Shown one piece after another: positions 1-64,000 of a DNA stretch of 64,000 nucleotides (its first letter is position 1; each line of letters begins with the position of its first letter). The translations under genes were made by a program, and so were the position numbers. The DNA comes from Longimicrobiales bacterium. GTDB lineage: Bacteria > Gemmatimonadota > Gemmatimonadetes > Longimicrobiales > Gaopeijiaceae. The notes beneath the pieces were generated by a model. It was not told where the DNA came from. It ran no database searches and worked only from the letters and a program-made list of their open reading frames with translations. The DNA is taken from the NCBI GenBank assembly GCA_965218295.1, contig CBDCKN010000009.1, forward strand, positions 192,001 through 256,000, read 5' to 3'.

Positions 1-63
1 ACCGGATGGTGCGTCCCGTCTGGGCATAGTTGACGGAGACCGAGGGGATGCTCTTAGCGCTGG

Positions 64-222
64 TCATTCGAACAGTTCAGTATGGGTGCCGACACGGACA
101 AAGTTGATCGAACCGCCCAGGCCGAGCGAATCATCAACTTGGTAAATCAGGAGAAAGTCCCCGCCGACATGGCATTCCCGGTGATTCGCCCATGCGCCTT
201 TCAGCGCGTGATCCCTCCGTTC
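64..222 (-). pseudogene. YafQ-family type II toxin (mRNA interferase), 3' fragment
   Basis: Translation DHALKGAWANHRECHVGGDFLLIY...FVRVGTHTELFE matches the YafQ C-terminus; the 5' part is replaced by IS256 sequence. Confidence 0.8.
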
Positions 223-898
223 GGGACCAGCAGCGCCGCTTTGTCCCGCTCCAGCCCTGCCTTCACATAGATCCCGTCCGCCCACACGTAGACGACCTCA
301 CGACCCTCCAGGCGACGCTGGCTCCATTCCTCGAACTCCGCCGTCCATCCCGCCCGCAGCCGCCGAATCGAAGACTTCGACAGCGGTGCCCCCTCGCCCA
401 GCAGGCCCCGCATCGCCAACTCGAAGTCTCCCTCCGCCAGTCCGTGCAGATACAGCTCCGGAAGCAGAGCGCCCAGCTCCTTCGTCCGCCTCGCGAACAA
501 CGGCAGCACGCGGCTCTCGAACCGCTCCTCAAGGCCTCGAACTCGAGGGCGTCGGAGTGTGATCGTGCCCGAGCTCATCGCCAGCCGCCTCGGCTTGCCG
601 TATCCGTTGCGGTAGCCCTCGGTCGCGTCCACCACCCTCCTGCGCTCTGACTTCTCTCGCCCTAGCAACTCCGTGACTTCCTCCTCCAAGATCTGTTGAA
701 TGAACTCCTGCGCCTTCTCCCGAACCACTTCTTCCAGAACTTCCCACACGGGCGTCCTGGACTCACCCTCGGGTCCCACCGTATTCTTCCTCACGAGGCG
801 TCGTTCCTTTCCCCCGGGCTGTCACCCGGAGTTCGCTGGTTATTACTCAGCGGAAAGGTACGTCGCCTCTCTTTTTACACACCCTTTGATCCTAGCTC
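223..898 (-). mobile_element. IS256-family element, left end plus 3'-truncated transposase (ORF 201..794)
   Basis: YRNGYG, RRPRVR and WADGIYVK motifs; terminal GAGCTAGGATCAAAGGGTGTGTAAAAAGAGAGGCGACGTACCTTT is shared with the copy starting at 14101; truncated after AALLV. Confidence 0.9.
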
Positions 899-1061
899 CG
901 AGGGGGCGGACGCGGTCATGCAACTGGTGACGTCGACGGACATCGAGGCCGGCCAGTTCTTCAACGGCCTGCGCCCTGGGCGCGCGAACGGTCAGGCGTA
1001 CGACCGGGAAGCTCGCGCGAGGCTCAAGCGGTTGAGTGAGAGGCTGACCGGGGCGTGGTGA
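899..1061 (+). pseudogene. SDR oxidoreductase C-terminal remnant abutting the IS end
   Basis: EGADAVMQLV...GQFFNGLRPGRANGQAYDREARARLKRLSERLTG resembles SDR C-termini; no N-terminus present. Confidence 0.6.
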
Positions 1062-1163
1062 GCGCCACCGTCTCTCTTCGATAGGACAACAAGACGCACC
1101 TCGCCGTTATTGATGGTGTTGGGCATCCAATTGAGGACGGATAGCACATCGAGAAATAGGAGA

Positions 1164-2411
1164 TCAAGAAAACGAAAACGCTTGGGCCGGGGCAGGGAGA
1201 AGGCCGCGCGCAATCGTGCCAGAGCCGACGAGCAAAAGAGCGATGATCCAAAACGTGGCGTGGAAGCCCAGCCAATCTGTCAGCAGGCCCGCCACCAATC
1301 CGCCGACGACGTAGCCAAGGTCGCGCCATAACCGGTACCGGCCAACAGCGCTCGCACGGGATTCAGGGTCTACCAAGTCGCCCACCTGCGCTATGAGGGT
1401 CGGGTACACGGCAGCCGTGCCGACGCCCAGGATCACGCCCGCAGCGGCCCACTGCGCAAACCCGTGCAGACTCGCGAAGCCGACCAGGCCAAGCGCCTGA
1501 AACAGCAGCCCGCCGACGATCAGCGAGCGGCGTCCGAATCGGTCTGAGAGCGGGCCGGTGCCGAGCTGCACCACGCCCCAAACCGCGGGGTACATCGCGG
1601 TCAGCCAGCCGATTTGCCGCAAATCGAGCCCCTGTGACGCGAAGTAGATTGGTAAGAGTCCCCACGCCACACCCTCCTTGAGGTTATTGACGAGTCCCGC
1701 CTGGTTCGCCGCCCACAGGGGCAGGCGAGCCCAGCGGTTGTGGCGGAACCGCACTCGATGGGAAGGAAGATCAGTGGCGTTCGAGGACCCGGCGGCCACC
1801 AACGCGCGCTCCAGCTCTACGTGTGCCTCGGTATCCCGCGCCCCCGCCAGGGTCACCCCGAACCCGAGCACGGCGGCCCCCAACGCAATGAGATAGGGGG
1901 CGGGGCGCGGACCGTAGGCGGCCGCGAGGTACCCCGCGCCCAACGCCGCGCTCGCGACGGCCAGATATCCGGCGCATTCGTTCAACCCTATCACGAGGCC
2001 GCGGCGCCCTGGCCCCACGAGGTCCATCTTCATGATCTGTGTCACAGACCATGCGAGGCCCTGGTTGATTCCGAGGAGCAGGTTGGCGAACCCGATCCAG
2101 CTCCACGCTGGAGCCCACATGAGCAGCAGGGGGACCGGAATACCGAAACCCCACGCGACCAAGAGAATGCGTCGCCGTCCGATGCGACTGGCAAGGTCGC
2201 CGGCAATGAAATTCGCGACCGCCTTGGCGAAGCCAAACGCGACCAGAAAGCTGAGCGTGACCGTCACCGAAGCAATGCCAAACTCTGACGTGGCAAGCAG
2301 CGGAAGGACCGAGCGCTCGACTCCAAGTACCGCGCCGATGAAAACAACGATGAGCAGAAGCAGTGCGACTTGCGATCCATTTGCGCGCACCCCCAGCTGG
2401 ACACTCGCCAT
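1164..2411 (-). CDS. MFS transporter
   Basis: About 12 hydrophobic segments; GDLASRIGRR and GPLSDRFGRR motif A; AAGGAG RBS. Confidence 0.92.
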   Translation of the reverse strand: MASVQLGVRANGSQVALLLLIVVFIGAVLGVERSVLPLLATSEFGIASVTVTLSFLVAFGFAKAVANFIAGDLASRIGRRRILLVAWGFGIPVPLLLMWAPAWSWIGFANLLLGINQGLAWSVTQIMKMDLVGPGRRGLVIGLNECAGYLAVASAALGAGYLAAAYGPRPAPYLIALGAAVLGFGVTLAGARDTEAHVELERALVAAGSSNATDLPSHRVRFRHNRWARLPLWAANQAGLVNNLKEGVAWGLLPIYFASQGLDLRQIGWLTAMYPAVWGVVQLGTGPLSDRFGRRSLIVGGLLFQALGLVGFASLHGFAQWAAAGVILGVGTAAVYPTLIAQVGDLVDPESRASAVGRYRLWRDLGYVVGGLVAGLLTDWLGFHATFWIIALLLVGSGTIARGLLPAPAQAFSFS

Positions 2412-2804
2412 GCACCGTCTCCTTGTCTAGCAACTCCGAACTCACGGTCTCCGAGCACGACGTCCGGCACCCGACCTGGGAGATCCTCAACGCTGTTGGC
2501 TGCGCCTTAGCGGTCCGTTCCGGAGACGGCGAGCACCTCAGCGGTCAGCACTAGACACGGCTGCTGCTCCTGGTGGGAGGTTGGGAGGAAGATGTGGGTG
2601 GGGGGACTGGGGGAGCAAGGAGAAATGAGGTTTGTCCTGGCACTGGTCCTTCTCGGCCGAATCAGCTCCGGGCCCAGGCCCGCGACTACGATTCCGCCCG
2701 CCCGTTCGGCGCCCTCCGTGAACAGGCCCGGGTCCAGCAGTTATGGTTGGAGGAAACTACCAGAGTGGCGTGCCCGGTGCGCATGGCCCTGGAAGAGGAG
2801 GCCT

Positions 2805-3017
2805 CTAGTCGTCGTCCTCGACCCGAACCTCGTCGCACCGGCAGCGGCCGCACCAGCATCCGCAGTGGCGACAGCCGCAGCGCCAGCGACCCCGACAGGA
2901 GAAGAACCACCAGAGGGCGAGGCCGATGAGGAGCAGTTGTAGGCCCCCGCCTCTTGCCATCCCCTGCCAGAAAGCGACGACAACGTTGAAATACAGGGCT
3001 AGCGCATCGGCGATCAT
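2805..3017 (-). CDS. Small membrane protein with Cys-rich C-terminal tail
   Basis: GGAGG RBS; hydrophobic N-terminus then CRGRWRCGCRHCGCWCGRCRC and an acidic end. Confidence 0.6.
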   Translation of the reverse strand: MIADALALYFNVVVAFWQGMARGGGLQLLLIGLALWWFFSCRGRWRCGCRHCGCWCGRCRCDEVRVEDDD

Positions 3018-3204
3018 GTATCATCCTCCAGAGGCCGTTCGAACACGGTCAGCTGCACATCCTTAGACGACGGACGGGCCTGGATGGTTGCGACGGGCCC
3101 GGGGGGTTGGCGCCCGCCCTTGGCCGACCCCGCAGTTGAATCTCGGTTCATCGGGCCGGATGGGACGCTGCGACGGGAGTGAGGTTGGCGACAGTCCGAC
3201 AGCG

Positions 3205-3435
3205 TCAGGAGCCGTGGTCGCCTTCCGCCGACGGCTTCGACGACCACTTGTATGCCTTGTACGCCCCGTATCCGACAGCTCCGATCGCCAGCACCGCCGG
3301 AATCCACCCCAGAATGTTCAGGACGATGGCTCCTGCGATTACGACCGCGCCGCCCTGTAGCCAGCCCACGAGCTGACCCCTATGTCGGGCGCGGACGACA
3401 TCCTTCTCGGTATACACCCTTGCGGGCAGGCTCAT
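3205..3435 (-). CDS. Small hypothetical membrane protein
   Basis: 76 aa, two hydrophobic segments, natural-looking composition. Confidence 0.65.
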   Translation of the reverse strand: MSLPARVYTEKDVVRARHRGQLVGWLQGGAVVIAGAIVLNILGWIPAVLAIGAVGYGAYKAYKWSSKPSAEGDHGS

Positions 3436-3714
3436 CTCGACCTTCGGATCGGTTGGTACTCGCCGAATGGCGCGCCGGAACGTAGCTGCCGACCATCGTG
3501 ACGATCACGACCAGACTCGTGATACCCAGAAAGCACGAGTGGGTCCCGGCCGTCGACGTTCACCATCACACGTGGGAGGAAGCCGAAGAGATCGCTGCGA
3601 TCTCGGACAGCCTCTTGCTCCCCGCCGGGACGGGTGACTTCATCGAGAAGCACCGGGTGGACAGCGCGCCCGGAGAACCTATCGACGCATCATGACGACA
3701 AACGGTGAGGCGTA

Positions 3715-5103
3715 TCAGCGGGCCAAGGGGAACCTTGACAGACGGGCCCTGATCGCCTCCGACTTGAAGGGGCCGATCTCCGTCTCCGCGGTCAAGGCTC
3801 TAGACAAGAGCTCCCTTCCCCGGTCGGCGTGCCCCGCATCCAACGCGACGAGCCCGGAAAGATAGTCCACGTCGGGCTCTGGCCGGACCCAGGTCTGCGC
3901 GGCCTCGATCCACATCCACGCGCCCCCCATCCGGCCCATGCGGCTGAGGACCCAGCCGAGGACCGCGTATGTCTCGGACGTCTGGCGGATCGCCAGATCC
4001 CGTCTCGCGTATCGAAGGGCCTGGTCCAAAGTCTCGTCTTCTCGACCGAGGACCAAGGCCAAGGAGCGTAGGTGGAGTGTCTCCGTCGACGCATCCTTCT
4101 GCGCGGCAGCGAGAAACCGCTTTCGGTAGCTCAGAGCTCTTTCGCTCCAGCCGGCGCCCTCCGCCATCTCGATCAGGCGCACGTAGAGGTCCAGGTGTGC
4201 TCCATTCTCCAGGGCTCTGAGAAAGAGGGCCTCCGCCGCCCGTGGGTCCCGATCCGAGCCCAGCGCCACCTGGGCCAGCCCCTCGATCGCGGCGGGGTTA
4301 CCGGGCATGAGCTCCAGCGCCTCCCGATAGCGCGAGACTGCTCGATGCGGTCGTCCGCTATGATGCTCGAGGTGCCCGAGCTCGACGAGGCACCACGCCA
4401 CGATCGCGGGCGGTTGGGCATATGAGCGCGCCACCGCCAGGGCGGCCTCCATACCGTCTCGAGCGCCCGCCACGTCGCCGAGTCGATCCTGGAGCCGGAC
4501 GGCGCGCATCCGGTAGGCGAAGGAGTCACGGTTGAAAGGAAGACTGAGCAGGTCGCGGGCCCACTCGTACCGCCCCGTCGCGAGATAGGCGTCGAAGAGG
4601 CGAAGCCGCGCACCCGCGTCGTCGGGGCCACCGACCTGGACCGAGCGCTCGGCGGCCTGGACCGCACCGGAGAAGTCATGCCGGGACAGCCTCGCCGAGG
4701 CCACGGTCGCCCACAGGCTCGACGACGCCGGGTACCGATCCGTGAGTGTCTCCAGATGCTTCTCCGCACGTGCCAGATCGGCCTCCCTCGCGTAGGTCTG
4801 GAACCGGAGGAGGCTCGCGGATACGAGGCGCCGGACGGCGAGCACATCCTCTGGCCCCCGCTCCTCGAGCCTCCTCCCAAAGAAGTCCAGATCGTCGCTC
4901 ATCGTCAGCCGATCGGGTACGTCACTCGAGAGGGCTTGGGCCAGGACCTCGGGGGTCACCGACCGATCGGACTCGGCCGACGGATGTCGTGGCATGGAGG
5001 ACAGCCACACCGCCGCCCCGATCACGAGTGTGGCGCCCGTCAGCCACGCGTGACCCGCGGTCTGCCTCCCGAGCACATTGCCACCGCTCCTCGAGATTTT
5101 CAT
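3715..5103 (-). CDS. Tetratricopeptide repeat protein with N-terminal membrane anchor
   Basis: TPR-like helices (LVELGHLEHHSG...YREALELMPGNPAAIEGLAQV); last gene of the DUF4331 run. Confidence 0.8.
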   Translation of the reverse strand: MKISRSGGNVLGRQTAGHAWLTGATLVIGAAVWLSSMPRHPSAESDRSVTPEVLAQALSSDVPDRLTMSDDLDFFGRRLEERGPEDVLAVRRLVSASLLRFQTYAREADLARAEKHLETLTDRYPASSSLWATVASARLSRHDFSGAVQAAERSVQVGGPDDAGARLRLFDAYLATGRYEWARDLLSLPFNRDSFAYRMRAVRLQDRLGDVAGARDGMEAALAVARSYAQPPAIVAWCLVELGHLEHHSGRPHRAVSRYREALELMPGNPAAIEGLAQVALGSDRDPRAAEALFLRALENGAHLDLYVRLIEMAEGAGWSERALSYRKRFLAAAQKDASTETLHLRSLALVLGREDETLDQALRYARRDLAIRQTSETYAVLGWVLSRMGRMGGAWMWIEAAQTWVRPEPDVDYLSGLVALDAGHADRGRELLSRALTAETEIGPFKSEAIRARLSRFPLAR

Positions 5104-5127
5104 GAATCCAGCCCTTGGTCATTCATG

Positions 5128-5949
5128 TCAGTTGTTCGGCTCAGCCAGGTATGGGAACGAAGTGAGAAACGGCACATCGTTCTCGTCCACGTTGTCGCTT
5201 TGCAGGGCCGTGATGCCCACGACTACCTGGAGTGCCACGTCCGTACCGTCGTCGGCCGGCTTCCTCCCGGTGAGCTCCGGGAAGTTCGAAACCACCGCCC
5301 CTAGGCTGACCGGAAGCTCGTCGGGAAGGAGCAGGGCCGCCGTCGCAACCGGATCGGCGTTCGCCACTGCCCCGAGCACCGTCTCGAAGAGCCCGGTGTA
5401 GGCGGCTAGGTCACCGTCGGGACCGGCCGTGTTGTAGGCGGTCTTGCTGAACGCGGGAGGGTGGTTGAAGACGGTGTTCAAGGCCGGAATGCCCATCCGG
5501 TCGACCTGTCGGAACCGGAAGATCGAGCCCGTGCCGGTAAGGTTGATGTTCACTGTGGGCTCGTCCGGGTCGTCGCTCGTGATCAGGAGCGTCGCTCCCT
5601 TGGCACCCTCGGAAGCCGGATCGAAGAAGACGACGATGTCCTGGCTGGCACCGGCGACCAGAAGGGCGGCGCCACCGCCGCTCTCCAGTCCGAACTCGCC
5701 CGCGTCTGTACCGGTCAGCGACACGGAGTGGATCTGGAGGTCTCCGCTACCGAAGTTCGACACCGTAACCGTCTGTTGCACGCTAGCCCCGAAGTTCAGA
5801 TCGATCTCACCCAAGTCCAGCGCCGGCACGCTCACTCCGATGTCGGTGAAGGGCTCGGGACCCGACGGGTCGTCGTCGTCGCAGCCCACGGCCAGTGCGG
5901 CGATCAGCAGCCAGGCGGAGACGCGACGTACAATGGTTGGGTCGATCAT
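5128..5949 (-). CDS. Lipoprotein with ASH/choice-of-anchor-D Ig-like domain and DUF4331-like C-terminal domain
   Basis: Lipobox LAVGC; TVTVSNFGSGDL...ITSDDPDEP..LTGTG Ig domain; QVDRMGIPALNTVF, GRKPADD and FPYLAEP motifs. Confidence 0.75.
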   Translation of the reverse strand: MIDPTIVRRVSAWLLIAALAVGCDDDDPSGPEPFTDIGVSVPALDLGEIDLNFGASVQQTVTVSNFGSGDLQIHSVSLTGTDAGEFGLESGGGAALLVAGASQDIVVFFDPASEGAKGATLLITSDDPDEPTVNINLTGTGSIFRFRQVDRMGIPALNTVFNHPPAFSKTAYNTAGPDGDLAAYTGLFETVLGAVANADPVATAALLLPDELPVSLGAVVSNFPELTGRKPADDGTDVALQVVVGITALQSDNVDENDVPFLTSFPYLAEPNN

Positions 5950-6008
5950 GATCTCACCTCTCTCGTTGATTGGTCTTGTCAGTGGATTCTGGTACATGGC
6001 TCGCCCCC

Positions 6009-6677
6009 TCATTGGCGGATGCTGGTGGTTGCCCATGCGAAGAACGTGTCCGAGAGTCCGATTCCCAGTGCTCCGGCCACCATCGACTTGGGCATCTCCA
6101 CGACGATCGCCAGGACGTTCAGCCCCGCGAGGTCGTCCATGGCGGGGTCCGCGAACGAGAGCGTCTGCTCGTCGGCGCTTCCGACCAGCTCGCCCAGAAC
6201 GCCGGAGAACACAGCATTGAGAACGCTCGTGAGGCTTTTGTCGCCGAACAGATCGATGAAGAAGGGGTCGTCACGCGGCCCCGCGAGCATGTTGTCGGCG
6301 GTTCCGGTCACTGGGGCCGGGACGGGGCCTCGCACGTCGACCATCTGGCCCGTGCCCTCTCCCGAGACCAGGATCTGGATCACCGCGTCCTCGATTCCGT
6401 CGCGCTCCCGGTCGAGCTTGAACTGGTACAGACCGTTCGGGTTGAAGGCGGCGCCCGAGGTGGACTCACCCGGCGTGAGCAGTGGGCTTACGGTCATCGC
6501 GAAGACAACGTTGTCCCCTTGGTTGAAGACGTAGAGGTCGTTTACGTCGAGATTGCCCTCGGAGGTGTCGGGTGAGTCGGCGTGGTCCGCCGCCCGGATC
6601 ACCAGGTGTCCGGCGAGCAACCCTACGACCGCAAGAGCGGTCACGAGGACCCGGTGTCGATTTTCAGATTTGGTCAT
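6009..6677 (-). CDS. DUF4331-family secreted protein
   Basis: Signal peptide, then AADHADSP, DVNDLYVF, AGPRDDPFFIDL and AGLNVLAIVVE. Confidence 0.8.
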   Translation of the reverse strand: MTKSENRHRVLVTALAVVGLLAGHLVIRAADHADSPDTSEGNLDVNDLYVFNQGDNVVFAMTVSPLLTPGESTSGAAFNPNGLYQFKLDRERDGIEDAVIQILVSGEGTGQMVDVRGPVPAPVTGTADNMLAGPRDDPFFIDLFGDKSLTSVLNAVFSGVLGELVGSADEQTLSFADPAMDDLAGLNVLAIVVEMPKSMVAGALGIGLSDTFFAWATTSIRQ

Positions 6678-6735
6678 TTTGATCCAACCCTTTCCATGCG
6701 AAGAACGAAAAACGGGCGCGAGACTTCATCGTCTC

Positions 6736-6762
6736 TACGCCCGTCGCCGCGGGTCGGATTGG
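6736..6762 (-). promoter_or_regulatory. Candidate ECF (SigK-like) promoter upstream of the DUF4331 gene
   Basis: CCAATCC-N16-CGTA on the minus strand between the anti-sigma and DUF4331 genes. Confidence 0.35.
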
Positions 6763-6816
6763 TCTGGTGTGTGGAGGGAGCTCGGGGAGTCGCGGGATCG
6801 CCGCCCCGTCCTCAGA

Positions 6817-7596
6817 TCAAGGCGCTGTGGACCAGGCGCCGACCAGGAACGGTGTGGAGGTCGGCTGGGGCGATCCGCCGGCCGGCTCCTCGGTGACGGC
6901 CCCGAGCTCGAACTCGAAGCCTTCCGGCACCGGGCGTCGGAAGATCGCCGTCCCGTTGGTCCTCATCTGGAAGGTGCCGAGGCTCACCGGGTCGAGGCCG
7001 GTCACGATCCCCCAGAGCTGATAGGTGCGGCCGGGCGCGGCCGGCGGTAGGTCGAACGCCGCCACCACCACCGAGCTGATTGTGGTGTTCCAGAACAGCC
7101 GGGCCGACGGGGGTCGACCGGTGGCCGCCAGCGTCGCCGTTCGCACGTCGGGCCCGAGGAACGTCGCGAGGAGGGAATCGCGGGCTTCGAGATCGGATGC
7201 CACCCGGTCGTAGGCGACCCGCAGCGTGGCGTTCTCCGTTCGCATGCGCTGATAGGCCGTCCCGAGACCCAGACTGACGACGACTCCGGCGGCCGCGAGC
7301 AGCCAGGGGAGCGCCGTCCCCCACCCCTTCGATCCCCCCGGGCCCTGCGGCGCAGGCGATGGCGGTGACGCCGATCGGCCTCGGGCCTCGACCAGGATGC
7401 GCTCCTTCAGAGCCGCGGGCGGCTCGCGGGCGGGCGTCGCCCCGGCAAGAGCGCCCATGACTTCCCGATAGGACTCTACATCGCGCTCGAGCTCGGGATC
7501 TGAGGCGAGGCGCTGCTCGAACGAGGCCAGCTCCTCGGGATCCAACGAGCCCAGGACGTAGGCCGCGGTCATCTCCGTCCAATCCCTCGGGCTCAC
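6817..7596 (-). CDS. Anti-sigma factor, RskA family
   Basis: AAYVLGSLDPEELASFE N-terminus, one TM segment, YQLWGI and AVTEEPAGGSPQPT C-terminus. Confidence 0.9.
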   Translation of the reverse strand: MSPRDWTEMTAAYVLGSLDPEELASFEQRLASDPELERDVESYREVMGALAGATPAREPPAALKERILVEARGRSASPPSPAPQGPGGSKGWGTALPWLLAAAGVVVSLGLGTAYQRMRTENATLRVAYDRVASDLEARDSLLATFLGPDVRTATLAATGRPPSARLFWNTTISSVVVAAFDLPPAAPGRTYQLWGIVTGLDPVSLGTFQMRTNGTAIFRRPVPEGFEFELGAVTEEPAGGSPQPTSTPFLVGAWSTAP

Positions 7597-8199
7597 GATT
7601 CCACCTCCGGGGCGTGGGGGGAGAGAGCCTCACGGAGCTTCTGCATTCCAGTGCGCACACGCGTCTTCACAGTACCCAGCGGCTCCGAGAGTCGAGCCGC
7701 GATCTCGGTCTGGCTTGTAGCCGCCGAAGTAGGCGAGCAAGATGACCTCCCTCTGGGACTCCGGCAGCGCGTCGAGCGCCCGGCGCACGACGGCACCCGT
7801 TTCGCGGAGCTCGACCGCGCGATCCGGGGCCGGATCTGGAGCCGACAGGGCGACCGCCAGCCCGCTCTCGTTCCGGGCGGCAGCCCGGTCCTCCGCAGCG
7901 CCACGCCGCCGCCGGGCCCGCACCACGTCGAGCGCCCGGCTTCTGGTCACGACGGCGAGAAACGCTCCGACGGAGGCCCGACCCCGATCGTACTGGGGGG
8001 CCCCGCGCCAGATCTGCAGGAACGCGTCGGCCACGACCTCCTCCGCGTCCGCCGGCTCAGAGACTATGGATCTGGCGAGCGAGTACATCACCGCACCGTG
8101 GCGATCGTAGAGCTCGCCCAGGGCCCGATCGTCTCCCCCTCGGATCCGCTCCATCAAGTCGAGATCCGTCCGACCCGCGTTCAACGCGCTAGTCGACAT
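7593..8199 (-). CDS. ECF sigma-70 factor (SigK-like), frameshifted near 7715
   Basis: AEEVVADAFLQIW region 2; region 4 LAYFGGY continues as SQTEIAARLSEPLGTVKTRVR in another frame. Confidence 0.88.
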
Positions 8200-8472
8200 G
8201 GCTCGCTGGAAGCTGCAGGCACCATCTGCGGACCCTCCGTCCAGACACCAGGCCGTGCCGGAAGCGCGCGGCGGTCTCTCGGTAGGCCGGTCCCAGGCCG
8301 GAACGAGTGTGTGACGCTGGGTCCCGAGCTCGGCTCCCCACAATGTCTCGGCCGCCTCGGAAAATGCAAGCGCCAGGTCCATGGCCCCCTCCACGAAAAG
8401 CTCGCTGGTGCGGTGTGCCCCGCCAATGGGATACGGCCATCGACGGACATTGGATTGGGGAGGTGACCCGAG

Positions 8473-8950
8473 CAATGTTCATCGAACAATGCTTGGCACC
8501 ATCCTCGTTGCCTGTGATCAGGCAGCCGCCGACGCGACCGTAGTAGGCGTACTGCCCGTCGCTGTTGAGCTGCCCGGATGCCGCGTACAGTCGTTCAATC
8601 ACCTTGGTACAAACCGAGGTTTTCTCGCCCAGCCAGATAGACGACGTAAGGACGAGGATGTCCGACTTCATCACCTTCTCGAGAATGGCGGGCCACGCAT
8701 CGTTTTCCCAGCCATGTTCGGTCATATCCGGCCAGACGCCGTAGGCAATGTCATAATCCACCGCACGCAGCACGTCTACGGATACGCCGTTTTTCTCGAG
8801 GATTGCCTTGGAGATATCAATTAGCCCCTGCGTATGCGAGAGCTCTGGTGAGCGCTTCAGTGTACAGTTGATGAATAACGCCTTCAGATCCGAGAAATCC
8901 CATTTGCTTGTGGAGCACATTTCCAGTTGCTTGTCGTTCAACGTTGCCAT
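8473..8950 (-). pseudogene. Flavodoxin / NADPH-dependent FMN reductase family, 3'-truncated
   Basis: LFINCTLKRSPELSHT, SIWLGEKTSVC and ITGNEDGAKHC; family resemblance stops after HCSMNI. Confidence 0.75.
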
Positions 8951-9100
8951 TTCGGTTCTCCTATTGTTATCTGGGCATCCCGGCGAAGGGCTCGTCACTC
9001 ACTCTCGTTTGCCAGCTCTGCTTCCTCGAGGATCAACAGAACAACCAGGATGGAAGCTAGCCTGCGCGGTCCGAAACAACCAAGGAATGCAGACTCCGAC

Positions 9101-9763
9101 ATGACCCGCCGTACCAACCACCTGCCGGCCGACCTGTACACGTACCTGCTCGAGCACTCGGTCCGGGAGTCTGACGTGATGCGGCGGCTCAGGGAGGAGA
9201 CCGCGACGCTTGCGAACTCCAACATGCAGATCGGACCCGAGCAGGGGCAGTTCATGGCCCTGCTGGTCGAGCTCATCGGTGCCGAAAACGCTCTCGAGGT
9301 GGGCACGTTCACGGGGTACAGCGCCTTGGCGGTGGCCTCCGCGCTGCCCAGGCACGGGCGTCTCGTGACGTGTGACGTGAGTGAGGAGTGGACCTCGATC
9401 GCTCGGCGCTACTGGGATGAGGCGGGGGTCGGCCACAAGATCGACCTGCGGCTGGCTCCGGCCACCGAGACCCTGGCCGCACTCCTGGCCGAGGGCGGGG
9501 ACGGTCGCTTCGATTTCGCCTTCATCGACGCGGACAAGGAAGGGTACGACGCCTACTATGAGAGCACGCTCAGGCTCGTGCGGCCGGGTGGACTCATCGC
9601 CATCGACAACACCTTGTGGGAGGGCAAGGTGGTCGATCCTTCGGTGACGGACGCGGACACGCGGGCGATTCGCCGCTTGAACAGCAAGCTGGCCACCGAC
9701 GAGCGGATCTCGCTGAGCTTGATACCCATCGGGGACGGGTTGTCGCTTGCGAGGGTCCGCTAG
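9101..9763 (+). CDS. Class I SAM-dependent O-methyltransferase (caffeoyl-CoA OMT-like)
   Basis: LEVGTFTGYS, FDFAFIDADK and IAIDNTLW motifs. Confidence 0.93.
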   Translation: MTRRTNHLPADLYTYLLEHSVRESDVMRRLREETATLANSNMQIGPEQGQFMALLVELIGAENALEVGTFTGYSALAVASALPRHGRLVTCDVSEEWTSIARRYWDEAGVGHKIDLRLAPATETLAALLAEGGDGRFDFAFIDADKEGYDAYYESTLRLVRPGGLIAIDNTLWEGKVVDPSVTDADTRAIRRLNSKLATDERISLSLIPIGDGLSLARVR

Positions 9764-9869
9764 AACGCGACGCCATACCCGTGGCACACGATACGTATCA
9801 TCAAGTACGTAAAGTACGTATAGGCGGCGGAGCGTGTCCGTCGGGTCCGGAAGTGGGCCGAAGCCGCGC

Positions 9870-11108
9870 CTACGTGGACATCCCCCGCGCCGCGATCCGC
9901 CAGACGGCCTCCACCCGGTCGTTCCGAATCGCATACATCTGGTCGTAGAGATTAACCACCGGGTCGCAGTGCGACACGATCACCTCGAGCGTGTCTCCGA
10001 CACGGTACGTCCTCGAGGGGTCGTCGTAGCGGAGGGTTCCGAATTCGTCCGAGCCGGGCTGGTAGGTCATCCCCGTCTCGCCTTTGACGATCGGCCATGG
10101 TCGATTGATCGTACACGCTTTGGCGCCCGCATCGGTCGTGACCCTTCCCTCGTACTGGTCGTTGAGCACCGTCGTGAGGATCGTCAGAGAAGGCTGGAAG
10201 TCTGAATACACCTCGGCGTCGGTCGCCCCACCGATCGCCACATACTGCGCATCCATGAAGACGAAGCTGCCCACTTGGACGTCGGTGACGCCCGCAGTCT
10301 CGTGGTCGATGTTGTAGGTGCCGGTGCCCCCGCCACTGAAGATCTCCGTGTTCAGACCTGATCGCCGCATAAGGGCGAACGTCTCGGCGGCTGGCGCGAG
10401 TTGTTCGAGCGCTCGCGTCTTGCGGGCCTCGAACCCTTTCACGTGCTGCGTCCCGCCGTCGTAGCACAGCATACCTCGCAGTCGGAGCCCGGGCAGCTGG
10501 TCGACCAGCCGGGCCAATTCGATAGCCGGCTCCCCCGCGGTGATGCCGGTGCGATGCCCCCCCGGGTCGACGTCGACCACGACGTCGGCCACTATGCCGG
10601 CGGCCTGCGCCGCCTCAGACAGATCGCGGGCGTTCCCGGGGGCGTCGGTCGCCTGGACGAACCCGGGGCACCATTTTCTCAGATTCATCGCCTGGCTGAT
10701 CTTGAACGGCGTCACATTGGTCGTCGTCATGAGGATCTGGTCGATGCCATGCTCGAACATGACCCTCGCCTCGCTCACCTTGGCGGTGCAGATGCCAACC
10801 GAGCCGCTCTCGAGCTGTAGCCGAGCGATCGCGGGACATTTGTGGGTCTTCGCGTGAGGACGACTGGCTATGCCGTTACGCGAGACCGTCTGCTGCATCG
10901 TGGCCAGGTTGGTCTCGAGCGCATCGAGATCGACGCACAGAGCCGGTGTGTCGAGCTCCCATTTCGAAACGTCGAGCTCCATCACTCCGGCCGAGTCGAG
11001 GGACCGCATCTCGGCCGACGTGTACCCCTTCACCGACGTTGGAACCCAAACGGCGGCCGCACCGGCGCTCTGCAGGAAGCGGCGGCGGGACACGGAATTG
11101 CTGTTCAC
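9870..11108 (-). CDS. DSD1 / D-threonine aldolase-like fold-type III PLP enzyme with Tat signal
   Basis: SRRRFLQ twin-Arg motif; RPHAKTHK PLP lysine; SGGGTGT; SHCDPVVN. Confidence 0.88.
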   Translation of the reverse strand: MNSNSVSRRRFLQSAGAAAVWVPTSVKGYTSAEMRSLDSAGVMELDVSKWELDTPALCVDLDALETNLATMQQTVSRNGIASRPHAKTHKCPAIARLQLESGSVGICTAKVSEARVMFEHGIDQILMTTTNVTPFKISQAMNLRKWCPGFVQATDAPGNARDLSEAAQAAGIVADVVVDVDPGGHRTGITAGEPAIELARLVDQLPGLRLRGMLCYDGGTQHVKGFEARKTRALEQLAPAAETFALMRRSGLNTEIFSGGGTGTYNIDHETAGVTDVQVGSFVFMDAQYVAIGGATDAEVYSDFQPSLTILTTVLNDQYEGRVTTDAGAKACTINRPWPIVKGETGMTYQPGSDEFGTLRYDDPSRTYRVGDTLEVIVSHCDPVVNLYDQMYAIRNDRVEAVWRIAARGMST

Positions 11109-11393
11109 GGGACTTCTCCAGAAAAAAGGAATGTCGATATCCAACGAATCACGAAACAGGGCTTCATGGCAGCACTGGACAAACCGGCGGTCAACTTCGG
11201 GGGCATCTGCTTCAAGCCGGAAATGCGAACAAAGATGCGACCCGGCTACTCCCCCAGCAAGCAGATCTTCGCGGTCGGCGGATGACCCTCTCGCAGGCGA
11301 AGCGCGTCCGTTGCTGCATTGCGGTCTTCGCGATGTCGCACCGATCATGGACGTGCGCCATTGGTACGATCCGGCGCTCCAGTCGTTGAGGGG

Positions 11394-11990
11394 ATGATGA
11401 CACACGACGACCACTTACTCATGGGTCGCCTCCAGGCAGGCGACGAACAGGCCATGTCGGTGCTCCTGGCGGAGCACTGGACGTCGGTGGTGAACTATGC
11501 TTTCGGATTCGTGGGAAGCTGGGACAAGGCCGAGGACGTGGCCCAAGACGCATTCGTACGCATCTGGGAGGGGAGGAAGAAGTGGTCGCGCGGCTCCTTG
11601 GGAGCCTTGGTTCACCGCATCGCCAGGAACGCGGCACTGGACGTGCTCAAGTCACCCCGCCATGCGGCTCCACGCGAGGACCCCGACACGCTCGTCGGCG
11701 TAGGCACTCCCGATCGGGACGTCGAGCTGTCCGAGCTGAATCAGGCGGTCGCCAAGGCCATGCGAGAGCTCCCCCCGCGTCGCAGGGAAGTCTTCAAGCT
11801 GGCGCGTGAGAGCGGGTTCTCCTACGCGGAGATCGCCGAGATCATGGGACTATCCAGGCAGACCGTCGCCAACCACCTGAGCCTGGCCCTGAGCGATTTG
11901 AGGGTCATGCTCCGGCCCTTCCTGCCGGAGCCGGCAACGGAGGGCGAGGCGCCGAACGACACCCGCACGACTACCACAGGCGAGGCGTAG
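11394..11990 (+). CDS. ECF sigma-70 factor (FecI-like)
   Basis: AEDVAQDAFVRIW; LPPRRREVFKL..SYAEIAEIMGLSRQTV; precedes FecR. Confidence 0.9.
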   Translation: MMTHDDHLLMGRLQAGDEQAMSVLLAEHWTSVVNYAFGFVGSWDKAEDVAQDAFVRIWEGRKKWSRGSLGALVHRIARNAALDVLKSPRHAAPREDPDTLVGVGTPDRDVELSELNQAVAKAMRELPPRRREVFKLARESGFSYAEIAEIMGLSRQTVANHLSLALSDLRVMLRPFLPEPATEGEAPNDTRTTTTGEA

Positions 11991-12038
11991 CAGGTGCCTT
12001 CACAGAATACATCCGGCCGCTAGGCGCGGAGGGTCACA

Positions 12039-13016
12039 ATGGACGACATAATCTTCAGGGTCCTGAACGGGAAGGCCGAGCCGATCGAAGAGCTCCGCCT
12101 GGCCAACTGGCGTGCCGAGTCGTCCCGAAACGAACAGTACTTCAGAGAGGTCTCGGCCATATGGCAGTGGACGGCCTCACCGGCGAACGACTCCCAGTCG
12201 GTCCCGCCCCCTCCATCCCTCGAGGCGATCATAAGCCAGGGAGAAGCGCTCAGGCGACAGGACGTACGTCTCCGCTTCGCCCGGGGAATCGGGCGCAGGG
12301 AGATTCGGCCCTGGGCTGCCGCGGCAGTGATCGCAGCCGTGAGCCTGGGAGTCTGGATCGGTCGCCTGGGCCCCGGCGCCGCCGAGGTCATGGGTACCGA
12401 ATACTTCGCGGGAAGCACGGAGGCGGTAACCGTGGCTCTCGCCGATGGAAGCTTCATCCGCCTTGGGGCGGGAAGCCGTGTGCGCTTCGTAGAGCACGCA
12501 GAGCTCAGAGAGACGTGGCTGAGCGGGCGTGGCTTCTTCGGGGTGGAGGCCGACACCGAGCGACCCTTCGTGGTCCACACCGACCTGGGCGACGCCCGAG
12601 TGCTGGGAACGCGCTTCGAGATTGCGAGCGGGGACGCAGAGCTGAAGGTGATCGTCGTGGAGGGGCGGGTGGCCGTCACTTCCACGAACGGGCGTGCGGC
12701 AGAGGTCTCCCGCGGGCAGGTCGCCCGCCTGGGGACCAACGGCGACTTCTCCGTGGAGACGGTCGAGAACGTGTACGACCTCCTCGACTGGTCGGGGGGG
12801 ATTCTGCTCTTCCAGAGCACTCCCCTTCCGCAGGTCGTGGAGGAGGTAGCCGCTCACTTCGGAGTGGCGATTGGGCTGAACAATCCCGCTCTGTCGACGC
12901 GTACCGTGACAGCGTGGTTCGGGGACGACACCCTCGACGAGGTCGTCGAGTCCATCTGCCTGTTGGTCCAGGCGGAGTGCGAGATCGACCCGGAAGGCGT
13001 CAGGATCGGTGGATAG
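12039..13016 (+). CDS. FecR-family anti-sigma / signal transducer
   Basis: LADGSFIRL, ARVLGTRF, VVEGRVAV and FQSTPLPQVVEEV motifs; single TM segment. Confidence 0.9.
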   Translation: MDDIIFRVLNGKAEPIEELRLANWRAESSRNEQYFREVSAIWQWTASPANDSQSVPPPPSLEAIISQGEALRRQDVRLRFARGIGRREIRPWAAAAVIAAVSLGVWIGRLGPGAAEVMGTEYFAGSTEAVTVALADGSFIRLGAGSRVRFVEHAELRETWLSGRGFFGVEADTERPFVVHTDLGDARVLGTRFEIASGDAELKVIVVEGRVAVTSTNGRAAEVSRGQVARLGTNGDFSVETVENVYDLLDWSGGILLFQSTPLPQVVEEVAAHFGVAIGLNNPALSTRTVTAWFGDDTLDEVVESICLLVQAECEIDPEGVRIGG

Positions 13017-13074
13017 GGACGTGTCATCGGAGAGCCGAGGACGTGTGGTCAGACGGAGGGAAGGGGAGGTAGGC

Positions 13075-14100
13075 ATGACGGGGTGGCGGAGTGGGGTCTG
13101 CGGCGCAGTGGCAGTTGTGGTGGCGTTCGCGCTGGGCGGATCGTTGTCCGGTGCCGGAGCCCAGACCGGTGGAAACACCGGACTCCTGGCCCGGAAGGCG
13201 AACCTGGAAGTGGAGGGGGTGTCGATCATCGATGCCCTCAGGCGTCTGCAGGCCCGCTCCGCCGTACCCATCGGCTTCAGCTCGGAGTCGATACCTCCGC
13301 GTCTCAGAGTGTTCTGCTCCTGCGTCGACAAGACGGTTCACGAAGCCCTGAGATCCTTCTCGAGGGTACCGGGCTGATCTTCACGGGTCGGCGCAACCAG
13401 ATCCTGGTCACACGACCCGGAGAACCCGACGTCCCAGTTCGAGACACGGGAGTCGTGGGGGGCTTCGTGCGTGAGGTCGAAACGGGCAACCCCATCGGTG
13501 CGGCCCGGGTTGAGCTGCGCGAGCTGCGTGTCGCCACGCTGACCGGAGCCGACGGTCGCTTCCTCATCCCCTCCGTCCCTCCGGGAGCCTACACCCTCGA
13601 CGTGGACGCCCTCGGGTTCCGCAGCGAAGGGGTCCGTCGCGCCGACGTCACGTTGGACCGTCCCACGATCGTGGATCTCCGGCTGGCGCGAGATCCCCTC
13701 GCTCTCGCCGAGATCGTCGTCGCCCCGGGCACGTTCGGGATCGGGGGCGACGAGGCCACGTTGATCCGGCAGACGCTCACCGAGGAGGAGATGCAAGCTC
13801 TGCCCCAACTCGGTGAAGACGTCTTCCGCATGATGGAGCGCATCCCTGGGTGTGGCAACGGGCGACATCTCGGCCAAGATGAACGTGCGCGGTGGCAACG
13901 ACGACGAGTTGCTGATCATGCTCGACGGCACCGAGCTCTTCGAGCCGTACCACATGAAGGATCTGGATGCGGTCATGGGGATTGTGGACGTTCAGACTCT
14001 GGGTGGTCTGGACCTCATCGCCGGAGGGCTCCCCACGGAGTACGGAGACTGTATGACGGGTCTGCTCGACATGCGGACGAAGCAGCCGATCGGAAACGGC
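13075..14100 (+). pseudogene. TonB-dependent receptor 5' part (signal, STN-like, carboxypeptidase-regulatory-like, plug start); frameshifts near 13350 and 13848; cut by IS
   Basis: Three overlapping frames give a continuous TBDR N-terminus that ends exactly at the IS left end. Confidence 0.8.
13421..14100 (+). repeat. Diverged direct repeat copy 1 (680 bp)
   Basis: Aligns colinearly with 15370..16048, from AGAACCCGACG to AACGGC. Confidence 0.95.
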
Positions 14101-15370
14101 GAGCTAGGATCAAAGGGTGTGTAAAAAGAGAGGCGACGTACCTTTGCGCTGAGATTTAAACCAGCGAGCCCGGGTGACAGCCCGGGGAAAGGAACGTCGC
14201 CTCATGAGAGAGGATATCGCGGGACCCCAGGGTGCGTCCAGCAGGCCGATGTGGGAGACGCTCGAGGGGATGGTTCGGGAGAAGGCGCAGGAGTTCATCC
14301 AACAGATCATGGAGGAGGAAGTCACGGAGTTGTTAGGCCGGGAGAAGTCAGAGCGCAGGAGTACGGTGGACTCGGCCGAGGGCTACCGCAACGGATACGG
14401 CAAGCTGAGGCGGTTGGCGATGAGCTCGGGCACGATCACACTCCGACGCCCTCGGGTTCGGGGCGTCGAGGAGCGGTTCGAGAGTCGGGTGCTGCCGTTG
14501 TTCGCGAGGCGGACGAAGGAGCTGGGCGCTCTGCTTCCGGAGCTGTATCTGCACGGACTGGCAGAGGGAGACTTCGAGCTGGCGATGCGGGGACTGCTAG
14601 GCGAGGGGGCACCGCTGTCGAAGTCTTCGATTCGGAGACTGCGGGCGGGATGGACGGCGGAGTTCGAGGAATGGAGCCAGCGTCGCCTGGAGGGCCGTGA
14701 GGTCGTCTACGTATGGGCGGACGGGATCTACGTGAAGGCAGGGCTCGAGCGGGACAAGGCGGCGCTACTGGTGGTGCTGGGCGTGATGCGAGACGGGACG
14801 AAGGAGGCGTTGGCCCTGAGATCGGGCTACCGAGAGTCGGTCGAGTCCTGGTCGGAGGTGTTGCGGGATCTGAAGGCACGCGGCATCGAGGCGCCCCGGC
14901 TTTTGATGGCGGACGGCAACGCGGCGATCTGGGGCGCAGTACGGCAGGTATGGCCTGAGGCGGGCGAGCAACGGTGCTGGAACCACAAGATGAGGAACGT
15001 GCTGGACCGGCTGCCTCAGCGGGAGCAGAGCGAGGCGAAGGATCTTCTCAGGGCCGTGGTCTACGCACCGAGCCGGGCCGAGGCGGTGAGGGCCCGTGAG
15101 GCGTTCGCCAGACGCTACAGGCCGTGGTATCCGAAAGCGGTGGACGTACTCGAGGACGACTGGGAGCGGATGGTGGCCTTCTACGACTTCCCCGAGGATC
15201 ACTGGAAGCATCTACGCACGACGAACGTGGTCGAGAGCCCGTTCGCTGCGGTACGGCTCAGGACGACGGCGGCGAAGCGGTTCAAGCGAGTGGAGAGCGC
15301 TACGGCGCTGATCTGGAAGTTACTCTTGGTGGCCGAGAAGCGGTTCCGAAGGCTCGACGCTCCTCACCTA
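14101..15370 (+). mobile_element. IS256-family element (transposase from 14204); no stop codon or right end
   Basis: DDE residues in WADGIY, MADGNA and TNVVES, plus QRCWNH; left end shared with 898(-); frame runs on into TBDR sequence. Confidence 0.93.
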
Positions 15371-16048
15371 GAACCCGACGCCCCAGTGCGAGACACGGAA
15401 GTCGTGGGGGGCTTCGTGCGTGAGGTCGAAACGGGCAACCCCATCGGCGCGGCCCGGGTTGAGCTGCGCGAGCTGCGTCTCGCTACGCTGACCGGCGCCG
15501 ACGGTCGCTTCCTCATCCCCTCCGTCCCTCCGGGAGGCTACACCCTCGACGTGAACGCCCTCGGGTTCCGCAGCGAAGGGCTCCGTCGCACTGAAGTCAC
15601 CCTAGACCGTCCCACGATTCTGGATGTCCGCCTGATGCGAGATCCCCTGGCGCTCGCCGAGATCGTCGTCGCCCCGGGTACGTTCGGGATCGGGGGCGAC
15701 GAGGCCACGTTGATGCGACAGACGCTCACACAGGAGGAGATGCAGGCCCTTCCTCAACTCGGCGAGGACGTCTTCCGTATGATGGAGCGCATCCCGGGTG
15801 TGGCGACCGGCGACATCTCGGCCAAGATGAACGTGCGCGGGGCTTACCCAGACGAATTGTTGATCCAGCTCGACGGCGTCGAGCTCTTCGAGCCGTACCA
15901 TATGAAGGATCTGGACGCGGTCATGGGGATTGTGGACGTTCAGACGCTGCGCGGTCTGAGCCTCATCGCCGGGGGGCTCCCCGCGGAATACGGAGACCGT
16001 ATGACTGGTCTGCTCGACATGCGGACGAAACAGCCGATCGGCAACGGC
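15370..16048 (+). repeat. Diverged direct repeat copy 2 (679 bp)
   Basis: Counterpart of 13421..14100 with many substitutions and one fewer base. Confidence 0.95.
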
Positions 16049-17719
16049 AGGCGCAACTCGATCGGGTTCAGCATCTCCAACGTCACGGCACGGAGTCAGG
16101 GGACTTTCAACGACGGTCGGGGGGGCTGGATGGTCTCGGGCAGGCGCGGGTTCCTGGACATCCTTTTGGCGCTAGCCCAGGACGGGAACGACGACAACGA
16201 GGATATCTCACCCCGCTACTTCGACGTGATGGGCAAGGTCGAGTTCCTGGCTGGTGCCCGCCATCGGTTCTCGGCGCACATACTTTACGCGGGTGACGAC
16301 CTCGACCTCAAGGCCGTCAGCGTGCTCAACAACAGTAACTCACAGGGCGAGTTGCTCACGGACTGGCGGAATGCGAACGCCTGGCTGAATTGGGGCTGGC
16401 AGCTCGCGCCCTCGCTGGATGCTTCGACGACGCTCTCCTTCGCCTCCCTTTCGCGAAACCGAAGCGGATTCGATTTGGAACCGGGCTCCTCGGAGATCGC
16501 GGATGCCATCACAGTGAGCGACAGGGCCGCATTCGATTTCCTGACCGCGAAACAGAACTGGCGCTGGGCCGCCGCCGACAGGGTCGTGCTCAAGTTCGGT
16601 GGCCAGCTTCGCTTCTCGAAGGCTCGGTACAACTATCGCAGCGAGATCGGCGAGGAGTTCGACTTAGGAGACGGCACGGTGGGAGTCGACGTCGACTCCG
16701 TCCGCGTCTCTCTCCGGCCGGAATCCACCGAGACCGGCGCCTATTTGGCGACCCGGCTCCAGCCCCACGATCGAGTGGTCCTCGAGGTTGGGGGCCGTTA
16801 CGACTACCGCAGCCACACGTCGGACTCCGACATCTCGCCGAGAGTGCAGGCGGCCCTTGAATTGACCACGAATACGACGCTGCGGGCGAGCTGGGGGGCT
16901 TACTACCAATCCCACGGATTGGATGAGCTGTCCGCCGTGGACGGGGACACGCTGTTCTTCCCCTCCGAACGTGCGAACCAGATTGCCGCGGGGATCGAGC
17001 ATGGCTTCGCGCGTGGGTGGCAGGTGAGGGCCGAGGTGTACCATCGCACCGTCTCCCATCCGCGGCCCCGCTATCTCAACGTCATACGAGAAATCATCCC
17101 GTTCCCCGAGGTCGGGAACGGCAGGGTCCGTTTCCTGCCTGAGCGGGGACGTGCCGACGGACTGGAGCTCACCCTAGCGGGACCACTTGGTAACCAATCC
17201 GACTGGACGGCGAGCTACGTGCTGGCGCGGGCCGAGGACAGGCTGGACGGTCGGTGGGTTCCGAGGACGCTCGATCAACGCCACACCTTCAACACGCGCT
17301 GGCACTACCGGCCGAACAGTGCCTGGGAGTTCTCCGCAGGTTGGCAGTACCACACGGGGTGGCCCAGCACCCCGATGGAGTTTCAGGTCGACACGCTGGG
17401 GACTTTCCCCGTCGACGACCCCCCTCCACCCGGGTCGCGATCTTGCAACCCCGACTTTTGCCTCCAACTGCTGGTCAACGAGCGGCCCGGCCCGATCAAT
17501 GCCGAACGACTGCCGGCCTACCATCGCATGGATCTCCGTGTTACCCGGACGTTCCAGGTGGGCGGGGGCACGTTGAGCGCCTTCCTGGACGTCTTCAACC
17601 TCTACAATCGGGAGAACCTGCGATCCTACGACTACAAGGTCGAGCTTCCGTCGGGAAGGGTGATCCCGAACATCGGTGAGACGCTCCTGCCCTCGTTCGG
17701 CTTGACCTGGGAGTTCTGA
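15371..17719 (+). CDS. TonB-dependent receptor body, in frame with the upstream transposase (ORF 14174..17719)
   Basis: Plug (MERIPGV, NVRG), barrel strands, FLDVFNLYNREN and C-terminal LTWEF. Confidence 0.85.
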   Translation, partial: EPDAPVRDTEVVGGFVREVETGNPIGAARVELRELRLATLTGADGRFLIPSVPPGGYTLDVNALGFRSEGLRRTEVTLDRPTILDVRLMRDPLALAEIVVAPGTFGIGGDEATLMRQTLTQEEMQALPQLGEDVFRMMERIPGVATGDISAKMNVRGAYPDELLIQLDGVELFEPYHMKDLDAVMGIVDVQTLRGLSLIAGGLPAEYGDRMTGLLDMRTKQPIGNGRRNSIGFSISNVTARSQGTFNDGRGGWMVSGRRGFLDILLALAQDGNDDNEDISPRYFDVMGKVEFLAGARHRFSAHILYAGDDLDLKAVSVLNNSNSQGELLTDWRNANAWLNWGWQLAPSLDASTTLSFASLSRNRSGFDLEPGSSEIADAITVSDRAAFDFLTAKQNWRWAAADRVVLKFGGQLRFSKARYNYRSEIGEEFDLGDGTVGVDVDSVRVSLRPESTETGAYLATRLQPHDRVVLEVGGRYDYRSHTSDSDISPRVQAALELTTNTTLRASWGAYYQSHGLDELSAVDGDTLFFPSERANQIAAGIEHGFARGWQVRAEVYHRTVSHPRPRYLNVIREIIPFPEVGNGRVRFLPERGRADGLELTLAGPLGNQSDWTASYVLARAEDRLDGRWVPRTLDQRHTFNTRWHYRPNSAWEFSAGWQYHTGWPSTPMEFQVDTLGTFPVDDPPPPGSRSCNPDFCLQLLVNERPGPINAERLPAYHRMDLRVTRTFQVGGGTLSAFLDVFNLYNRENLRSYDYKVELPSGRVIPNIGETLLPSFGLTWEF

Positions 17720-17780
17720 CCGGGACCGGCCGGAGGCGTGGGTGCTGTCGGCGGGAGCGGGTCCTGAGTGAGGGACGGGA

Positions 17781-17927
17781 CCCGTCCCCCCTGTCACATT
17801 CGGGGCTCCTCATTCGTTTCCATGCACGATGAGAACTCCTAACCAGGACTTAGATACGGAGTACCCAATAAAATCGACAGGTTGTGTCCTTGCGGTGGTG
17901 GTTGCAGTGCTGGTGGGGTGCGGTGAC
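17781..17927 (+). repeat. Promoter-leader-lipoprotein signal cassette, copy 1
   Basis: CCCGTCCCCCCTGTCACATTCGGGGCTCCTCATTCGTTTC...GATGAGAACTCCTA...ACGGAGTACCCAAT...GCGGTGGTG...TGCGGTGAC shared with two downstream copies. Confidence 0.9.
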
Positions 17928-18357
17928 AACAACCCGATCGGCTCCGAGTTGGGACCCGTCTTTGACTCGACCGGCCCCGGGATGGATGGCTTGGGTGGGC
18001 AACGGGCGCTCTGGGAGGCCCAGGGCCTCGGACTACACGTACGGTGTACGGCGAGTTTGCCTTTGCCCCTTCAGGGAGGAAGTCCGAGTCACCGTGGTGG
18101 ACGGAGCCGTGGCTGGAGCCACCGACCTCGTGACGGGAGACGTGTTGGAGCCCAACGAGGTGCAATGGTACCTGACGATCGACGGCCTCTTCGATCTCTT
18201 GCAGGAGGCGTACGATCGGAACGCTCACGAGGTCCAGGTGGAGTACGATGCGAGCCGTGGCTACCCGACCCGGATCTTCATCGACTATTTGGAGATGGTC
18301 CTGGACGAAGAGGTGAGCTTCACGCTGTTGGGTGACGTGCGGGCCTTGGGAGACTGA
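17829..18357 (+). CDS. Lipoprotein with DUF6174-like domain; frameshift near 18029
   Basis: Lipobox LVGC; RALWEAQGL continues as DYTYGVRRVCLCP...TIDGLFDLL...YDASRGYPTRIFID in another frame. Confidence 0.75.
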
Positions 18358-18410
18358 CGCTCATCACCGAGCCCGACCATGAACCTCCGTTTTGAACGAG
18401 GGTGTAGATG

Positions 18411-18436
18411 GGAACCTCCGCGTCGATCCCAACGTC
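18411..18436 (+). promoter_or_regulatory. Candidate ECF promoter GGAACC-N16-CGTC
   Basis: Canonical ECF AAC/CGT elements immediately upstream of the 18448 ORF. Confidence 0.4.
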
Positions 18437-18447
18437 AGAACGGGTGA

Positions 18448-19023
18448 GTGATGACTGACATGCTATTTTTGCCTTCCCTGCCGTACTGGCTTGCCCTGAT
18501 CTTCTGGTCTGCCATTGTTGTGGGCCTCGTGGCCTCCGGCCTCGGACTCGTCCGGCAACGCGCATCCCTGCTGATCGGCGGCGCGATCTTGGTGTTACCG
18601 GCCTCGCTGTATCTGACCGCGACGCCGCGGTTTCAGTACGTCGGATGGGTGCCCGTGGCGTGCCTGCTCTTGGCCGCATACGCCGTGCGGCGGGACAAGG
18701 TGTGGATCGGCGGGCTATTGGTCGCTGCCGGGGTCATATTCTGGAGCGTGGTGGCCTCGATGCTCTTCTTCCCGATCCTGCTCCATGTGCTGGGGGCGGG
18801 CGCAACCATCGGGCTCGTGGCCGCACGTCACCTCAGCTGGAAGGTGGCGGTGTACGTCCCAGTCGGGATCGTCGGTGCGTTCGTTGGCGCCTTGCTGAGT
18901 TTTGGCGATGCGCCGTTGCTCATGCGGTACCCCTATCTCAACCCGTGGACCTTGTCCGTCCTGGCGGCGGTCCTCCTCGTGACGGCTCTTGGGGTTGCGG
19001 ACAGGAAGGTATTCGGCCGCTGA
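18448..19023 (+). CDS. Hypothetical multi-pass membrane protein
   Basis: About 7 hydrophobic segments; GIVGAFVG motif near the C-terminus. Confidence 0.75.
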   Translation: MMTDMLFLPSLPYWLALIFWSAIVVGLVASGLGLVRQRASLLIGGAILVLPASLYLTATPRFQYVGWVPVACLLLAAYAVRRDKVWIGGLLVAAGVIFWSVVASMLFFPILLHVLGAGATIGLVAARHLSWKVAVYVPVGIVGAFVGALLSFGDAPLLMRYPYLNPWTLSVLAAVLLVTALGVADRKVFGR

Positions 19024-19164
19024 CGGCTCGCCCTCGTGGCTTGGAGGTCCGTTAACGACGTGCTGATCAGGAGCTTCCAGGGGGGAGGGTCTCGGCTCGC
19101 TCAAGCAGGGTGCCGGACTCGGAAAGGGCCTTTGAAATCCTTCTATGGGGCCAGCGAATCTTCA

Positions 19165-19365
19165 GGGCGGCCGTTTCACTGCCGACCCTGTCCCGTCCCC
19201 CCTGTCACATTCGGGGCCCTCATTCGTTTCTAGGCTCGATGAGAGTTCCTAGCCAGACTGAAAGTATGGAATACCCAATGAAATTGAGAGATTTTGTACT
19301 TACGGTGTTGGATTTTGTGCTTGCGGTGGTGGCTGTGGTGCTGGCGGGGTGCGGCGACGACCCGA
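19165..19365 (+). repeat. Promoter-leader-lipoprotein signal cassette, copy 2
   Basis: Same leader; 21-bp imperfect tandem duplication in the signal peptide (DFVLTVL/DFVLAVV). Confidence 0.9.
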
Positions 19366-19721
19366 CGTTTCCCAGCGAACTCCAGGGCGGAGTACTCGCG
19401 ACGTTCCAGGTCGAGGCAGAGCAGTTCAAGCTCTGGGTGACCAACGAGAGCACGATCCAGCAGATCCTGGATCTGCAGGCGGGCACCAGCACCGCGTCGA
19501 TTCCGAACGGGCCAGTCTTGGAAGGTGCTGGACCGGCCGCATACAACAGCCCCTACTCCTGGCACCTCGACGCGGTCGAAACCGAGATGGCCGACGCCAC
19601 CATCGAGCTCTGCGACGGGCTCCCGAGTTTCGTTGAGGAGAACCTGGATTCGTGGCTGGACGAAGTCGGACAGTACTGCCCCTGGTCGGCACAGTTGCTC
19701 AGCGTGGAGGACTACCGCTGA
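19278..19721 (+). CDS. Lipoprotein, BP74-related domain
   Basis: Lipobox LAGC; YNSPYSWHLD, TIELCDGLPSFVEE and YCPWSA motifs. Confidence 0.75.
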   Translation: MKLRDFVLTVLDFVLAVVAVVLAGCGDDPTFPSELQGGVLATFQVEAEQFKLWVTNESTIQQILDLQAGTSTASIPNGPVLEGAGPAAYNSPYSWHLDAVETEMADATIELCDGLPSFVEENLDSWLDEVGQYCPWSAQLLSVEDYR

Positions 19722-19810
19722 CCGAAGCAGGACACCGAACCGAAGGAAACGGGCGACGAAGGTAGTCCCATCCAACCATTCCAACGCCCGAGCGGCCATC
19801 CCATCATTCG

Positions 19811-19990
19811 GGGTGGCCGTTTCACTGCCGACCCTGCCCCGTCCCCCTGTCACATTCGGGGCTCCTCATTCGTTTCCATGGGCGATGAGAACTCCTAGCC
19901 GGGACTGAAGTACGGAGTAACCAATGAGATCAGGTTGTGTCTTCGCGGTGGTGGCCGCGGTGGTAGTGGCGTGCGGTGACGGCCCGACCG
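19811..19990 (+). repeat. Promoter-leader-lipoprotein signal cassette, copy 3
   Basis: Same leader, sharing an extra upstream GGCCGTTTCACTGCCGACCCTG with copy 2. Confidence 0.9.
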
Positions 19991-20277
19991 GCCCTGAGAT
20001 GGGAACCGTCGAAGTGGAGGTGACTGCGTCAGGGGAAAGCATCGACATAGGCGGACTGGTCGTCAGTCTGGACGATGGCGCCCAGGTCGAGGACCTCGAC
20101 GCCTCAGGCAGCGTCACCTTGGAGGTGGAGGCCGGCGATCACACCGTGGAGCTGACCGATATCGCGTCGAACTGCACGGTGGATGGCGACAACCCCGTTT
20201 CCGTGACGGTGACGGCGGAAGAGACCTCCACCGTGAGCTTCGCGCTTACCTGCGCGCCTATCCCTCCTCCAACCTAG
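19924..20277 (+). CDS. Small lipoprotein with beta-sandwich (PEGA/Ig-like) domain
   Basis: Lipobox VVAC-GDGPTGP; AGDHTVEL..IASNCTV..NPVSVTV...FALTC. Confidence 0.8.
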   Translation: MRSGCVFAVVAAVVVACGDGPTGPEMGTVEVEVTASGESIDIGGLVVSLDDGAQVEDLDASGSVTLEVEAGDHTVELTDIASNCTVDGDNPVSVTVTAEETSTVSFALTCAPIPPPT

Positions 20278-20306
20278 CTCCAAGACGGCGAGCCGGAGGT
20301 GGCGGG

Positions 20307-20550
20307 TCAGCTACCCCGCCCGCCACCTCCGTCCGCCCGGCTGACGGCGCAAAGCTCCACCGCCTCTCCCTTGTCCCAGAGCGGCACGGGCCCCAATCGC
20401 TGCACAGCATACTCCGGCGGGAGGGCAAGGCACTCCATGAGCTCCGCCGGCACCACCCCGTACTCCTTTGGGAAGCGCTCGCGGTGGGCGTGGATCTGCT
20501 CCTCGATGAGGAAGAACACCCGGATGCAGCTCGCCTCCTCGAGCGTGAAG
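20307..20550 (-). pseudogene. Adenylate/guanylate cyclase remnant with internal deletion
   Basis: CIRVFF...FPKEYGVVP is joined directly to ELMECLALPPEYAVQRLGPVPLWDKGEAVEL; the catalytic GLHxG...GDxxN segment is absent. Confidence 0.45.
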
Positions 20551-20765
20551 GAGGTCGGTGAGCACGTGCCGGGCCTTCTTGGACATGCGACGTTCGTACG
20601 TATACTCACGATATAAAGATACGTATACATCTCCGATGAGGAACTCGGAAGCACGATGGGAAGTATCCGCCCGGCCTGGCTCGATCCCATCGCCACGTTT
20701 CGGTTGGTGTGTCTGGTGCGGGTCCTGCTGAGCTGGTTTACGGGTTGCGGAAGCGGGAGGGACCC

Positions 20766-21371
20766 TCAGGGAACGCGCAAGCGAAGCCCCAGGCGGACGC
20801 GCAACACGGCCGGGTCTTCGATCAATTGAAGGCTCGAGGCGGCTGTCCGGGCGAAGTCCAGCTCGCCCAACTTTAAGACATCCCCTCCGAGGTCGAGGGT
20901 CACAGTCGGGGCGACGTCTAGCCGCAGGCCCACTCCACCTCCGAACACTCCCGCCCAAGTCACCCTCTCGACCAGGGTGGAGTTCGTTCGGCTCTGCACA
21001 TTCGCGGCTACGCCCAACAGAGGGCGCGCGTACAGCGTGACGGCCGAGAGCGACACGTAAACCTCGGGGCCGAGCCCAAAGATCCATATCGTGTTGCCGG
21101 CGGTCTCGTTGTCGTTGGTGGTGCTGGCCAATGGAATCAGCATCCCATCCGCTCGAACCGAGAGGTTCCGCGCCACACCGTGTGATGCGGTGAGGTCGAC
21201 CCCGAAGCCGGAATCGAGGAAGTCGCTCGCGCTTCCGACCATCAGGCTCGCGCTGGCCGAGGCACCCACCGACCAGCCAGGGGCCGACTGTGCGGACGCC
21301 GGCGAGCCCGTGAGGGCAGCGGCGACCAGGATGCTCGAGAGCGGCAGGCACGCTCGTTGGCGTTTGGGCAC
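20766..21371 (-). CDS. Outer-membrane beta-barrel protein
   Basis: Signal peptide ending ASA-Q; alternating beta-strand pattern (FGLGPEV, FGGGVGLRL). Confidence 0.7.
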   Translation of the reverse strand: MPKRQRACLPLSSILVAAALTGSPASAQSAPGWSVGASASASLMVGSASDFLDSGFGVDLTASHGVARNLSVRADGMLIPLASTTNDNETAGNTIWIFGLGPEVYVSLSAVTLYARPLLGVAANVQSRTNSTLVERVTWAGVFGGGVGLRLDVAPTVTLDLGGDVLKLGELDFARTAASSLQLIEDPAVLRVRLGLRLRVP

Positions 21372-21705
21372 TTTAGCACCTCCGAATCGGGATTCGCAGG
21401 CTCACGCTTGATACACGACGACCCCGAGCTCATGCGACATGGCCAGGCTGTCGATTCCCACAGCGGGACGATGAGTGAGCCGGCCTGGTCGTCGGCTATC
21501 ATCACCGTAGAAACGCGTGAAATCGACTCGAGTACCAATCGGGTGACGCACTACCTCACAGAAACCTCTCCCGCCGCCAGCTCAACCAGTGTCGCGTGCA
21601 CGATCGTCAGCGTTATCACGACGGCATACGCGAGATGTCAGACGACCGCGGGCGACAGCGTCAGTCTACGCATGGCGAAGGCTAGTTGTGGGAGTCTGCC
21701 TAGGT

Positions 21706-21732
21706 AACGCCTCGGGTGGGGAGTTTGTGACA
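21706..21732 (-). promoter_or_regulatory. Solo TGTCACA-N16-CGTT ECF-type promoter motif
   Basis: Minus strand reads TGTCACA AACTCCCCACCCGAGG CGTT; same boxes and spacing as in the cassettes but an unrelated spacer. Confidence 0.55.
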
Positions 21733-21760
21733 GCGCGGGCGCTTGGTACTACTCCCCACC

Positions 21761-22231
21761 TTACACCCAACGGCGCACCGAGGCCTTATACTGCAGATAC
21801 TCTTCGCCGAACTTTCTCTCTAAGTACTGCTCCTCGCGGAATATCACTCCGTACTGCATGACGATCAGGATCGGAACAAGACCGGCGACGATCCACAAGT
21901 TGTCCGCCGCCACTCCTATCCCGACATAGAGCAAGCTCAACGCTACGTACCCGGGATTACGCGACAACCGGTACGGACCTGTCGTCACAAGGTGAGTGGC
22001 GGGCGCGAAGTCGCTAAAACTGGTGCTGGCTCTTCGAAACTGAAGAACCGCTGAAGCGACGATCACACCGCTCAGCGCGATGATGGCAAATCCAGCGACG
22101 TACTGAACACTGGCCGGCAAAACCGTGACCGGACGAAAGTAATCCATCGCAAGTCCCATAAGCAGAAATGCCAGATAGATGAGTGGTGGAAGAGCTACGA
22201 CTTCGGGTCTGTCTTCTTCTCTATTCGTCAC
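21761..22231 (-). CDS. Isoprenylcysteine carboxylmethyltransferase-family membrane protein
   Basis: LVTTGPYRLSRNPGY; REEQYLERKFGEEYLQYKASVRRW. Confidence 0.92.
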   Translation of the reverse strand: MTNREEDRPEVVALPPLIYLAFLLMGLAMDYFRPVTVLPASVQYVAGFAIIALSGVIVASAVLQFRRASTSFSDFAPATHLVTTGPYRLSRNPGYVALSLLYVGIGVAADNLWIVAGLVPILIVMQYGVIFREEQYLERKFGEEYLQYKASVRRWV

Positions 22232-22233
22232 AT

Positions 22234-22689
22234 CTAGCTCCCGTCCGGGTTACTTCCGCCCGACGCCCTCAGGTCCAAGCTTCCCGAACCGCCTCCCCGT
22301 AGAAGCACATAGACCGATACGATCATCACTACGGCCGGAATGATCGGTTCCTCGGGCTGGAGGGGGAACAGAGAGGGATCGTCTGCCAACAAGTGCACGT
22401 AGGTCGCCACGATCATGATGTTGAAAACAAGCAGGGTAGCGATCCGCGTGTAAAAGCCGATCAGCAGGGCACCGCCGACGCCGATCTCGACGAGGGGCAA
22501 GACCCAGCGATTCAGGTCCTGGAGCGGGATGTTCGCCACCGCCAGCTGTCCCGCGAACGCCGCTCCCAAGGTGGGGACGACGAGCTTCATGACGCCGGTC
22601 ATCACGAATAGGATTCCCAACCCGATTCGGATCCACCGGGCGACTCGGTCGTCTCGAGTTCTGCGAATGGACCGCCGTGTCATGATCAT
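22234..22689 (-). CDS. DoxX-family membrane protein
   Basis: RIGLGILFVMTGVMKL; EIGVGGALLIGFYTR; GSGSLD. Confidence 0.88.
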   Translation of the reverse strand: MIMTRRSIRRTRDDRVARWIRIGLGILFVMTGVMKLVVPTLGAAFAGQLAVANIPLQDLNRWVLPLVEIGVGGALLIGFYTRIATLLVFNIMIVATYVHLLADDPSLFPLQPEEPIIPAVVMIVSVYVLLRGGGSGSLDLRASGGSNPDGS

Positions 22690-22711
22690 GAATAGGGTAA
22701 GGCAGCGGTGA

Positions 22712-24097
22712 TCAGCTTTGGTCTGACGCGGACGATTCAACCGGCTCGAGCGTGTCCAGTATCCAGGGCATGAGCTCGGACACGGTCGGGTGGACGAGCA
22801 CTGATCTCCGGTAGTCCATGCAGGGTAGACCGCTGTACATGTAAGCCGCGAACATGTTGACGATCTCGTCACCACCGGGTCCCAGAATCGCGGCACCCAG
22901 AATCTGATCCGTGTCGCCGTCGACCAGGAGCTTGGCGAACCCGAGCGTCTCTCCCATCTCCTTGGCCTGGCTGATTCGGGACATCGGCCGCGTGGCTTTC
23001 ATTACCTTGTGCCCCTTCGCGATGGCCTCCCTTTCGGTCATTCCGACACGACCGAGAGCGGGGTCGATGAAAAGCCCGTACACGGGGATCCGGTCCGACA
23101 CTCTCCTGGTGCCACCGTGCATCTGGTCGAGGACGATCTCGGCGTCGTTGACCGAGGTATGGGTGAAGGCACCGTGTCCGTTGATATCGCCCAGGGCGAA
23201 GACACCCTCCGCGCTGGTCCGGCAAAAGTCGTCGACCTCGACGTATCCCCGTTCGTCGAGCTGGATACCGGCCGCTTCAGCGTTGAGCAGGTCCGAGTTC
23301 GGGACCCGCCCAACCGCGACGAGAAAGTGAGAGCCGGTCAGCTGGCGCTCGTCGCCACCCTGTACGATCGTGACCGCTACGTCGGCGCCATCGGGGGCGA
23401 CTCTCACCGCGCTCGAGTCCATACAGAACTCGATGCCTTCCAGTTCGAGAATGTCCCTGATCGACTCCGCAACATCGGCATCCTCTCGAAATACGAGTTG
23501 AGATCCCGACTCGATCACGGTGACCCGCGCGCCGAATCTTCGGAAGATCTGACTGAATTCGAGCCCGATGTAGCTCCCTCCCAGGATGATCAGGTGCTCC
23601 GGCACCTCGGTCAGCTCGAGGAGTCGGCCGTTATCCAGCCATGGAACGGTGTCCAGCCCTGGTAGGTCGGGGACGCGCGGGCGTGCTCCGCCGTTGATAT
23701 AGATCCGATCGGCCGTGATGACCTCGTCGCCCACACGAATCTGCCGCGGACCCTCGAATCGGCCCCAGTCCTCGAACAGGGTCACGCTCTCTGCCGAGGA
23801 GATCCACGAAACCATGCCGGTGGTGTCGCGAACGGCGTTCATGCGCGCCCGCACGGCTTCAAAGTCTATCTCGAAGCCGTTCGGATGGATGCCGTACTCC
23901 GGTGCCCGCCTCATGATATGAGCCACCTTGGCGGTGGCCACGAGTGCTTTCGTGGGGGTGCAACCCGTGTTCAGGCAGGTGCCGCCTATTCGATCTCCTT
24001 CAATGACGGCGATCGAGTCTCCGGTGGGCAGGAGATCGCCCAGCAGGGTGCCCGTTGCCTGGCCGGTCCCGAGTATCAGGTGTTGGAAATGACGCAT
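22712..24097 (-). CDS. Class I pyridine nucleotide-disulfide oxidoreductase (MerA/RclA-like)
   Basis: GGTCLNTGCTP; GGSYIGLE; FALGD; HPTVSE. Confidence 0.9.
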   Translation of the reverse strand: MRHFQHLILGTGQATGTLLGDLLPTGDSIAVIEGDRIGGTCLNTGCTPTKALVATAKVAHIMRRAPEYGIHPNGFEIDFEAVRARMNAVRDTTGMVSWISSAESVTLFEDWGRFEGPRQIRVGDEVITADRIYINGGARPRVPDLPGLDTVPWLDNGRLLELTEVPEHLIILGGSYIGLEFSQIFRRFGARVTVIESGSQLVFREDADVAESIRDILELEGIEFCMDSSAVRVAPDGADVAVTIVQGGDERQLTGSHFLVAVGRVPNSDLLNAEAAGIQLDERGYVEVDDFCRTSAEGVFALGDINGHGAFTHTSVNDAEIVLDQMHGGTRRVSDRIPVYGLFIDPALGRVGMTEREAIAKGHKVMKATRPMSRISQAKEMGETLGFAKLLVDGDTDQILGAAILGPGGDEIVNMFAAYMYSGLPCMDYRRSVLVHPTVSELMPWILDTLEPVESSASDQS

Positions 24098-24226
24098 GAC
24101 TGGGTCTCCGGGATGGTGGTTGTCACGATATCCAACGGCCGGCAGTGAAGCAAAGGTTGCCTGCGTACTGATTGCAACCCCCGGCCCCTGCGGTGAGGCG
24201 GTGATCCCGGTCTCCCCGACGACCGA

Positions 24227-24718
24227 TCAGGCCTCCGGCTCCGCGGGGGGGAGCGGCAACCTACTTGTTTCCTTGATCGTCTCGAGCACGACCGTGGTCC
24301 GGGTCGACCGCACCGCCTCGATCACACCGACCTTCTCCCTGAGAAGCCGACCCAGCTCCTCCGTGTCGGAGACTCGTACCTTGAGGAGGTAGCAGTCCTC
24401 ACCGGCGACGTGGTGCAGCTCCTGCACCTCGGGTAGCTCGGCGAGGCAGAGTGCGGTCTCGTGGCTTCCGACCCGGTCGTCCACCTTCACGAAGACGAAG
24501 GCTCCCATGCCCATGCCGACCGCGTTGGGCTCGATCCGGGTCTCGTGGCCCACGATGACGCCGTTCTTCTCCAGCTTTCGCAGGCGCTGGAAGATGGCCG
24601 AGTGCACCAACCCGACGCGTCGCCCGATCTCTGCGTTCGAGATCCTGGCGTCCTTCTGAAGGAGGGCGAGGATCTGCATGTCGATGGGGTCCAGCGATGG
24701 GGCGGAAGGCTTCCTCAT
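24227..24718 (-). CDS. Lrp/AsnC transcriptional regulator
   Basis: LDPIDMQILALLQKDARISNAEIG; HHVAGEDCYLLKV. Confidence 0.93.
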   Translation of the reverse strand: MRKPSAPSLDPIDMQILALLQKDARISNAEIGRRVGLVHSAIFQRLRKLEKNGVIVGHETRIEPNAVGMGMGAFVFVKVDDRVGSHETALCLAELPEVQELHHVAGEDCYLLKVRVSDTEELGRLLREKVGVIEAVRSTRTTVVLETIKETSRLPLPPAEPEA

Positions 24719-25390
24719 CCCGCACGCTTCTTCCCGTTACCGAGGGCCCCCACCAGGCCGGCGACCAGGCGTTCAGTATGGGAGCCGTCCGGATCCCGCT
24801 CCGGGTTGAGCTCGGTCACCACCACCGCGGCACAGGTCGGAGCCGCTGCGAAGACGCTCAGCGCGGTAAACGCCGATTCGGCGTCGAGCCCGTCGGGATG
24901 CGGCACGTCGACGGCAGGGAAGTCCATCACGTCGACGTCGAAATGGACGAGGATTGCGTCCGAGTGGCCCGTAAGACCACCGAGCGCGTCCCTAGCGGCC
25001 GCGGACGCATCGGCGCGGACGCGGGCCAGCGGGTACTTCGACATGCGAGAGCGCTCCAGCAGCTCGATCTCGGGAGTGTCGATCCAACCGGATCCCACAT
25101 CGTATCCGAACAGAACGATGTCCTCCTCGGACAGCAGGGGAACGCGAGGCCCGACCCCGGCGAGCTCGTGGGCGCCCCGACCGAGAGCGTGCGCCAGGAC
25201 CATCCCGTCGGCGACCCCCGAGCGCGTGGTATCGGGCGTGTTGAGGTCCAGGTCGGCGTCGAAGTACATGAGGCTGAGGCGCGGGTGATGACGGAGCAGG
25301 CCCGCCATGACCCCGAGGCTCAAGCTGCAGTCGCCTCCCAGTACGAGCGGCGATCGCCCGCTTGCCACGGCCTCGTCGACTACGTCGATA
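24715..25390 (-). pseudogene. Arginase-family protein, 5'-truncated
   Basis: LGGDCS, FDADLDLNTP, HFDVDVMD and TELNP motifs; N-terminal region and a credible start are missing. Confidence 0.75.
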
Positions 25391-25579
25391 AATATCGTTA
25401 TCAAGAGGCGATACGTTCGTTCGAGGACCGGAGGTCCGGTCGATCTTCAGCGACGGGGTTGCCCAGGCGCTTGTGGCGAGAGTAGCACTGAACGAAGCTA
25501 TCTGTTGGCAACCGGAACCTGTTCGCGCGCCTCAACGCACTGGTTGCTCCGGGCGGTACTGGAGAAAGGACGACGACGA

Positions 25580-26623
25580 GTGATAGCGTTCTTCGAGAGC
25601 GATATCGTGCAGTGCGCTACGTTCGTGATCGGCGGACTGCTCATGGGCCTGCTGACCGAGAGGGTCGTGTTGGACCGCCTTCGCAAGTTGGCGACGAAGA
25701 CGGAGTTCAAGTGGGACGACCTGCTCGCCGACGCGCTTCGCGGCATCCCCACCGTTTGGTTGACGGCCGGAGGCGTCTACCTCGCGCTGGGCGTAGGCGA
25801 GCCGGACGATCTGGTCGTCTCGTTGGTCAACACCATCCTGACCGTCGCACTGATCGGCTCCGTGGTCGTGAGCAGCATGAGGGCGGTGGGAGGGGCCGTC
25901 GAGCAGATTTCCGCCCGGTCGTCGTTCCGCTCTCCGACACTGATAGTGAACCTCGCGCGGCTGTCGGTCGGCGTGCTCGGCCTCTTCATCATCCTGCAGA
26001 ACCTCAACGTCGACATCACGCCGCTGGTTACCGCGTTTGGCTTAGGCGGCCTTGCCGTCGCGCTTGCACTCCAGGACACGCTCGGCAACCTGTTCGCCGG
26101 CGTGCAGATCATTCTGTCGGGGCAGGTGCGGCCGAACGACTACGTGCGGCTGGCCAGCGGAGAAGAGGGATACATCACCGACGTGAAGGGGCGGAACACA
26201 ACGGTCCTTACGTTCCCGGACGGCAACCTCGTGGTGGTGCCCAACTCGACGCTCGCGAACTCGATCGTGAAGAACTACAGCAAGCCCCGCCAGGCGCTTT
26301 GGGTGAGCACCGAAGTAGGGGTGGCATACGACAGCGACCTGGAACATGTCGAGGCCGTCACCATGGACGTGGCGACGGGCGTGCTTACGGACATGGAGGG
26401 CGGTCTGTCGGAGACGCCGATCGTCACGTTCCACACGTTCGGCTCATCCAGCATCGACTTCGAGGTGCGCATGATGGTGAAGGGCTTCATGAGCCGGGGC
26501 CGCGTGCGACATGAGTTCATCAAGCGCCTGCATCGGCGGTTCGCCGAGGAGGACATCGAGATCCCCTTCCCGATCCGTACCGTGGTGATGCAGGGCCCGA
26601 CCGCCACACCGACAACACCCTGA
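25580..26623 (+). CDS. MscS-family mechanosensitive channel
   Basis: GLGGLAVALALQDTLGNLFAG; VVVPNS; VGVAYDSD; IEIPFP. Confidence 0.93.
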   Translation: MIAFFESDIVQCATFVIGGLLMGLLTERVVLDRLRKLATKTEFKWDDLLADALRGIPTVWLTAGGVYLALGVGEPDDLVVSLVNTILTVALIGSVVVSSMRAVGGAVEQISARSSFRSPTLIVNLARLSVGVLGLFIILQNLNVDITPLVTAFGLGGLAVALALQDTLGNLFAGVQIILSGQVRPNDYVRLASGEEGYITDVKGRNTTVLTFPDGNLVVVPNSTLANSIVKNYSKPRQALWVSTEVGVAYDSDLEHVEAVTMDVATGVLTDMEGGLSETPIVTFHTFGSSSIDFEVRMMVKGFMSRGRVRHEFIKRLHRRFAEEDIEIPFPIRTVVMQGPTATPTTP

Positions 26624-26632
26624 CTTCCTGAA

Positions 26633-28360
26633 ATGACCGATTACCTGATCACGCCCCACGGCGGCGAGCTCTTGGACCTCGTCGTCGACCGCGAGCGAGG
26701 AGACGAGCTCAGGGCCGCATCGTTGGACTGGCCCTCGTGGGCTCTGACCCCGCGTCAGATCAGCGATCTCGAGCTGCTACTGAACGGTGCTTTCTCGCCT
26801 CTGGCCGGGTTCATGACGCCCGGGGACTATGAACCTGTACGCGAGCAGATACGGCTTGCGGACGGGACGCTCTGGCCCATTCCCATCACTCTGGACATCA
26901 CTGAAGATGCTGCGGAGGCACTGGAGTCTGGTGCGACCCTGGCGCTTCGCGATCCCGAGGGTGTCATGCTCGCGGTCCTCCACGTCGAAGACATCTGGCG
27001 ACCGGACCTCGCCCGGGAAGCCGATCGTGTATTCGGGACCACCAATCGGGAGCACCCGGGGGTCGCGTACCTCCTGGAGTGGTCGAATCCGGTGTACGTG
27101 GGCGGCCGGGTCGAGGGCCTCCAGTTGCCCGTCCACTACGACTTCCGAGAGCTCAGGAGCACTCCCCGTCAGCTCCGCGGGGACTTCGCTCGTCTGGGTT
27201 GGCGGAGAATCGTGGCGTTTCAGACCCGAAACCCCATGCACCGCGCCCATCAGGAGCTGACCCTGAGGGCGGCCAAGGAGGTCGAGGCCAACCTACTGAT
27301 TCACCCGGTGGTGGGCATGACGAAGCCCGGGGACATCGATCACTTCACCCGGGTCCGGTGCTATCAGGCGCTCATGGACACCTATCCCCGCTTCACGGCC
27401 AAGCTGTCGCTACTCAATCTTGCCATGCGCATGGGCGGTCCACGGGAGGCGCTGCTGCACGCCATCATCCGAAAGAACCACGGGTGCACGCACTTGATCG
27501 TCGGTCGGGATCACGCAGGACCCGGCAGCGACTCGGCGGGGACGCCCTTCAACGGACCCTATGACGCGCAAGAGATGATGCGGGAGCACGAGGAGGAGCT
27601 GGGAGTCGCGATGGTCCCGTTCCGACTCATGGTATACGTGGAGGATGAAGATACCTACACGCCTGTGGACGAGGTACCGGAGGGCGTCGAAACCAAGTCA
27701 ATCTCGGGGACAGAGCTCAGAGATCGCCTCGCGGATGGCCGGGAGATCCCGGATTGGTTCACGTTTCCCGCTGTGGAAAAGGAGCTGCGAAGGAGCTACC
27801 CACCCAGACGGAGGCAGGGGTTCACAGTCTTCTTCACGGGCCTGTCGGGCTCGGGGAAATCCACTGTGGCCAACGTGCTTCGGGTCAAGCTCTTGGAGAT
27901 GGGGGGGCGCTCGGTGACGCTGCTCGACGGGGACATCGTCCGAAAGAACCTGTCGTCCGAGCTGGGCTTCAGCAGAGAGCACCGCGATCTGAACATCACG
28001 CGCGTCGGCTTTGTGGCTTCGGAGATCACCAAGGGTGGAGGCATCGCGATCTGCGCCCCCATCGCGCCCTACACCGACGTTCGGAGGCAGAACCGGGAGA
28101 TGATCTCCTCGGTGGGTGGTTACGTTCTCGTCTATCTCTCCACGCCCCTCGAGACGTGCGAAGCCCGCGACCGGAAAGGACTCTACGCAAAGGCCCGGGC
28201 CGGCATCATCAAGGAGTTCACTGGGATCTCCGATCCGTACGAGGAGCCCGATGGCGCCGATGTCGTCATCGACACGACAGACGTCTCTCCCTCGGAGGCG
28301 GCTCACCAGATCTTTCTCCATCTGGAGAAGGAAGGGTACATTGGCGCCGCAGGTCCCTGA
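26633..28360 (+). CDS. sat/cysC: Bifunctional sulfate adenylyltransferase / adenylylsulfate kinase
   Basis: FQTRNPMHRAH and GRDHAG, then TGLSGSGKST P-loop and LDGD. Confidence 0.96.
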   Translation: MTDYLITPHGGELLDLVVDRERGDELRAASLDWPSWALTPRQISDLELLLNGAFSPLAGFMTPGDYEPVREQIRLADGTLWPIPITLDITEDAAEALESGATLALRDPEGVMLAVLHVEDIWRPDLAREADRVFGTTNREHPGVAYLLEWSNPVYVGGRVEGLQLPVHYDFRELRSTPRQLRGDFARLGWRRIVAFQTRNPMHRAHQELTLRAAKEVEANLLIHPVVGMTKPGDIDHFTRVRCYQALMDTYPRFTAKLSLLNLAMRMGGPREALLHAIIRKNHGCTHLIVGRDHAGPGSDSAGTPFNGPYDAQEMMREHEEELGVAMVPFRLMVYVEDEDTYTPVDEVPEGVETKSISGTELRDRLADGREIPDWFTFPAVEKELRRSYPPRRRQGFTVFFTGLSGSGKSTVANVLRVKLLEMGGRSVTLLDGDIVRKNLSSELGFSREHRDLNITRVGFVASEITKGGGIAICAPIAPYTDVRRQNREMISSVGGYVLVYLSTPLETCEARDRKGLYAKARAGIIKEFTGISDPYEEPDGADVVIDTTDVSPSEAAHQIFLHLEKEGYIGAAGP

Positions 28361-28587
28361 CCCCGTCGGTGGACGCGGCCGCAGCTACTTGCTGATGAAG
28401 GATAGGGCCCAAGCGAACGTTCAGCTTACCCGAAAACGGCTTGCGCAGCTCGACCCCATCTCCTCCTCACAAGAAAGTAGGTACTCGTCCACCGAGAGCT
28501 CATTCTCGCTGATCAACGTCCGAAACCGGGGGCATGGTCGAGCTGCGGGCCGGTGGTGGTTCACCCGTGAGAAGCGTGAGGTCGACG

Positions 28588-29985
28588 ATGAAGGCTAGAG
28601 AAGTGAGGGATCTCGGCATTCCTGCAGGCGAACCAGTTCAGGTCGCGCTAAAGGCAATCGGACGGGCCAGAAAGAGCGGCCTCGACATGGCCACGATTCG
28701 CGATCGGATTCGCAACCTGGCGGCCGATCCCGAGACGTTTCGAGATAGCGCGACCTTCGGCGAGTTGGCGGCTGCTGTGCTGGCAAAGATGGAGGCGCGA
28801 AGGTCCTACGTTCCCAGAGCCGAGTCGGCGCCCTACCGCCAGTGGGGCCAAGACATCGAGCCTGAGTCGGTGCGACAACTCGAGAACGCGTGCAAGCTTC
28901 CAGTGGCCGTGCGAGGGGCGCTCATGCCGGATGCGCACCTGGGGTACGGCCTGCCGATCGGCGGTGTACTGGCCACTCGGAACGCGGTTATCCCCTACGC
29001 AGTCGGCGTCGATATCGCCTGCCGGATGAAGATGTCTGTCCTCGATCTCCCGGCGTCGATGCTCGAGGACGATGCGGACCGACTCAAAGGGGCGATCGAC
29101 AAGGAGACGCGGTTCGGAATCGGGGCAAACTTCCAGCATCGTCGAGAGCACGGCGTCATGGACGACGATTGGAGGGTTACCACGGTTACCAGCAAGGTCA
29201 AGGATAAGGCGTGGTCTCAGTTGGGAAGCTCCGGCAGCGGGAATCACTTCGTCGAGTTCGGGACTTTCGATGTCGACAACGACGATCTGGGCCTTGCGCC
29301 GGGCCAGTATCTCGCCCTGCTGAGCCACAGCGGGAGCCGTGGCGCGGGCGCGACCGTCGCAGGTCACTACAGCAAGATCGCCATGAGCCAACATTCGGAG
29401 CTGCCGGATGAGCTTTCCCATCTGTCGTGGCTGGACCTCGACTCTGAAGAGGGCCAGGAGTACTGGGAGGCGATGGAACTGATGGGCAGATATGCCGCGG
29501 CGAATCATGCCTGCATTCACCGGCACATCGCCGAACATCTAGGCGCTCAGGTGATGCTCGACCTTGAGAACCATCACAACTTCGCCTGGAAGGAGGAGCA
29601 TGACGGCGAGGCAGTGATCGTGCACCGCAAGGGAGCCACGCCGGCTGACAAAGGAGTGCTTGGTATCATCCTGGGCTCGATGGCCAGCGCGACGTATGTC
29701 GTGCGCGGCAAGGGGCACCCTGAGTCTTTGAACTCTGCCGCTCACGGAGCCGGACGAGTCATGAGTCGGACACGGGCCAAAAAGATGTTCAAGTGGTCGG
29801 ATGTCCAGAAGTATCTCGATGAGCGGGGAGTCACCTTGCTTTCGGCCGGGATCGATGAGGCCCCGATGGTCTACAAGGACATCGACGAGGTCATGGCGGC
29901 CCAGGCCGACCTTGTGGAGAGTTTAGCGCGGTTCCAGCCGAGTATCGTGAAGATGGCTCCGGCAGGCGAGCGTCCGGAAGATTGA
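28588..29985 (+). CDS. rtcB: RtcB-family RNA ligase
   Basis: MPDAHLGYGLPIG, GVDIAC, SGNHFVE, HSGSRG, HRKGAT, HGAGR and YKDI motifs. Confidence 0.95.
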   Translation: MKAREVRDLGIPAGEPVQVALKAIGRARKSGLDMATIRDRIRNLAADPETFRDSATFGELAAAVLAKMEARRSYVPRAESAPYRQWGQDIEPESVRQLENACKLPVAVRGALMPDAHLGYGLPIGGVLATRNAVIPYAVGVDIACRMKMSVLDLPASMLEDDADRLKGAIDKETRFGIGANFQHRREHGVMDDDWRVTTVTSKVKDKAWSQLGSSGSGNHFVEFGTFDVDNDDLGLAPGQYLALLSHSGSRGAGATVAGHYSKIAMSQHSELPDELSHLSWLDLDSEEGQEYWEAMELMGRYAAANHACIHRHIAEHLGAQVMLDLENHHNFAWKEEHDGEAVIVHRKGATPADKGVLGIILGSMASATYVVRGKGHPESLNSAAHGAGRVMSRTRAKKMFKWSDVQKYLDERGVTLLSAGIDEAPMVYKDIDEVMAAQADLVESLARFQPSIVKMAPAGERPED

Positions 29986-30923
29986 GCTGGATGTTCGGCA
30001 TGCCAGGCCGGTCCTTTCACGGCCCCCTACCGGAACTGACCGAGGACGAGACCGAGCTGCGAGGCCGGCTCGAGTCCCATGTCCGGGCTCTCGCAGGCGA
30101 CATCGGAGAGCGCAACGTGCTCACGCCGAACGCTCTGGCTAGGGCAGAGGAGTACATCCGCCGCGCGTTCGATGGATCCGGATACCAGGTCGCCGAGCAG
30201 ACCTACGACATCCATCTCGAGCCTTCGCTGACCGTCCGCAATATCGAGGTGGAGATCTCCGGGACCGCCTCACCCGGTGATATTGTGATCGTTGGCGCAC
30301 ACTACGACACCGTGCCCGGTTGTGCCGGGGCCAACGACAACACGACCGGAGTGGCCGCCGTCCTTGAATTGCCCCGGCTGCTGTCCGCACGAACCATGGA
30401 CCGGACGGTCCGGCTCGTGGCCTTCGTGAACGAAGAACCCCCTTTCTCCCACACTGACCTGATGGGGAGTCGCGTGTATGCAAGAAGGTGCAGGGAGCGT
30501 GACGAGAACGTTGTAGCGATGCTCTCCCTGGAGACGATCGGGTTCTATGTTGACGAACCGGGAAGCCAGAAATACCCGTTCCCGCTCAGCCTCTTTTATC
30601 CGGACACAGGCAACTTCGTCGGGTTCGTCGGGAACCTGGGGTCACGCAGCCTGACGCGCCGAGCCATTCGCGCGTTCCGTGAGTCGACGGAGTTTCCTTC
30701 GGAAGGCATAGCCGCCCCGAGGTGGATCCCCGGGATAGGCTGGTCCGACCAGTGGTCCTTTTGGCGGGAGGGGTACCCGGGCGTCATGATCACCGATACC
30801 GCGCCCTTCCGGTACCCCTATTACCACACGCGTCAGGACACGCCGGACCGGATCGACTACGACCGACTTGCACGGGTCGTCATGGGCGTCTCCCGCGTCG
30901 TGGAGGTCCTCGCCTCCAGCTGA
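29982..30923 (+). CDS. M28-family peptidase
   Basis: VGAHYD, GANDN, NEEPP, SDQWSF and YYHT motifs. Confidence 0.92.
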   Translation: MSWMFGMPGRSFHGPLPELTEDETELRGRLESHVRALAGDIGERNVLTPNALARAEEYIRRAFDGSGYQVAEQTYDIHLEPSLTVRNIEVEISGTASPGDIVIVGAHYDTVPGCAGANDNTTGVAAVLELPRLLSARTMDRTVRLVAFVNEEPPFSHTDLMGSRVYARRCRERDENVVAMLSLETIGFYVDEPGSQKYPFPLSLFYPDTGNFVGFVGNLGSRSLTRRAIRAFRESTEFPSEGIAAPRWIPGIGWSDQWSFWREGYPGVMITDTAPFRYPYYHTRQDTPDRIDYDRLARVVMGVSRVVEVLASS

Positions 30924-31073
30924 GATCCGGGAACGGAGTGCAAGACGGAGTATCGAACGACCGTCCGCGGCCTGACCCCACTCGAGATCCAGGACTACAT
31001 CATCCGCTTGCGCACCCTCCAACGAGTATAGGATGTTGACCCAAGTCTGATCCTCCGATGCCGAGGACGTTCG

Positions 31074-32888
31074 ATGTCCAACCCCATCGCCCGCCTGAAC
31101 GCAGCGCTCTCTGCCCGCTACAGTATCGAGCGGGAACTCGGCGTCGGCGGCATGGCCACCGTCTATCTGGCGGACGACCTGCGCCACGAGCGGAAGGTCG
31201 CTCTGAAGGTGCTGAAACCCGAGCTGGCCGCCGTGGTCGGAGCCGAGCGGTTCCTGGCCGAGATCAAGACGACGGCGAACCTCCAGCATCCGCACATTCT
31301 GCCGCTCCACGACTCGGGCGAGGCCGATTCGTTCCTTTTTTATGTCATGCCGTACGTCGAGGGCGAGTCGTTGCGGGAGCGACTCGACCGCGAGAAGCAG
31401 CTCCCTATCGACGATGCGGTCGGGATCACGACCGCGTTGGCGGGTGCTCTGGATCACGCGCATCGGCACGGCGTGATTCATCGCGACATCAAGCCGGAGA
31501 ACATCCTGCTCCAGGACGGGCAACCGACGTTGGCGGATTTTGGGATCGCGTTGGCAGTGAGGGCGGCCGGCGGAACGCGGTTGACCGAGACCGGCATGTT
31601 CCTCGGCACGCCACATTACATGAGTCCCGAGCAGGCGATGGGAGATCGCGAGCTCGATGCCCGGTCCGATGTGTACTCGCTCGCATGTGTGACCTATGAG
31701 ATGTTGGTGGGCGAGCCGCCGCACACGGGGCCCACCGCGCAAGCCGTGGTGGCCAAGGTGTTGACCGAGCCGCCGTCGCAGATCGCGCTCGGGCGACCTA
31801 CGGTGCCGCCCCAAGTGGACGCAGCGGTGCACAGGGCGCTCGAGAAACTTCCGGCGGATCGGTTCGGGACGGCGCGAGAGTTCGCCGAGGCGCTAACGGA
31901 TGTCCGGATGGCGCTGGCCGCCGCCAGCTTCCCACCTTCCGGCGCCGAGCCGGCGGTCGTCGAATCGAGGAAGAGCATCGATCAAACCTTCGAGCTGACC
32001 GCCGAAGTGTGTCGTAAGTTGAATCGCGATATGCTCGACGCGCGGATCATTGGCGACCACCAACATTACCTCGACAACCAGGTCGAATCCGATGTGCTCG
32101 TGGTATACCATCACGGGATGGGGCTGGACCAGCGTGAGTTCGTGGCTGTGCTCAACCACTCTCCTTATCGAGGAATTGCCCCGACGCTCTACGGTTTTGA
32201 ACCACACGCCCGACGGCGACTGCGCGTGTCGCTGCCGGATCACGTGACGCTGCAACGAGAGCTGTTGGCGGATCTGATCCGCCGCGAAGCCCCGGCCACC
32301 GTGGTCATGGTGGGATTCTCGAGTGGCGCAGACCTCGGTTTCCAGCTCCTCGCCGAGCCTCTCGACACGCCGCACCAGGTCGACGGCTTTCTCTCACTCG
32401 ATTGTAATGTCAGTCGCGACACTTGCTTCGCATCCGGGCGCATCGCGTCGGTCTCGGAGGACCGAGAACAGCTACTTCGCGAATTGGTTGCGTTCGGCGA
32501 CACGGCGTCCACTTTGAGCGAGTGGCTCAACGTGCACGACTACCTGGTGAAAGTGTTTCGCAAGTTCCGCGGCGATGTCGACCCCCTCCGCGTGTTTGCC
32601 GCCGACGTGGTGCGGCCGTTTGAAGGAGACGAGACCCCGTTCATCGGTTGGTACCGCACGGCCAGCAAGAGCCTCCGTGCCCTACGGTGCGTCTTCTCCG
32701 ACACCGACATGTACAATCGGGGTGTGGCGAGGCTCAAGCTGGAGCACGTGGATACGGGGATGCTCGGTGAGCAGTATGATGAGGCGTCACTCGTGACCGA
32801 GCCCGACGCCGATCATTTCGAGCTCGTGGAACTCGATCGACTGATGGGGCACGTGGAGGCGGTGGTGGGCGCAGCTCGGGCCGGATAG
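31074..32888 (+). CDS. Ser/Thr protein kinase fused to an alpha/beta-hydrolase-like domain
   Basis: GVGGMATV, VALK, HRDIKPEN, DFG and MSPE; C-terminal HGMG, VGFSSG and DHF. Confidence 0.9.
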   Translation: MSNPIARLNAALSARYSIERELGVGGMATVYLADDLRHERKVALKVLKPELAAVVGAERFLAEIKTTANLQHPHILPLHDSGEADSFLFYVMPYVEGESLRERLDREKQLPIDDAVGITTALAGALDHAHRHGVIHRDIKPENILLQDGQPTLADFGIALAVRAAGGTRLTETGMFLGTPHYMSPEQAMGDRELDARSDVYSLACVTYEMLVGEPPHTGPTAQAVVAKVLTEPPSQIALGRPTVPPQVDAAVHRALEKLPADRFGTAREFAEALTDVRMALAAASFPPSGAEPAVVESRKSIDQTFELTAEVCRKLNRDMLDARIIGDHQHYLDNQVESDVLVVYHHGMGLDQREFVAVLNHSPYRGIAPTLYGFEPHARRRLRVSLPDHVTLQRELLADLIRREAPATVVMVGFSSGADLGFQLLAEPLDTPHQVDGFLSLDCNVSRDTCFASGRIASVSEDREQLLRELVAFGDTASTLSEWLNVHDYLVKVFRKFRGDVDPLRVFAADVVRPFEGDETPFIGWYRTASKSLRALRCVFSDTDMYNRGVARLKLEHVDTGMLGEQYDEASLVTEPDADHFELVELDRLMGHVEAVVGAARAG

Positions 32889-32897
32889 TACTGGTTC

Positions 32898-33554
32898 TCA
32901 TGTCGACCTCCGTCCTCTCATCCACCATCGCACCGCTACGAAAAGGGCTGCCGACTCTCCTGCGATCCATCCCCACCACGGGTAGCTCACCGCCGGCAGT
33001 GAGACTCCCTCCCCCAATCCCGTCACCCCGGCCAGCGCAGCGGGCACGATGAACGTCGCGAGCAACACGCAGCCCGCCGCTACCATGAGCGACCACTCCC
33101 ACGCACGCGGCGAGATGACTCCGTGATCCATCGGCCAGAGCGCCCAGGCCGCCGCCGACATGGAGAGGCCGATCAGGGATGGGGCCCACACCGGCCCGAC
33201 CCAGACAGTGGGGATGAGGAAGAGCACATCCGGCTCGAAGAGAGACGCCGGCCAGCCCAGCAGAATGCGCAGTCCGGCGTAATACGCGATGTCCCACACG
33301 CCGAAGACGAGCGCGAAGCCGGTCAGCGTCTGCCAGCCGGAGCGAGCCGCCGCCCACGCAACGGTGAAGATCATGACGACGGTCGCGGCCTCCCGGCCGA
33401 TCTCCACGGCCAGGATCCCGGCGTCCATGGGCTTCAGCGGGAAGGAGAATCCCTCGGGGTAGTAGATGGCGCGAAGATAGACGACGACCGCGGCTTCGAC
33501 ATAGCCCATCGCGACGGCGTAGAGTAGCAGCGCTGTCCGAGGGCGGCCGAACAT
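32898..33554 (-). CDS. Hypothetical membrane protein (start uncertain)
   Basis: AMGYVEAAVVVYLR, EIGREAAT and DVLFLIPTVWVGPVWAP; multiple TM segments. Confidence 0.8.
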   Translation of the reverse strand: MFGRPRTALLLYAVAMGYVEAAVVVYLRAIYYPEGFSFPLKPMDAGILAVEIGREAATVVMIFTVAWAAARSGWQTLTGFALVFGVWDIAYYAGLRILLGWPASLFEPDVLFLIPTVWVGPVWAPSLIGLSMSAAAWALWPMDHGVISPRAWEWSLMVAAGCVLLATFIVPAALAGVTGLGEGVSLPAVSYPWWGWIAGESAALFVAVRWWMRGRRST

Positions 33555-33733
33555 CGGGGAATGCCTCCAGTCGGGATCATGGTCCCGCACCCTCCGAATC
33601 GACGGACGGGTCAAGACCGGCCGATCCGGGGCGTTCAGCGCCAAAGTTGCTGTGGTCGCGGGCTACGGCAACCCGCCTTCGGGCGGGCTCGGGGCACGGT
33701 AGGCGGACCTGGGGGTGATGGCAAGGCCGCGGC

Positions 33734-34075
33734 TCACCTCACGCGTACCACCCACCCGCCTCCGCCCGGCATCCCCGCGTACTCGTCGACATGGTCGGCC
33801 GCCTCGTCGTCGAGCATGTCGCGCACGAGCCCCGGCAGCACCGCGTCTCCCTCCGAACCGGTGCCCTTGCCGGTGACGACGTGCACCACGCTTCCAGCCG
33901 AGATCCGAGCGTGGGTCGTGAGGAAGTCCCGCACGCGCCGGCGAGCCTGTGCTCCCGTATAGCCATGTAAGTCGAGGGTGGCGACGGGCGTCTCGCTCAG
34001 GAGCCTCGCGACACCGGTCACTTCAGGGGGTCGGGTGGCGGCCTTCTGCGACCGTCGTTTACGGCGTCTGCTCAT
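33734..34075 (-). CDS. Stand-alone Smr/MutS2 C-terminal domain protein
   Basis: TLDLHG and VVTGKG motifs. Confidence 0.9.
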   Translation of the reverse strand: MSRRRKRRSQKAATRPPEVTGVARLLSETPVATLDLHGYTGAQARRRVRDFLTTHARISAGSVVHVVTGKGTGSEGDAVLPGLVRDMLDDEAADHVDEYAGMPGGGGWVVRVR

Positions 34076-34107
34076 CTGCCAATCAGCCCGTTCGCGTTTC
34101 CGCTGTC

Positions 34108-35724
34108 CTACCCCTCGGCGTCAGCCGTCACCGGGCTCGTTGGGGCCCTGTTCACCACCTCCAGGAACGCCTCTCCGTACCGTTCGAGCTTCATCGGCCC
34201 AACGCCCGAGACGGCCAGGAGCTCCTCCGGTGTGGACGGACGTGCCTGGGCCATGGCACGAAGGGTCTTGTCGCTGAACACGATGTAGGCTGGCACACCC
34301 TGCTGATCCGCAATCGACTTGCGAAGCTCTCGCAGGCACTGAAACAGGGCCTCCCCTTCATGCGAGAGCGGACCGGGCTCCGCGATTCGATCGTAGGACC
34401 TCGGTGATCGTTGTCGGGGGCCTGCCACCGCGACGGCCGTCATCCCCTCCGTCGCCAGGTCCTCCGCCTTCACACCCGTGCACCAATCACAAGACGTGGC
34501 GCACGCCTCGATCTCCTCGCCGAAGTGGCCGAGGATCTTCTTGTGCCGGCACCCGCCGTTCTCCACCAATCGAAAGAGCGACTTGGTGGCCTCGATTTTC
34601 GCCGAGTAGAGATCGGGGTCGTCGATGTCGCTCAGGAACCGCTCGTGCTGTTTCACGTCGGCCCACGAATAGAAGAGGAAGCAGTCGCTATCCAGACCGT
34701 CCCGACCCGCGCGTCCCATCTCCTGATACCAGGACTCTACGTCCTTGGGCATATCCCGATGGATGACGAAGCGCACATTCGACTTGTCGATACCCATGCC
34801 GAAGGCGATGGTCGCGACGATCACGTCGGCGTCGTCCCTCGCGTAAGCATCCTGGTTCGCCGCCCGATCGACGTCCCCCATTCCCGCGTGATACGGCAAC
34901 GCCCGCACCCCCTGATCACAGAGGAAGTCGGCCATCTGATCGACCGCCTTCCGCGAGGCGCAATACAGGATGCCGCTCTGCCCCGACCGCGCCTTGATCA
35001 GCCCTGAAATCTCGCGGCGCGTAGGTCCGGTGCCCTTCTTCCTGCAGTAGATGTTCAGGTTGGGGCGGAAGAACGAGCCCTTGAAACCGGCGGGCTTGCT
35101 CATGTCGAGCTGCCGGATGATGTCGCGGGCCACGGCGTTCGTGGCGGTTGCGGTGAGCGCTAGCACGGGCACGTCCGGCAGCGCCTCTCGGAGCCGCTGC
35201 AACCGCCGGTACGACGGCCGGAAATCGTGGCCCCATTGGCTGATACAGTGGGCCTCGTCCACCACGAGCAGCGAGAGCGGCCAGTTTCCGGCCTCCCTGC
35301 TCAAGCGGCCGTCGAACCCCTCCGGGGCCAGATAGACGAGCTCGTACTCTCCGGCTCTGAGCGCCTGGAGCCTCCGCTCTCGCTCGCCCGGCTCCAGCGA
35401 CGAGTTGATCGCAGCAGCCCGAAAGCCCAGGTCACCCAGCGCATCGACCTGGTCCTTCATGAGGGAGATCAGCGGAGACACCACGAGCACCGTGCCGTCC
35501 AACATGCGGGCCGGCACCTGAAAGGTCAGGGACTTGCCCGCCCCGGTGGGCATGAGCGCGATGCAGTCGCGGCCCGCGAGCACGGCTTCGATGACCTTTA
35601 GCTGGCCGGGGCGGAAGTCCTCGTAACCGAATACGTCGCGAAGAACGCCGAGGGGCGTGGCTGTCGGTTCGGGTGCGATCGGAGGCTCGATGTCCGGGTA
35701 ACGGGCGCGAGCCCCAAGGTACAC
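34108..35724 (-). CDS. recQ: RecQ-family DNA helicase with HRDC domain
   Basis: [44 protein letters not shown] and VPAYIVFSD. Confidence 0.93.
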
Positions 35725-35821
35725 GAATGCATGGGGCGAGGAGAGGGGTGGGTGGGTCGCGAGACCCCCATTCCGGTCGCGCGTGTTGTCTGAGCACGAG
35801 CCTGGACGAGTGACGTGCGCG

Positions 35822-36640
35822 TCAGCTGCGCACGGTGCTCGTCGCCGAGCCGGACAGGAAAGTGAACACCGCCTGGGCGACGCCCCACGGATGCAACTCG
35901 CCCAGGAACGCCAGGAGGCGGTTCAGCAGTCCGGGGATTACCGTGGCCCGGCCCGCCATCGTCCCGACGTAGGCGGCGTGTGCGATCCGTTCGGGTGACG
36001 CCTTGGGGAGCCACCGGTACGCTCGCACGTCTCCGACTCCCGAACGGCCGACGAATTCGGTATCCGTCGCGCCGGGGGCGAGGGCGGTTGCCGAGACGCC
36101 CGTCCCCCGCAGCTCCATGGCGAGGCCCCTCGTGAAGGAGAGCACGTAGGCCTTCGACGCCACGTACGTGGTCCAGTTCGGCCCGCCCTGGAAGTAGGCC
36201 ACCAGCGACGCCACGTTCAGGATCCGGCCCCGGCCACGGGACAGCATGTCCGGGAGGAGCCGTCGGGTCAGACCAGTCAGCCCGAGCACATTGAGTTGCA
36301 GCATTCGCTCGAGGCGCTCCGGATCGGCCTCGACGAGGGGAGCATGGTCACCGATCCCCGCGTTGTTCACGAGAACGTCCACCGCGATCCCGGCGTCCTC
36401 GAGTCCCCGCACGAGCCGCTCGACCTCCGCGGAATCGGTGAGGTCCGCGGCGCGCGTCTCGACGCGCACACCCGTCTCGCGCTCCAACTGGGAGGCGGCC
36501 CGTTCAAGGGCCGCCTCCTCCCGTGCCACCAGGACCAGATCGTGGCCGTTGCGCGCGAACTCCCTCGCCAGCGCCAGGCCGATGCCCCTCGATCCGCCGG
36601 TCACCAGGACCGTGCCCGGGTCCGCCACCAGGCTACGCAT
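35822..36640 (-). CDS. SDR family oxidoreductase
   Basis: [12 protein letters not shown] and YVASK motifs. Confidence 0.93.
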
Positions 36641-37529
36641 GGCTCGCCACCCCAAAGGCGTCGATGTTCTCGCGAATGAACTCCGGCAGCGACTGCGGGG
36701 GCTGTCCGCCGATCCGCTCCACGACGTCCGTCTCGCCGCTGAAGATCCCATTCTGGTGGTCCACGGCGACGGCCTTGAGGTGCGTCACGGCAAACTCGTT
36801 CAGCCCGTCCACCCCCGAAATGACGTCTCCCCAAACGTCCACCGGGAGATCCACGTACTCCACCGTCGTGCCCAACTCCTCGCTGAGCACCGTGGCCATC
36901 TCGGCAACCGTCAGGTTCTTCGGTCCGGTGAGGACGTAACGCTCGCCGACGTGCGGCTCGGGGTCTGTCAGGAGTCCGACCACGACTCGGGCGATATCGT
37001 TAGCCGCCACGGGGGCGTGGCGCTCGTTGCCGTAGGGCAGGTACAGCTTGCCCTGGGCGGCGATGGTCTGCGCGCCGAGGATGGGGAGCATCTCGGCGAA
37101 GAAGGTCGGCCGAATGTGGATCGCACCAACGTCGGCCCAGTCCAGGATCTTCTCGGAGAGCCAGTGATGACGCGCGAGGGGACTGTCCGAATACTCACGT
37201 GCGGAGATCTGGGACATGTTCACGAATCCCCGGACCCCGGCATCCTGCGCGGCGGTCGCGGCGATCACGGTCGCCTCGACGAGCCGGCCGCCCTGCGGGG
37301 GATAGACGAAATACGTGCGCCCGGCGCCCTCCATGGCGTCCCGCATGGAGCGCAGATCGTGGAAGTCCGCCACGACCACCTCGGCGCCCAGCGACTCCAA
37401 CTCGTCGGCACGCTCGTCGCGCTTCCTCACGGTCGCCCTTACCGGATACCCGCGGTCCAGCAGCTGACGAACCACGGCGCTTCCGGTCTTGCCCGTCGCT
37501 CCGGTAACGAGAATCAGAGACTTCGACAT
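36633..37529 (-). CDS. NmrA-family NAD(P)-binding protein
   Basis: ILVTGATGKTG and IRPTFF motifs; GGAGG RBS. Confidence 0.9.
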   Translation of the reverse strand: MSKSLILVTGATGKTGSAVVRQLLDRGYPVRATVRKRDERADELESLGAEVVVADFHDLRSMRDAMEGAGRTYFVYPPQGGRLVEATVIAATAAQDAGVRGFVNMSQISAREYSDSPLARHHWLSEKILDWADVGAIHIRPTFFAEMLPILGAQTIAAQGKLYLPYGNERHAPVAANDIARVVVGLLTDPEPHVGERYVLTGPKNLTVAEMATVLSEELGTTVEYVDLPVDVWGDVISGVDGLNEFAVTHLKAVAVDHQNGIFSGETDVVERIGGQPPQSLPEFIRENIDAFGVASHA

Positions 37530-37547
37530 GATGTCCTCCGTTAGTAT

Positions 37548-37563
37548 GATGTATATACAACAT
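37548..37563. promoter_or_regulatory. Putative MarR operator copy 1 (GATGTATATACAACAT)
   Basis: Contains the perfect palindrome TGTATATACA; identical 16-mer at 38115. Confidence 0.7.
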
Positions 37564-37584
37564 TTAGTGTGAAAAAAAGACTTC

Positions 37585-38040
37585 CTAAACGGCGCTCCGA
37601 ATCGCGTCGGCCAACTGGTGAATCGCTTCCGTCCCGGCGGCCCCGAGAATCTCGCGGGTGCGACGTTGGGCCTCACGCCACAGGGGCTCCGCCTGTACGA
37701 GGATCTTCCGGCCCGACTTCGTGATTCGGAGCTCCTGAGAGCGGGCGGACTCGCCGGGACGGATGGCCAGCCAGCCGTTTCGCTTCATGCGTTCCACGTT
37801 GCGGCTCATCGTCGACTTCTCGATGTTGAGCCGCCGGGCCACCTCGCCGGGGGAAACCGAACCGCGGCGCACCACGACGGCGAGAATGTTCAGTTGGCCA
37901 GCCGTGACGCCCACGGGCCGAAGAGCGTCGTCGTAGATCCCCGTAACGGTGCGGCCGATGAGACGGCTTCGCATCGCGAGGCACTCCGTGGCCATGTCGG
38001 CGACGGCTTCTTCGGCTCGGCGTGTTGCTGTTTCGGTCAT
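37585..38040 (-). CDS. MarR-family regulator
   Basis: CLAMRSR...YDDALRPVGVTAGQ; IEKSTMSRNVERM; ITKSGR. Confidence 0.9.
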   Translation of the reverse strand: MTETATRRAEEAVADMATECLAMRSRLIGRTVTGIYDDALRPVGVTAGQLNILAVVVRRGSVSPGEVARRLNIEKSTMSRNVERMKRNGWLAIRPGESARSQELRITKSGRKILVQAEPLWREAQRRTREILGAAGTEAIHQLADAIRSAV

Positions 38041-38114
38041 TTCGTCCGCCCGCTCTCGGCGTTGGCAGTTGGCGCGTGGATGTGCTCCATTGGCCAGTAT
38101 CCCTGCCGTTGTAA

Positions 38115-38130
38115 GATGTATATACAACAT
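38115..38130. promoter_or_regulatory. Putative MarR operator copy 2
   Basis: Identical to 37548..37563; upstream of the marR gene. Confidence 0.7.
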
Positions 38131-38308
38131 AATGAGGCTTCCGTCAAGTTTGCTCCTTGTTGTTTTCGATCGGTCTCGAACTACCAGTGCGGCCGGAGCG
38201 ACGCTAAGGCAGGGGCCGGCCAGCATCAAAGGTGATTGCTCCATACCTTAGTAGCTGCAGTGGAGTGAAGCGAAGTCGTCCATCCTCGTGGGCCGGGCTC
38301 CCCGTGAC

Positions 38309-38995
38309 ATGTTGAGAAACCGCGTGACATTGCTCGATACCGCACCGATACCGGACGACGGCGGCGAGCTTGGTCTCTACCAGCACGGCGAGGACTTCTT
38401 GATCAAGGTCGTGGGCGGCCAGGACCTGATGAGCACTCGAACCCACGGGTCCGCGGACGCACTGGCCGAGATCGCGTGCACCGAGGTCGCCGGTCGCGAG
38501 CGGCCCCGCGTGCTGATCGGCGGCCTGGGCATGGGCTTCACGCTAGCTTCGGCGCTGCGCCACCTCGGGCACGACGCCGAGGTGCTGGTGGCCGAGTTGG
38601 TGCCGGCGGTGGTCGAGTGGAACCGAGGCCCCGTCGGGGAGCACGCCGGTCATCCTCTCCGGGATGAACGGGTCACCGTTCACGAGGTCGACGTCGCCAT
38701 CATGCTGACGGCGGAGGCGCGGTCCTTCGACGCCATCTTGTTGGACGTCGACAACGGCCCGGACGGACTGACCCAAGAGGGCAATGATTGGCTCTACTCG
38801 AGGGCCGGGCTGAACGCGTCCTACGAGGCACTTCGGCCAAGGAGCGTGCTCGCGGTGTGGTCGGCCGGTCCGGACCGCGTGTTCAGCAAACGCCTGCGCA
38901 AGGCCGGTTTCGAGGTAGACGAGGTCCGGGTTCGGGCGCACGGCGGGAAAGGTGCTCGCCACGTCATCTGGATCGCTCGAACACCGGAGCGATAG
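38309..38995 (+). CDS. Spermidine synthase-like SAM-dependent methyltransferase
   Basis: LIGGLGMGFTL and ILLDVDNGP motifs. Confidence 0.88.
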   Translation: MLRNRVTLLDTAPIPDDGGELGLYQHGEDFLIKVVGGQDLMSTRTHGSADALAEIACTEVAGRERPRVLIGGLGMGFTLASALRHLGHDAEVLVAELVPAVVEWNRGPVGEHAGHPLRDERVTVHEVDVAIMLTAEARSFDAILLDVDNGPDGLTQEGNDWLYSRAGLNASYEALRPRSVLAVWSAGPDRVFSKRLRKAGFEVDEVRVRAHGGKGARHVIWIARTPER

Positions 38996-39298
38996 AACCG
39001 CAACGCCGGCCTCGTGTAGAGCGATACGGTGACCGCTACGATCCGCCGGCGGGGCGGGGTCGGTAGACGGCGCCTCGACGAGCGAGCAGCTACCTAGACT
39101 TCCCACCCCTGGGACCCTCGTGCTCCGCGAAAACCGCATCCACCGCTGGGTCTGTCGGGCCCTGTCGGTCTCTCCTAGGTTGCCATCCACGCAGCGGATC
39201 CGGCCTGCACGGTGGCCGATTCGGCTGTAGTGAGAGCCCGGACCATGAAGACCGCCTGGGCGATACCGTGAAGTGACCTCAGCCTAAAAGGAACCCGT

Positions 39299-40504
39299 AT
39301 GAAATGGTTGCCCGCGCTCGTTGGCCTGCTGGTTTTTTCCGCCTGCACAGACCGGACGACCCCCAACGACGCCGACCAACACGGCGCGGCGTCTGAGCTT
39401 CAGAGCCTCCTGGACGAGGGCGTCGCCAAAGGCATTCCCGGCATCTCGGCCGCCGTCGCCACGAGTGACGGTGTGGTCTGGACTGGCGTCGCCGGTTTGG
39501 CCGACCTGCAGACCGGCGTGCCTGTGCGCCCCGACATGCTCTTCGGCATCGGAAGCATCACCAAGACCTTCGTTGCGGTTGTGATCCTGCAGCTCGCCGA
39601 GGAAGGGCGGCTGGATCTGGGCGCCACGGCCGCGAGTCTGCTGGGGCCGGCGGTGGACCGCATTCCCAACGCAGACAAAGCGACGATCGCGCAGCTTCTG
39701 AACCACACGGGCGGCGTGCCGAGTTGGGAAGACGACCCGGCCTGGATCAGTGATGGCCGGGGCGCCACACTCGATGTGAGTCGCATCTGGGGCAAAACCG
39801 AAACGCTGCCCTACATCAAAGGACACGAGCCGCTCGCTGCGCCGGGCGCGGCGTATAGCTACGCCAACACGAATTACACGCTGCTCGGTATGATCATCGA
39901 GAAGGTGACCGGCGAGGAAGCGGTAGACGAGATCCACCGGCGCATCCTCGACAAACTGGGTCTCAAGGACATCCATCTCGAAGGCTTCGAGCCCGTGCCG
40001 CCGGAACAGCTTCCGCACCGCTACCACTGGGCGACGCCAGACTTTCGCAAAGACGCGGGTGTGCACGCGGCCTTCTCAGAAGTGCGCCCAGAACTGATCG
40101 ACGCCAGCGGCTCAAACTTGTCGGTGGAATGGACGGCGGGCGGAATGGTCGCATCGGCGCGGGATCTGGCGCTCTACGGCGTAGCGCTGCGCGACGGGCG
40201 GCTTCTCAAACCGGAGAGCATGGAGTTCGTGACCGAATGGTTTCCGGCGGGCGAAGACTGGCAGATCGGGCACAACCTCTTTCGATCTGAATACCCGGAC
40301 GGACCAGCCTTGATCGGTCACGACGGAAGCGTGCTCGGGTTTACCGGCTCGCTCTACTGGGTGGAGGGTGCGGATGTGGTGGTGGCCGTGGTGTGCAACG
40401 TCGGGACGATGCACGCCGGGGAGGTGCCGGGCTCGGCCTTCTCGGTGGCGAAAGCGAGGGAGTTTGTCGACCTAGCGACGAGCGTGGCGGGCCTTGCGCG
40501 CTGA
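39299..40504 (+). CDS. Serine hydrolase (beta-lactamase class C-like) lipoprotein
   Basis: Lipobox FSAC; SITK, YAN and HDG motifs; LLNHTGG. Confidence 0.92.
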   Translation: MKWLPALVGLLVFSACTDRTTPNDADQHGAASELQSLLDEGVAKGIPGISAAVATSDGVVWTGVAGLADLQTGVPVRPDMLFGIGSITKTFVAVVILQLAEEGRLDLGATAASLLGPAVDRIPNADKATIAQLLNHTGGVPSWEDDPAWISDGRGATLDVSRIWGKTETLPYIKGHEPLAAPGAAYSYANTNYTLLGMIIEKVTGEEAVDEIHRRILDKLGLKDIHLEGFEPVPPEQLPHRYHWATPDFRKDAGVHAAFSEVRPELIDASGSNLSVEWTAGGMVASARDLALYGVALRDGRLLKPESMEFVTEWFPAGEDWQIGHNLFRSEYPDGPALIGHDGSVLGFTGSLYWVEGADVVVAVVCNVGTMHAGEVPGSAFSVAKAREFVDLATSVAGLAR

Positions 40505-40535
40505 CACGTCCCGATCTCAAGGATAGAGAGGTACA

Positions 40536-41027
40536 TCACGTGCCCCCGCTCTGCATGAGACCCAAGGTGTACAGCAGTGCGGCGACCAACGCGGCGGCCG
40601 TCCGAACGTGGTTCCACAACGTCCACCGGCCCAGGTAGTGCTCCCACACGTCACGGGCGGCCGGGTCGGTGGCGGTCACGGCGGCCAACTGGTCGTTCAA
40701 GGGAACGTTCCCGAGCACGGTGACGAGGAAGGTGCCCACGAGGTAGAAGAGCGCACCGCCCAAGAAGAAGACCGCGGAGGGACGACCCCAACCTGCCAAG
40801 GCGAGCCCACCCGCGCCGAGCGACACCACGGCCGTTCCCATGAACACACCCAGAAACGAGGGGTTGAGCACGACGACGTTGATCGACTGCATCGCGCCGA
40901 TGCCCTCCGCGGAGGGCACGCGCGCCAGGGCCTTCATCACGAAGCTCGAGAACGCGAAAAAGATCCCACCAACCAGGGCGGAGCCGAGCAGGGCCATCGT
41001 CCCGACGACCGGTATGAGCTGGTCCAT
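40536..41027 (-). CDS. DUF1772 / anthrone oxygenase-family membrane protein
   Basis: GIFFAFSSFVMKAL; NVPLND; WTLWNHVRT. Confidence 0.88.
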   Translation of the reverse strand: MDQLIPVVGTMALLGSALVGGIFFAFSSFVMKALARVPSAEGIGAMQSINVVVLNPSFLGVFMGTAVVSLGAGGLALAGWGRPSAVFFLGGALFYLVGTFLVTVLGNVPLNDQLAAVTATDPAARDVWEHYLGRWTLWNHVRTAAALVAALLYTLGLMQSGGT

Positions 41028-41111
41028 TCCTCAACCTCCGTTCGAAGTCATGACGGTGCGTCCCACACGTCCGTAGCGGCGGTGGTGCTGTTCATGGCGG
41101 CCGTCCGAACC

Positions 41112-42083
41112 TCACACGGTGATGACCATTTTTCCTCTGGCGTGACCTGCCTCCAGATGCCGGATAGCCTCGGGGACCTCGCTCAACGGGAAGGTCCTGT
41201 CGATGACCGGCGTGACCTTCCCGGCTTCAACAAGTTCCTTCAAGAACTGCAGATCCTCGTTGCGTGGTGCCGTATAGATGGGCGAGCGGAGCTTCTGGCG
41301 CACGAACGGTGACAGCATGAGCGCCCGGAGTTGGCGATCCGCGCCTCCGAACCACTGTCCGCCCCCTTCTCCTCCGATGATCACGAGAGTCCCCTGGGGG
41401 GTGAGGGCGCGTCTGAGGTGTGACAACGAACGATTGCCCGCAGTGTCGAGGATGACGTCGTAGTGCTGCCGACCGTCGGCGAAATCCTCCCGGGTGTAAT
41501 CAATGGCATGGTCAGCGCCGATCGATCGGACCAGGTCCGTCTTCGTTGTGCTGCACACGCCGGTGACTTCCGCTCCGAATGCCTTGGCGATCTGCACCGC
41601 GAACGTCCCCACGCCTCCTGCCGCACCGATGATCAACACGTTCTGCCCTGGCCCAACCTTTCCCGCGTCGCGAAGACCCCGGAGGGCGGTGGAAGCGGAG
41701 CTGGGGACGGCCGCCACCTGCTCGAAGGTGAGGTTTGCCGGCTTCGGCACAAACTTGTCCTCTTGAGCACACGCGCAATCGGCGAAGGCGCCGTCACAGG
41801 CGCCGAACACCTCATCACCCGGCTGGAACTGGTTCACATCCTTCCCGAGCGCCTCAACGTGTCCTGCGACATCCGTGCCCCGAACACGGGTTTTGGGTTT
41901 GCGTAGCCCGTAGCCCATGCGCACGAGGTACGGCAGGCCAGTCATGAGATGCCACACGCCGCGATCGACGCCAGCCGCGTGAACACATACAAGCACATCG
42001 TCATCCCCGACCACCGGCTTGTCGATGTCCCTGAGTTCCAGGACGTCGGGTGAGCCGTAGGTGTCTTGGACGATTGCCTTCAT
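41112..42083 (-). CDS. NAD(P)-dependent MDR oxidoreductase (quinone oxidoreductase-like)
   Basis: MKAIVQDTYGSPDVL; GAAGGVGTFAVQIAK; GHARGKMVI. Confidence 0.93.
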   Translation of the reverse strand: MKAIVQDTYGSPDVLELRDIDKPVVGDDDVLVCVHAAGVDRGVWHLMTGLPYLVRMGYGLRKPKTRVRGTDVAGHVEALGKDVNQFQPGDEVFGACDGAFADCACAQEDKFVPKPANLTFEQVAAVPSSASTALRGLRDAGKVGPGQNVLIIGAAGGVGTFAVQIAKAFGAEVTGVCSTTKTDLVRSIGADHAIDYTREDFADGRQHYDVILDTAGNRSLSHLRRALTPQGTLVIIGGEGGGQWFGGADRQLRALMLSPFVRQKLRSPIYTAPRNEDLQFLKELVEAGKVTPVIDRTFPLSEVPEAIRHLEAGHARGKMVITV

Positions 42084-42087
42084 CTCA

Positions 42088-44024
42088 CTACAGCCCCACG
42101 GCACCCAGCATCTCGTCCATACGGGGATCGAGGCGCAGGTTGTCCCAGTTGAAAGTGTGTCGGACGAAGACCACGTAGCCGATGCGGGCCTCGATGGCTC
42201 GTTCCAGCCGCTCGACCGCCTCGTCGATACGACCGAGGGCGATGAGGGCGACGATGAAGTCGAAATGGAGGGTGAGTTCCGGGCTGGTCCGCTCCAGCTC
42301 CTCGAGCTCGGCGAGGTAGCCCAGCGCCTCCTCCGTCCGGCCCGCCCGTGCGAACAGGGACGCTCCGGAGCCCAGGCCCCCCACACCTCCGGGCGTCAGC
42401 GCCCGGTAGCGCAGGAATTCTTCGATGGCCCGGTCGTGTTCTCCCAGGCGGTCGTAGGCCATGGCACGCCCCTCGATGGCGGTGCGGAAGGTGGGGTCGA
42501 TTTCGAGTGCGCGATCGTAGTGGATCAAGCTCTCCCGGGGCCTTCCCGCGAAGATGTTCGCAGTATCCAAGAGGTCGAGGGCGAGCAACGAGAGCGGGTC
42601 GAGCGACGCGGCCAACTGTGCGGTTTCCAGAAACTCGTCGAAGTGCCCCGAGACCATGTAGTAGTAGCCGGCCCAGTGGCGGACTTCCGCGGATCCCGGG
42701 TTCAGTTCGATGGCATGCTCCAGGCAGCTCCGGGCCGCCGCCAGGTCCCAGTCGTAGAAGAGCCTTACCATCCCCAGCGACACGTGACCCATGGCGATCT
42801 CCGGATTCAGCTCGATGGCGCGCTGGGCGGCCTCCTGCGCCGCGGGGTAGGCCTCTTCGCTGGGGAGTCGGCCTTGGGCCCCGAGGTGGGTGTAGCAGCG
42901 AGCGACCCCGGTATGGGCGAGGGCGAAGTCCGGGTCCAGCGCCAGGGCATCGCGGAAATGGCGGAGCGCCTCCTGAGTCGTGTTCGGCGTCATTTGGTTC
43001 CAGCAGTGCAGACCCCGGAGGTATAGGCTGTAGGCCTCGGAGCTCTCGGTGGGCTTCCGCACCGTGGTCGGTGTCTGCGCCCCCGCCACGGGGAACAGGA
43101 CGCGCAGCTCCCGCGCGATGGTGTCGGCGATCTCGTCCTGGACCGCAAAGATGTCCTCGAGCACCCGGTCGTAGCTGTTGCTGAAGAGGTGGTAGCCGTC
43201 GGCGGTGTCGACGAGCTGTGCGGTGATGCGCACGCGGTTCCCCGCTTTACGGACGCTGCCCTCGAGCACGGCCCCGACGTTCAGCGCCCGGCCGATCTCA
43301 CGGACGTCCTCGTGCCTCCCCTTGAAGACGAAGGACGACGTGCGTGCCGTCACCTTCAGGTCCTCGAACTTGACCAGGGCGTTGAGAATCTCCTCGGTGA
43401 TCCCGTCGGTGAAATATTCGTTCTCGAGGTCCGAGCTCATATTGACGAAGGGGAGGACTGCGATGGACTTCTGGGTCCGGTTGCCGCTGGACGACAGATC
43501 GGCGGGCGACGGAACTGCGAGTGCGGACGCGGCCACGGCGTGGATGCTCAGAGGCCTCTGGACGTTCTTGAGCTCGAAGTCCCCCAGGGCTCGCGTGGGA
43601 AAGCGGGGATGGTTCTTGAGCTCCTCGTAGACCCCGCCCGAGATGAGCACCGATCCCGCAACCGCAAGCCCCTGCACCCGGGCGGCCACGTTGACACCGT
43701 CGCCGTGTACGCCGTCCTGGTCGTGGACGATGTCGCCGATGTGGAGGCCGATCCGGACGGGGATGGGGGGGCCAGCCGGAAGCGACGCTGGATGTCGACG
43801 GCGGTGTCCACCGCCTGTACCGCGCTCGGAAACACACTGAGGGTTCCGTCGCCATAGAACTGGACGATCTCACCCTGGTGGGCTTCGATGCCCTCACGTA
43901 GCACTGTCCGGTGACGATCCCGCAACGTCGTGGCCCTGGACTCGTCCTCCTGCATGAGGGCCGTGTAGCCCACCATGTCCGTGAACATGATCGCGGAGAG
44001 TCGTCGGGTGCGTTCCTCGCTCAT
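42088..44024 (-). CDS. Class III adenylate/guanylate cyclase + TolB-like + TPR protein; frameshift near 43768
   Basis: IMFTDMVGYT and GDG, then RIGLHIGD...GDGVNVAAR in the next frame; SIAVLPFVNMS; TPRs; break lies in a G7 run. Confidence 0.88.
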
Positions 44025-44092
44025 GTGCTCAAGATGCTGCGAAGGTCAGCAAACCGCGAGCAGATCCCCCCTACAGCCGCCGCCTGAGTCGT

Positions 44093-44506
44093 TTACGCAC
44101 CTAATGACCCGAACTCCGCCCTGATCCTGGCGATGATCTCGGTCGTGGAAATCCCGGGTGTGTAGCCCACCAAGCGGTAAATGCCCATCTCGATCGGAAT
44201 CTTGTAGCAGAGCTCTTCCATCTCGCTGGAAAAGTCATCTCCGTGCAGGATCAGGTCGATATTGTGCTGTTCGATCCAGGCACGGTCGATCATGAGTGGT
44301 GCGTTGGATACTACTTCATCAACGTAGCGACAGCCCTCGACCGAAGCCACGCGCTCCTCCATGGAGAGTATCGGGCGGCCCTTGTAACTCATCACCGTTT
44401 CATCGGCGTGAACACCCACTAAGAGGTAGTCACCGTGCTTTCTGGCCTGTCTGAGGAAATTCACGTGACCGTAATGGAACAGGTCGGCCACCATATCGAC
44501 GTACAC
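44093..44506 (-). CDS. Cytidylyltransferase-family protein (start uncertain)
   Basis: DLFHYGH (HxGH), LHGDD and YTPGISTT motifs. Confidence 0.88.
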   Translation of the reverse strand: MYVDMVADLFHYGHVNFLRQARKHGDYLLVGVHADETVMSYKGRPILSMEERVASVEGCRYVDEVVSNAPLMIDRAWIEQHNIDLILHGDDFSSEMEELCYKIPIEMGIYRLVGYTPGISTTEIIARIRAEFGSLGA

Positions 44507-44786
44507 GCGTGTGATTTCAGGTCTCCTGGCTTAGGTGTATGCCGTTATTAGTAAGACTGTGCAGGCCGATCACCGAACCGATGTCCAGGTCATCGTCCCA
44601 CTCGATGACGAGCAGGCCCCGATAACATAGCGGTCGAGCCTCATCCAGCGGCTGGGCCTCCCGAACTGACGTGCCATGAGCGCGTTGAACATGGTGGGCC
44701 ACCTGACGGTGCGCTGAGCCTCCCATACCCGAGGAGGCGGCCAGATTCCTGGCCGCCAGACCTCGGGCAAGGCGCGGGTTGGCTCC

Positions 44787-45275
44787 CTAGCTTGAAACGA
44801 TACCGACCTCTGAGCGCGTCAGGTCTGGCTTCAGATAGAGCACGATCACCTGATCCGATTGCACCGAAAGCACTCTGGTCTTGATCCCGTCAGGATCGAA
44901 CGCCTTCCCTCCGAACAATCCCAGACCGAGGTCAGACTGCAGAATTGGCAGGACCGGATAGACCTTGAGCTGGACCGTGCCGGTTCCCCGGGCCAAGCCC
45001 GCGGGAATCTGCAGGTTCTTGAACTTCGAGCAACCCACTCTGCCCAGCAGGTGAAGGCGGTCGTTGGAATCGACCACGTACACGCTCACCTGGCGGCGGT
45101 GGTCGTTCATGACGTGGACCGTCGGGCCTTCCTCTGCGCCAGAGGCTACCACCGGCGGGGCGACCCGGTCGAGTGTATCCGCACGAAGCGTCGTCGTCGC
45201 TACCGTAGCTACCAGCAGCGCCAACGCGGGAACTATGCGTGAGATCATCTTCATATTCTTAATCATCAATTTCAT
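44787..45275 (-). CDS. Hypothetical exported protein
   Basis: Signal-peptide-like N-terminus; beta-rich body. Confidence 0.6.
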   Translation of the reverse strand: MKLMIKNMKMISRIVPALALLVATVATTTLRADTLDRVAPPVVASGAEEGPTVHVMNDHRRQVSVYVVDSNDRLHLLGRVGCSKFKNLQIPAGLARGTGTVQLKVYPVLPILQSDLGLGLFGGKAFDPDGIKTRVLSVQSDQVIVLYLKPDLTRSEVGIVSS

Positions 45276-45383
45276 CCCTGTCAGAGTATTCCAGCGTCAG
45301 GACGCCTCGTCCTGTAGTTGACAGTGAGTGCGCCAAGGGCTCGATCTCTTACACTCCCGATCGCCGCGCATTGAGTGGTGATC

Positions 45384-45515
45384 AAGTCTGCCGTTCGAGA
45401 CCGCGACGTCGGCGGCAAAGCCAGGCGTGCCGGTGCCGTCGATGACGGTGCCGCCGCGGATCAGGACGTCGTACGTCTGGGCGTCGACGGGGGGTGCGGC
45501 GAGGGTGGCGGCGAC
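45384..45515 (-). pseudogene. D-aminoacylase/amidohydrolase N-terminal stump
   Basis: AQTYDVLIRGGTVIDGTGTPGFAADVAVSNGR with no continuation. Confidence 0.65.
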
Positions 45516-45666
45516 GTGTTGTGGCGAACTACTGTTCCGATTCCGCGGAGAGCGCCGAGACCGGCGGGAACCCCGGAGGGCTTCCGGAGCACTATGGAAA
45601 GAGGTGTGCGAATCCTGGAACCGACAGTCCGGCGGGTCCTACCGTCGACATCAGGGAGGACGGCTC

Positions 45667-46998
45667 ATGCGAGATCACCAACGACGCGTATACGACTCGG
45701 TGCTCGGCCTGCTCTGTGATACTGAGAATCCCACGCCTCTCGTGCGGCTCAATCGCGTGGTTCCGTTCGAGCACGCACAGGTGTACGCAAAGCTCGAGTG
45801 GTACAACCCGTTCGGCGCGGTCAAGGATCGCATCGCCGCCAACATGATCGCCGATGCCGAGGAGCGGGGAGTGCTGGACCTGGAGCAGAAGCTGGTCGAG
45901 CCCACGTCGGGGAACACCGGGATGGGCTTGGCCATGATGTCTAATGCGAGGGGGTATTCGCTCACCACCCCGCTGTCATCGGCAATCCCACTCGAGAAGC
46001 GCACGATGCTTCGGTTCTTCGGTGCGGACGTGATCGAGCTCGAGGACACGCTTTGCCCCGCTCCCGGCGCTCCCGAGGGAGCGATCGCCAGAGCCAACGA
46101 GCTGGCCGAGGCTCCCGACTTCCACATGCTCAATCAGTATCAGAACGAAGCCAATCCCGAGGCGCACTACAAGACCACGGGCCCCGAGATCTGGCTCCAG
46201 ACCGACGGCGCCGTAACGCACTTCGTGGCCGGCCTGGGCACCTGCGGGACGATTACGGGGACGGGACGGTTCCTGAAGGAGAAGAGCCCCGGCATCAAGG
46301 TTCACGGCGTGCACCCGGAAGAGGGACACGACATCCCTGGGGTGCGGAGCCTTCGCCAGCTCCAGCAGACCGAGCTCTTCCGGCCCAACGAGTATGACAC
46401 CCTGGTCGAGGTGACCAACCAGGCGGCCTTCGACCTCTGCCTCCGGCTCAACCGTGAGGAGAGCATCATAGCCGGTCCGAGCTCCGGCATGGCTCTCGCT
46501 GGTGCCTTCGAACTGGTACCGGACGAGCCCGGTGTGCTCGCCGTGGTGTTGTTCCCGGACAATGCCTTCAAGTACGCCTCGTCCGTGCCCAAGCACCTCC
46601 CACATCTGGGCTCGACCGCGGCCCCCAGTCCACGCGAGCACATGATGGACGCGCTCGTCGAGAACGTGAGGGGCACGCCGGGCCTCACCATCGAGGTCGG
46701 GCCCGCCCACGAGCTCATCGAGACCGCGAATGCTCTGGTGGTCGACGTACGTGAGCCCGATGAATACGTGAACGTGCGTATTCCCGGTGGGCTTCTGATG
46801 CCACTGCAGGAGATGAGTGAGTACGTCGACATGCTGCCCGAGGATCGCGAGGCCCCCATCCTCGTGGTCTGCTCCGCAGGCGTACGGTCTCTGTCCGGCG
46901 CTCTGTTCCTCACTTCCTTGGGCTATCAGGATGTGCGCAGCATCAATGGCGGAACCACGGCGTGGGCGCAGCAGGGCTACGAAGTCGTGAGCGGCTGA
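45667..46998 (+). CDS. Cysteine synthase-family PLP enzyme fused to a rhodanese domain
   Basis: NPFGAVKDR, EPTSGNTG, GLGTCGT and GPSSG; C-terminal VDVREPDEY, CSAGVRS and GGTTAW. Confidence 0.92.
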   Translation: MRDHQRRVYDSVLGLLCDTENPTPLVRLNRVVPFEHAQVYAKLEWYNPFGAVKDRIAANMIADAEERGVLDLEQKLVEPTSGNTGMGLAMMSNARGYSLTTPLSSAIPLEKRTMLRFFGADVIELEDTLCPAPGAPEGAIARANELAEAPDFHMLNQYQNEANPEAHYKTTGPEIWLQTDGAVTHFVAGLGTCGTITGTGRFLKEKSPGIKVHGVHPEEGHDIPGVRSLRQLQQTELFRPNEYDTLVEVTNQAAFDLCLRLNREESIIAGPSSGMALAGAFELVPDEPGVLAVVLFPDNAFKYASSVPKHLPHLGSTAAPSPREHMMDALVENVRGTPGLTIEVGPAHELIETANALVVDVREPDEYVNVRIPGGLLMPLQEMSEYVDMLPEDREAPILVVCSAGVRSLSGALFLTSLGYQDVRSINGGTTAWAQQGYEVVSG

Positions 46999-47031
46999 TG
47001 CAAAGGCCCCGTAGGGGGGCGCGCGTCCGCC

Positions 47032-49233
47032 TCACCGCGCCAGCGGGTCCGGCCGCAGCTGGAACTTCATGACCTTGCTAGGCGTGCCCTTGCCGCCTTC
47101 CATGTGGAACGGCGCCCGCGTGCTCACGGTCGCCCACAGGCCCCTCCCCTTCCAGCCCCCCTCCGGATCGTCGATGCGGCCGTCCATCCACTTGGTATAG
47201 AAGCCGAGTGGATAGGGCACCCGCAGAACCACCCAAGCTCCGTCTACGAGGGCCAAGAGCCCTTCGGACGCGTTGCCGGTGTTGATCGGCACGTTCTCGC
47301 CGAGGCCGAGCGTGTTGAACTGATCGACCCACGTGTAGTAGCTCGCCTCGGCGCTGCCCGGGGTGGTCACGCCCTGGATCTGTGGGAGCGGCTCCTCATA
47401 GAAGGTCCAGCCCTCGGGACAGTGCCGGCCCGTGGCCGTCGGTCCGTTGAGCGGTCCCGTGCACTTGCTCCGGTCGAAGCTGGCCATGTGCCCGCTGGCG
47501 AGCGCTGCCCACATCACCCCGTTCCGGTCGACGTCTCCGCCGCGCGGCGAAAACCCTTCGATGGGCGCCCCCGAGGCGTCCAGCGGCAGCTCGTATAGTT
47601 CGGCCAGCGCCGTCTCCGGCGGGTTCGCCCCCGGATCCAATCGTACGACGGCGCCCGGATACCCCAGCGACGTCGCCCACACGGAACCGTCCGGGGCGGG
47701 CGACACAGCGTAGAAGCCGGCCGCGATCCTCTTGTCCTTCGTGGGGTCGACCGGCTGGTTGGGCTCCACGTAGTCGTCCCGCGTCCCGTTGCCGTTGGTA
47801 TCGAGGACGAGCGCCGTCCAGCCCTGCGAGGCCTCCTCGTCGCCGGTCTCTTCGAACATCCTTGTGTTCAGCCAGCCCACGACCTGCCCGCCGCCGCTCG
47901 TCCAGAGCGTGTTGTCCTCGTCCTCGGCGAACATGAGGTGGTGTGTGCTGAAACAGGTGCTGATGTGGGTGAGCTCCTCCGTCTCCGGATCGTACATCGC
48001 AAGGTGGCGCCGAGCGCGAGCAGTGGGGAAGAGCTTCGCCGACGCGTGGTCCGACCCCTCCCGGCAGAATTCCGGATTGTCCGGGGGGCGCACAGTGGAT
48101 GTGAGCCAGACCCGGCCCCTCTCGTCCAACATCGGGTTGTGGACGTTGTTCTTGCTCGTCCAGATGGGCTCGTCGCCCCAGTACGGCGACGGTCGAAGCA
48201 TGCCCGGACCCGAGGCCGGCTGCGTGCTCGGATCGCGGACGGTCAGACCGACCTGGCTCGCCGTGTGGCTCACCGGATCCAGAACGGGCACGTAATCCGC
48301 GCTGGCCTCCAGCGCCCCGTAGATGGGCCCGTTCGCGTTGACCGTGGGATTCCGCCTATCCGTGGAGGCCTCGTCATGGAGGTACGCCTTCGGATCGGCC
48401 CAGTCCCACACCGTGACGACCACGTTGCGCTCCACGCCCTGCGGCCGGGGAGGTGCCGGCGGCGCCTCGCCCGCGGCGATACGGTCGGTCCAGTCCGCGA
48501 ACATCTCCAGCATCGCCTGCCGGCCCATCCGGTCGAAGCCGGCGCTCATGCTCGCTCCGGCCTGGCCCGACTGGATCCGCCGGTCCCATGCGTCCACGGA
48601 GGACTCGAAGTCGCCCAGCTCCTCGGGGATATGCCGGGTGCCGATGGTGCCGAGCTGATGGCAGGCGGTGCAGTTCCCCGACTTCACGAGCCTGAGGAGC
48701 TGGGCCTGGTTCCGGATGTTCGGCGAGATACCGTTCCCCCCCTCTCCGGTCCCCGGGAACTGGTCCGCCTCGGGCATGTGGAGCAGCGACAGCCAATAGC
48801 CCGCCGGATAATACTCCGCCGCCGTCCGGGCGTCCGGTGCCGGCACCGCGGTCAGGTTCCGGACCCTGCCGGGCGAGGTGTGAAGCTTCTCCGAATCCAC
48901 CAGGCCGTAGCCGCGCACCCACACGTCGTAGCTCGCCTCGGGAAGGTCGGGGATCAAGTAACGACCCCGGTCGTCCGTCACCACGATCCGGGCGAAGCGC
49001 GTCGGAAGGTCTGCCGTCTCCGCGATCACCCAGACGCCGGCCTCCGGTCCGCCCGGCCCCGTCACGACGCCTCCGATATCGTCGTCGTCGATGCTCGGTG
49101 TGTCGGTGGCAGGCTGACAGGCGGTCATGGCGGCGACCGTCGTCAGGGTGGCGAGCGCCGTCAAGGCGGCGACCGCTCCCTTCGCGAAGCGGCCGCCGGA
49201 ACGGAAAAGGTGTGCCATCGTCCACGTCCTCAT
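47032..49233 (-). CDS. Lipoprotein with carboxypeptidase-regulatory-like domain, CxxCH motif and probable beta-propeller
   Basis: GGAGGAG RBS; lipobox MTAC; GVWVIAET...YDVWVRGYGL; CTACH. Confidence 0.85.
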   Translation of the reverse strand: MRTWTMAHLFRSGGRFAKGAVAALTALATLTTVAAMTACQPATDTPSIDDDDIGGVVTGPGGPEAGVWVIAETADLPTRFARIVVTDDRGRYLIPDLPEASYDVWVRGYGLVDSEKLHTSPGRVRNLTAVPAPDARTAAEYYPAGYWLSLLHMPEADQFPGTGEGGNGISPNIRNQAQLLRLVKSGNCTACHQLGTIGTRHIPEELGDFESSVDAWDRRIQSGQAGASMSAGFDRMGRQAMLEMFADWTDRIAAGEAPPAPPRPQGVERNVVVTVWDWADPKAYLHDEASTDRRNPTVNANGPIYGALEASADYVPVLDPVSHTASQVGLTVRDPSTQPASGPGMLRPSPYWGDEPIWTSKNNVHNPMLDERGRVWLTSTVRPPDNPEFCREGSDHASAKLFPTARARRHLAMYDPETEELTHISTCFSTHHLMFAEDEDNTLWTSGGGQVVGWLNTRMFEETGDEEASQGWTALVLDTNGNGTRDDYVEPNQPVDPTKDKRIAAGFYAVSPAPDGSVWATSLGYPGAVVRLDPGANPPETALAELYELPLDASGAPIEGFSPRGGDVDRNGVMWAALASGHMASFDRSKCTGPLNGPTATGRHCPEGWTFYEEPLPQIQGVTTPGSAEASYYTWVDQFNTLGLGENVPINTGNASEGLLALVDGAWVVLRVPYPLGFYTKWMDGRIDDPEGGWKGRGLWATVSTRAPFHMEGGKGTPSKVMKFQLRPDPLAR

Positions 49234-49478
49234 GTCGCTCCTCCTGCTCGGGCCTCGGGCTCGGCCTCCGCCCCGGCGCATGTGCCGAGCGCGACCAGCG
49301 CGCACAGGGCCGTCCATCTCAGTCGATCGGGACGCCGCATCACAGCCCCCTCGAGCCGGCATCGTGCGATCCGCGGGAGTCGGCCGCGCGTGCGGCCGGG
49401 CGGGTCGATGGGTGGGAGAGTAGGAGGGGGGGAGTGGGGGGACAAGGCGGAGGTTGGTCGCCTCGGGCCGGGATCCCG

Positions 49479-49528
49479 TTCGCAAAGTCCGCAACCGGAT
49501 TGCGAAAACATATCCGTTCGGGCATTAT
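49479..49528 (+). promoter_or_regulatory. Sigma-70-like promoter TTGCGA-N17-CATTAT with overlapping inverted repeat
   Basis: TTCGCAA..TTGCGAA repeat overlaps the -35; ATG is 5 nt after the -10, suggesting a leaderless mRNA. Confidence 0.55.
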
Positions 49529-49533
49529 ATCGT

Positions 49534-50052
49534 ATGAGCGAGATTCGGACGTTACGGAGGACAGTCGGGGTAACCCAGGCCGTGCTGGCGGATGCGGCCG
49601 GGACGTCACAGCCGACCATCGCAGCCTACGAAACGGGGCGAAAGAGCCCCACGCTCGGCACCGTCAGACGGCTGGCGGAGTCAGTCGGGCTCGCAATGAG
49701 CGTGCAGTTCCATCCTCCGCTGACGAGGGAGGATCGCCGTAGCATCTGGCTCCATCGGTCGATCGCGCTGCGGCTGGAAGAGCGGCCCAGCTGGGTGTTG
49801 AAGCGGGCCCAAGAGACTCTGAAGAAGATGCGTCACGCCAACCCCGGAGCCCGACAGTTGCTCGACGAGTGGGGCGTACTTCTGAAGAGGTCGATTCCCG
49901 AGTTGATCCCGGTACTCACCGATCCCGGTGCGCGCGCACGAGAACTCCGGCAGGTCACGCCGTTCGCCGGAGTGCTCTCGGCCAAGGAGCGTGCAACCGA
50001 GTACCGAGCCTTCGCCGAGGAGGAGAGGAAGAGGAGGCGCAGTGACTCGTGA
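49534..50052 (+). CDS. XRE-family HTH protein (putative antitoxin)
   Basis: VTQAVLADAAGTSQPTIAAYETGRKSP; C-terminal ELRQVTPFAGVLS. Confidence 0.85.
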   Translation: MSEIRTLRRTVGVTQAVLADAAGTSQPTIAAYETGRKSPTLGTVRRLAESVGLAMSVQFHPPLTREDRRSIWLHRSIALRLEERPSWVLKRAQETLKKMRHANPGARQLLDEWGVLLKRSIPELIPVLTDPGARARELRQVTPFAGVLSAKERATEYRAFAEEERKRRRSDS

Positions 50053-50599
50053 TGGCTTCGAGCACGCGGTCCGAGCCGCCGCCGCGGTCCTTGGCGTCGA
50101 CGAGGTGCTCGTGATTGGAAGCCAAGCCGTTCATGCATCTCTTGACGAGCCACTCCCTGAGGAGGCTCTTCGTTCGGTCGAGGTAGACGTGGCCGTGCTC
50201 GGAGACGAGGATGGCCACCAGGCCGATCTGATCGATGCCTCGATCGGAGAGGCATCCATGTTCCACCAAACGTTCGGATACTACGCCCAGGGGGTGGTGG
50301 AACGGACGGCTGTGTTGCCGAAGGGCTGGAAGGACCGACTGGTTCGGTTGGAATCGCCGGGCACGAACGGCGTCGTCGCACTCTGCCTGGAGCTCCACGA
50401 TCTCTGGATCTCGAAGGCCATCGCAAACCGCCAGAAGGACATTGAGTTCTGCCTCGCGCTGCTCGAAATCGGTGTCGTCGACCCTGTTGAGTTGCGTGCC
50501 CGCCTCGGTCTCGTCGTGGACCTACCGGAGGCACTCCGCCGAATCGTAGAGGCCCGCATTCCTGTCGCGGGACCCTCGTCCTCTAAGGACAGCCGGTGA
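50042..50599 (+). CDS. DUF6036-like nucleotidyltransferase (putative toxin)
   Basis: VIGSQA...SVEVDV nucleotidyltransferase motif; FHQTFGYYAQGV; HDLWISK..RQKD. Confidence 0.8.
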   Translation: MTRDGFEHAVRAAAAVLGVDEVLVIGSQAVHASLDEPLPEEALRSVEVDVAVLGDEDGHQADLIDASIGEASMFHQTFGYYAQGVVERTAVLPKGWKDRLVRLESPGTNGVVALCLELHDLWISKAIANRQKDIEFCLALLEIGVVDPVELRARLGLVVDLPEALRRIVEARIPVAGPSSSKDSR

Positions 50600-50600
50600 C

Positions 50601-50726
50601 CTCGCGGCGGGCAAGATTGCGGACACCATCCACGTGGACGGGGATCCGCTGAGAGACATCAACGCGCTGAGACGAGCCGTCCTCGTGATGAAGGATGGCG
50701 TGATCTACAGGAGGCCCGAGGAATGA
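50601..50726 (+). pseudogene. Amidohydrolase C-terminal stump
   Basis: LAAGKIADTIHVDGDPLRDINALRRAVLVMKDGVIY; its stop overlaps the next ATG (ATGA). Confidence 0.75.
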
Positions 50727-52150
50727 AACGCACACTCACCATCGGAATCGCCCTGCTCACCGGAACGCTGCTGTTAGGCTGCGGCCCCGCAGACGAGGGT
50801 GGCGGTGACTTCGACCTGGTCATCACGAGTGGCCGGGTCATGGATCCCGAATCGGGTCTCGACGCCGTCCGCACCATCGGAATCCGGGGCGGCAACATCG
50901 CTGCGATCGTCGACGGGGAGATCGATGGCGCACAGACGATCGACGCCACCGGGCTGGTCGTCGCGCCGGGCTTCATCGATCTGCACGAACATGCGCAGTA
51001 CGAGGAGGCCTACGCCCTGATGGTGAGGGACGGAGTCACCTCGGCGCTCGAGCTGGAGGTCGGCACGCCGGACGTGGGCGCGTGGTATGCCGCGCGTGAG
51101 GGAGGGCAGATCGTCAACTACGGAGTGAGCATCGGACACATCGGCGTCCGAATGGACCTCCTCGACGATCCCAGTGAGGGCATTCTGCCCGCTGGGATCG
51201 GAGGTTCGGGAAGCGTGACGCCCGAACAGCTCGATGAGATGGAGCGCCGGATTCGAGAGGGTTTGGCTCAGGGGGCGGTAGCCGTAGGCTTCGGGGCCCC
51301 GTATACACCCGGCGCGACCATGGACGAGATCGAGCGCATGTTCGGCGTGGCGGGTGACATCGGGGCCCCGATCCACATTCACATGCGGAGCGGCGTGCCG
51401 GGCTTCGACTCCACGCTCGCCGCGGCCCGCCGGGCCGGGGCCGCGCTCCACGTCGTGCACATCAACTCGACCTCCGGGCGCGACATCGACCGGTTTCTGG
51501 AGATGGTCGAGGAGACGCGGGCGGCCGGCCAGGACCTCACGACAGAGACGTACCCGTACGGCGCGGGCATGACCGAGATCCAATCCGCACTCTTCGACGA
51601 CTGGGAGAGCTGGAGCGACGAGGACTTCGAGCGCCATCAGCTCGTGTCGACCGGACAGCGGGCTACGCGGGAGACGTTCGCGCAGGCGCGCAGGGAAGGC
51701 GGCACCGTGATCAACCACAGTCGCACGGAAGACATGACACGGACCGCCGTGTTCAGCCCCCTCACGATGATCGCGAGCGACGGCTTCCTCGTGGACGGCC
51801 AGGGCCACCCGCGGACCTCGGGCTCGTACTCGAAGGTGCTCGGGCGCTACGTCCGTGAGGAAGGCGGGCTCACGCTCATTGACGCCCTCAGGAAGATGAC
51901 GGTCATGCCCGCCCGCCGACTCGAGGCGCGCGTTCCCTCGATGGCGAACAAAGGACGCATCCGTGTCGGCGCCGACGCCGACATCACGATCTTCGATCCG
52001 GAGACGGTGATCGACCGCTCGACCTACGAGGACGCTACGATCCCCGCCGCAGGGATTCCCTACGTGATCATCGAGGGGGAGATCGTCGTCGATGACGGAG
52101 AGGTCACGGACGCCCGGCCCGGCCGCGCGATTCGGGCACCGATCGGATGA
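50723..52150 (+). CDS. D-aminoacylase-like amidohydrolase lipoprotein
   Basis: Lipobox LLGC; APGFIDLHEH, IASDG, HPR and GADADITIFDP. Confidence 0.9.
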   Translation: MKRTLTIGIALLTGTLLLGCGPADEGGGDFDLVITSGRVMDPESGLDAVRTIGIRGGNIAAIVDGEIDGAQTIDATGLVVAPGFIDLHEHAQYEEAYALMVRDGVTSALELEVGTPDVGAWYAAREGGQIVNYGVSIGHIGVRMDLLDDPSEGILPAGIGGSGSVTPEQLDEMERRIREGLAQGAVAVGFGAPYTPGATMDEIERMFGVAGDIGAPIHIHMRSGVPGFDSTLAAARRAGAALHVVHINSTSGRDIDRFLEMVEETRAAGQDLTTETYPYGAGMTEIQSALFDDWESWSDEDFERHQLVSTGQRATRETFAQARREGGTVINHSRTEDMTRTAVFSPLTMIASDGFLVDGQGHPRTSGSYSKVLGRYVREEGGLTLIDALRKMTVMPARRLEARVPSMANKGRIRVGADADITIFDPETVIDRSTYEDATIPAAGIPYVIIEGEIVVDDGEVTDARPGRAIRAPIG

Positions 52151-52315
52151 GCGCTCTACCGCAAGGTCACGGTCAAGGTTCGCGAAGGCATTGCAGATGG
52201 CTTTTTCGACGACGGCGACCGTGACGGTCGACGGGGACGTCTGGGTGGAAGGAGGGCGGCTCATCGCGGTCGTTGACCGCTAGCGAGTGCGGAGAACGCC
52301 GCCCAGGAGTTCTCG

Positions 52316-53239
52316 TCAGGCCGTCCGCTCTCTTTCCGGGGCAAAGCGAGGCCGCAACCGCAGGCAGTGTCCCTTGAGCTCCGCCAGGTACGCGGGCTCG
52401 GACTCGGCTCGTAGCAGAAGGCTCGCGAGGCCCTTGTCGTCGCCCACCGGGAAGTACCCGGGGTAATCATCACCGAGCAGTCCCCGGGATCCGGGGATGT
52501 CGGTCGACAGGACCGGCACCCCGGCAACGATCGCTTCCGAGACCACGTTGGCACCGCCCTCGTCGCGCGAGCTGAGTACCATCAGACGGGAGCTCGCGAG
52601 CAGCTCACGAGCTCGATCGAACGGTAGCGGCCCGAGCCATCGATAGCGCGGGTTGGTCTCGGTCTCCTTGCGGGCCTGCTCGCCGAGCTCCTGGTCGAGC
52701 GCGACACCGGCGTGCCGCACGACGATGCGCGAAGTCGCCGGCAAACACCGGGTCGCGACCGCGGCCATCAGTGGATCCTTGATTGCCCGGAGGTGGGACA
52801 GCACCGAGACTTCGAATCGATCCGGCAAGGTCTCCGGGGGCGAGGGCGGGGGCTCAGCCGACTGTAGGATGACATGGACCTTGTCGTGCATCGCCCGCGG
52901 CAAGCGCTCGAGCGCGGCCGGCTGCAGGGCCACGACGCGGGTCGCCATCTCGAGGGCGCGAAGCACTTCGTCGCTCTGGTCGAGGTCGCGATACAGATCG
53001 GTTCCGGCCAACGCGACCACCAGCGGTGCTCCCTGCCGCACTTCGTGGAATCGCCGGATCGATCCGAAGCTCTTTTGTGCATGCAGGGCAATCAAGACTT
53101 CTGCCTCGTCATCCTGCCAGCTCTGAACCAGATTGGTCGGGTGCCCCAACTCTTCCAACAGCCGCTGCCAGCGCATCGAGGTCGTGCGGTTCCCGCCTAG
53201 CGACGTCGCTGGAGCCGGGCTGACCAGGGTGACGTTCAA
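52316..53239 (-). CDS. senB: Selenosugar synthase SenB (TIGR04348 glycosyltransferase)
   Basis: GNRTTSMRW, IALHA.KS, GTDLY, HLRAIKDP, EGGANV.SEA and DYPGYFPVGD; overlaps the upstream EgtB-like gene. Confidence 0.88.
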   Translation of the reverse strand: MNVTLVSPAPATSLGGNRTTSMRWQRLLEELGHPTNLVQSWQDDEAEVLIALHAQKSFGSIRRFHEVRQGAPLVVALAGTDLYRDLDQSDEVLRALEMATRVVALQPAALERLPRAMHDKVHVILQSAEPPPSPPETLPDRFEVSVLSHLRAIKDPLMAAVATRCLPATSRIVVRHAGVALDQELGEQARKETETNPRYRWLGPLPFDRARELLASSRLMVLSSRDEGGANVVSEAIVAGVPVLSTDIPGSRGLLGDDYPGYFPVGDDKGLASLLLRAESEPAYLAELKGHCLRLRPRFAPERERTA

Positions 53240-54546
53240 CGCTCGATCGCGCAGGTGCGAAAACCCGCGAAGACGTCGCGCCGATTCGGCGTGAAGTAGT
53301 TACGCCAGGTCGGGCGCAGCATGCGAGTTCGAGTCATCCAGCAGCCGCCACGCAGGGCCTTGCGACAGCCGAACCACGGCTTCGAGTACTGCTCGTAGGG
53401 GTCGACCACGAAGCCTGGGTACGGCAGGAAGTCGCTGGCGGTCCACTCCCAGACGTTGCCTAGCATCTGCCGGCAGCCGGCGGGCGTGTCACCCGCGGCG
53501 GCTGATGTGATCGGCCAGAGACCGCCACCGTTGCCATCGAGGTTGGCTCTTTCGGGGCTCGGCTCGGGAGAGTCGCCCCATGGGTACCGGCGCCGGGCAC
53601 CGGTCAACGCGTCGCCATCGACCTCGGCCGTCGCCGCAACTTCCCACTCAGGCTCGGTCGGCAGGCGCCGTCCCGCCCAGCGGCACCAGGCGTCCGCCTC
53701 ATACCAGTTGACGTGGACGACTGGGACGTTCACCTCGAGATCCCGCCAGGTGTCGAAGACACGCCTCTGCCACGCATCGCCGAGGAGTCGCCAGTAGACC
53801 GGGCACTCGGCGCCGGAAGCCAGCCGCCAGCGCCAGCCGCGATCACTCCACAGCTCGGACCGTCGATAGCCGCCGTCCTCAACGAACTCCAGAAACTGAG
53901 CCTGGGTCACCGGCGAGCGGGCGATGCGGAACGCCTCGATGTCGACCGGGTGTGCCCACTTTTCGTTGTCGAACACGAACGGTTCGTCTCTGCTCGCGCC
54001 GATGTCGACCCGGCCTCCCGGAATCCTCGCGTCACCGTTCGGCGACGGCTCCGCTGCCGCCTGCGCCGGGCCGAGCCAGCTGGGCGGCGCGTAGCCGAGC
54101 GTCTGACGCATGTAGCAAAACGCTTCCTGGTGCATGTCTTCGTGGAACACAGACAAGAGCAGGAAGTAGCGCAGCTCGGGGCTGGGTTCACCCTCGGCGA
54201 GTCTCTCGAGAACGGCATCCCGCACTCGCTGCCCATAGCTCACGACCTCCGTTCGTCCCGGCATCTTCAAATGCCAGCGCATCTCATGTCCGACATGGGC
54301 CGAGTCGAAGAGGTGATCCGGATCATCGAGCAGGGGCGTTCCACCGAGCGGCGTTTCACCGAGCGCATGACGCAACACCCAGTACTCCTGAAACCATATC
54401 CCGTGACCCAACTCCCACAGGAACGGGTTCACTGTGGGCAAATACGGCACCGACATCTGGTCATCGTCGAGATCGTCCACCATCGCAAACGTTCGCGCGC
54501 GGGCATCCTCGATCCAACTCTGGAGCTGCTTCGTCGACACGCTCAT
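53236..54546 (-). CDS. senA: Selenoneine synthase SenA (EgtB-like DinB + FGE-sulfatase domains)
   Basis: WELGH, HEDMHQE iron ligands, FDNE, RLPTEPEWE and GNVWEW; coupled to senB. Confidence 0.85.
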   Translation of the reverse strand: MSVSTKQLQSWIEDARARTFAMVDDLDDDQMSVPYLPTVNPFLWELGHGIWFQEYWVLRHALGETPLGGTPLLDDPDHLFDSAHVGHEMRWHLKMPGRTEVVSYGQRVRDAVLERLAEGEPSPELRYFLLLSVFHEDMHQEAFCYMRQTLGYAPPSWLGPAQAAAEPSPNGDARIPGGRVDIGASRDEPFVFDNEKWAHPVDIEAFRIARSPVTQAQFLEFVEDGGYRRSELWSDRGWRWRLASGAECPVYWRLLGDAWQRRVFDTWRDLEVNVPVVHVNWYEADAWCRWAGRRLPTEPEWEVAATAEVDGDALTGARRRYPWGDSPEPSPERANLDGNGGGLWPITSAAAGDTPAGCRQMLGNVWEWTASDFLPYPGFVVDPYEQYSKPWFGCRKALRGGCWMTRTRMLRPTWRNYFTPNRRDVFAGFRTCAIER

Positions 54547-54661
54547 TCGAACACCAGCCTATTCTGTTCGATGGAAAATCGAATGATAGCGGGTCGTCAC
54601 TGCGCGCGCCGACGGTGTATTCTTCTGCATCCGGCCAACACATCGAGCACAGGGGGCACAA

Positions 54662-56438
54662 GTGACGTGGGAAATCGTCTTCGTACTGGTTTTGACGATC
54701 TGTGCGGTGGTGCTGTTTGTCACCGAGAAGTTCTCCACCGACGTCGTGGCCATCCTCGTCATGATCGCGCTTCTCGTCTCCGGCGTTCTCACCCCGGCGG
54801 AGGGGTTGGCCGGTTTCGCCAACACCGCAACCGTCACGGTCGGCGCGATGTTCGTGCTCAGCGCCGGAGTGTTCCGGAGCGGCGCGGTGAACTTCGTTGC
54901 CAGAGCGCTTGGGAGACTGGCCCGGCACAGCTCGGGGCTGATGCTGTTCGTGCTGATGGTGGGTGTCGGCGTGCTGTCATCCTTCCTGAACAATACGGCT
55001 GCGGTGGCAATCCTGATCCCTGTCGTCATCGTCGTCGCGCGGCGAGCGGACACGAGCCCCTCGAAACTGCTGATGCCCCTCTCCTACGCCTCCATGTTTG
55101 GGAGGCATGTGCACGGTGCTCGGGACGTCGACCAACATCCTGGCGAGCGCGATCGCCGAGGAGGCAGGGCTCGGAGCCTTCGGCATGTTCGAGTTCACCA
55201 AGCTGGGCGTGATTTTCTTCGCCGTCGGAGTCGCCTACATGATGACGGTGAGCAGAAAGCTCGTTCCCGACCACCGCGGCAAAGGGGATCTGACGAAGAG
55301 CTTCGGTATGGGCGACTACCTGACCGACCTCGTGTTACAGGCGGAATCGAAATCAGTCGGCCAGTCGCTGGCATCGGCGCCGCTCGTCGAAGAGCTCGGC
55401 ATCGAAGTTCTCCAGATCCTACGCGGCGAAGACATCCTGCGCCCGACTCCTGAGACCATCCTTCGCGAACACGACGTTCTTCGAATCAAGGGGGATCTGC
55501 GCACGATCAACGAGCTGAAGGACCGCGCCGGAGTGACCTTCGGAATGAGCATGAAGTGGCGTGACGAGGACCTCGAGTCCACCGACACCAGGCTGGTTGA
55601 GGCCGTGGTGGGGCCCAGCTCACCGCTGGCCGGGAAGTCCCTCGCCGAGTCGCATCTACGAGAGAACTACGGAGCCGCGGTGCTCGCCATCCGCCACCAC
55701 GGAGCGCTGACGCATGGCGAGGTTCAGAACATCAAGCTGATGCCGGGAGACACGCTGCTGATCGACGTACCGAACGATCAGATCGAGCATCTCACCCAGC
55801 AGCGCGTGTTCCTGCTGGTGTCCAGGGCGGGGATCCCACGTTTCAACTGGCCCAAGGCTACCAAGGCGCTCGTCATCGTGGTCTCGGTCCTTGTGATCGC
55901 GGCAACCGGACTGCTGTCGATTGTGGCTGCTGCAGCCGCGGGCGCCCTGATGATGGTGCTGAGCGGGTGCATCTCGACGGAGGAGGCTTACGGGGCGATC
56001 GAGTGGAACGTGCTCTTCCTGCTGGCGGGCATGCTCGCGCTGGGCGCCGCAATGGAAAAAACCGGCGCTTCGACGATGCTGGCGGGAGGGATGATTGACG
56101 GGGTCGGTGGATTCGGGCCGATTGCGCTGCTTGCTGCATTTTTCGGCATCACCATGTTGCTGACAGAAGTGATGTCGAACAACGCGACCGTCGCGCTGTT
56201 ACTCCCCATCGCGATCACCGCCGCGCATGCGATCGACGCGGACCCGCGCGCCTTCATGTTCGCGGTCGTGTTTGCGGCGTCGTCGAGCTTCATGACACCG
56301 GTTGGCTATCAGACGAACACGATGATCTATGGGCCCGGCCAATACCGGTTCGTGGATTTCCTTCGTGTGGGCGCACCACTCAACCTCATATTCTGGGTCT
56401 TGGGCACGCTCTTGATTCCCTGGTTCTGGCCCCTTTAG
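54662..56438 (+). CDS. SLC13-family permease with TrkA-C domains; frameshift near 55100
   Basis: FLNNTAAV, GTSTN, MSNNAT and FMTPVGYQTN; extra G in ATGTTTGGGAGGC. Confidence 0.9.
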
Positions 56439-56478
56439 GCCGGCGGATCGCCGGTCCCGAACACCGTTTCCAGCAAAC

Positions 56479-56580
56479 CAGCACTTTTCGCAGGAGGGCC
56501 TCTGCGCCCTCAGGTCCCCGCACAGGATAGTGCACGAGATCCACGAAGAGCTGCACGTCGGATACCAGGGGGACGCCACT
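56479..56580 (-). pseudogene. Type IV TA AbiEi-like antitoxin C-terminal stump
   Basis: GVPLVSDVQLFVDLVHYPVRGPEGAEALL resembles the VSxxQLYxDL...RGxEAA tail. Confidence 0.55.
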
Positions 56581-56793
56581 CTGCTTGCGCCTACTGGGCC
56601 GCTCTCGGATGTTGACTATGGTCTGATCCCGGAGTGCGTCCGTGTCCGATCCAGTTGTCCGCCTCAATGCCGCCTTGGAAGGCCGCTACGCCAGCTCGCA
56701 CTCCTTGTCTTGCGACGGCAGAAGCCATGGACTCTGACGACGTTAAGCGGGAGACCGGGCCACAGCGCATAGAAACGCAACCAAGGAGGACCC

Positions 56794-57459
<666 letters not shown>

Positions 57460-57480
57460 CCGGTTCTGCCGCCCCGCTGC

Positions 57481-57930
57481 CTACCGCCTGCAGCTGCCCT
57501 CGGCGGGCGTCAACGAAGAGAGGTCGTACTTGAGCGGCGTGGCCCCCGGCCCAACCGTGACGCGCCAGTGCAAGCTCTCCCTTAGGTCAACCGGCCAGGC
57601 GAGCTGCGGGCGCGTCCCGAGCGGAACGAACTCGAGCACGATCTCCCCGACCGTTTGTGGAATCTGTATGCAATTGCGGCCGCCGATGGCCGTCCCCAGC
57701 CTGAAGCCGTTCAGACGGACTGCGATGGGACCGCCCGAGGCATTCTCCACGAGAAGCGTCGGGATCCACGAGTCGGAACGGTTGGCGCGTTCCACACTCG
57801 AGATCGGAGCGGAGCCCTCATCCCCCCCTTGGACGCCTTCGAGGCGTGCGGATCCTCCGGCCGTGGAGCACGCGCTCAAGAACAAGATCAGAAACACTGC
57901 CAGTGGGACTCTTCCACCTCCACCCATCAT
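57481..57930 (-). CDS. Hypothetical lipoprotein
   Basis: AAGGAGG RBS; lipobox FLSAC. Confidence 0.65.
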   Translation of the reverse strand: MMGGGGRVPLAVFLILFLSACSTAGGSARLEGVQGGDEGSAPISSVERANRSDSWIPTLLVENASGGPIAVRLNGFRLGTAIGGRNCIQIPQTVGEIVLEFVPLGTRPQLAWPVDLRESLHWRVTVGPGATPLKYDLSSLTPAEGSCRR

Positions 57931-58147
57931 CCACCTCCTTGTTGTCCCTGTGCCCACCCAGGGGCGCCCTCATCCCCGGTCCCCTGACCCGGGCAAAAAC
58001 CAGTTTCAAAATCTGAGCCCGCCATGGCCGGTTGTCCGGGAAGGCCGACGCCCAGTGAAGGAGTGAGACGGCGAGGGGGACAATGACCTTGAACTGCCCT
58101 CGTAGCCGCTCCCCACCACCCTCCACGTCCCCGATCCACCGACCACG

Positions 58148-58254
58148 ATTGTATCGGTACATTATCCCCTCTAGTTGTCCCTATTGTCGCGGTATCGATG
58201 ACGATAAGCGTTGACAAACGGCCTGTCAATACGTACGATTGTCCCTATGACAAT
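58148..58254 (+). promoter_or_regulatory. Sigma-70 promoter TTGACA-N17-TACGAT with ATTGT/ACAAT operator-like repeats
   Basis: -35 at 58211, -10 at 58234; inverted repeats TTGACA..TGTCAA and ATTGTC..GACAAT. Confidence 0.65.
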
Positions 58255-58325
58255 CTGGAGACCTCGGATCGAGGACGACGCCGCGCCGCGCTATTCTAGC
58301 CATCGCCAACGCCATCGCTCGAGGC
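58247..58325 (+). pseudogene. MocR/GntR-family regulator N-terminal stump
   Basis: MTIWRPRIEDDAAPRY then LAIANAIAR after a one-base slip; resemblance ends there. Confidence 0.55.
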
Positions 58326-58427
58326 ACCTTCGTCCGCGGTCGCGAAGTCGAGGAGTACGGCTGGGCGGCGGCCCGGCCGGAGTGCGCTCCACATCTGGAT
58401 GCCGCCCCCCTCATGACGGAGCTACTG

Positions 58428-58745
58428 ATGGCGTACTACTTGGTTGAAGCAGTGGCTAAGGAAGAGCGACTCCCAGAGCTTGCGGAGCGGCTGGAGCAAG
58501 ACGAGTTCCTTCCCATGCACCCCTTCGGCGCCTCCGTCACATTCTCGCTGCGTGGCGCCCGCAGGCGCCCCGACGGCGGAGTGGTCTGGGAGGAAGAGGA
58601 CTATTGTTCTCCACCACTTGCCCAGGAACGCGCGGCAGTACTCGACGAGTACTTTGAAGACCTTCGCGTCACATCCGTCCAACGGCATGAGGGCTGGGCT
58701 CAGATCCGTGATCTGCCGCCACTCTTCCCTGAGTTGGCGGAGTAA
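58428..58745 (+). CDS. Hypothetical protein
   Basis: GGAG RBS; WEEEDYCSPPLAQERAAVLDEYF looks like a conserved motif. Confidence 0.75.
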   Translation: MAYYLVEAVAKEERLPELAERLEQDEFLPMHPFGASVTFSLRGARRRPDGGVVWEEEDYCSPPLAQERAAVLDEYFEDLRVTSVQRHEGWAQIRDLPPLFPELAE

Positions 58746-58935
58746 CGCGTAGCGGCCCTCCCCCTCTGGTCCCTGGCGCTGGCTGGCTTGTTCATCTGGG
58801 GCGTGGGTTGGTCCTTGACTTGGGGCCTCGTTTGACAGAGTTCTGCTTGCGCTTGCAGCCGCGGGCGGCCAGATCCTATACTGCCCGTTTACGGTCCATT
58901 TAAGGTGTGCGGAGGTGACCCCCTGGAGGTGCCCC

Positions 58936-61233
58936 ATGCGGAAAAGATCACCCTCGCGAATCCTGGCGTGCCTTGCCGGTGCAACCGCCCTCGCAGCATG
59001 CGGCGAACGAGAATCGGGGGGCGCGGACTTTGACGAACTGGCCCACGCCTCTCTGGCGCAGATCGACGGCAGCCTGACGGTGGACGGGTTGACGGCCGAC
59101 GTGGAAGTGCTTCGCGATGAGTGGGGCATCGCACACATCTACGCCCAGAACACAGACGATCTCTTCTTCGCACAAGGGTACGTCCAGGCCCAGGACAGGC
59201 TTTGGCAGATCGACATGTGGCGGCGGGTCAACGAGGGCCGTCTCGGCGAGATCCTGGGTCCTGAGGCGTTCGAGCACGACAAGCTGGCGCGATTGCTCAT
59301 GTACCGGGGCCCTTGGGACGAAGAGTGGACGAGCTATCACCCCAACGGAAAGGCCATTTTCGAGGCCTTCGCCAACGGGGTGAACGCATACATCGACCAG
59401 ATCGGGGACAATCTCCCGGTTGAATACAAGGTCACCGGGCTCAGGCCCTTACGCTGGACTCCGGAGGCTTCGACGGGGCGGGTGGCAACCGCACTTCCGC
59501 TCCGTGCCGCCCGGGCCGAACTAGAACTGGCCCGGCAGGTCGCCGAGTTGGGAGCCGATGAGGCGAACCGTAGAGCCCAGCCCGATCCGTGGAACGAGCT
59601 TCGTATTCCAGAGGGCCTGGACGTGTCGATTATTCCCGAGGCGGTTGGGGCAGTTCTTGGGGAGTTCCGGCGCGGGTTTCCCAAGCCCCAGCTCCTTCCG
59701 GAGTACCAGGGCTTGCCCGGGGCCGTTGCGTCTCTGAACCAGGGGGCCGTGGAGACTTCGCCAGGCAGCAACAACTGGGTGGTAAGCGGCCGCCTGACCG
59801 CGAGTGGCCAGGTCCTGCTCTCCAACGATCCGCACCGCCAGGTTACTAATCCGTCACTCCGGTACTTGATCCACCTGAACGCGCCCGGCTACAGCGTGAT
59901 CGGGGCCACCGAGCCGGCTATTCCCGGGGTGGCCATCGGACATAATGGGAAGGTGGCATGGGGACTCACGATAGTCGGCACCGACCAGGCCGACATTTTT
60001 GTCGAGGAGCTGAGCCCCGTTAACCTGAACGAGGCCCGCTGGAACGATGAGTGGTATCCGCTTCGCATCCAGGAAGAGACCATCGCGATCCGGGGGGAAG
60101 AGCCCCGCTCCGTCGAGCTCAAGTTCAGCAGACACGGCCCCATCTTCTACGTCGACTCGACCAACCACGTAGCGTATGCGATTCGATTGACGTCGACGGA
60201 ACCAGGCACGGGAGGCTATCTGGCCGCACTCAGAATCGCGGACGTAGACAATTGTCGTGAGTTCCTGGACGACGCCATGGCGTACTACAAGGCGCCGACC
60301 GAAAACATGATCTGCGGCGACGCCGGGGGGAACATCGGCTGGTTGGCCGCCGCCCTGACCCCCCGGCGCAAGGGTGGTTGGTACGGGCGGCTGCCAGTGC
60401 CTGGTACTGGCCAATTCGAGTGGGACGGCTTTCGGAGTCACACCGAGCTTCCGCAGGAATACAACCCGGAGCGGGGTTGGATCGCCACGGCCAACCACAA
60501 CATCCTGCCTCCAGGCTATGAGCCGCCGCTCTTCTTCAAACGTGCCCCGTATTCAAGGTGGGACAGACTGCAGCAGATGTTCGCGGACGTGGCTGACCTG
60601 ACCCCCGACGATTTCGAGCGGATGCTGCACGACGCCGTGTACCCATACATCGATGAAGATCTGCCGCTGTTCAGCGGCTGGACCAGCGAGGATGCGGACC
60701 TGGAGTGGGCCCGGTCCCGGCTCGCCGCCTGGGATGGCGTCTACGACAAGGATGAGGCCGCCCCGGCCCTTCACAACGTCTGGCGGAGGAGCTTGAGTGA
60801 GGAGGCTCGCCTGCCGGGAACGGGAGCTGCGGAACGGGGGGCCTTGTCCGAGGCCGCGTTGGCCCGGGCGGTCGAGGAGCTCCGCTCGACCCAGGGCGGG
60901 GACCGGGAGCAATGGCGTTGGGGCCGGATGAACAGAAGTGAGTTCCCCCACTCGCTCGTGAGCGCATACGATCTGGCGTCGGTGGAGAGGTCGGGCGGCG
61001 GCGGAACGGTGGCCTCAAGGAGCGCCACATTCCGCCATATCGTCGATTTTGCCGACCTGGACAACTCGCGTGGCACCAATGCGCCGGGTCAGTCGGGTCA
61101 GCCGGGAAGTCCCTATTACGGGAACCTCCTCTCGTTTTGGGGCAATCAGGAGTTCTTTCCGCTGCTGTACACCAGGGAGGCCGTCGAAGGCCGGGCCGCG
61201 CACCGCCAGACGCTCGGACCGGGAGGCCCGTAG
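58936..61233 (+). CDS. Penicillin acylase-family (Ntn hydrolase) lipoprotein
   Basis: Lipobox LAAC; RDEWGIAHIYA, QDRLWQ, GSNNW, NDPH and PGQSG motifs. Confidence 0.94.
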   Translation: MRKRSPSRILACLAGATALAACGERESGGADFDELAHASLAQIDGSLTVDGLTADVEVLRDEWGIAHIYAQNTDDLFFAQGYVQAQDRLWQIDMWRRVNEGRLGEILGPEAFEHDKLARLLMYRGPWDEEWTSYHPNGKAIFEAFANGVNAYIDQIGDNLPVEYKVTGLRPLRWTPEASTGRVATALPLRAARAELELARQVAELGADEANRRAQPDPWNELRIPEGLDVSIIPEAVGAVLGEFRRGFPKPQLLPEYQGLPGAVASLNQGAVETSPGSNNWVVSGRLTASGQVLLSNDPHRQVTNPSLRYLIHLNAPGYSVIGATEPAIPGVAIGHNGKVAWGLTIVGTDQADIFVEELSPVNLNEARWNDEWYPLRIQEETIAIRGEEPRSVELKFSRHGPIFYVDSTNHVAYAIRLTSTEPGTGGYLAALRIADVDNCREFLDDAMAYYKAPTENMICGDAGGNIGWLAAALTPRRKGGWYGRLPVPGTGQFEWDGFRSHTELPQEYNPERGWIATANHNILPPGYEPPLFFKRAPYSRWDRLQQMFADVADLTPDDFERMLHDAVYPYIDEDLPLFSGWTSEDADLEWARSRLAAWDGVYDKDEAAPALHNVWRRSLSEEARLPGTGAAERGALSEAALARAVEELRSTQGGDREQWRWGRMNRSEFPHSLVSAYDLASVERSGGGGTVASRSATFRHIVDFADLDNSRGTNAPGQSGQPGSPYYGNLLSFWGNQEFFPLLYTREAVEGRAAHRQTLGPGGP

Positions 61234-61462
61234 TCGGGCAGAGGCCCGATTCCTAGACATTTTTCGGGTATCCTACACGGCGCGGATCTTCATCAGCCAG
61301 GACGACTGGGCCAAGGCACGGGACCGGCCTCGCGCTTGACGGGGGGCACCCGTCCGTGGAGTATCACCAAGATGGGCCCTCTCCTTTTCGGCCGCCGGAT
61401 TCGTGTCCTGGGCCAGGTCGTCGAGGGCTTCGGCAGTGCGCGAATCATTCAAGGAGAATGCC

Positions 61463-63243
61463 ATGAGCGCGAACGGTCTCGACTTCACCATCGGCATCGG
61501 GGGGCCGCTGGCCAGGGAATCGCGACGCCGGGTAATATCCTCGCTCGCATCTTCGTGCGGCGCGGTCTGCATCTCTACTCATACAACGCCCATCAGTCGA
61601 TCATCCGGGGAGGACACAGCCTGTTGATGTTGCGCATCCGCGAAGAGGAGGTGCACAGCCACGGCGACGGCATGGACCTGCTGCTCTGCCTGAACCAGGA
61701 CACGATGAACCGGCACGTGGGGCTCCTCAGGCCGGGATCCCGTGTGCTCTACAACAGCGACACCATCCAGCCCGGTGAGGTGCCGGACGACATCCTCCCT
61801 TGCCCGATGCCCATCGGCGACCTGGCGGGGGACAGCAAGAACAAGCTCATCCAGAACACCATCTCACTCGGCGTCATGATGTCCCTGTTGGGCGTCGAGT
61901 TCTCGGTGCTGGAGGAGGCCCTGGAGCTCCTGTTCCGGCGGAAGGGACCCGCCGTGGTCGAAGAGAACGTGACCATGTCCCGGGCCGGCTACGACCACGG
62001 GGCCGCCAACTTCCAGCCATATCCCGTGCCGTTACCGAAGGGGAATAAGCCCCTCGGGTTGTGGGCCGGCAACGACGCTCTGGCCATGGGCGCGGCGGCG
62101 GCCGGAGTGACTTTCTACGCCGCGTATCCGATGAGCCCCGCGAGCGGAATCCTCCACTGGATGGCGCAGAACGCCCGCGAGCTGGGCATCATGGTGCGTC
62201 AGGTCGAGGACGAGATCGGCGTGGCGAACATGACCATCGGCGCCGCCCACGCAGGCTGCCGCGCCATGTGCGCCACCTCCGGCGGCGGCTTCGCGCTGAT
62301 GACGGAAGCGATCGGGAGCGCGGCGATGATGGAGATCCCCGCGGTCTTCATCAACGTGATGCGCGCCGGACCCTCCACGGGCGTCCCCACGAAGACCGAG
62401 CAGGGCGACCTCTGGCAGGTCCTTGGCGCCAGCCAGGGCGACTACGAGCGCTTCATCGTGGCGCCGAAGGACTCCCTGGACGCGTTCAACACGGTCCCCG
62501 AGCTCTTCAACCTCGTGGACCACGCCCAATGTCCCGGAATCATCATCTCCGATCTGCTCCTCTCGGAAGGGACATTCAGCGTTGACCCCGACCTAATCGA
62601 CCTCCACCCCGCGATCGATCGAGGCGCCCTCATCGTCGATCCTTCGCCCGACGGAGACTACCTGCGCTACGCCGACACGGAGAGCGGGATCTCGCCGCGA
62701 GTGGCGCCGGGCTACGAGGGATACGTCCACGTCGTAGCCACGGATGAGCACGATGAGGACGGAGTGCTGATCAGTGACGAGTTCACCCATCCGCACAAGC
62801 GCCGCAAGATGGTGGAGAAGCGCGCTCGGAAGCTCCAGGGCGTCGGTGCCGACGTACCCCCGCCGACCCTCGAAGGCCCCCCCGACGCCCAAGTGACACT
62901 GGTCGGCTGGGGCTCCACCTACGGCGTGATCCGGGAGGCCGTCGACGTGCTCGCCGAGCGCGGGGTGGTCGCCAATCAGCTCGCCATCAAGTGGATCGTT
63001 CCGTTCCACGACGAGGTCGTCAGCGGGATCCTGTCCCGATCGAAGCGGGTCCTCGTCGTTGAGAACAGCTACTCGGGTCAGTTCGCGCGTTATTTGCGGA
63101 GCGAGACCGGCTTCGCCGCGGCCGGCCACATCCGGAAGTACGACGGAGAGCCGTTCATGCCGCACCACGTCGTCGAAGGAGTCCTCGAGCTGTTGCAGGG
63201 CGAGGCTGCCCTTTACGTACCGCATCAGGAGATCATCGTATGA
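61463..63243 (+). CDS. korA: 2-oxoacid:ferredoxin oxidoreductase alpha subunit; frameshift in G run near 61500
   Basis: AAGGAG RBS; IGIGG/AAGQGI, YPMSPAS, EDEI, TSGGGFALM and GPSTGVPTKTEQGD. Confidence 0.9.
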
Positions 63244-64000
63244 GCACCGTCGAGAGCACGGCCGAGCTGATTGGTGTCGAGCTGCCCCGATCCCCGGCCT
63301 CGGCCAAGGAGTTCAAGGGTCAAGTCACGCCCGACTGGTGCCCCGGCTGCGGAGACTTCGGAGTGCTGAACGCGCTCCAGCGAGCGGTCTTCGAGCTGGG
63401 GCTCAAGCCGCATGAGATCCTGTGCGTGAGTGGCATCGGCTGCTCGTCCAATTTGCCCGGCTACTTCAACGCCTACGGGATGCACACCCTGCACGGGCGC
63501 TCTCTCCCGGTGGCGACGGGAGCCAAACTGGGGAACCACCAGCTCAACGTCATCGTTACCGGCGGCGACGGCGACGGCTACGGCATCGGCGGCAATCACC
63601 TGATGCACACCGCGCGCCGCAATATCGACCTCACCTATCTGGTGATGAACAACCAGATCTATGGCCTGACCACGGGCCAGGTCTCGCCCACCAGCCGCTC
63701 CGACATGAAGACCAAGAGCACGCCCTTCGGAAACCTCGAGCTTCCCATCAACCCCCTCACGTCCGTGATCATGAACGGCGCGACGTACGTCGCCCGGGGC
63801 TACAGCGCCGACGTCAAGCACCTCACGGAGCTCATCAAGAATGCGATCCAGCACCAGGGCTTTTCCTTCATCGACATCTTCAGCCCCTGTGTCACCTACA
63901 ACCACGACAACGACTTCGCGTTCTTCAAGCCGCGGGTGAAGAAGCTGGAAGACGAAGGGCACGACACCGGCGACTGGAAGGCGGCCTGCGAGAAGGCGAT
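63240..64000 (+). CDS. korB: 2-oxoacid:ferredoxin oxidoreductase beta subunit (runs off the window)
   Basis: WCPGCGDF, SGIGCSS, GGDGD, NNQIYGLTTGQ and SPCVTYN; ATG overlaps the alpha stop. Confidence 0.92.
   Translation, partial: MSTVESTAELIGVELPRSPASAKEFKGQVTPDWCPGCGDFGVLNALQRAVFELGLKPHEILCVSGIGCSSNLPGYFNAYGMHTLHGRSLPVATGAKLGNHQLNVIVTGGDGDGYGIGGNHLMHTARRNIDLTYLVMNNQIYGLTTGQVSPTSRSDMKTKSTPFGNLELPINPLTSVIMNGATYVARGYSADVKHLTELIKNAIQHQGFSFIDIFSPCVTYNHDNDFAFFKPRVKKLEDEGHDTGDWKAACEKA

Follow-up and report, generated by a model that had tools for sequence, protein, structure and literature searches.

How do several lipoprotein genes of one bacterium come to begin in the same way and to continue in entirely different ones? 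The question is raised by a block within the window, by which the whole 64,000-nucleotide stretch analysed here is meant (an uncultured Longimicrobiales bacterium of the Gemmatimonadota, assembly GCA_965218295.1, contig CBDCKN010000009.1, positions 192,001 to 256,000). Sequence comparison within the window showed that a gene start of 155–205 bp precedes three unrelated bodies, i.e., a DUF6174, a BP74_N and an Ig-like domain.

The repeat extends over 17781–17960 (copy 1), 19149–19366 (copy 2) and 19794 to about 20010 (copy 3), on the plus strand as are all features below unless stated otherwise. A sequence-only reading of this DNA had noticed a unit recurring in front of three genes, and this observation stands: the copies were found at 17781, 19149 and 19794, and the copy-1 leader aligned with a score of 201.5 to copy 2 and of 221 to copy 3, far above the maximum of 75 (mean 58.6) given by 100 random 350-nt stretches of the window. 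Each leader is composed of a predicted promoter motif (TGTCACA-N15/16-CGTT), a 5′ UTR, a ribosome-binding site and a signal with a lipobox; the motif lies about 50 nt from the start codon, which is preceded by GGAG or GGAA. The signal peptides, with their basic N-terminus, hydrophobic stretch and LVGC, LAGC or VVAC lipobox, were judged by eye to be predicted lipoprotein signals. Copy 1 carries its predicted ECF promoter (TGTCACA-N16-CGTT) at 17792–17818 and a short signal with the lipobox Cys at 17919–17921. Copies 2 and 3 have in common an upstream extension of about 40–55 nt that is absent from copy 1. In copy 2 the motif (19203–19228) has a 15-nt spacer instead of the 16 nt of the others, the start ATG is at 19278, and the signal, with its lipobox Cys at 19350–19352, is 21–24 nt longer; copy 3, the leader proper of which occupies 19794–19974, has its motif at 19848–19874 and a short signal with the lipobox Cys at 19972–19974.

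Neither the left ends of the leaders nor the offsets of the leader-body junctions are the same between copies. It had been claimed that similarity ends just after Cys-Gly-Asp..Pro; this is right for copy 2, where it stops at Cys-Gly-Asp-Asp-Pro, but not for copy 1, which matches the Ig-like genes, including the start of their mature protein, for about 14 codons past the Cys. When the leader was compared by BLAST with the whole genome of the window (G000; 3.57 Mb, 17 contigs, 91% complete), as had been suggested, a fourth full copy was found on the minus strand at C12:147219, with an Ig-like body 74% identical to that of copy 3, together with a 42-nt promoter-only fragment at C12:40489, also on the minus strand. 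Among the four full copies, promoter and UTR are 84–90% identical.

The first gene of the block (17868–18357), identified through Pfam, contig comparison and an ortholog in the closed genome G001 of the same genus, is a chimeric leader-DUF6174 lipoprotein gene that is broken here: ATA stands at the start position (17868–17870) and a 2-nt frameshift lies near 18029, whereas the G001 ortholog is intact and encodes 163 aa. A membrane-protein gene without leader follows (18451–19023), which gave no match in Pfam or NCBIfam and accompanies copy 1 also in G001 and in G061, a genome of another genus. Directly left of copy 2 lies a dispersed short repeat (19082–19140; 7 genome matches at ≤7 mismatches). 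The leader-BP74_N gene (19278–19721, 147 aa) and the Ig-like single-domain lipoprotein gene (19924–20277, 117 aa), a member of the likely donor family, are both intact. Between them, a GC-rich hairpin followed by TTT (19792–19825; z −3.4) is a likely terminator, one that the terminator scan did not call; as a REP-like family it was rejected, having one close match in the genome only. A structured RNA in the leader UTR was likewise rejected, as the copies have no shared fold (z +1.8, −2.0 and +1.9). The right border of the variable block is formed by a second dispersed repeat on the minus strand (20574–20650; 19 matches at ≤5 mismatches), the start of a small antitoxin-like gene remnant.

One may ask whether the three genes are simply ordinary paralogs, the mature parts of which diverged beyond recognition, or whether the block is a mosaic produced by assembly. 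Apart from the tandem position of the genes nothing speaks for this explanation, and we consider it extremely improbable. Pfam assigned the bodies to different families, DUF6174 (E 2.9e-29), BP74_N (4.3e-26) and, for the third, DUF5949 (1.6e-5, above the cut-off) with a weak Big_7 match; NCBIfam gave no match for any of the three. Of the cargo identities proposed earlier, DUF6174 and BP74 were thus upheld, while the third, Ig-like body gave no PEGA match in Pfam at E ≤ 0.1. Profiles of the mature parts, built from 103, 25 and 16 sequences, gave HMM–HMM probabilities of 0.41, 0.22 and 0.08%, and the full-length profiles align over the leader only. Layouts also differ between the predicted models, that of BP74 having a pLDDT of 88.6 and that of the intact DUF6174 ortholog one of 79.6. 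Searched against 48,161 chains, the BP74 model found nothing above Z 3.7, which is uninformative; the best match of the DUF6174 model (Z 7.5, rmsd 4.0, 120 aligned) is below the reliable level of the structure tool and serves as a lead only, yet its top rows are nearly all LolA/LppX/RseB-like, and the fold may lean weakly in that direction. The three mature bodies are unrelated, and the earlier judgement that this is not ordinary tandem paralogy was correct.

The junctions are real as well. Contigs of sequencing run X1, possibly the source of the assembly, cover 17796–18197, 19188–19872 and 19851–20622 with zero differences and span all three junctions; those of run X3, from another study, cover 18169–19125, 19347–19872 and 19851–20623, and span the copy 2–3 join and the copy-3 junction. 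The tandem of copies 2 and 3 is present also in runs X5, X9 and X13, and all four leader-body pairs recur in G001. The ATA and the frameshift of copy 1, which had been reported from the letters of the window, are found in the identical run contigs too. In runs X5 and X8 an ATG is read at 17870 and two additional bases are present at 18029, which means that other strains carry an undamaged copy 1, in contrast to the broken one here; to this extent the suggested turnover of cassettes, in the sense of copy decay, was confirmed.

The history of the DUF6174 chimera can be read from its parts. G000, G001 and G002, a third congener (95% complete), all have a native DUF6174 gene, the UTR and signal of which differ from those of the leader. 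From 17964 onward, copy 1 (DUF6174 body, 17964–18357) is 88% identical (348/396 nt) to this native gene, which in G000 lies on C16, and its 5′ part matches the Ig gene of C12 in 156 of 199 columns, up to the codons for ELGPV/ELGTV. As copy 1 follows the Ig gene through ELGPV/ELGTV before the DUF6174 body sets in, the linker is doubled. On this alignment the Ig gene is shown to be the immediate donor for copy 1, and the donor role established in this way covers copy 1 only. Proteins P0187–P0189 and P0191 have a copy-1 type leader that leads straight into an Ig body, and in P0161 the DUF6174 body is still preceded by GPQLGTV, a stub of the Ig type. A tree was built from 39 mature DUF6174 rows (37 of 41 proteins and two G061 loci; P0149, P0159, P0160 and P0161 were left out as short or signal-less), in which 18 leader-led and 21 native rows are explained by one change, on a branch supported by 91/89 and not starred; the leader-led rows all lie on one side of it, which is consistent with one origin. 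A second, shorter junction form (P0142, P0219) may be a later deletion. There are also long-signal DUF6174 forms (P0141, P0148 and P0202; runs X5, X8 and X9), and the long insert of P0202 resembles that of other long leaders. The long-signal forms and the second junction form show more shuffling than a single frozen event.

In the case of BP74, the 17 proteins listed for the two clusters closest to it (15 of 20 members and 2 of 2) comprise six with a native start (MNHRY...), eight with the shared leader and three that are truncated or mis-started. Their mature parts are identical to copy 2 at 111–123 of 123 positions, with the switch at the lipobox; for the native-signal forms the range is 111–122, the closest reaching 121–122. 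Such near-identical bodies with either start, switching at the lipobox, argue for a recent replacement of the native start. The direction of the swap would follow from parsimony, the native-signal alleles being known here as proteins only. Among the 120 BP74 homologues listed, the shared signal scored only in P0015 (81 vs ≤40), and the reciprocal product, a native BP74 signal on another body, was not found in G000 among the matches listed. Outside G000 and G001 the motif, at ≤1 mismatch, stands upstream of 7 of 22 BP74 ortholog loci, some of which are cut short; the swap may therefore have given BP74 new regulation. The proposal that the leader captures or swaps mature domains was right in so far as it replaced the native start of two unrelated lipoprotein genes, but not in the sense of a portable system. 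Leader variants on more than one body do occur in other strains, since proteins and runs show re-pairings of DUF6174 and Ig bodies.

How are these genes distributed and what becomes of them? The four leader-body pairs of G000 are found again in G001, at about 1.026, 1.254, 1.681 and 1.754 Mb, with the DUF6174 copy intact and the BP74 copy split by an IS. The leader-body pairs are therefore inherited in two species, and the cargo swaps that were expected between orthologous loci did not appear in the comparison with G001. In G002 neither leader nor BP74 nor a match to the Ig query was found. A BLAST survey, in which the best two candidates per genome were scored, detected the leader in 4 of 314 family genomes; in each of G061 and G071, which belong to other genera, a single copy precedes a DUF6174 body and is 90% identical to copy 1. 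Transfer is supported for G071, whose sigma gene (the ECF sigma considered below) is only 68% identical to that of G000. The case is weaker for G061, as its sigma gene is 88% identical (its native DUF6174, 77%), and identity alone is no proof. Copies are often broken (copy 1 in G000, BP74 in G001, the copy of G071), and random internal deletions and stray joins were seen in the same genes (P0012, P0240, P0241). Exact leader patterns matched only G001 in a collection of genome contigs, and gave no match in JGI metagenomes; nor was the leader matched in viral contigs. Among the matches listed, loose contig ends of four runs showed behind the lipobox only the DUF6174 linker. A leader profile run against 1.84 billion protein representatives returned 10 matches, of which 7 are strong and all DUF6174- or Ig-derived; it missed the leader-led BP74 forms and is thus insensitive as a test of absence. 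A fourth cargo family was found neither in the runs nor in the family genomes or the profile search, which leaves three. In a crude screen of the whole of G000, 3,203 roughly called genes were compared for 5′ similarity running across the start codon. This gave 88 families, 69 of them with homologous bodies; the other 19 comprise copies of IS or integrated elements, short duplicates, a single dispersed repeat, a single upstream duplication and the present leader family, so no second family with a shared leader over unrelated bodies was found there.

The promoter motif places the leader genes in a wider set. Its strict form, TGTCACA-N16-CGT, occurs eight times in G000, at three leader copies, the native DUF6174 gene, two other lipoprotein genes, one secreted-protein gene and an ECF sigma gene; a relaxed form occurs 26 times, compared with 15.7 in shuffles. 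In G001 and G061 the motif also precedes small lipoproteins, serpin-like ones among them (labels by eye). At Ig-domain relatives elsewhere in the family it was found in 0 of 22 loci, which, like the 7 of 22 BP74 loci, speaks against a history confined purely to one regulon. A sigma-70 promoter was also considered, and the promoter scan gave none in 17600–20800. The motif stands upstream of one of the ten sigma genes of G000, at C9:568140, which encodes 167 aa and is followed by a gene for a zf-HC2 zinc-finger anti-sigma. Orthologs of this sigma were matched in 27 of 41 genomes, and the motif is upstream of 20 of 28 ortholog loci compared with 4 of 28 control stretches. Its presence before the sigma's own gene in most orthologs is a pattern of autoregulation and points to the C9:568140 sigma as the likely cognate factor. 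At E ≤ 1e-40 this sigma is absent from G002. The ECF41-type promoter is described as TGTCACA-n16-CGTC (PMC3426412), so that the −35 element and the spacing are the same here, whereas the −10 reads CGTT. Despite this match the sigma is not an ECF41, as it has 167 aa without the ~120-aa SnoaL extension that defines that group, and a zf-HC2 gene stands next to it. TGTCAC is in addition listed among the promoters of at least ECF103, ECF250 and ECF288 (PMC7826278). In the literature covered, which excludes most subscription papers, no printed description of the locus or regulon was found.

The sequence-only reading had gone further and proposed a modular plug-in system. In a dedicated version of it, a recombinase or mobile element would act on the leader as a constant site at which mature domains are captured or switched, in the manner of Mycoplasma vpma/vsp. 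Some observations would fit: the four genes are scattered over G001, far from one another, and their homology to G000 frequently breaks off at the −35 region and at the stop codon; the copy-1 block has opposite orientations in the two genomes, with one break adjoining the leader; and the G071 chimera is closer to G000 than its sigma gene is. However, genes without leader in the neighbourhood are equally mosaic and break at gene borders just as often, rearrangement joints in the runs fall at differing places, and the junctions and left ends of the leaders differ. The tyrosine recombinase family PF00589 is absent from the window, the nearest of its 28 matches in G000 being about 25 kb away, and in G001 (48 matches) it is near one of four copies (~3 kb). 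Every copy has its own promoter motif and hence there is no single expression site. As the pairs are inherited and the searches above gave neither new cargo nor a leader copy from viral contigs or JGI metagenomes, such a system is very unlikely.

Another possibility is ongoing gene conversion under selection, whereby continued exchange between leaders would keep the expression level and address of a chosen set of lipoproteins uniform, and pairs would turn over in populations. This is suggested by the long and short signals that both occur on DUF6174 bodies, by the copy-1 type leader on a copy-3 type Ig body, by the long insert of P0202 and by the coexistence of native and leader-led BP74 alleles with almost identical bodies. 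Yet orthologous promoters and UTRs of G000 and G001 are 93–99% identical, closer than the paralogous ones, so that there is no homogenisation within the genome; a deletion between direct repeats inside the signal (family D2) could also produce long and short forms, and the Ig allele with the copy-1 type leader may be nothing more than the donor. The frequent breakage of copies also goes against ongoing conversion. On balance we think this unlikely. A related and rather doubtful view would make the shared leader a standing recombination anchor, at which lipoprotein genes of the ECF regulon repeatedly swap starts at the C-G-D-D-P linker, with alleles segregating in populations and promoter-to-stop units clustering and crossing genus borders. 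If it were true, envelope proteins would be given another expression strength and signal peptide without a recombinase, with donor, recipient and product all still present.

Leader sharing as a principle is already known. In Borrelia burgdorferi the erp genes (OspE, OspF, Elp; upstream homology box) are described as having common 5′ DNA and leader peptide with unrelated mature proteins (PMC12018966, PMC9060444). The present genes likewise share promoter-containing upstream DNA and a signal, both predicted, over unrelated mature proteins. The erp genes, however, lie on cp32 prophages, number at least 17 in one strain and serve host interaction, whereas here four chromosomal genes of an environmental-type lineage are concerned and both parental alleles are still found; a relation in sequence is not to be expected. 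The erp genes are also said to have arisen by fusion, a view that reportedly goes back to Akins in 1999. OspE, OspF or Elp mature domains are not present, since Pfam gives DUF6174, BP74_N and DUF5949 only, and no phage genes were found among the neighbours scanned by Pfam. At the vpma locus of M. agalactiae and the vsp locus of M. bovis, too, lipoprotein genes are described in clusters that keep the 5′ UTR and signal peptide but vary in the mature part; vpma possesses a single promoter and an identical 21-bp core, together with a neighbouring Xer1 recombinase by which genes are inverted (PMC2268961). The locus studied here differs in having a promoter motif per copy, no linked tyrosine recombinase and no fixed crossover. 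By analogy it appears to work like the leader sharing of erp and not as a shufflon of the vpma/vsp type.

What remains is the explanation that we hold to be probable: through a few rare recombinations, not site-specific, two lipoprotein genes, one with a DUF6174 and one with a BP74 body, had their own starts replaced by a copy of the start of a small Ig-like lipoprotein gene. Both recipient families exist also with own starts, and the DUF6174 chimera is found in two other genera. The best reading of the sequences is that these sporadic 5′-end fusions lie inside one predicted ECF regulon and were followed by inheritance, transfer and decay. Joins would survive only at the lipobox or the C-G-D-D-P-x-G-P linker, because the linker gives short homology among many lipoproteins of these bacteria and because only there are both the signal and the folded domain spared. 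Transcription would be driven by the C9:568140 sigma and restrained by its zinc-finger anti-sigma; the products would belong to an envelope-stress regulon, with lipidation at the Cys and anchoring in the envelope. New export or regulation need not have come with the leader, since both recipients encoded lipoproteins beforehand and native DUF6174 already possessed the motif. After fusion, in an IS-rich genome (large families of 41, 19 and 15 copies in G000), the genes would be moved as gene-sized pieces, clustered, often broken and occasionally re-paired through the shared leader.

The locus offers an unusually clean natural record of 5′-end gene fusion, as the donor allele, the native recipients and the chimeras are all in public data. 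For this reason it is possible to measure, with an unchanged BP74 mature protein, how a leader swap affects expression and localisation. As a by-product, a predicted ECF sigma regulon of small lipoproteins emerges in Longimicrobiales, together with its likely cognate sigma and anti-sigma.

Small lipoproteins are predicted to form the regulon of an ECF sigma factor that is encoded with a zinc-finger anti-sigma in the source genome (G000 C9:568011-568640, plus strand), and the TGTCAC-N17-CGT motif found upstream of this gene pair is conserved across the order (ortholog loci L110-L137). A further lipoprotein gene led by a predicted ECF promoter is located at window ~21550-21732 (minus strand), where it is shortened in the source genome by an internal deletion; its counterpart in the closed congeneric genome G001 (L067, 161 aa) is intact and that of the third congener, G002 (L066), is interrupted.

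The left end of leader copy 1 carries a short inverted repeat (window 17757-17791), which is near the breakpoint of the block inverted in G001, and 17 nt are absent at this repeat in sequencing runs X5 and X8. Upstream of copy 1, an ORF of 1181 aa (window 14174-17719, plus strand) begins as an IS256-family transposase and continues in frame into a TonB-dependent receptor. It is preceded by a second copy of the receptor 5′ part (13083-14159), itself preceded by an ECF sigma and a FecR gene.

Dispersed repeats are also present. The one at window 20574-20650 (minus strand; ~55 nt with a TACGTA palindrome, 19 matches in G000) constitutes the start region of a small gene labelled by eye as antitoxin-like, has sharp ends and is frequently positioned at variable-block borders; at C3:132078 (minus strand) it is joined in frame to a secreted-type ORF of 460 aa. 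It is possibly a second scattered promoter fragment. Leader copy 2 is immediately bordered on its left by a short repeat (window 19082-19140) with seven matches in G000 and more in G002. Another, of ~139 nt, is present at G000 C7:~406-545 (plus strand) and at least 20 other gene starts, upstream of unrelated housekeeping genes; its best copies are 94-99% identical and it resembles a MITE- or REP-like element. All three genomes are heavily burdened with mobile DNA, i.e., tyrosine-recombinase matches (28 in G000, 48 in G001 and 55 in G002) and several repeated integrated elements.

In G001, a lone piece of the DUF6174 gene's 3′ end, together with the downstream flank of copy 1 (L025, G001:C1:3228508-3231636), sits far away from the gene itself. 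The top PDB matches of the predicted DUF6174 fold (L023:1471-1962, minus strand) are almost all LolA/LppX/LprG/RseB-like (best Z 7.5), and this modelled likeness may serve as a lead to the nature of the uncharacterised DUF6174 family.
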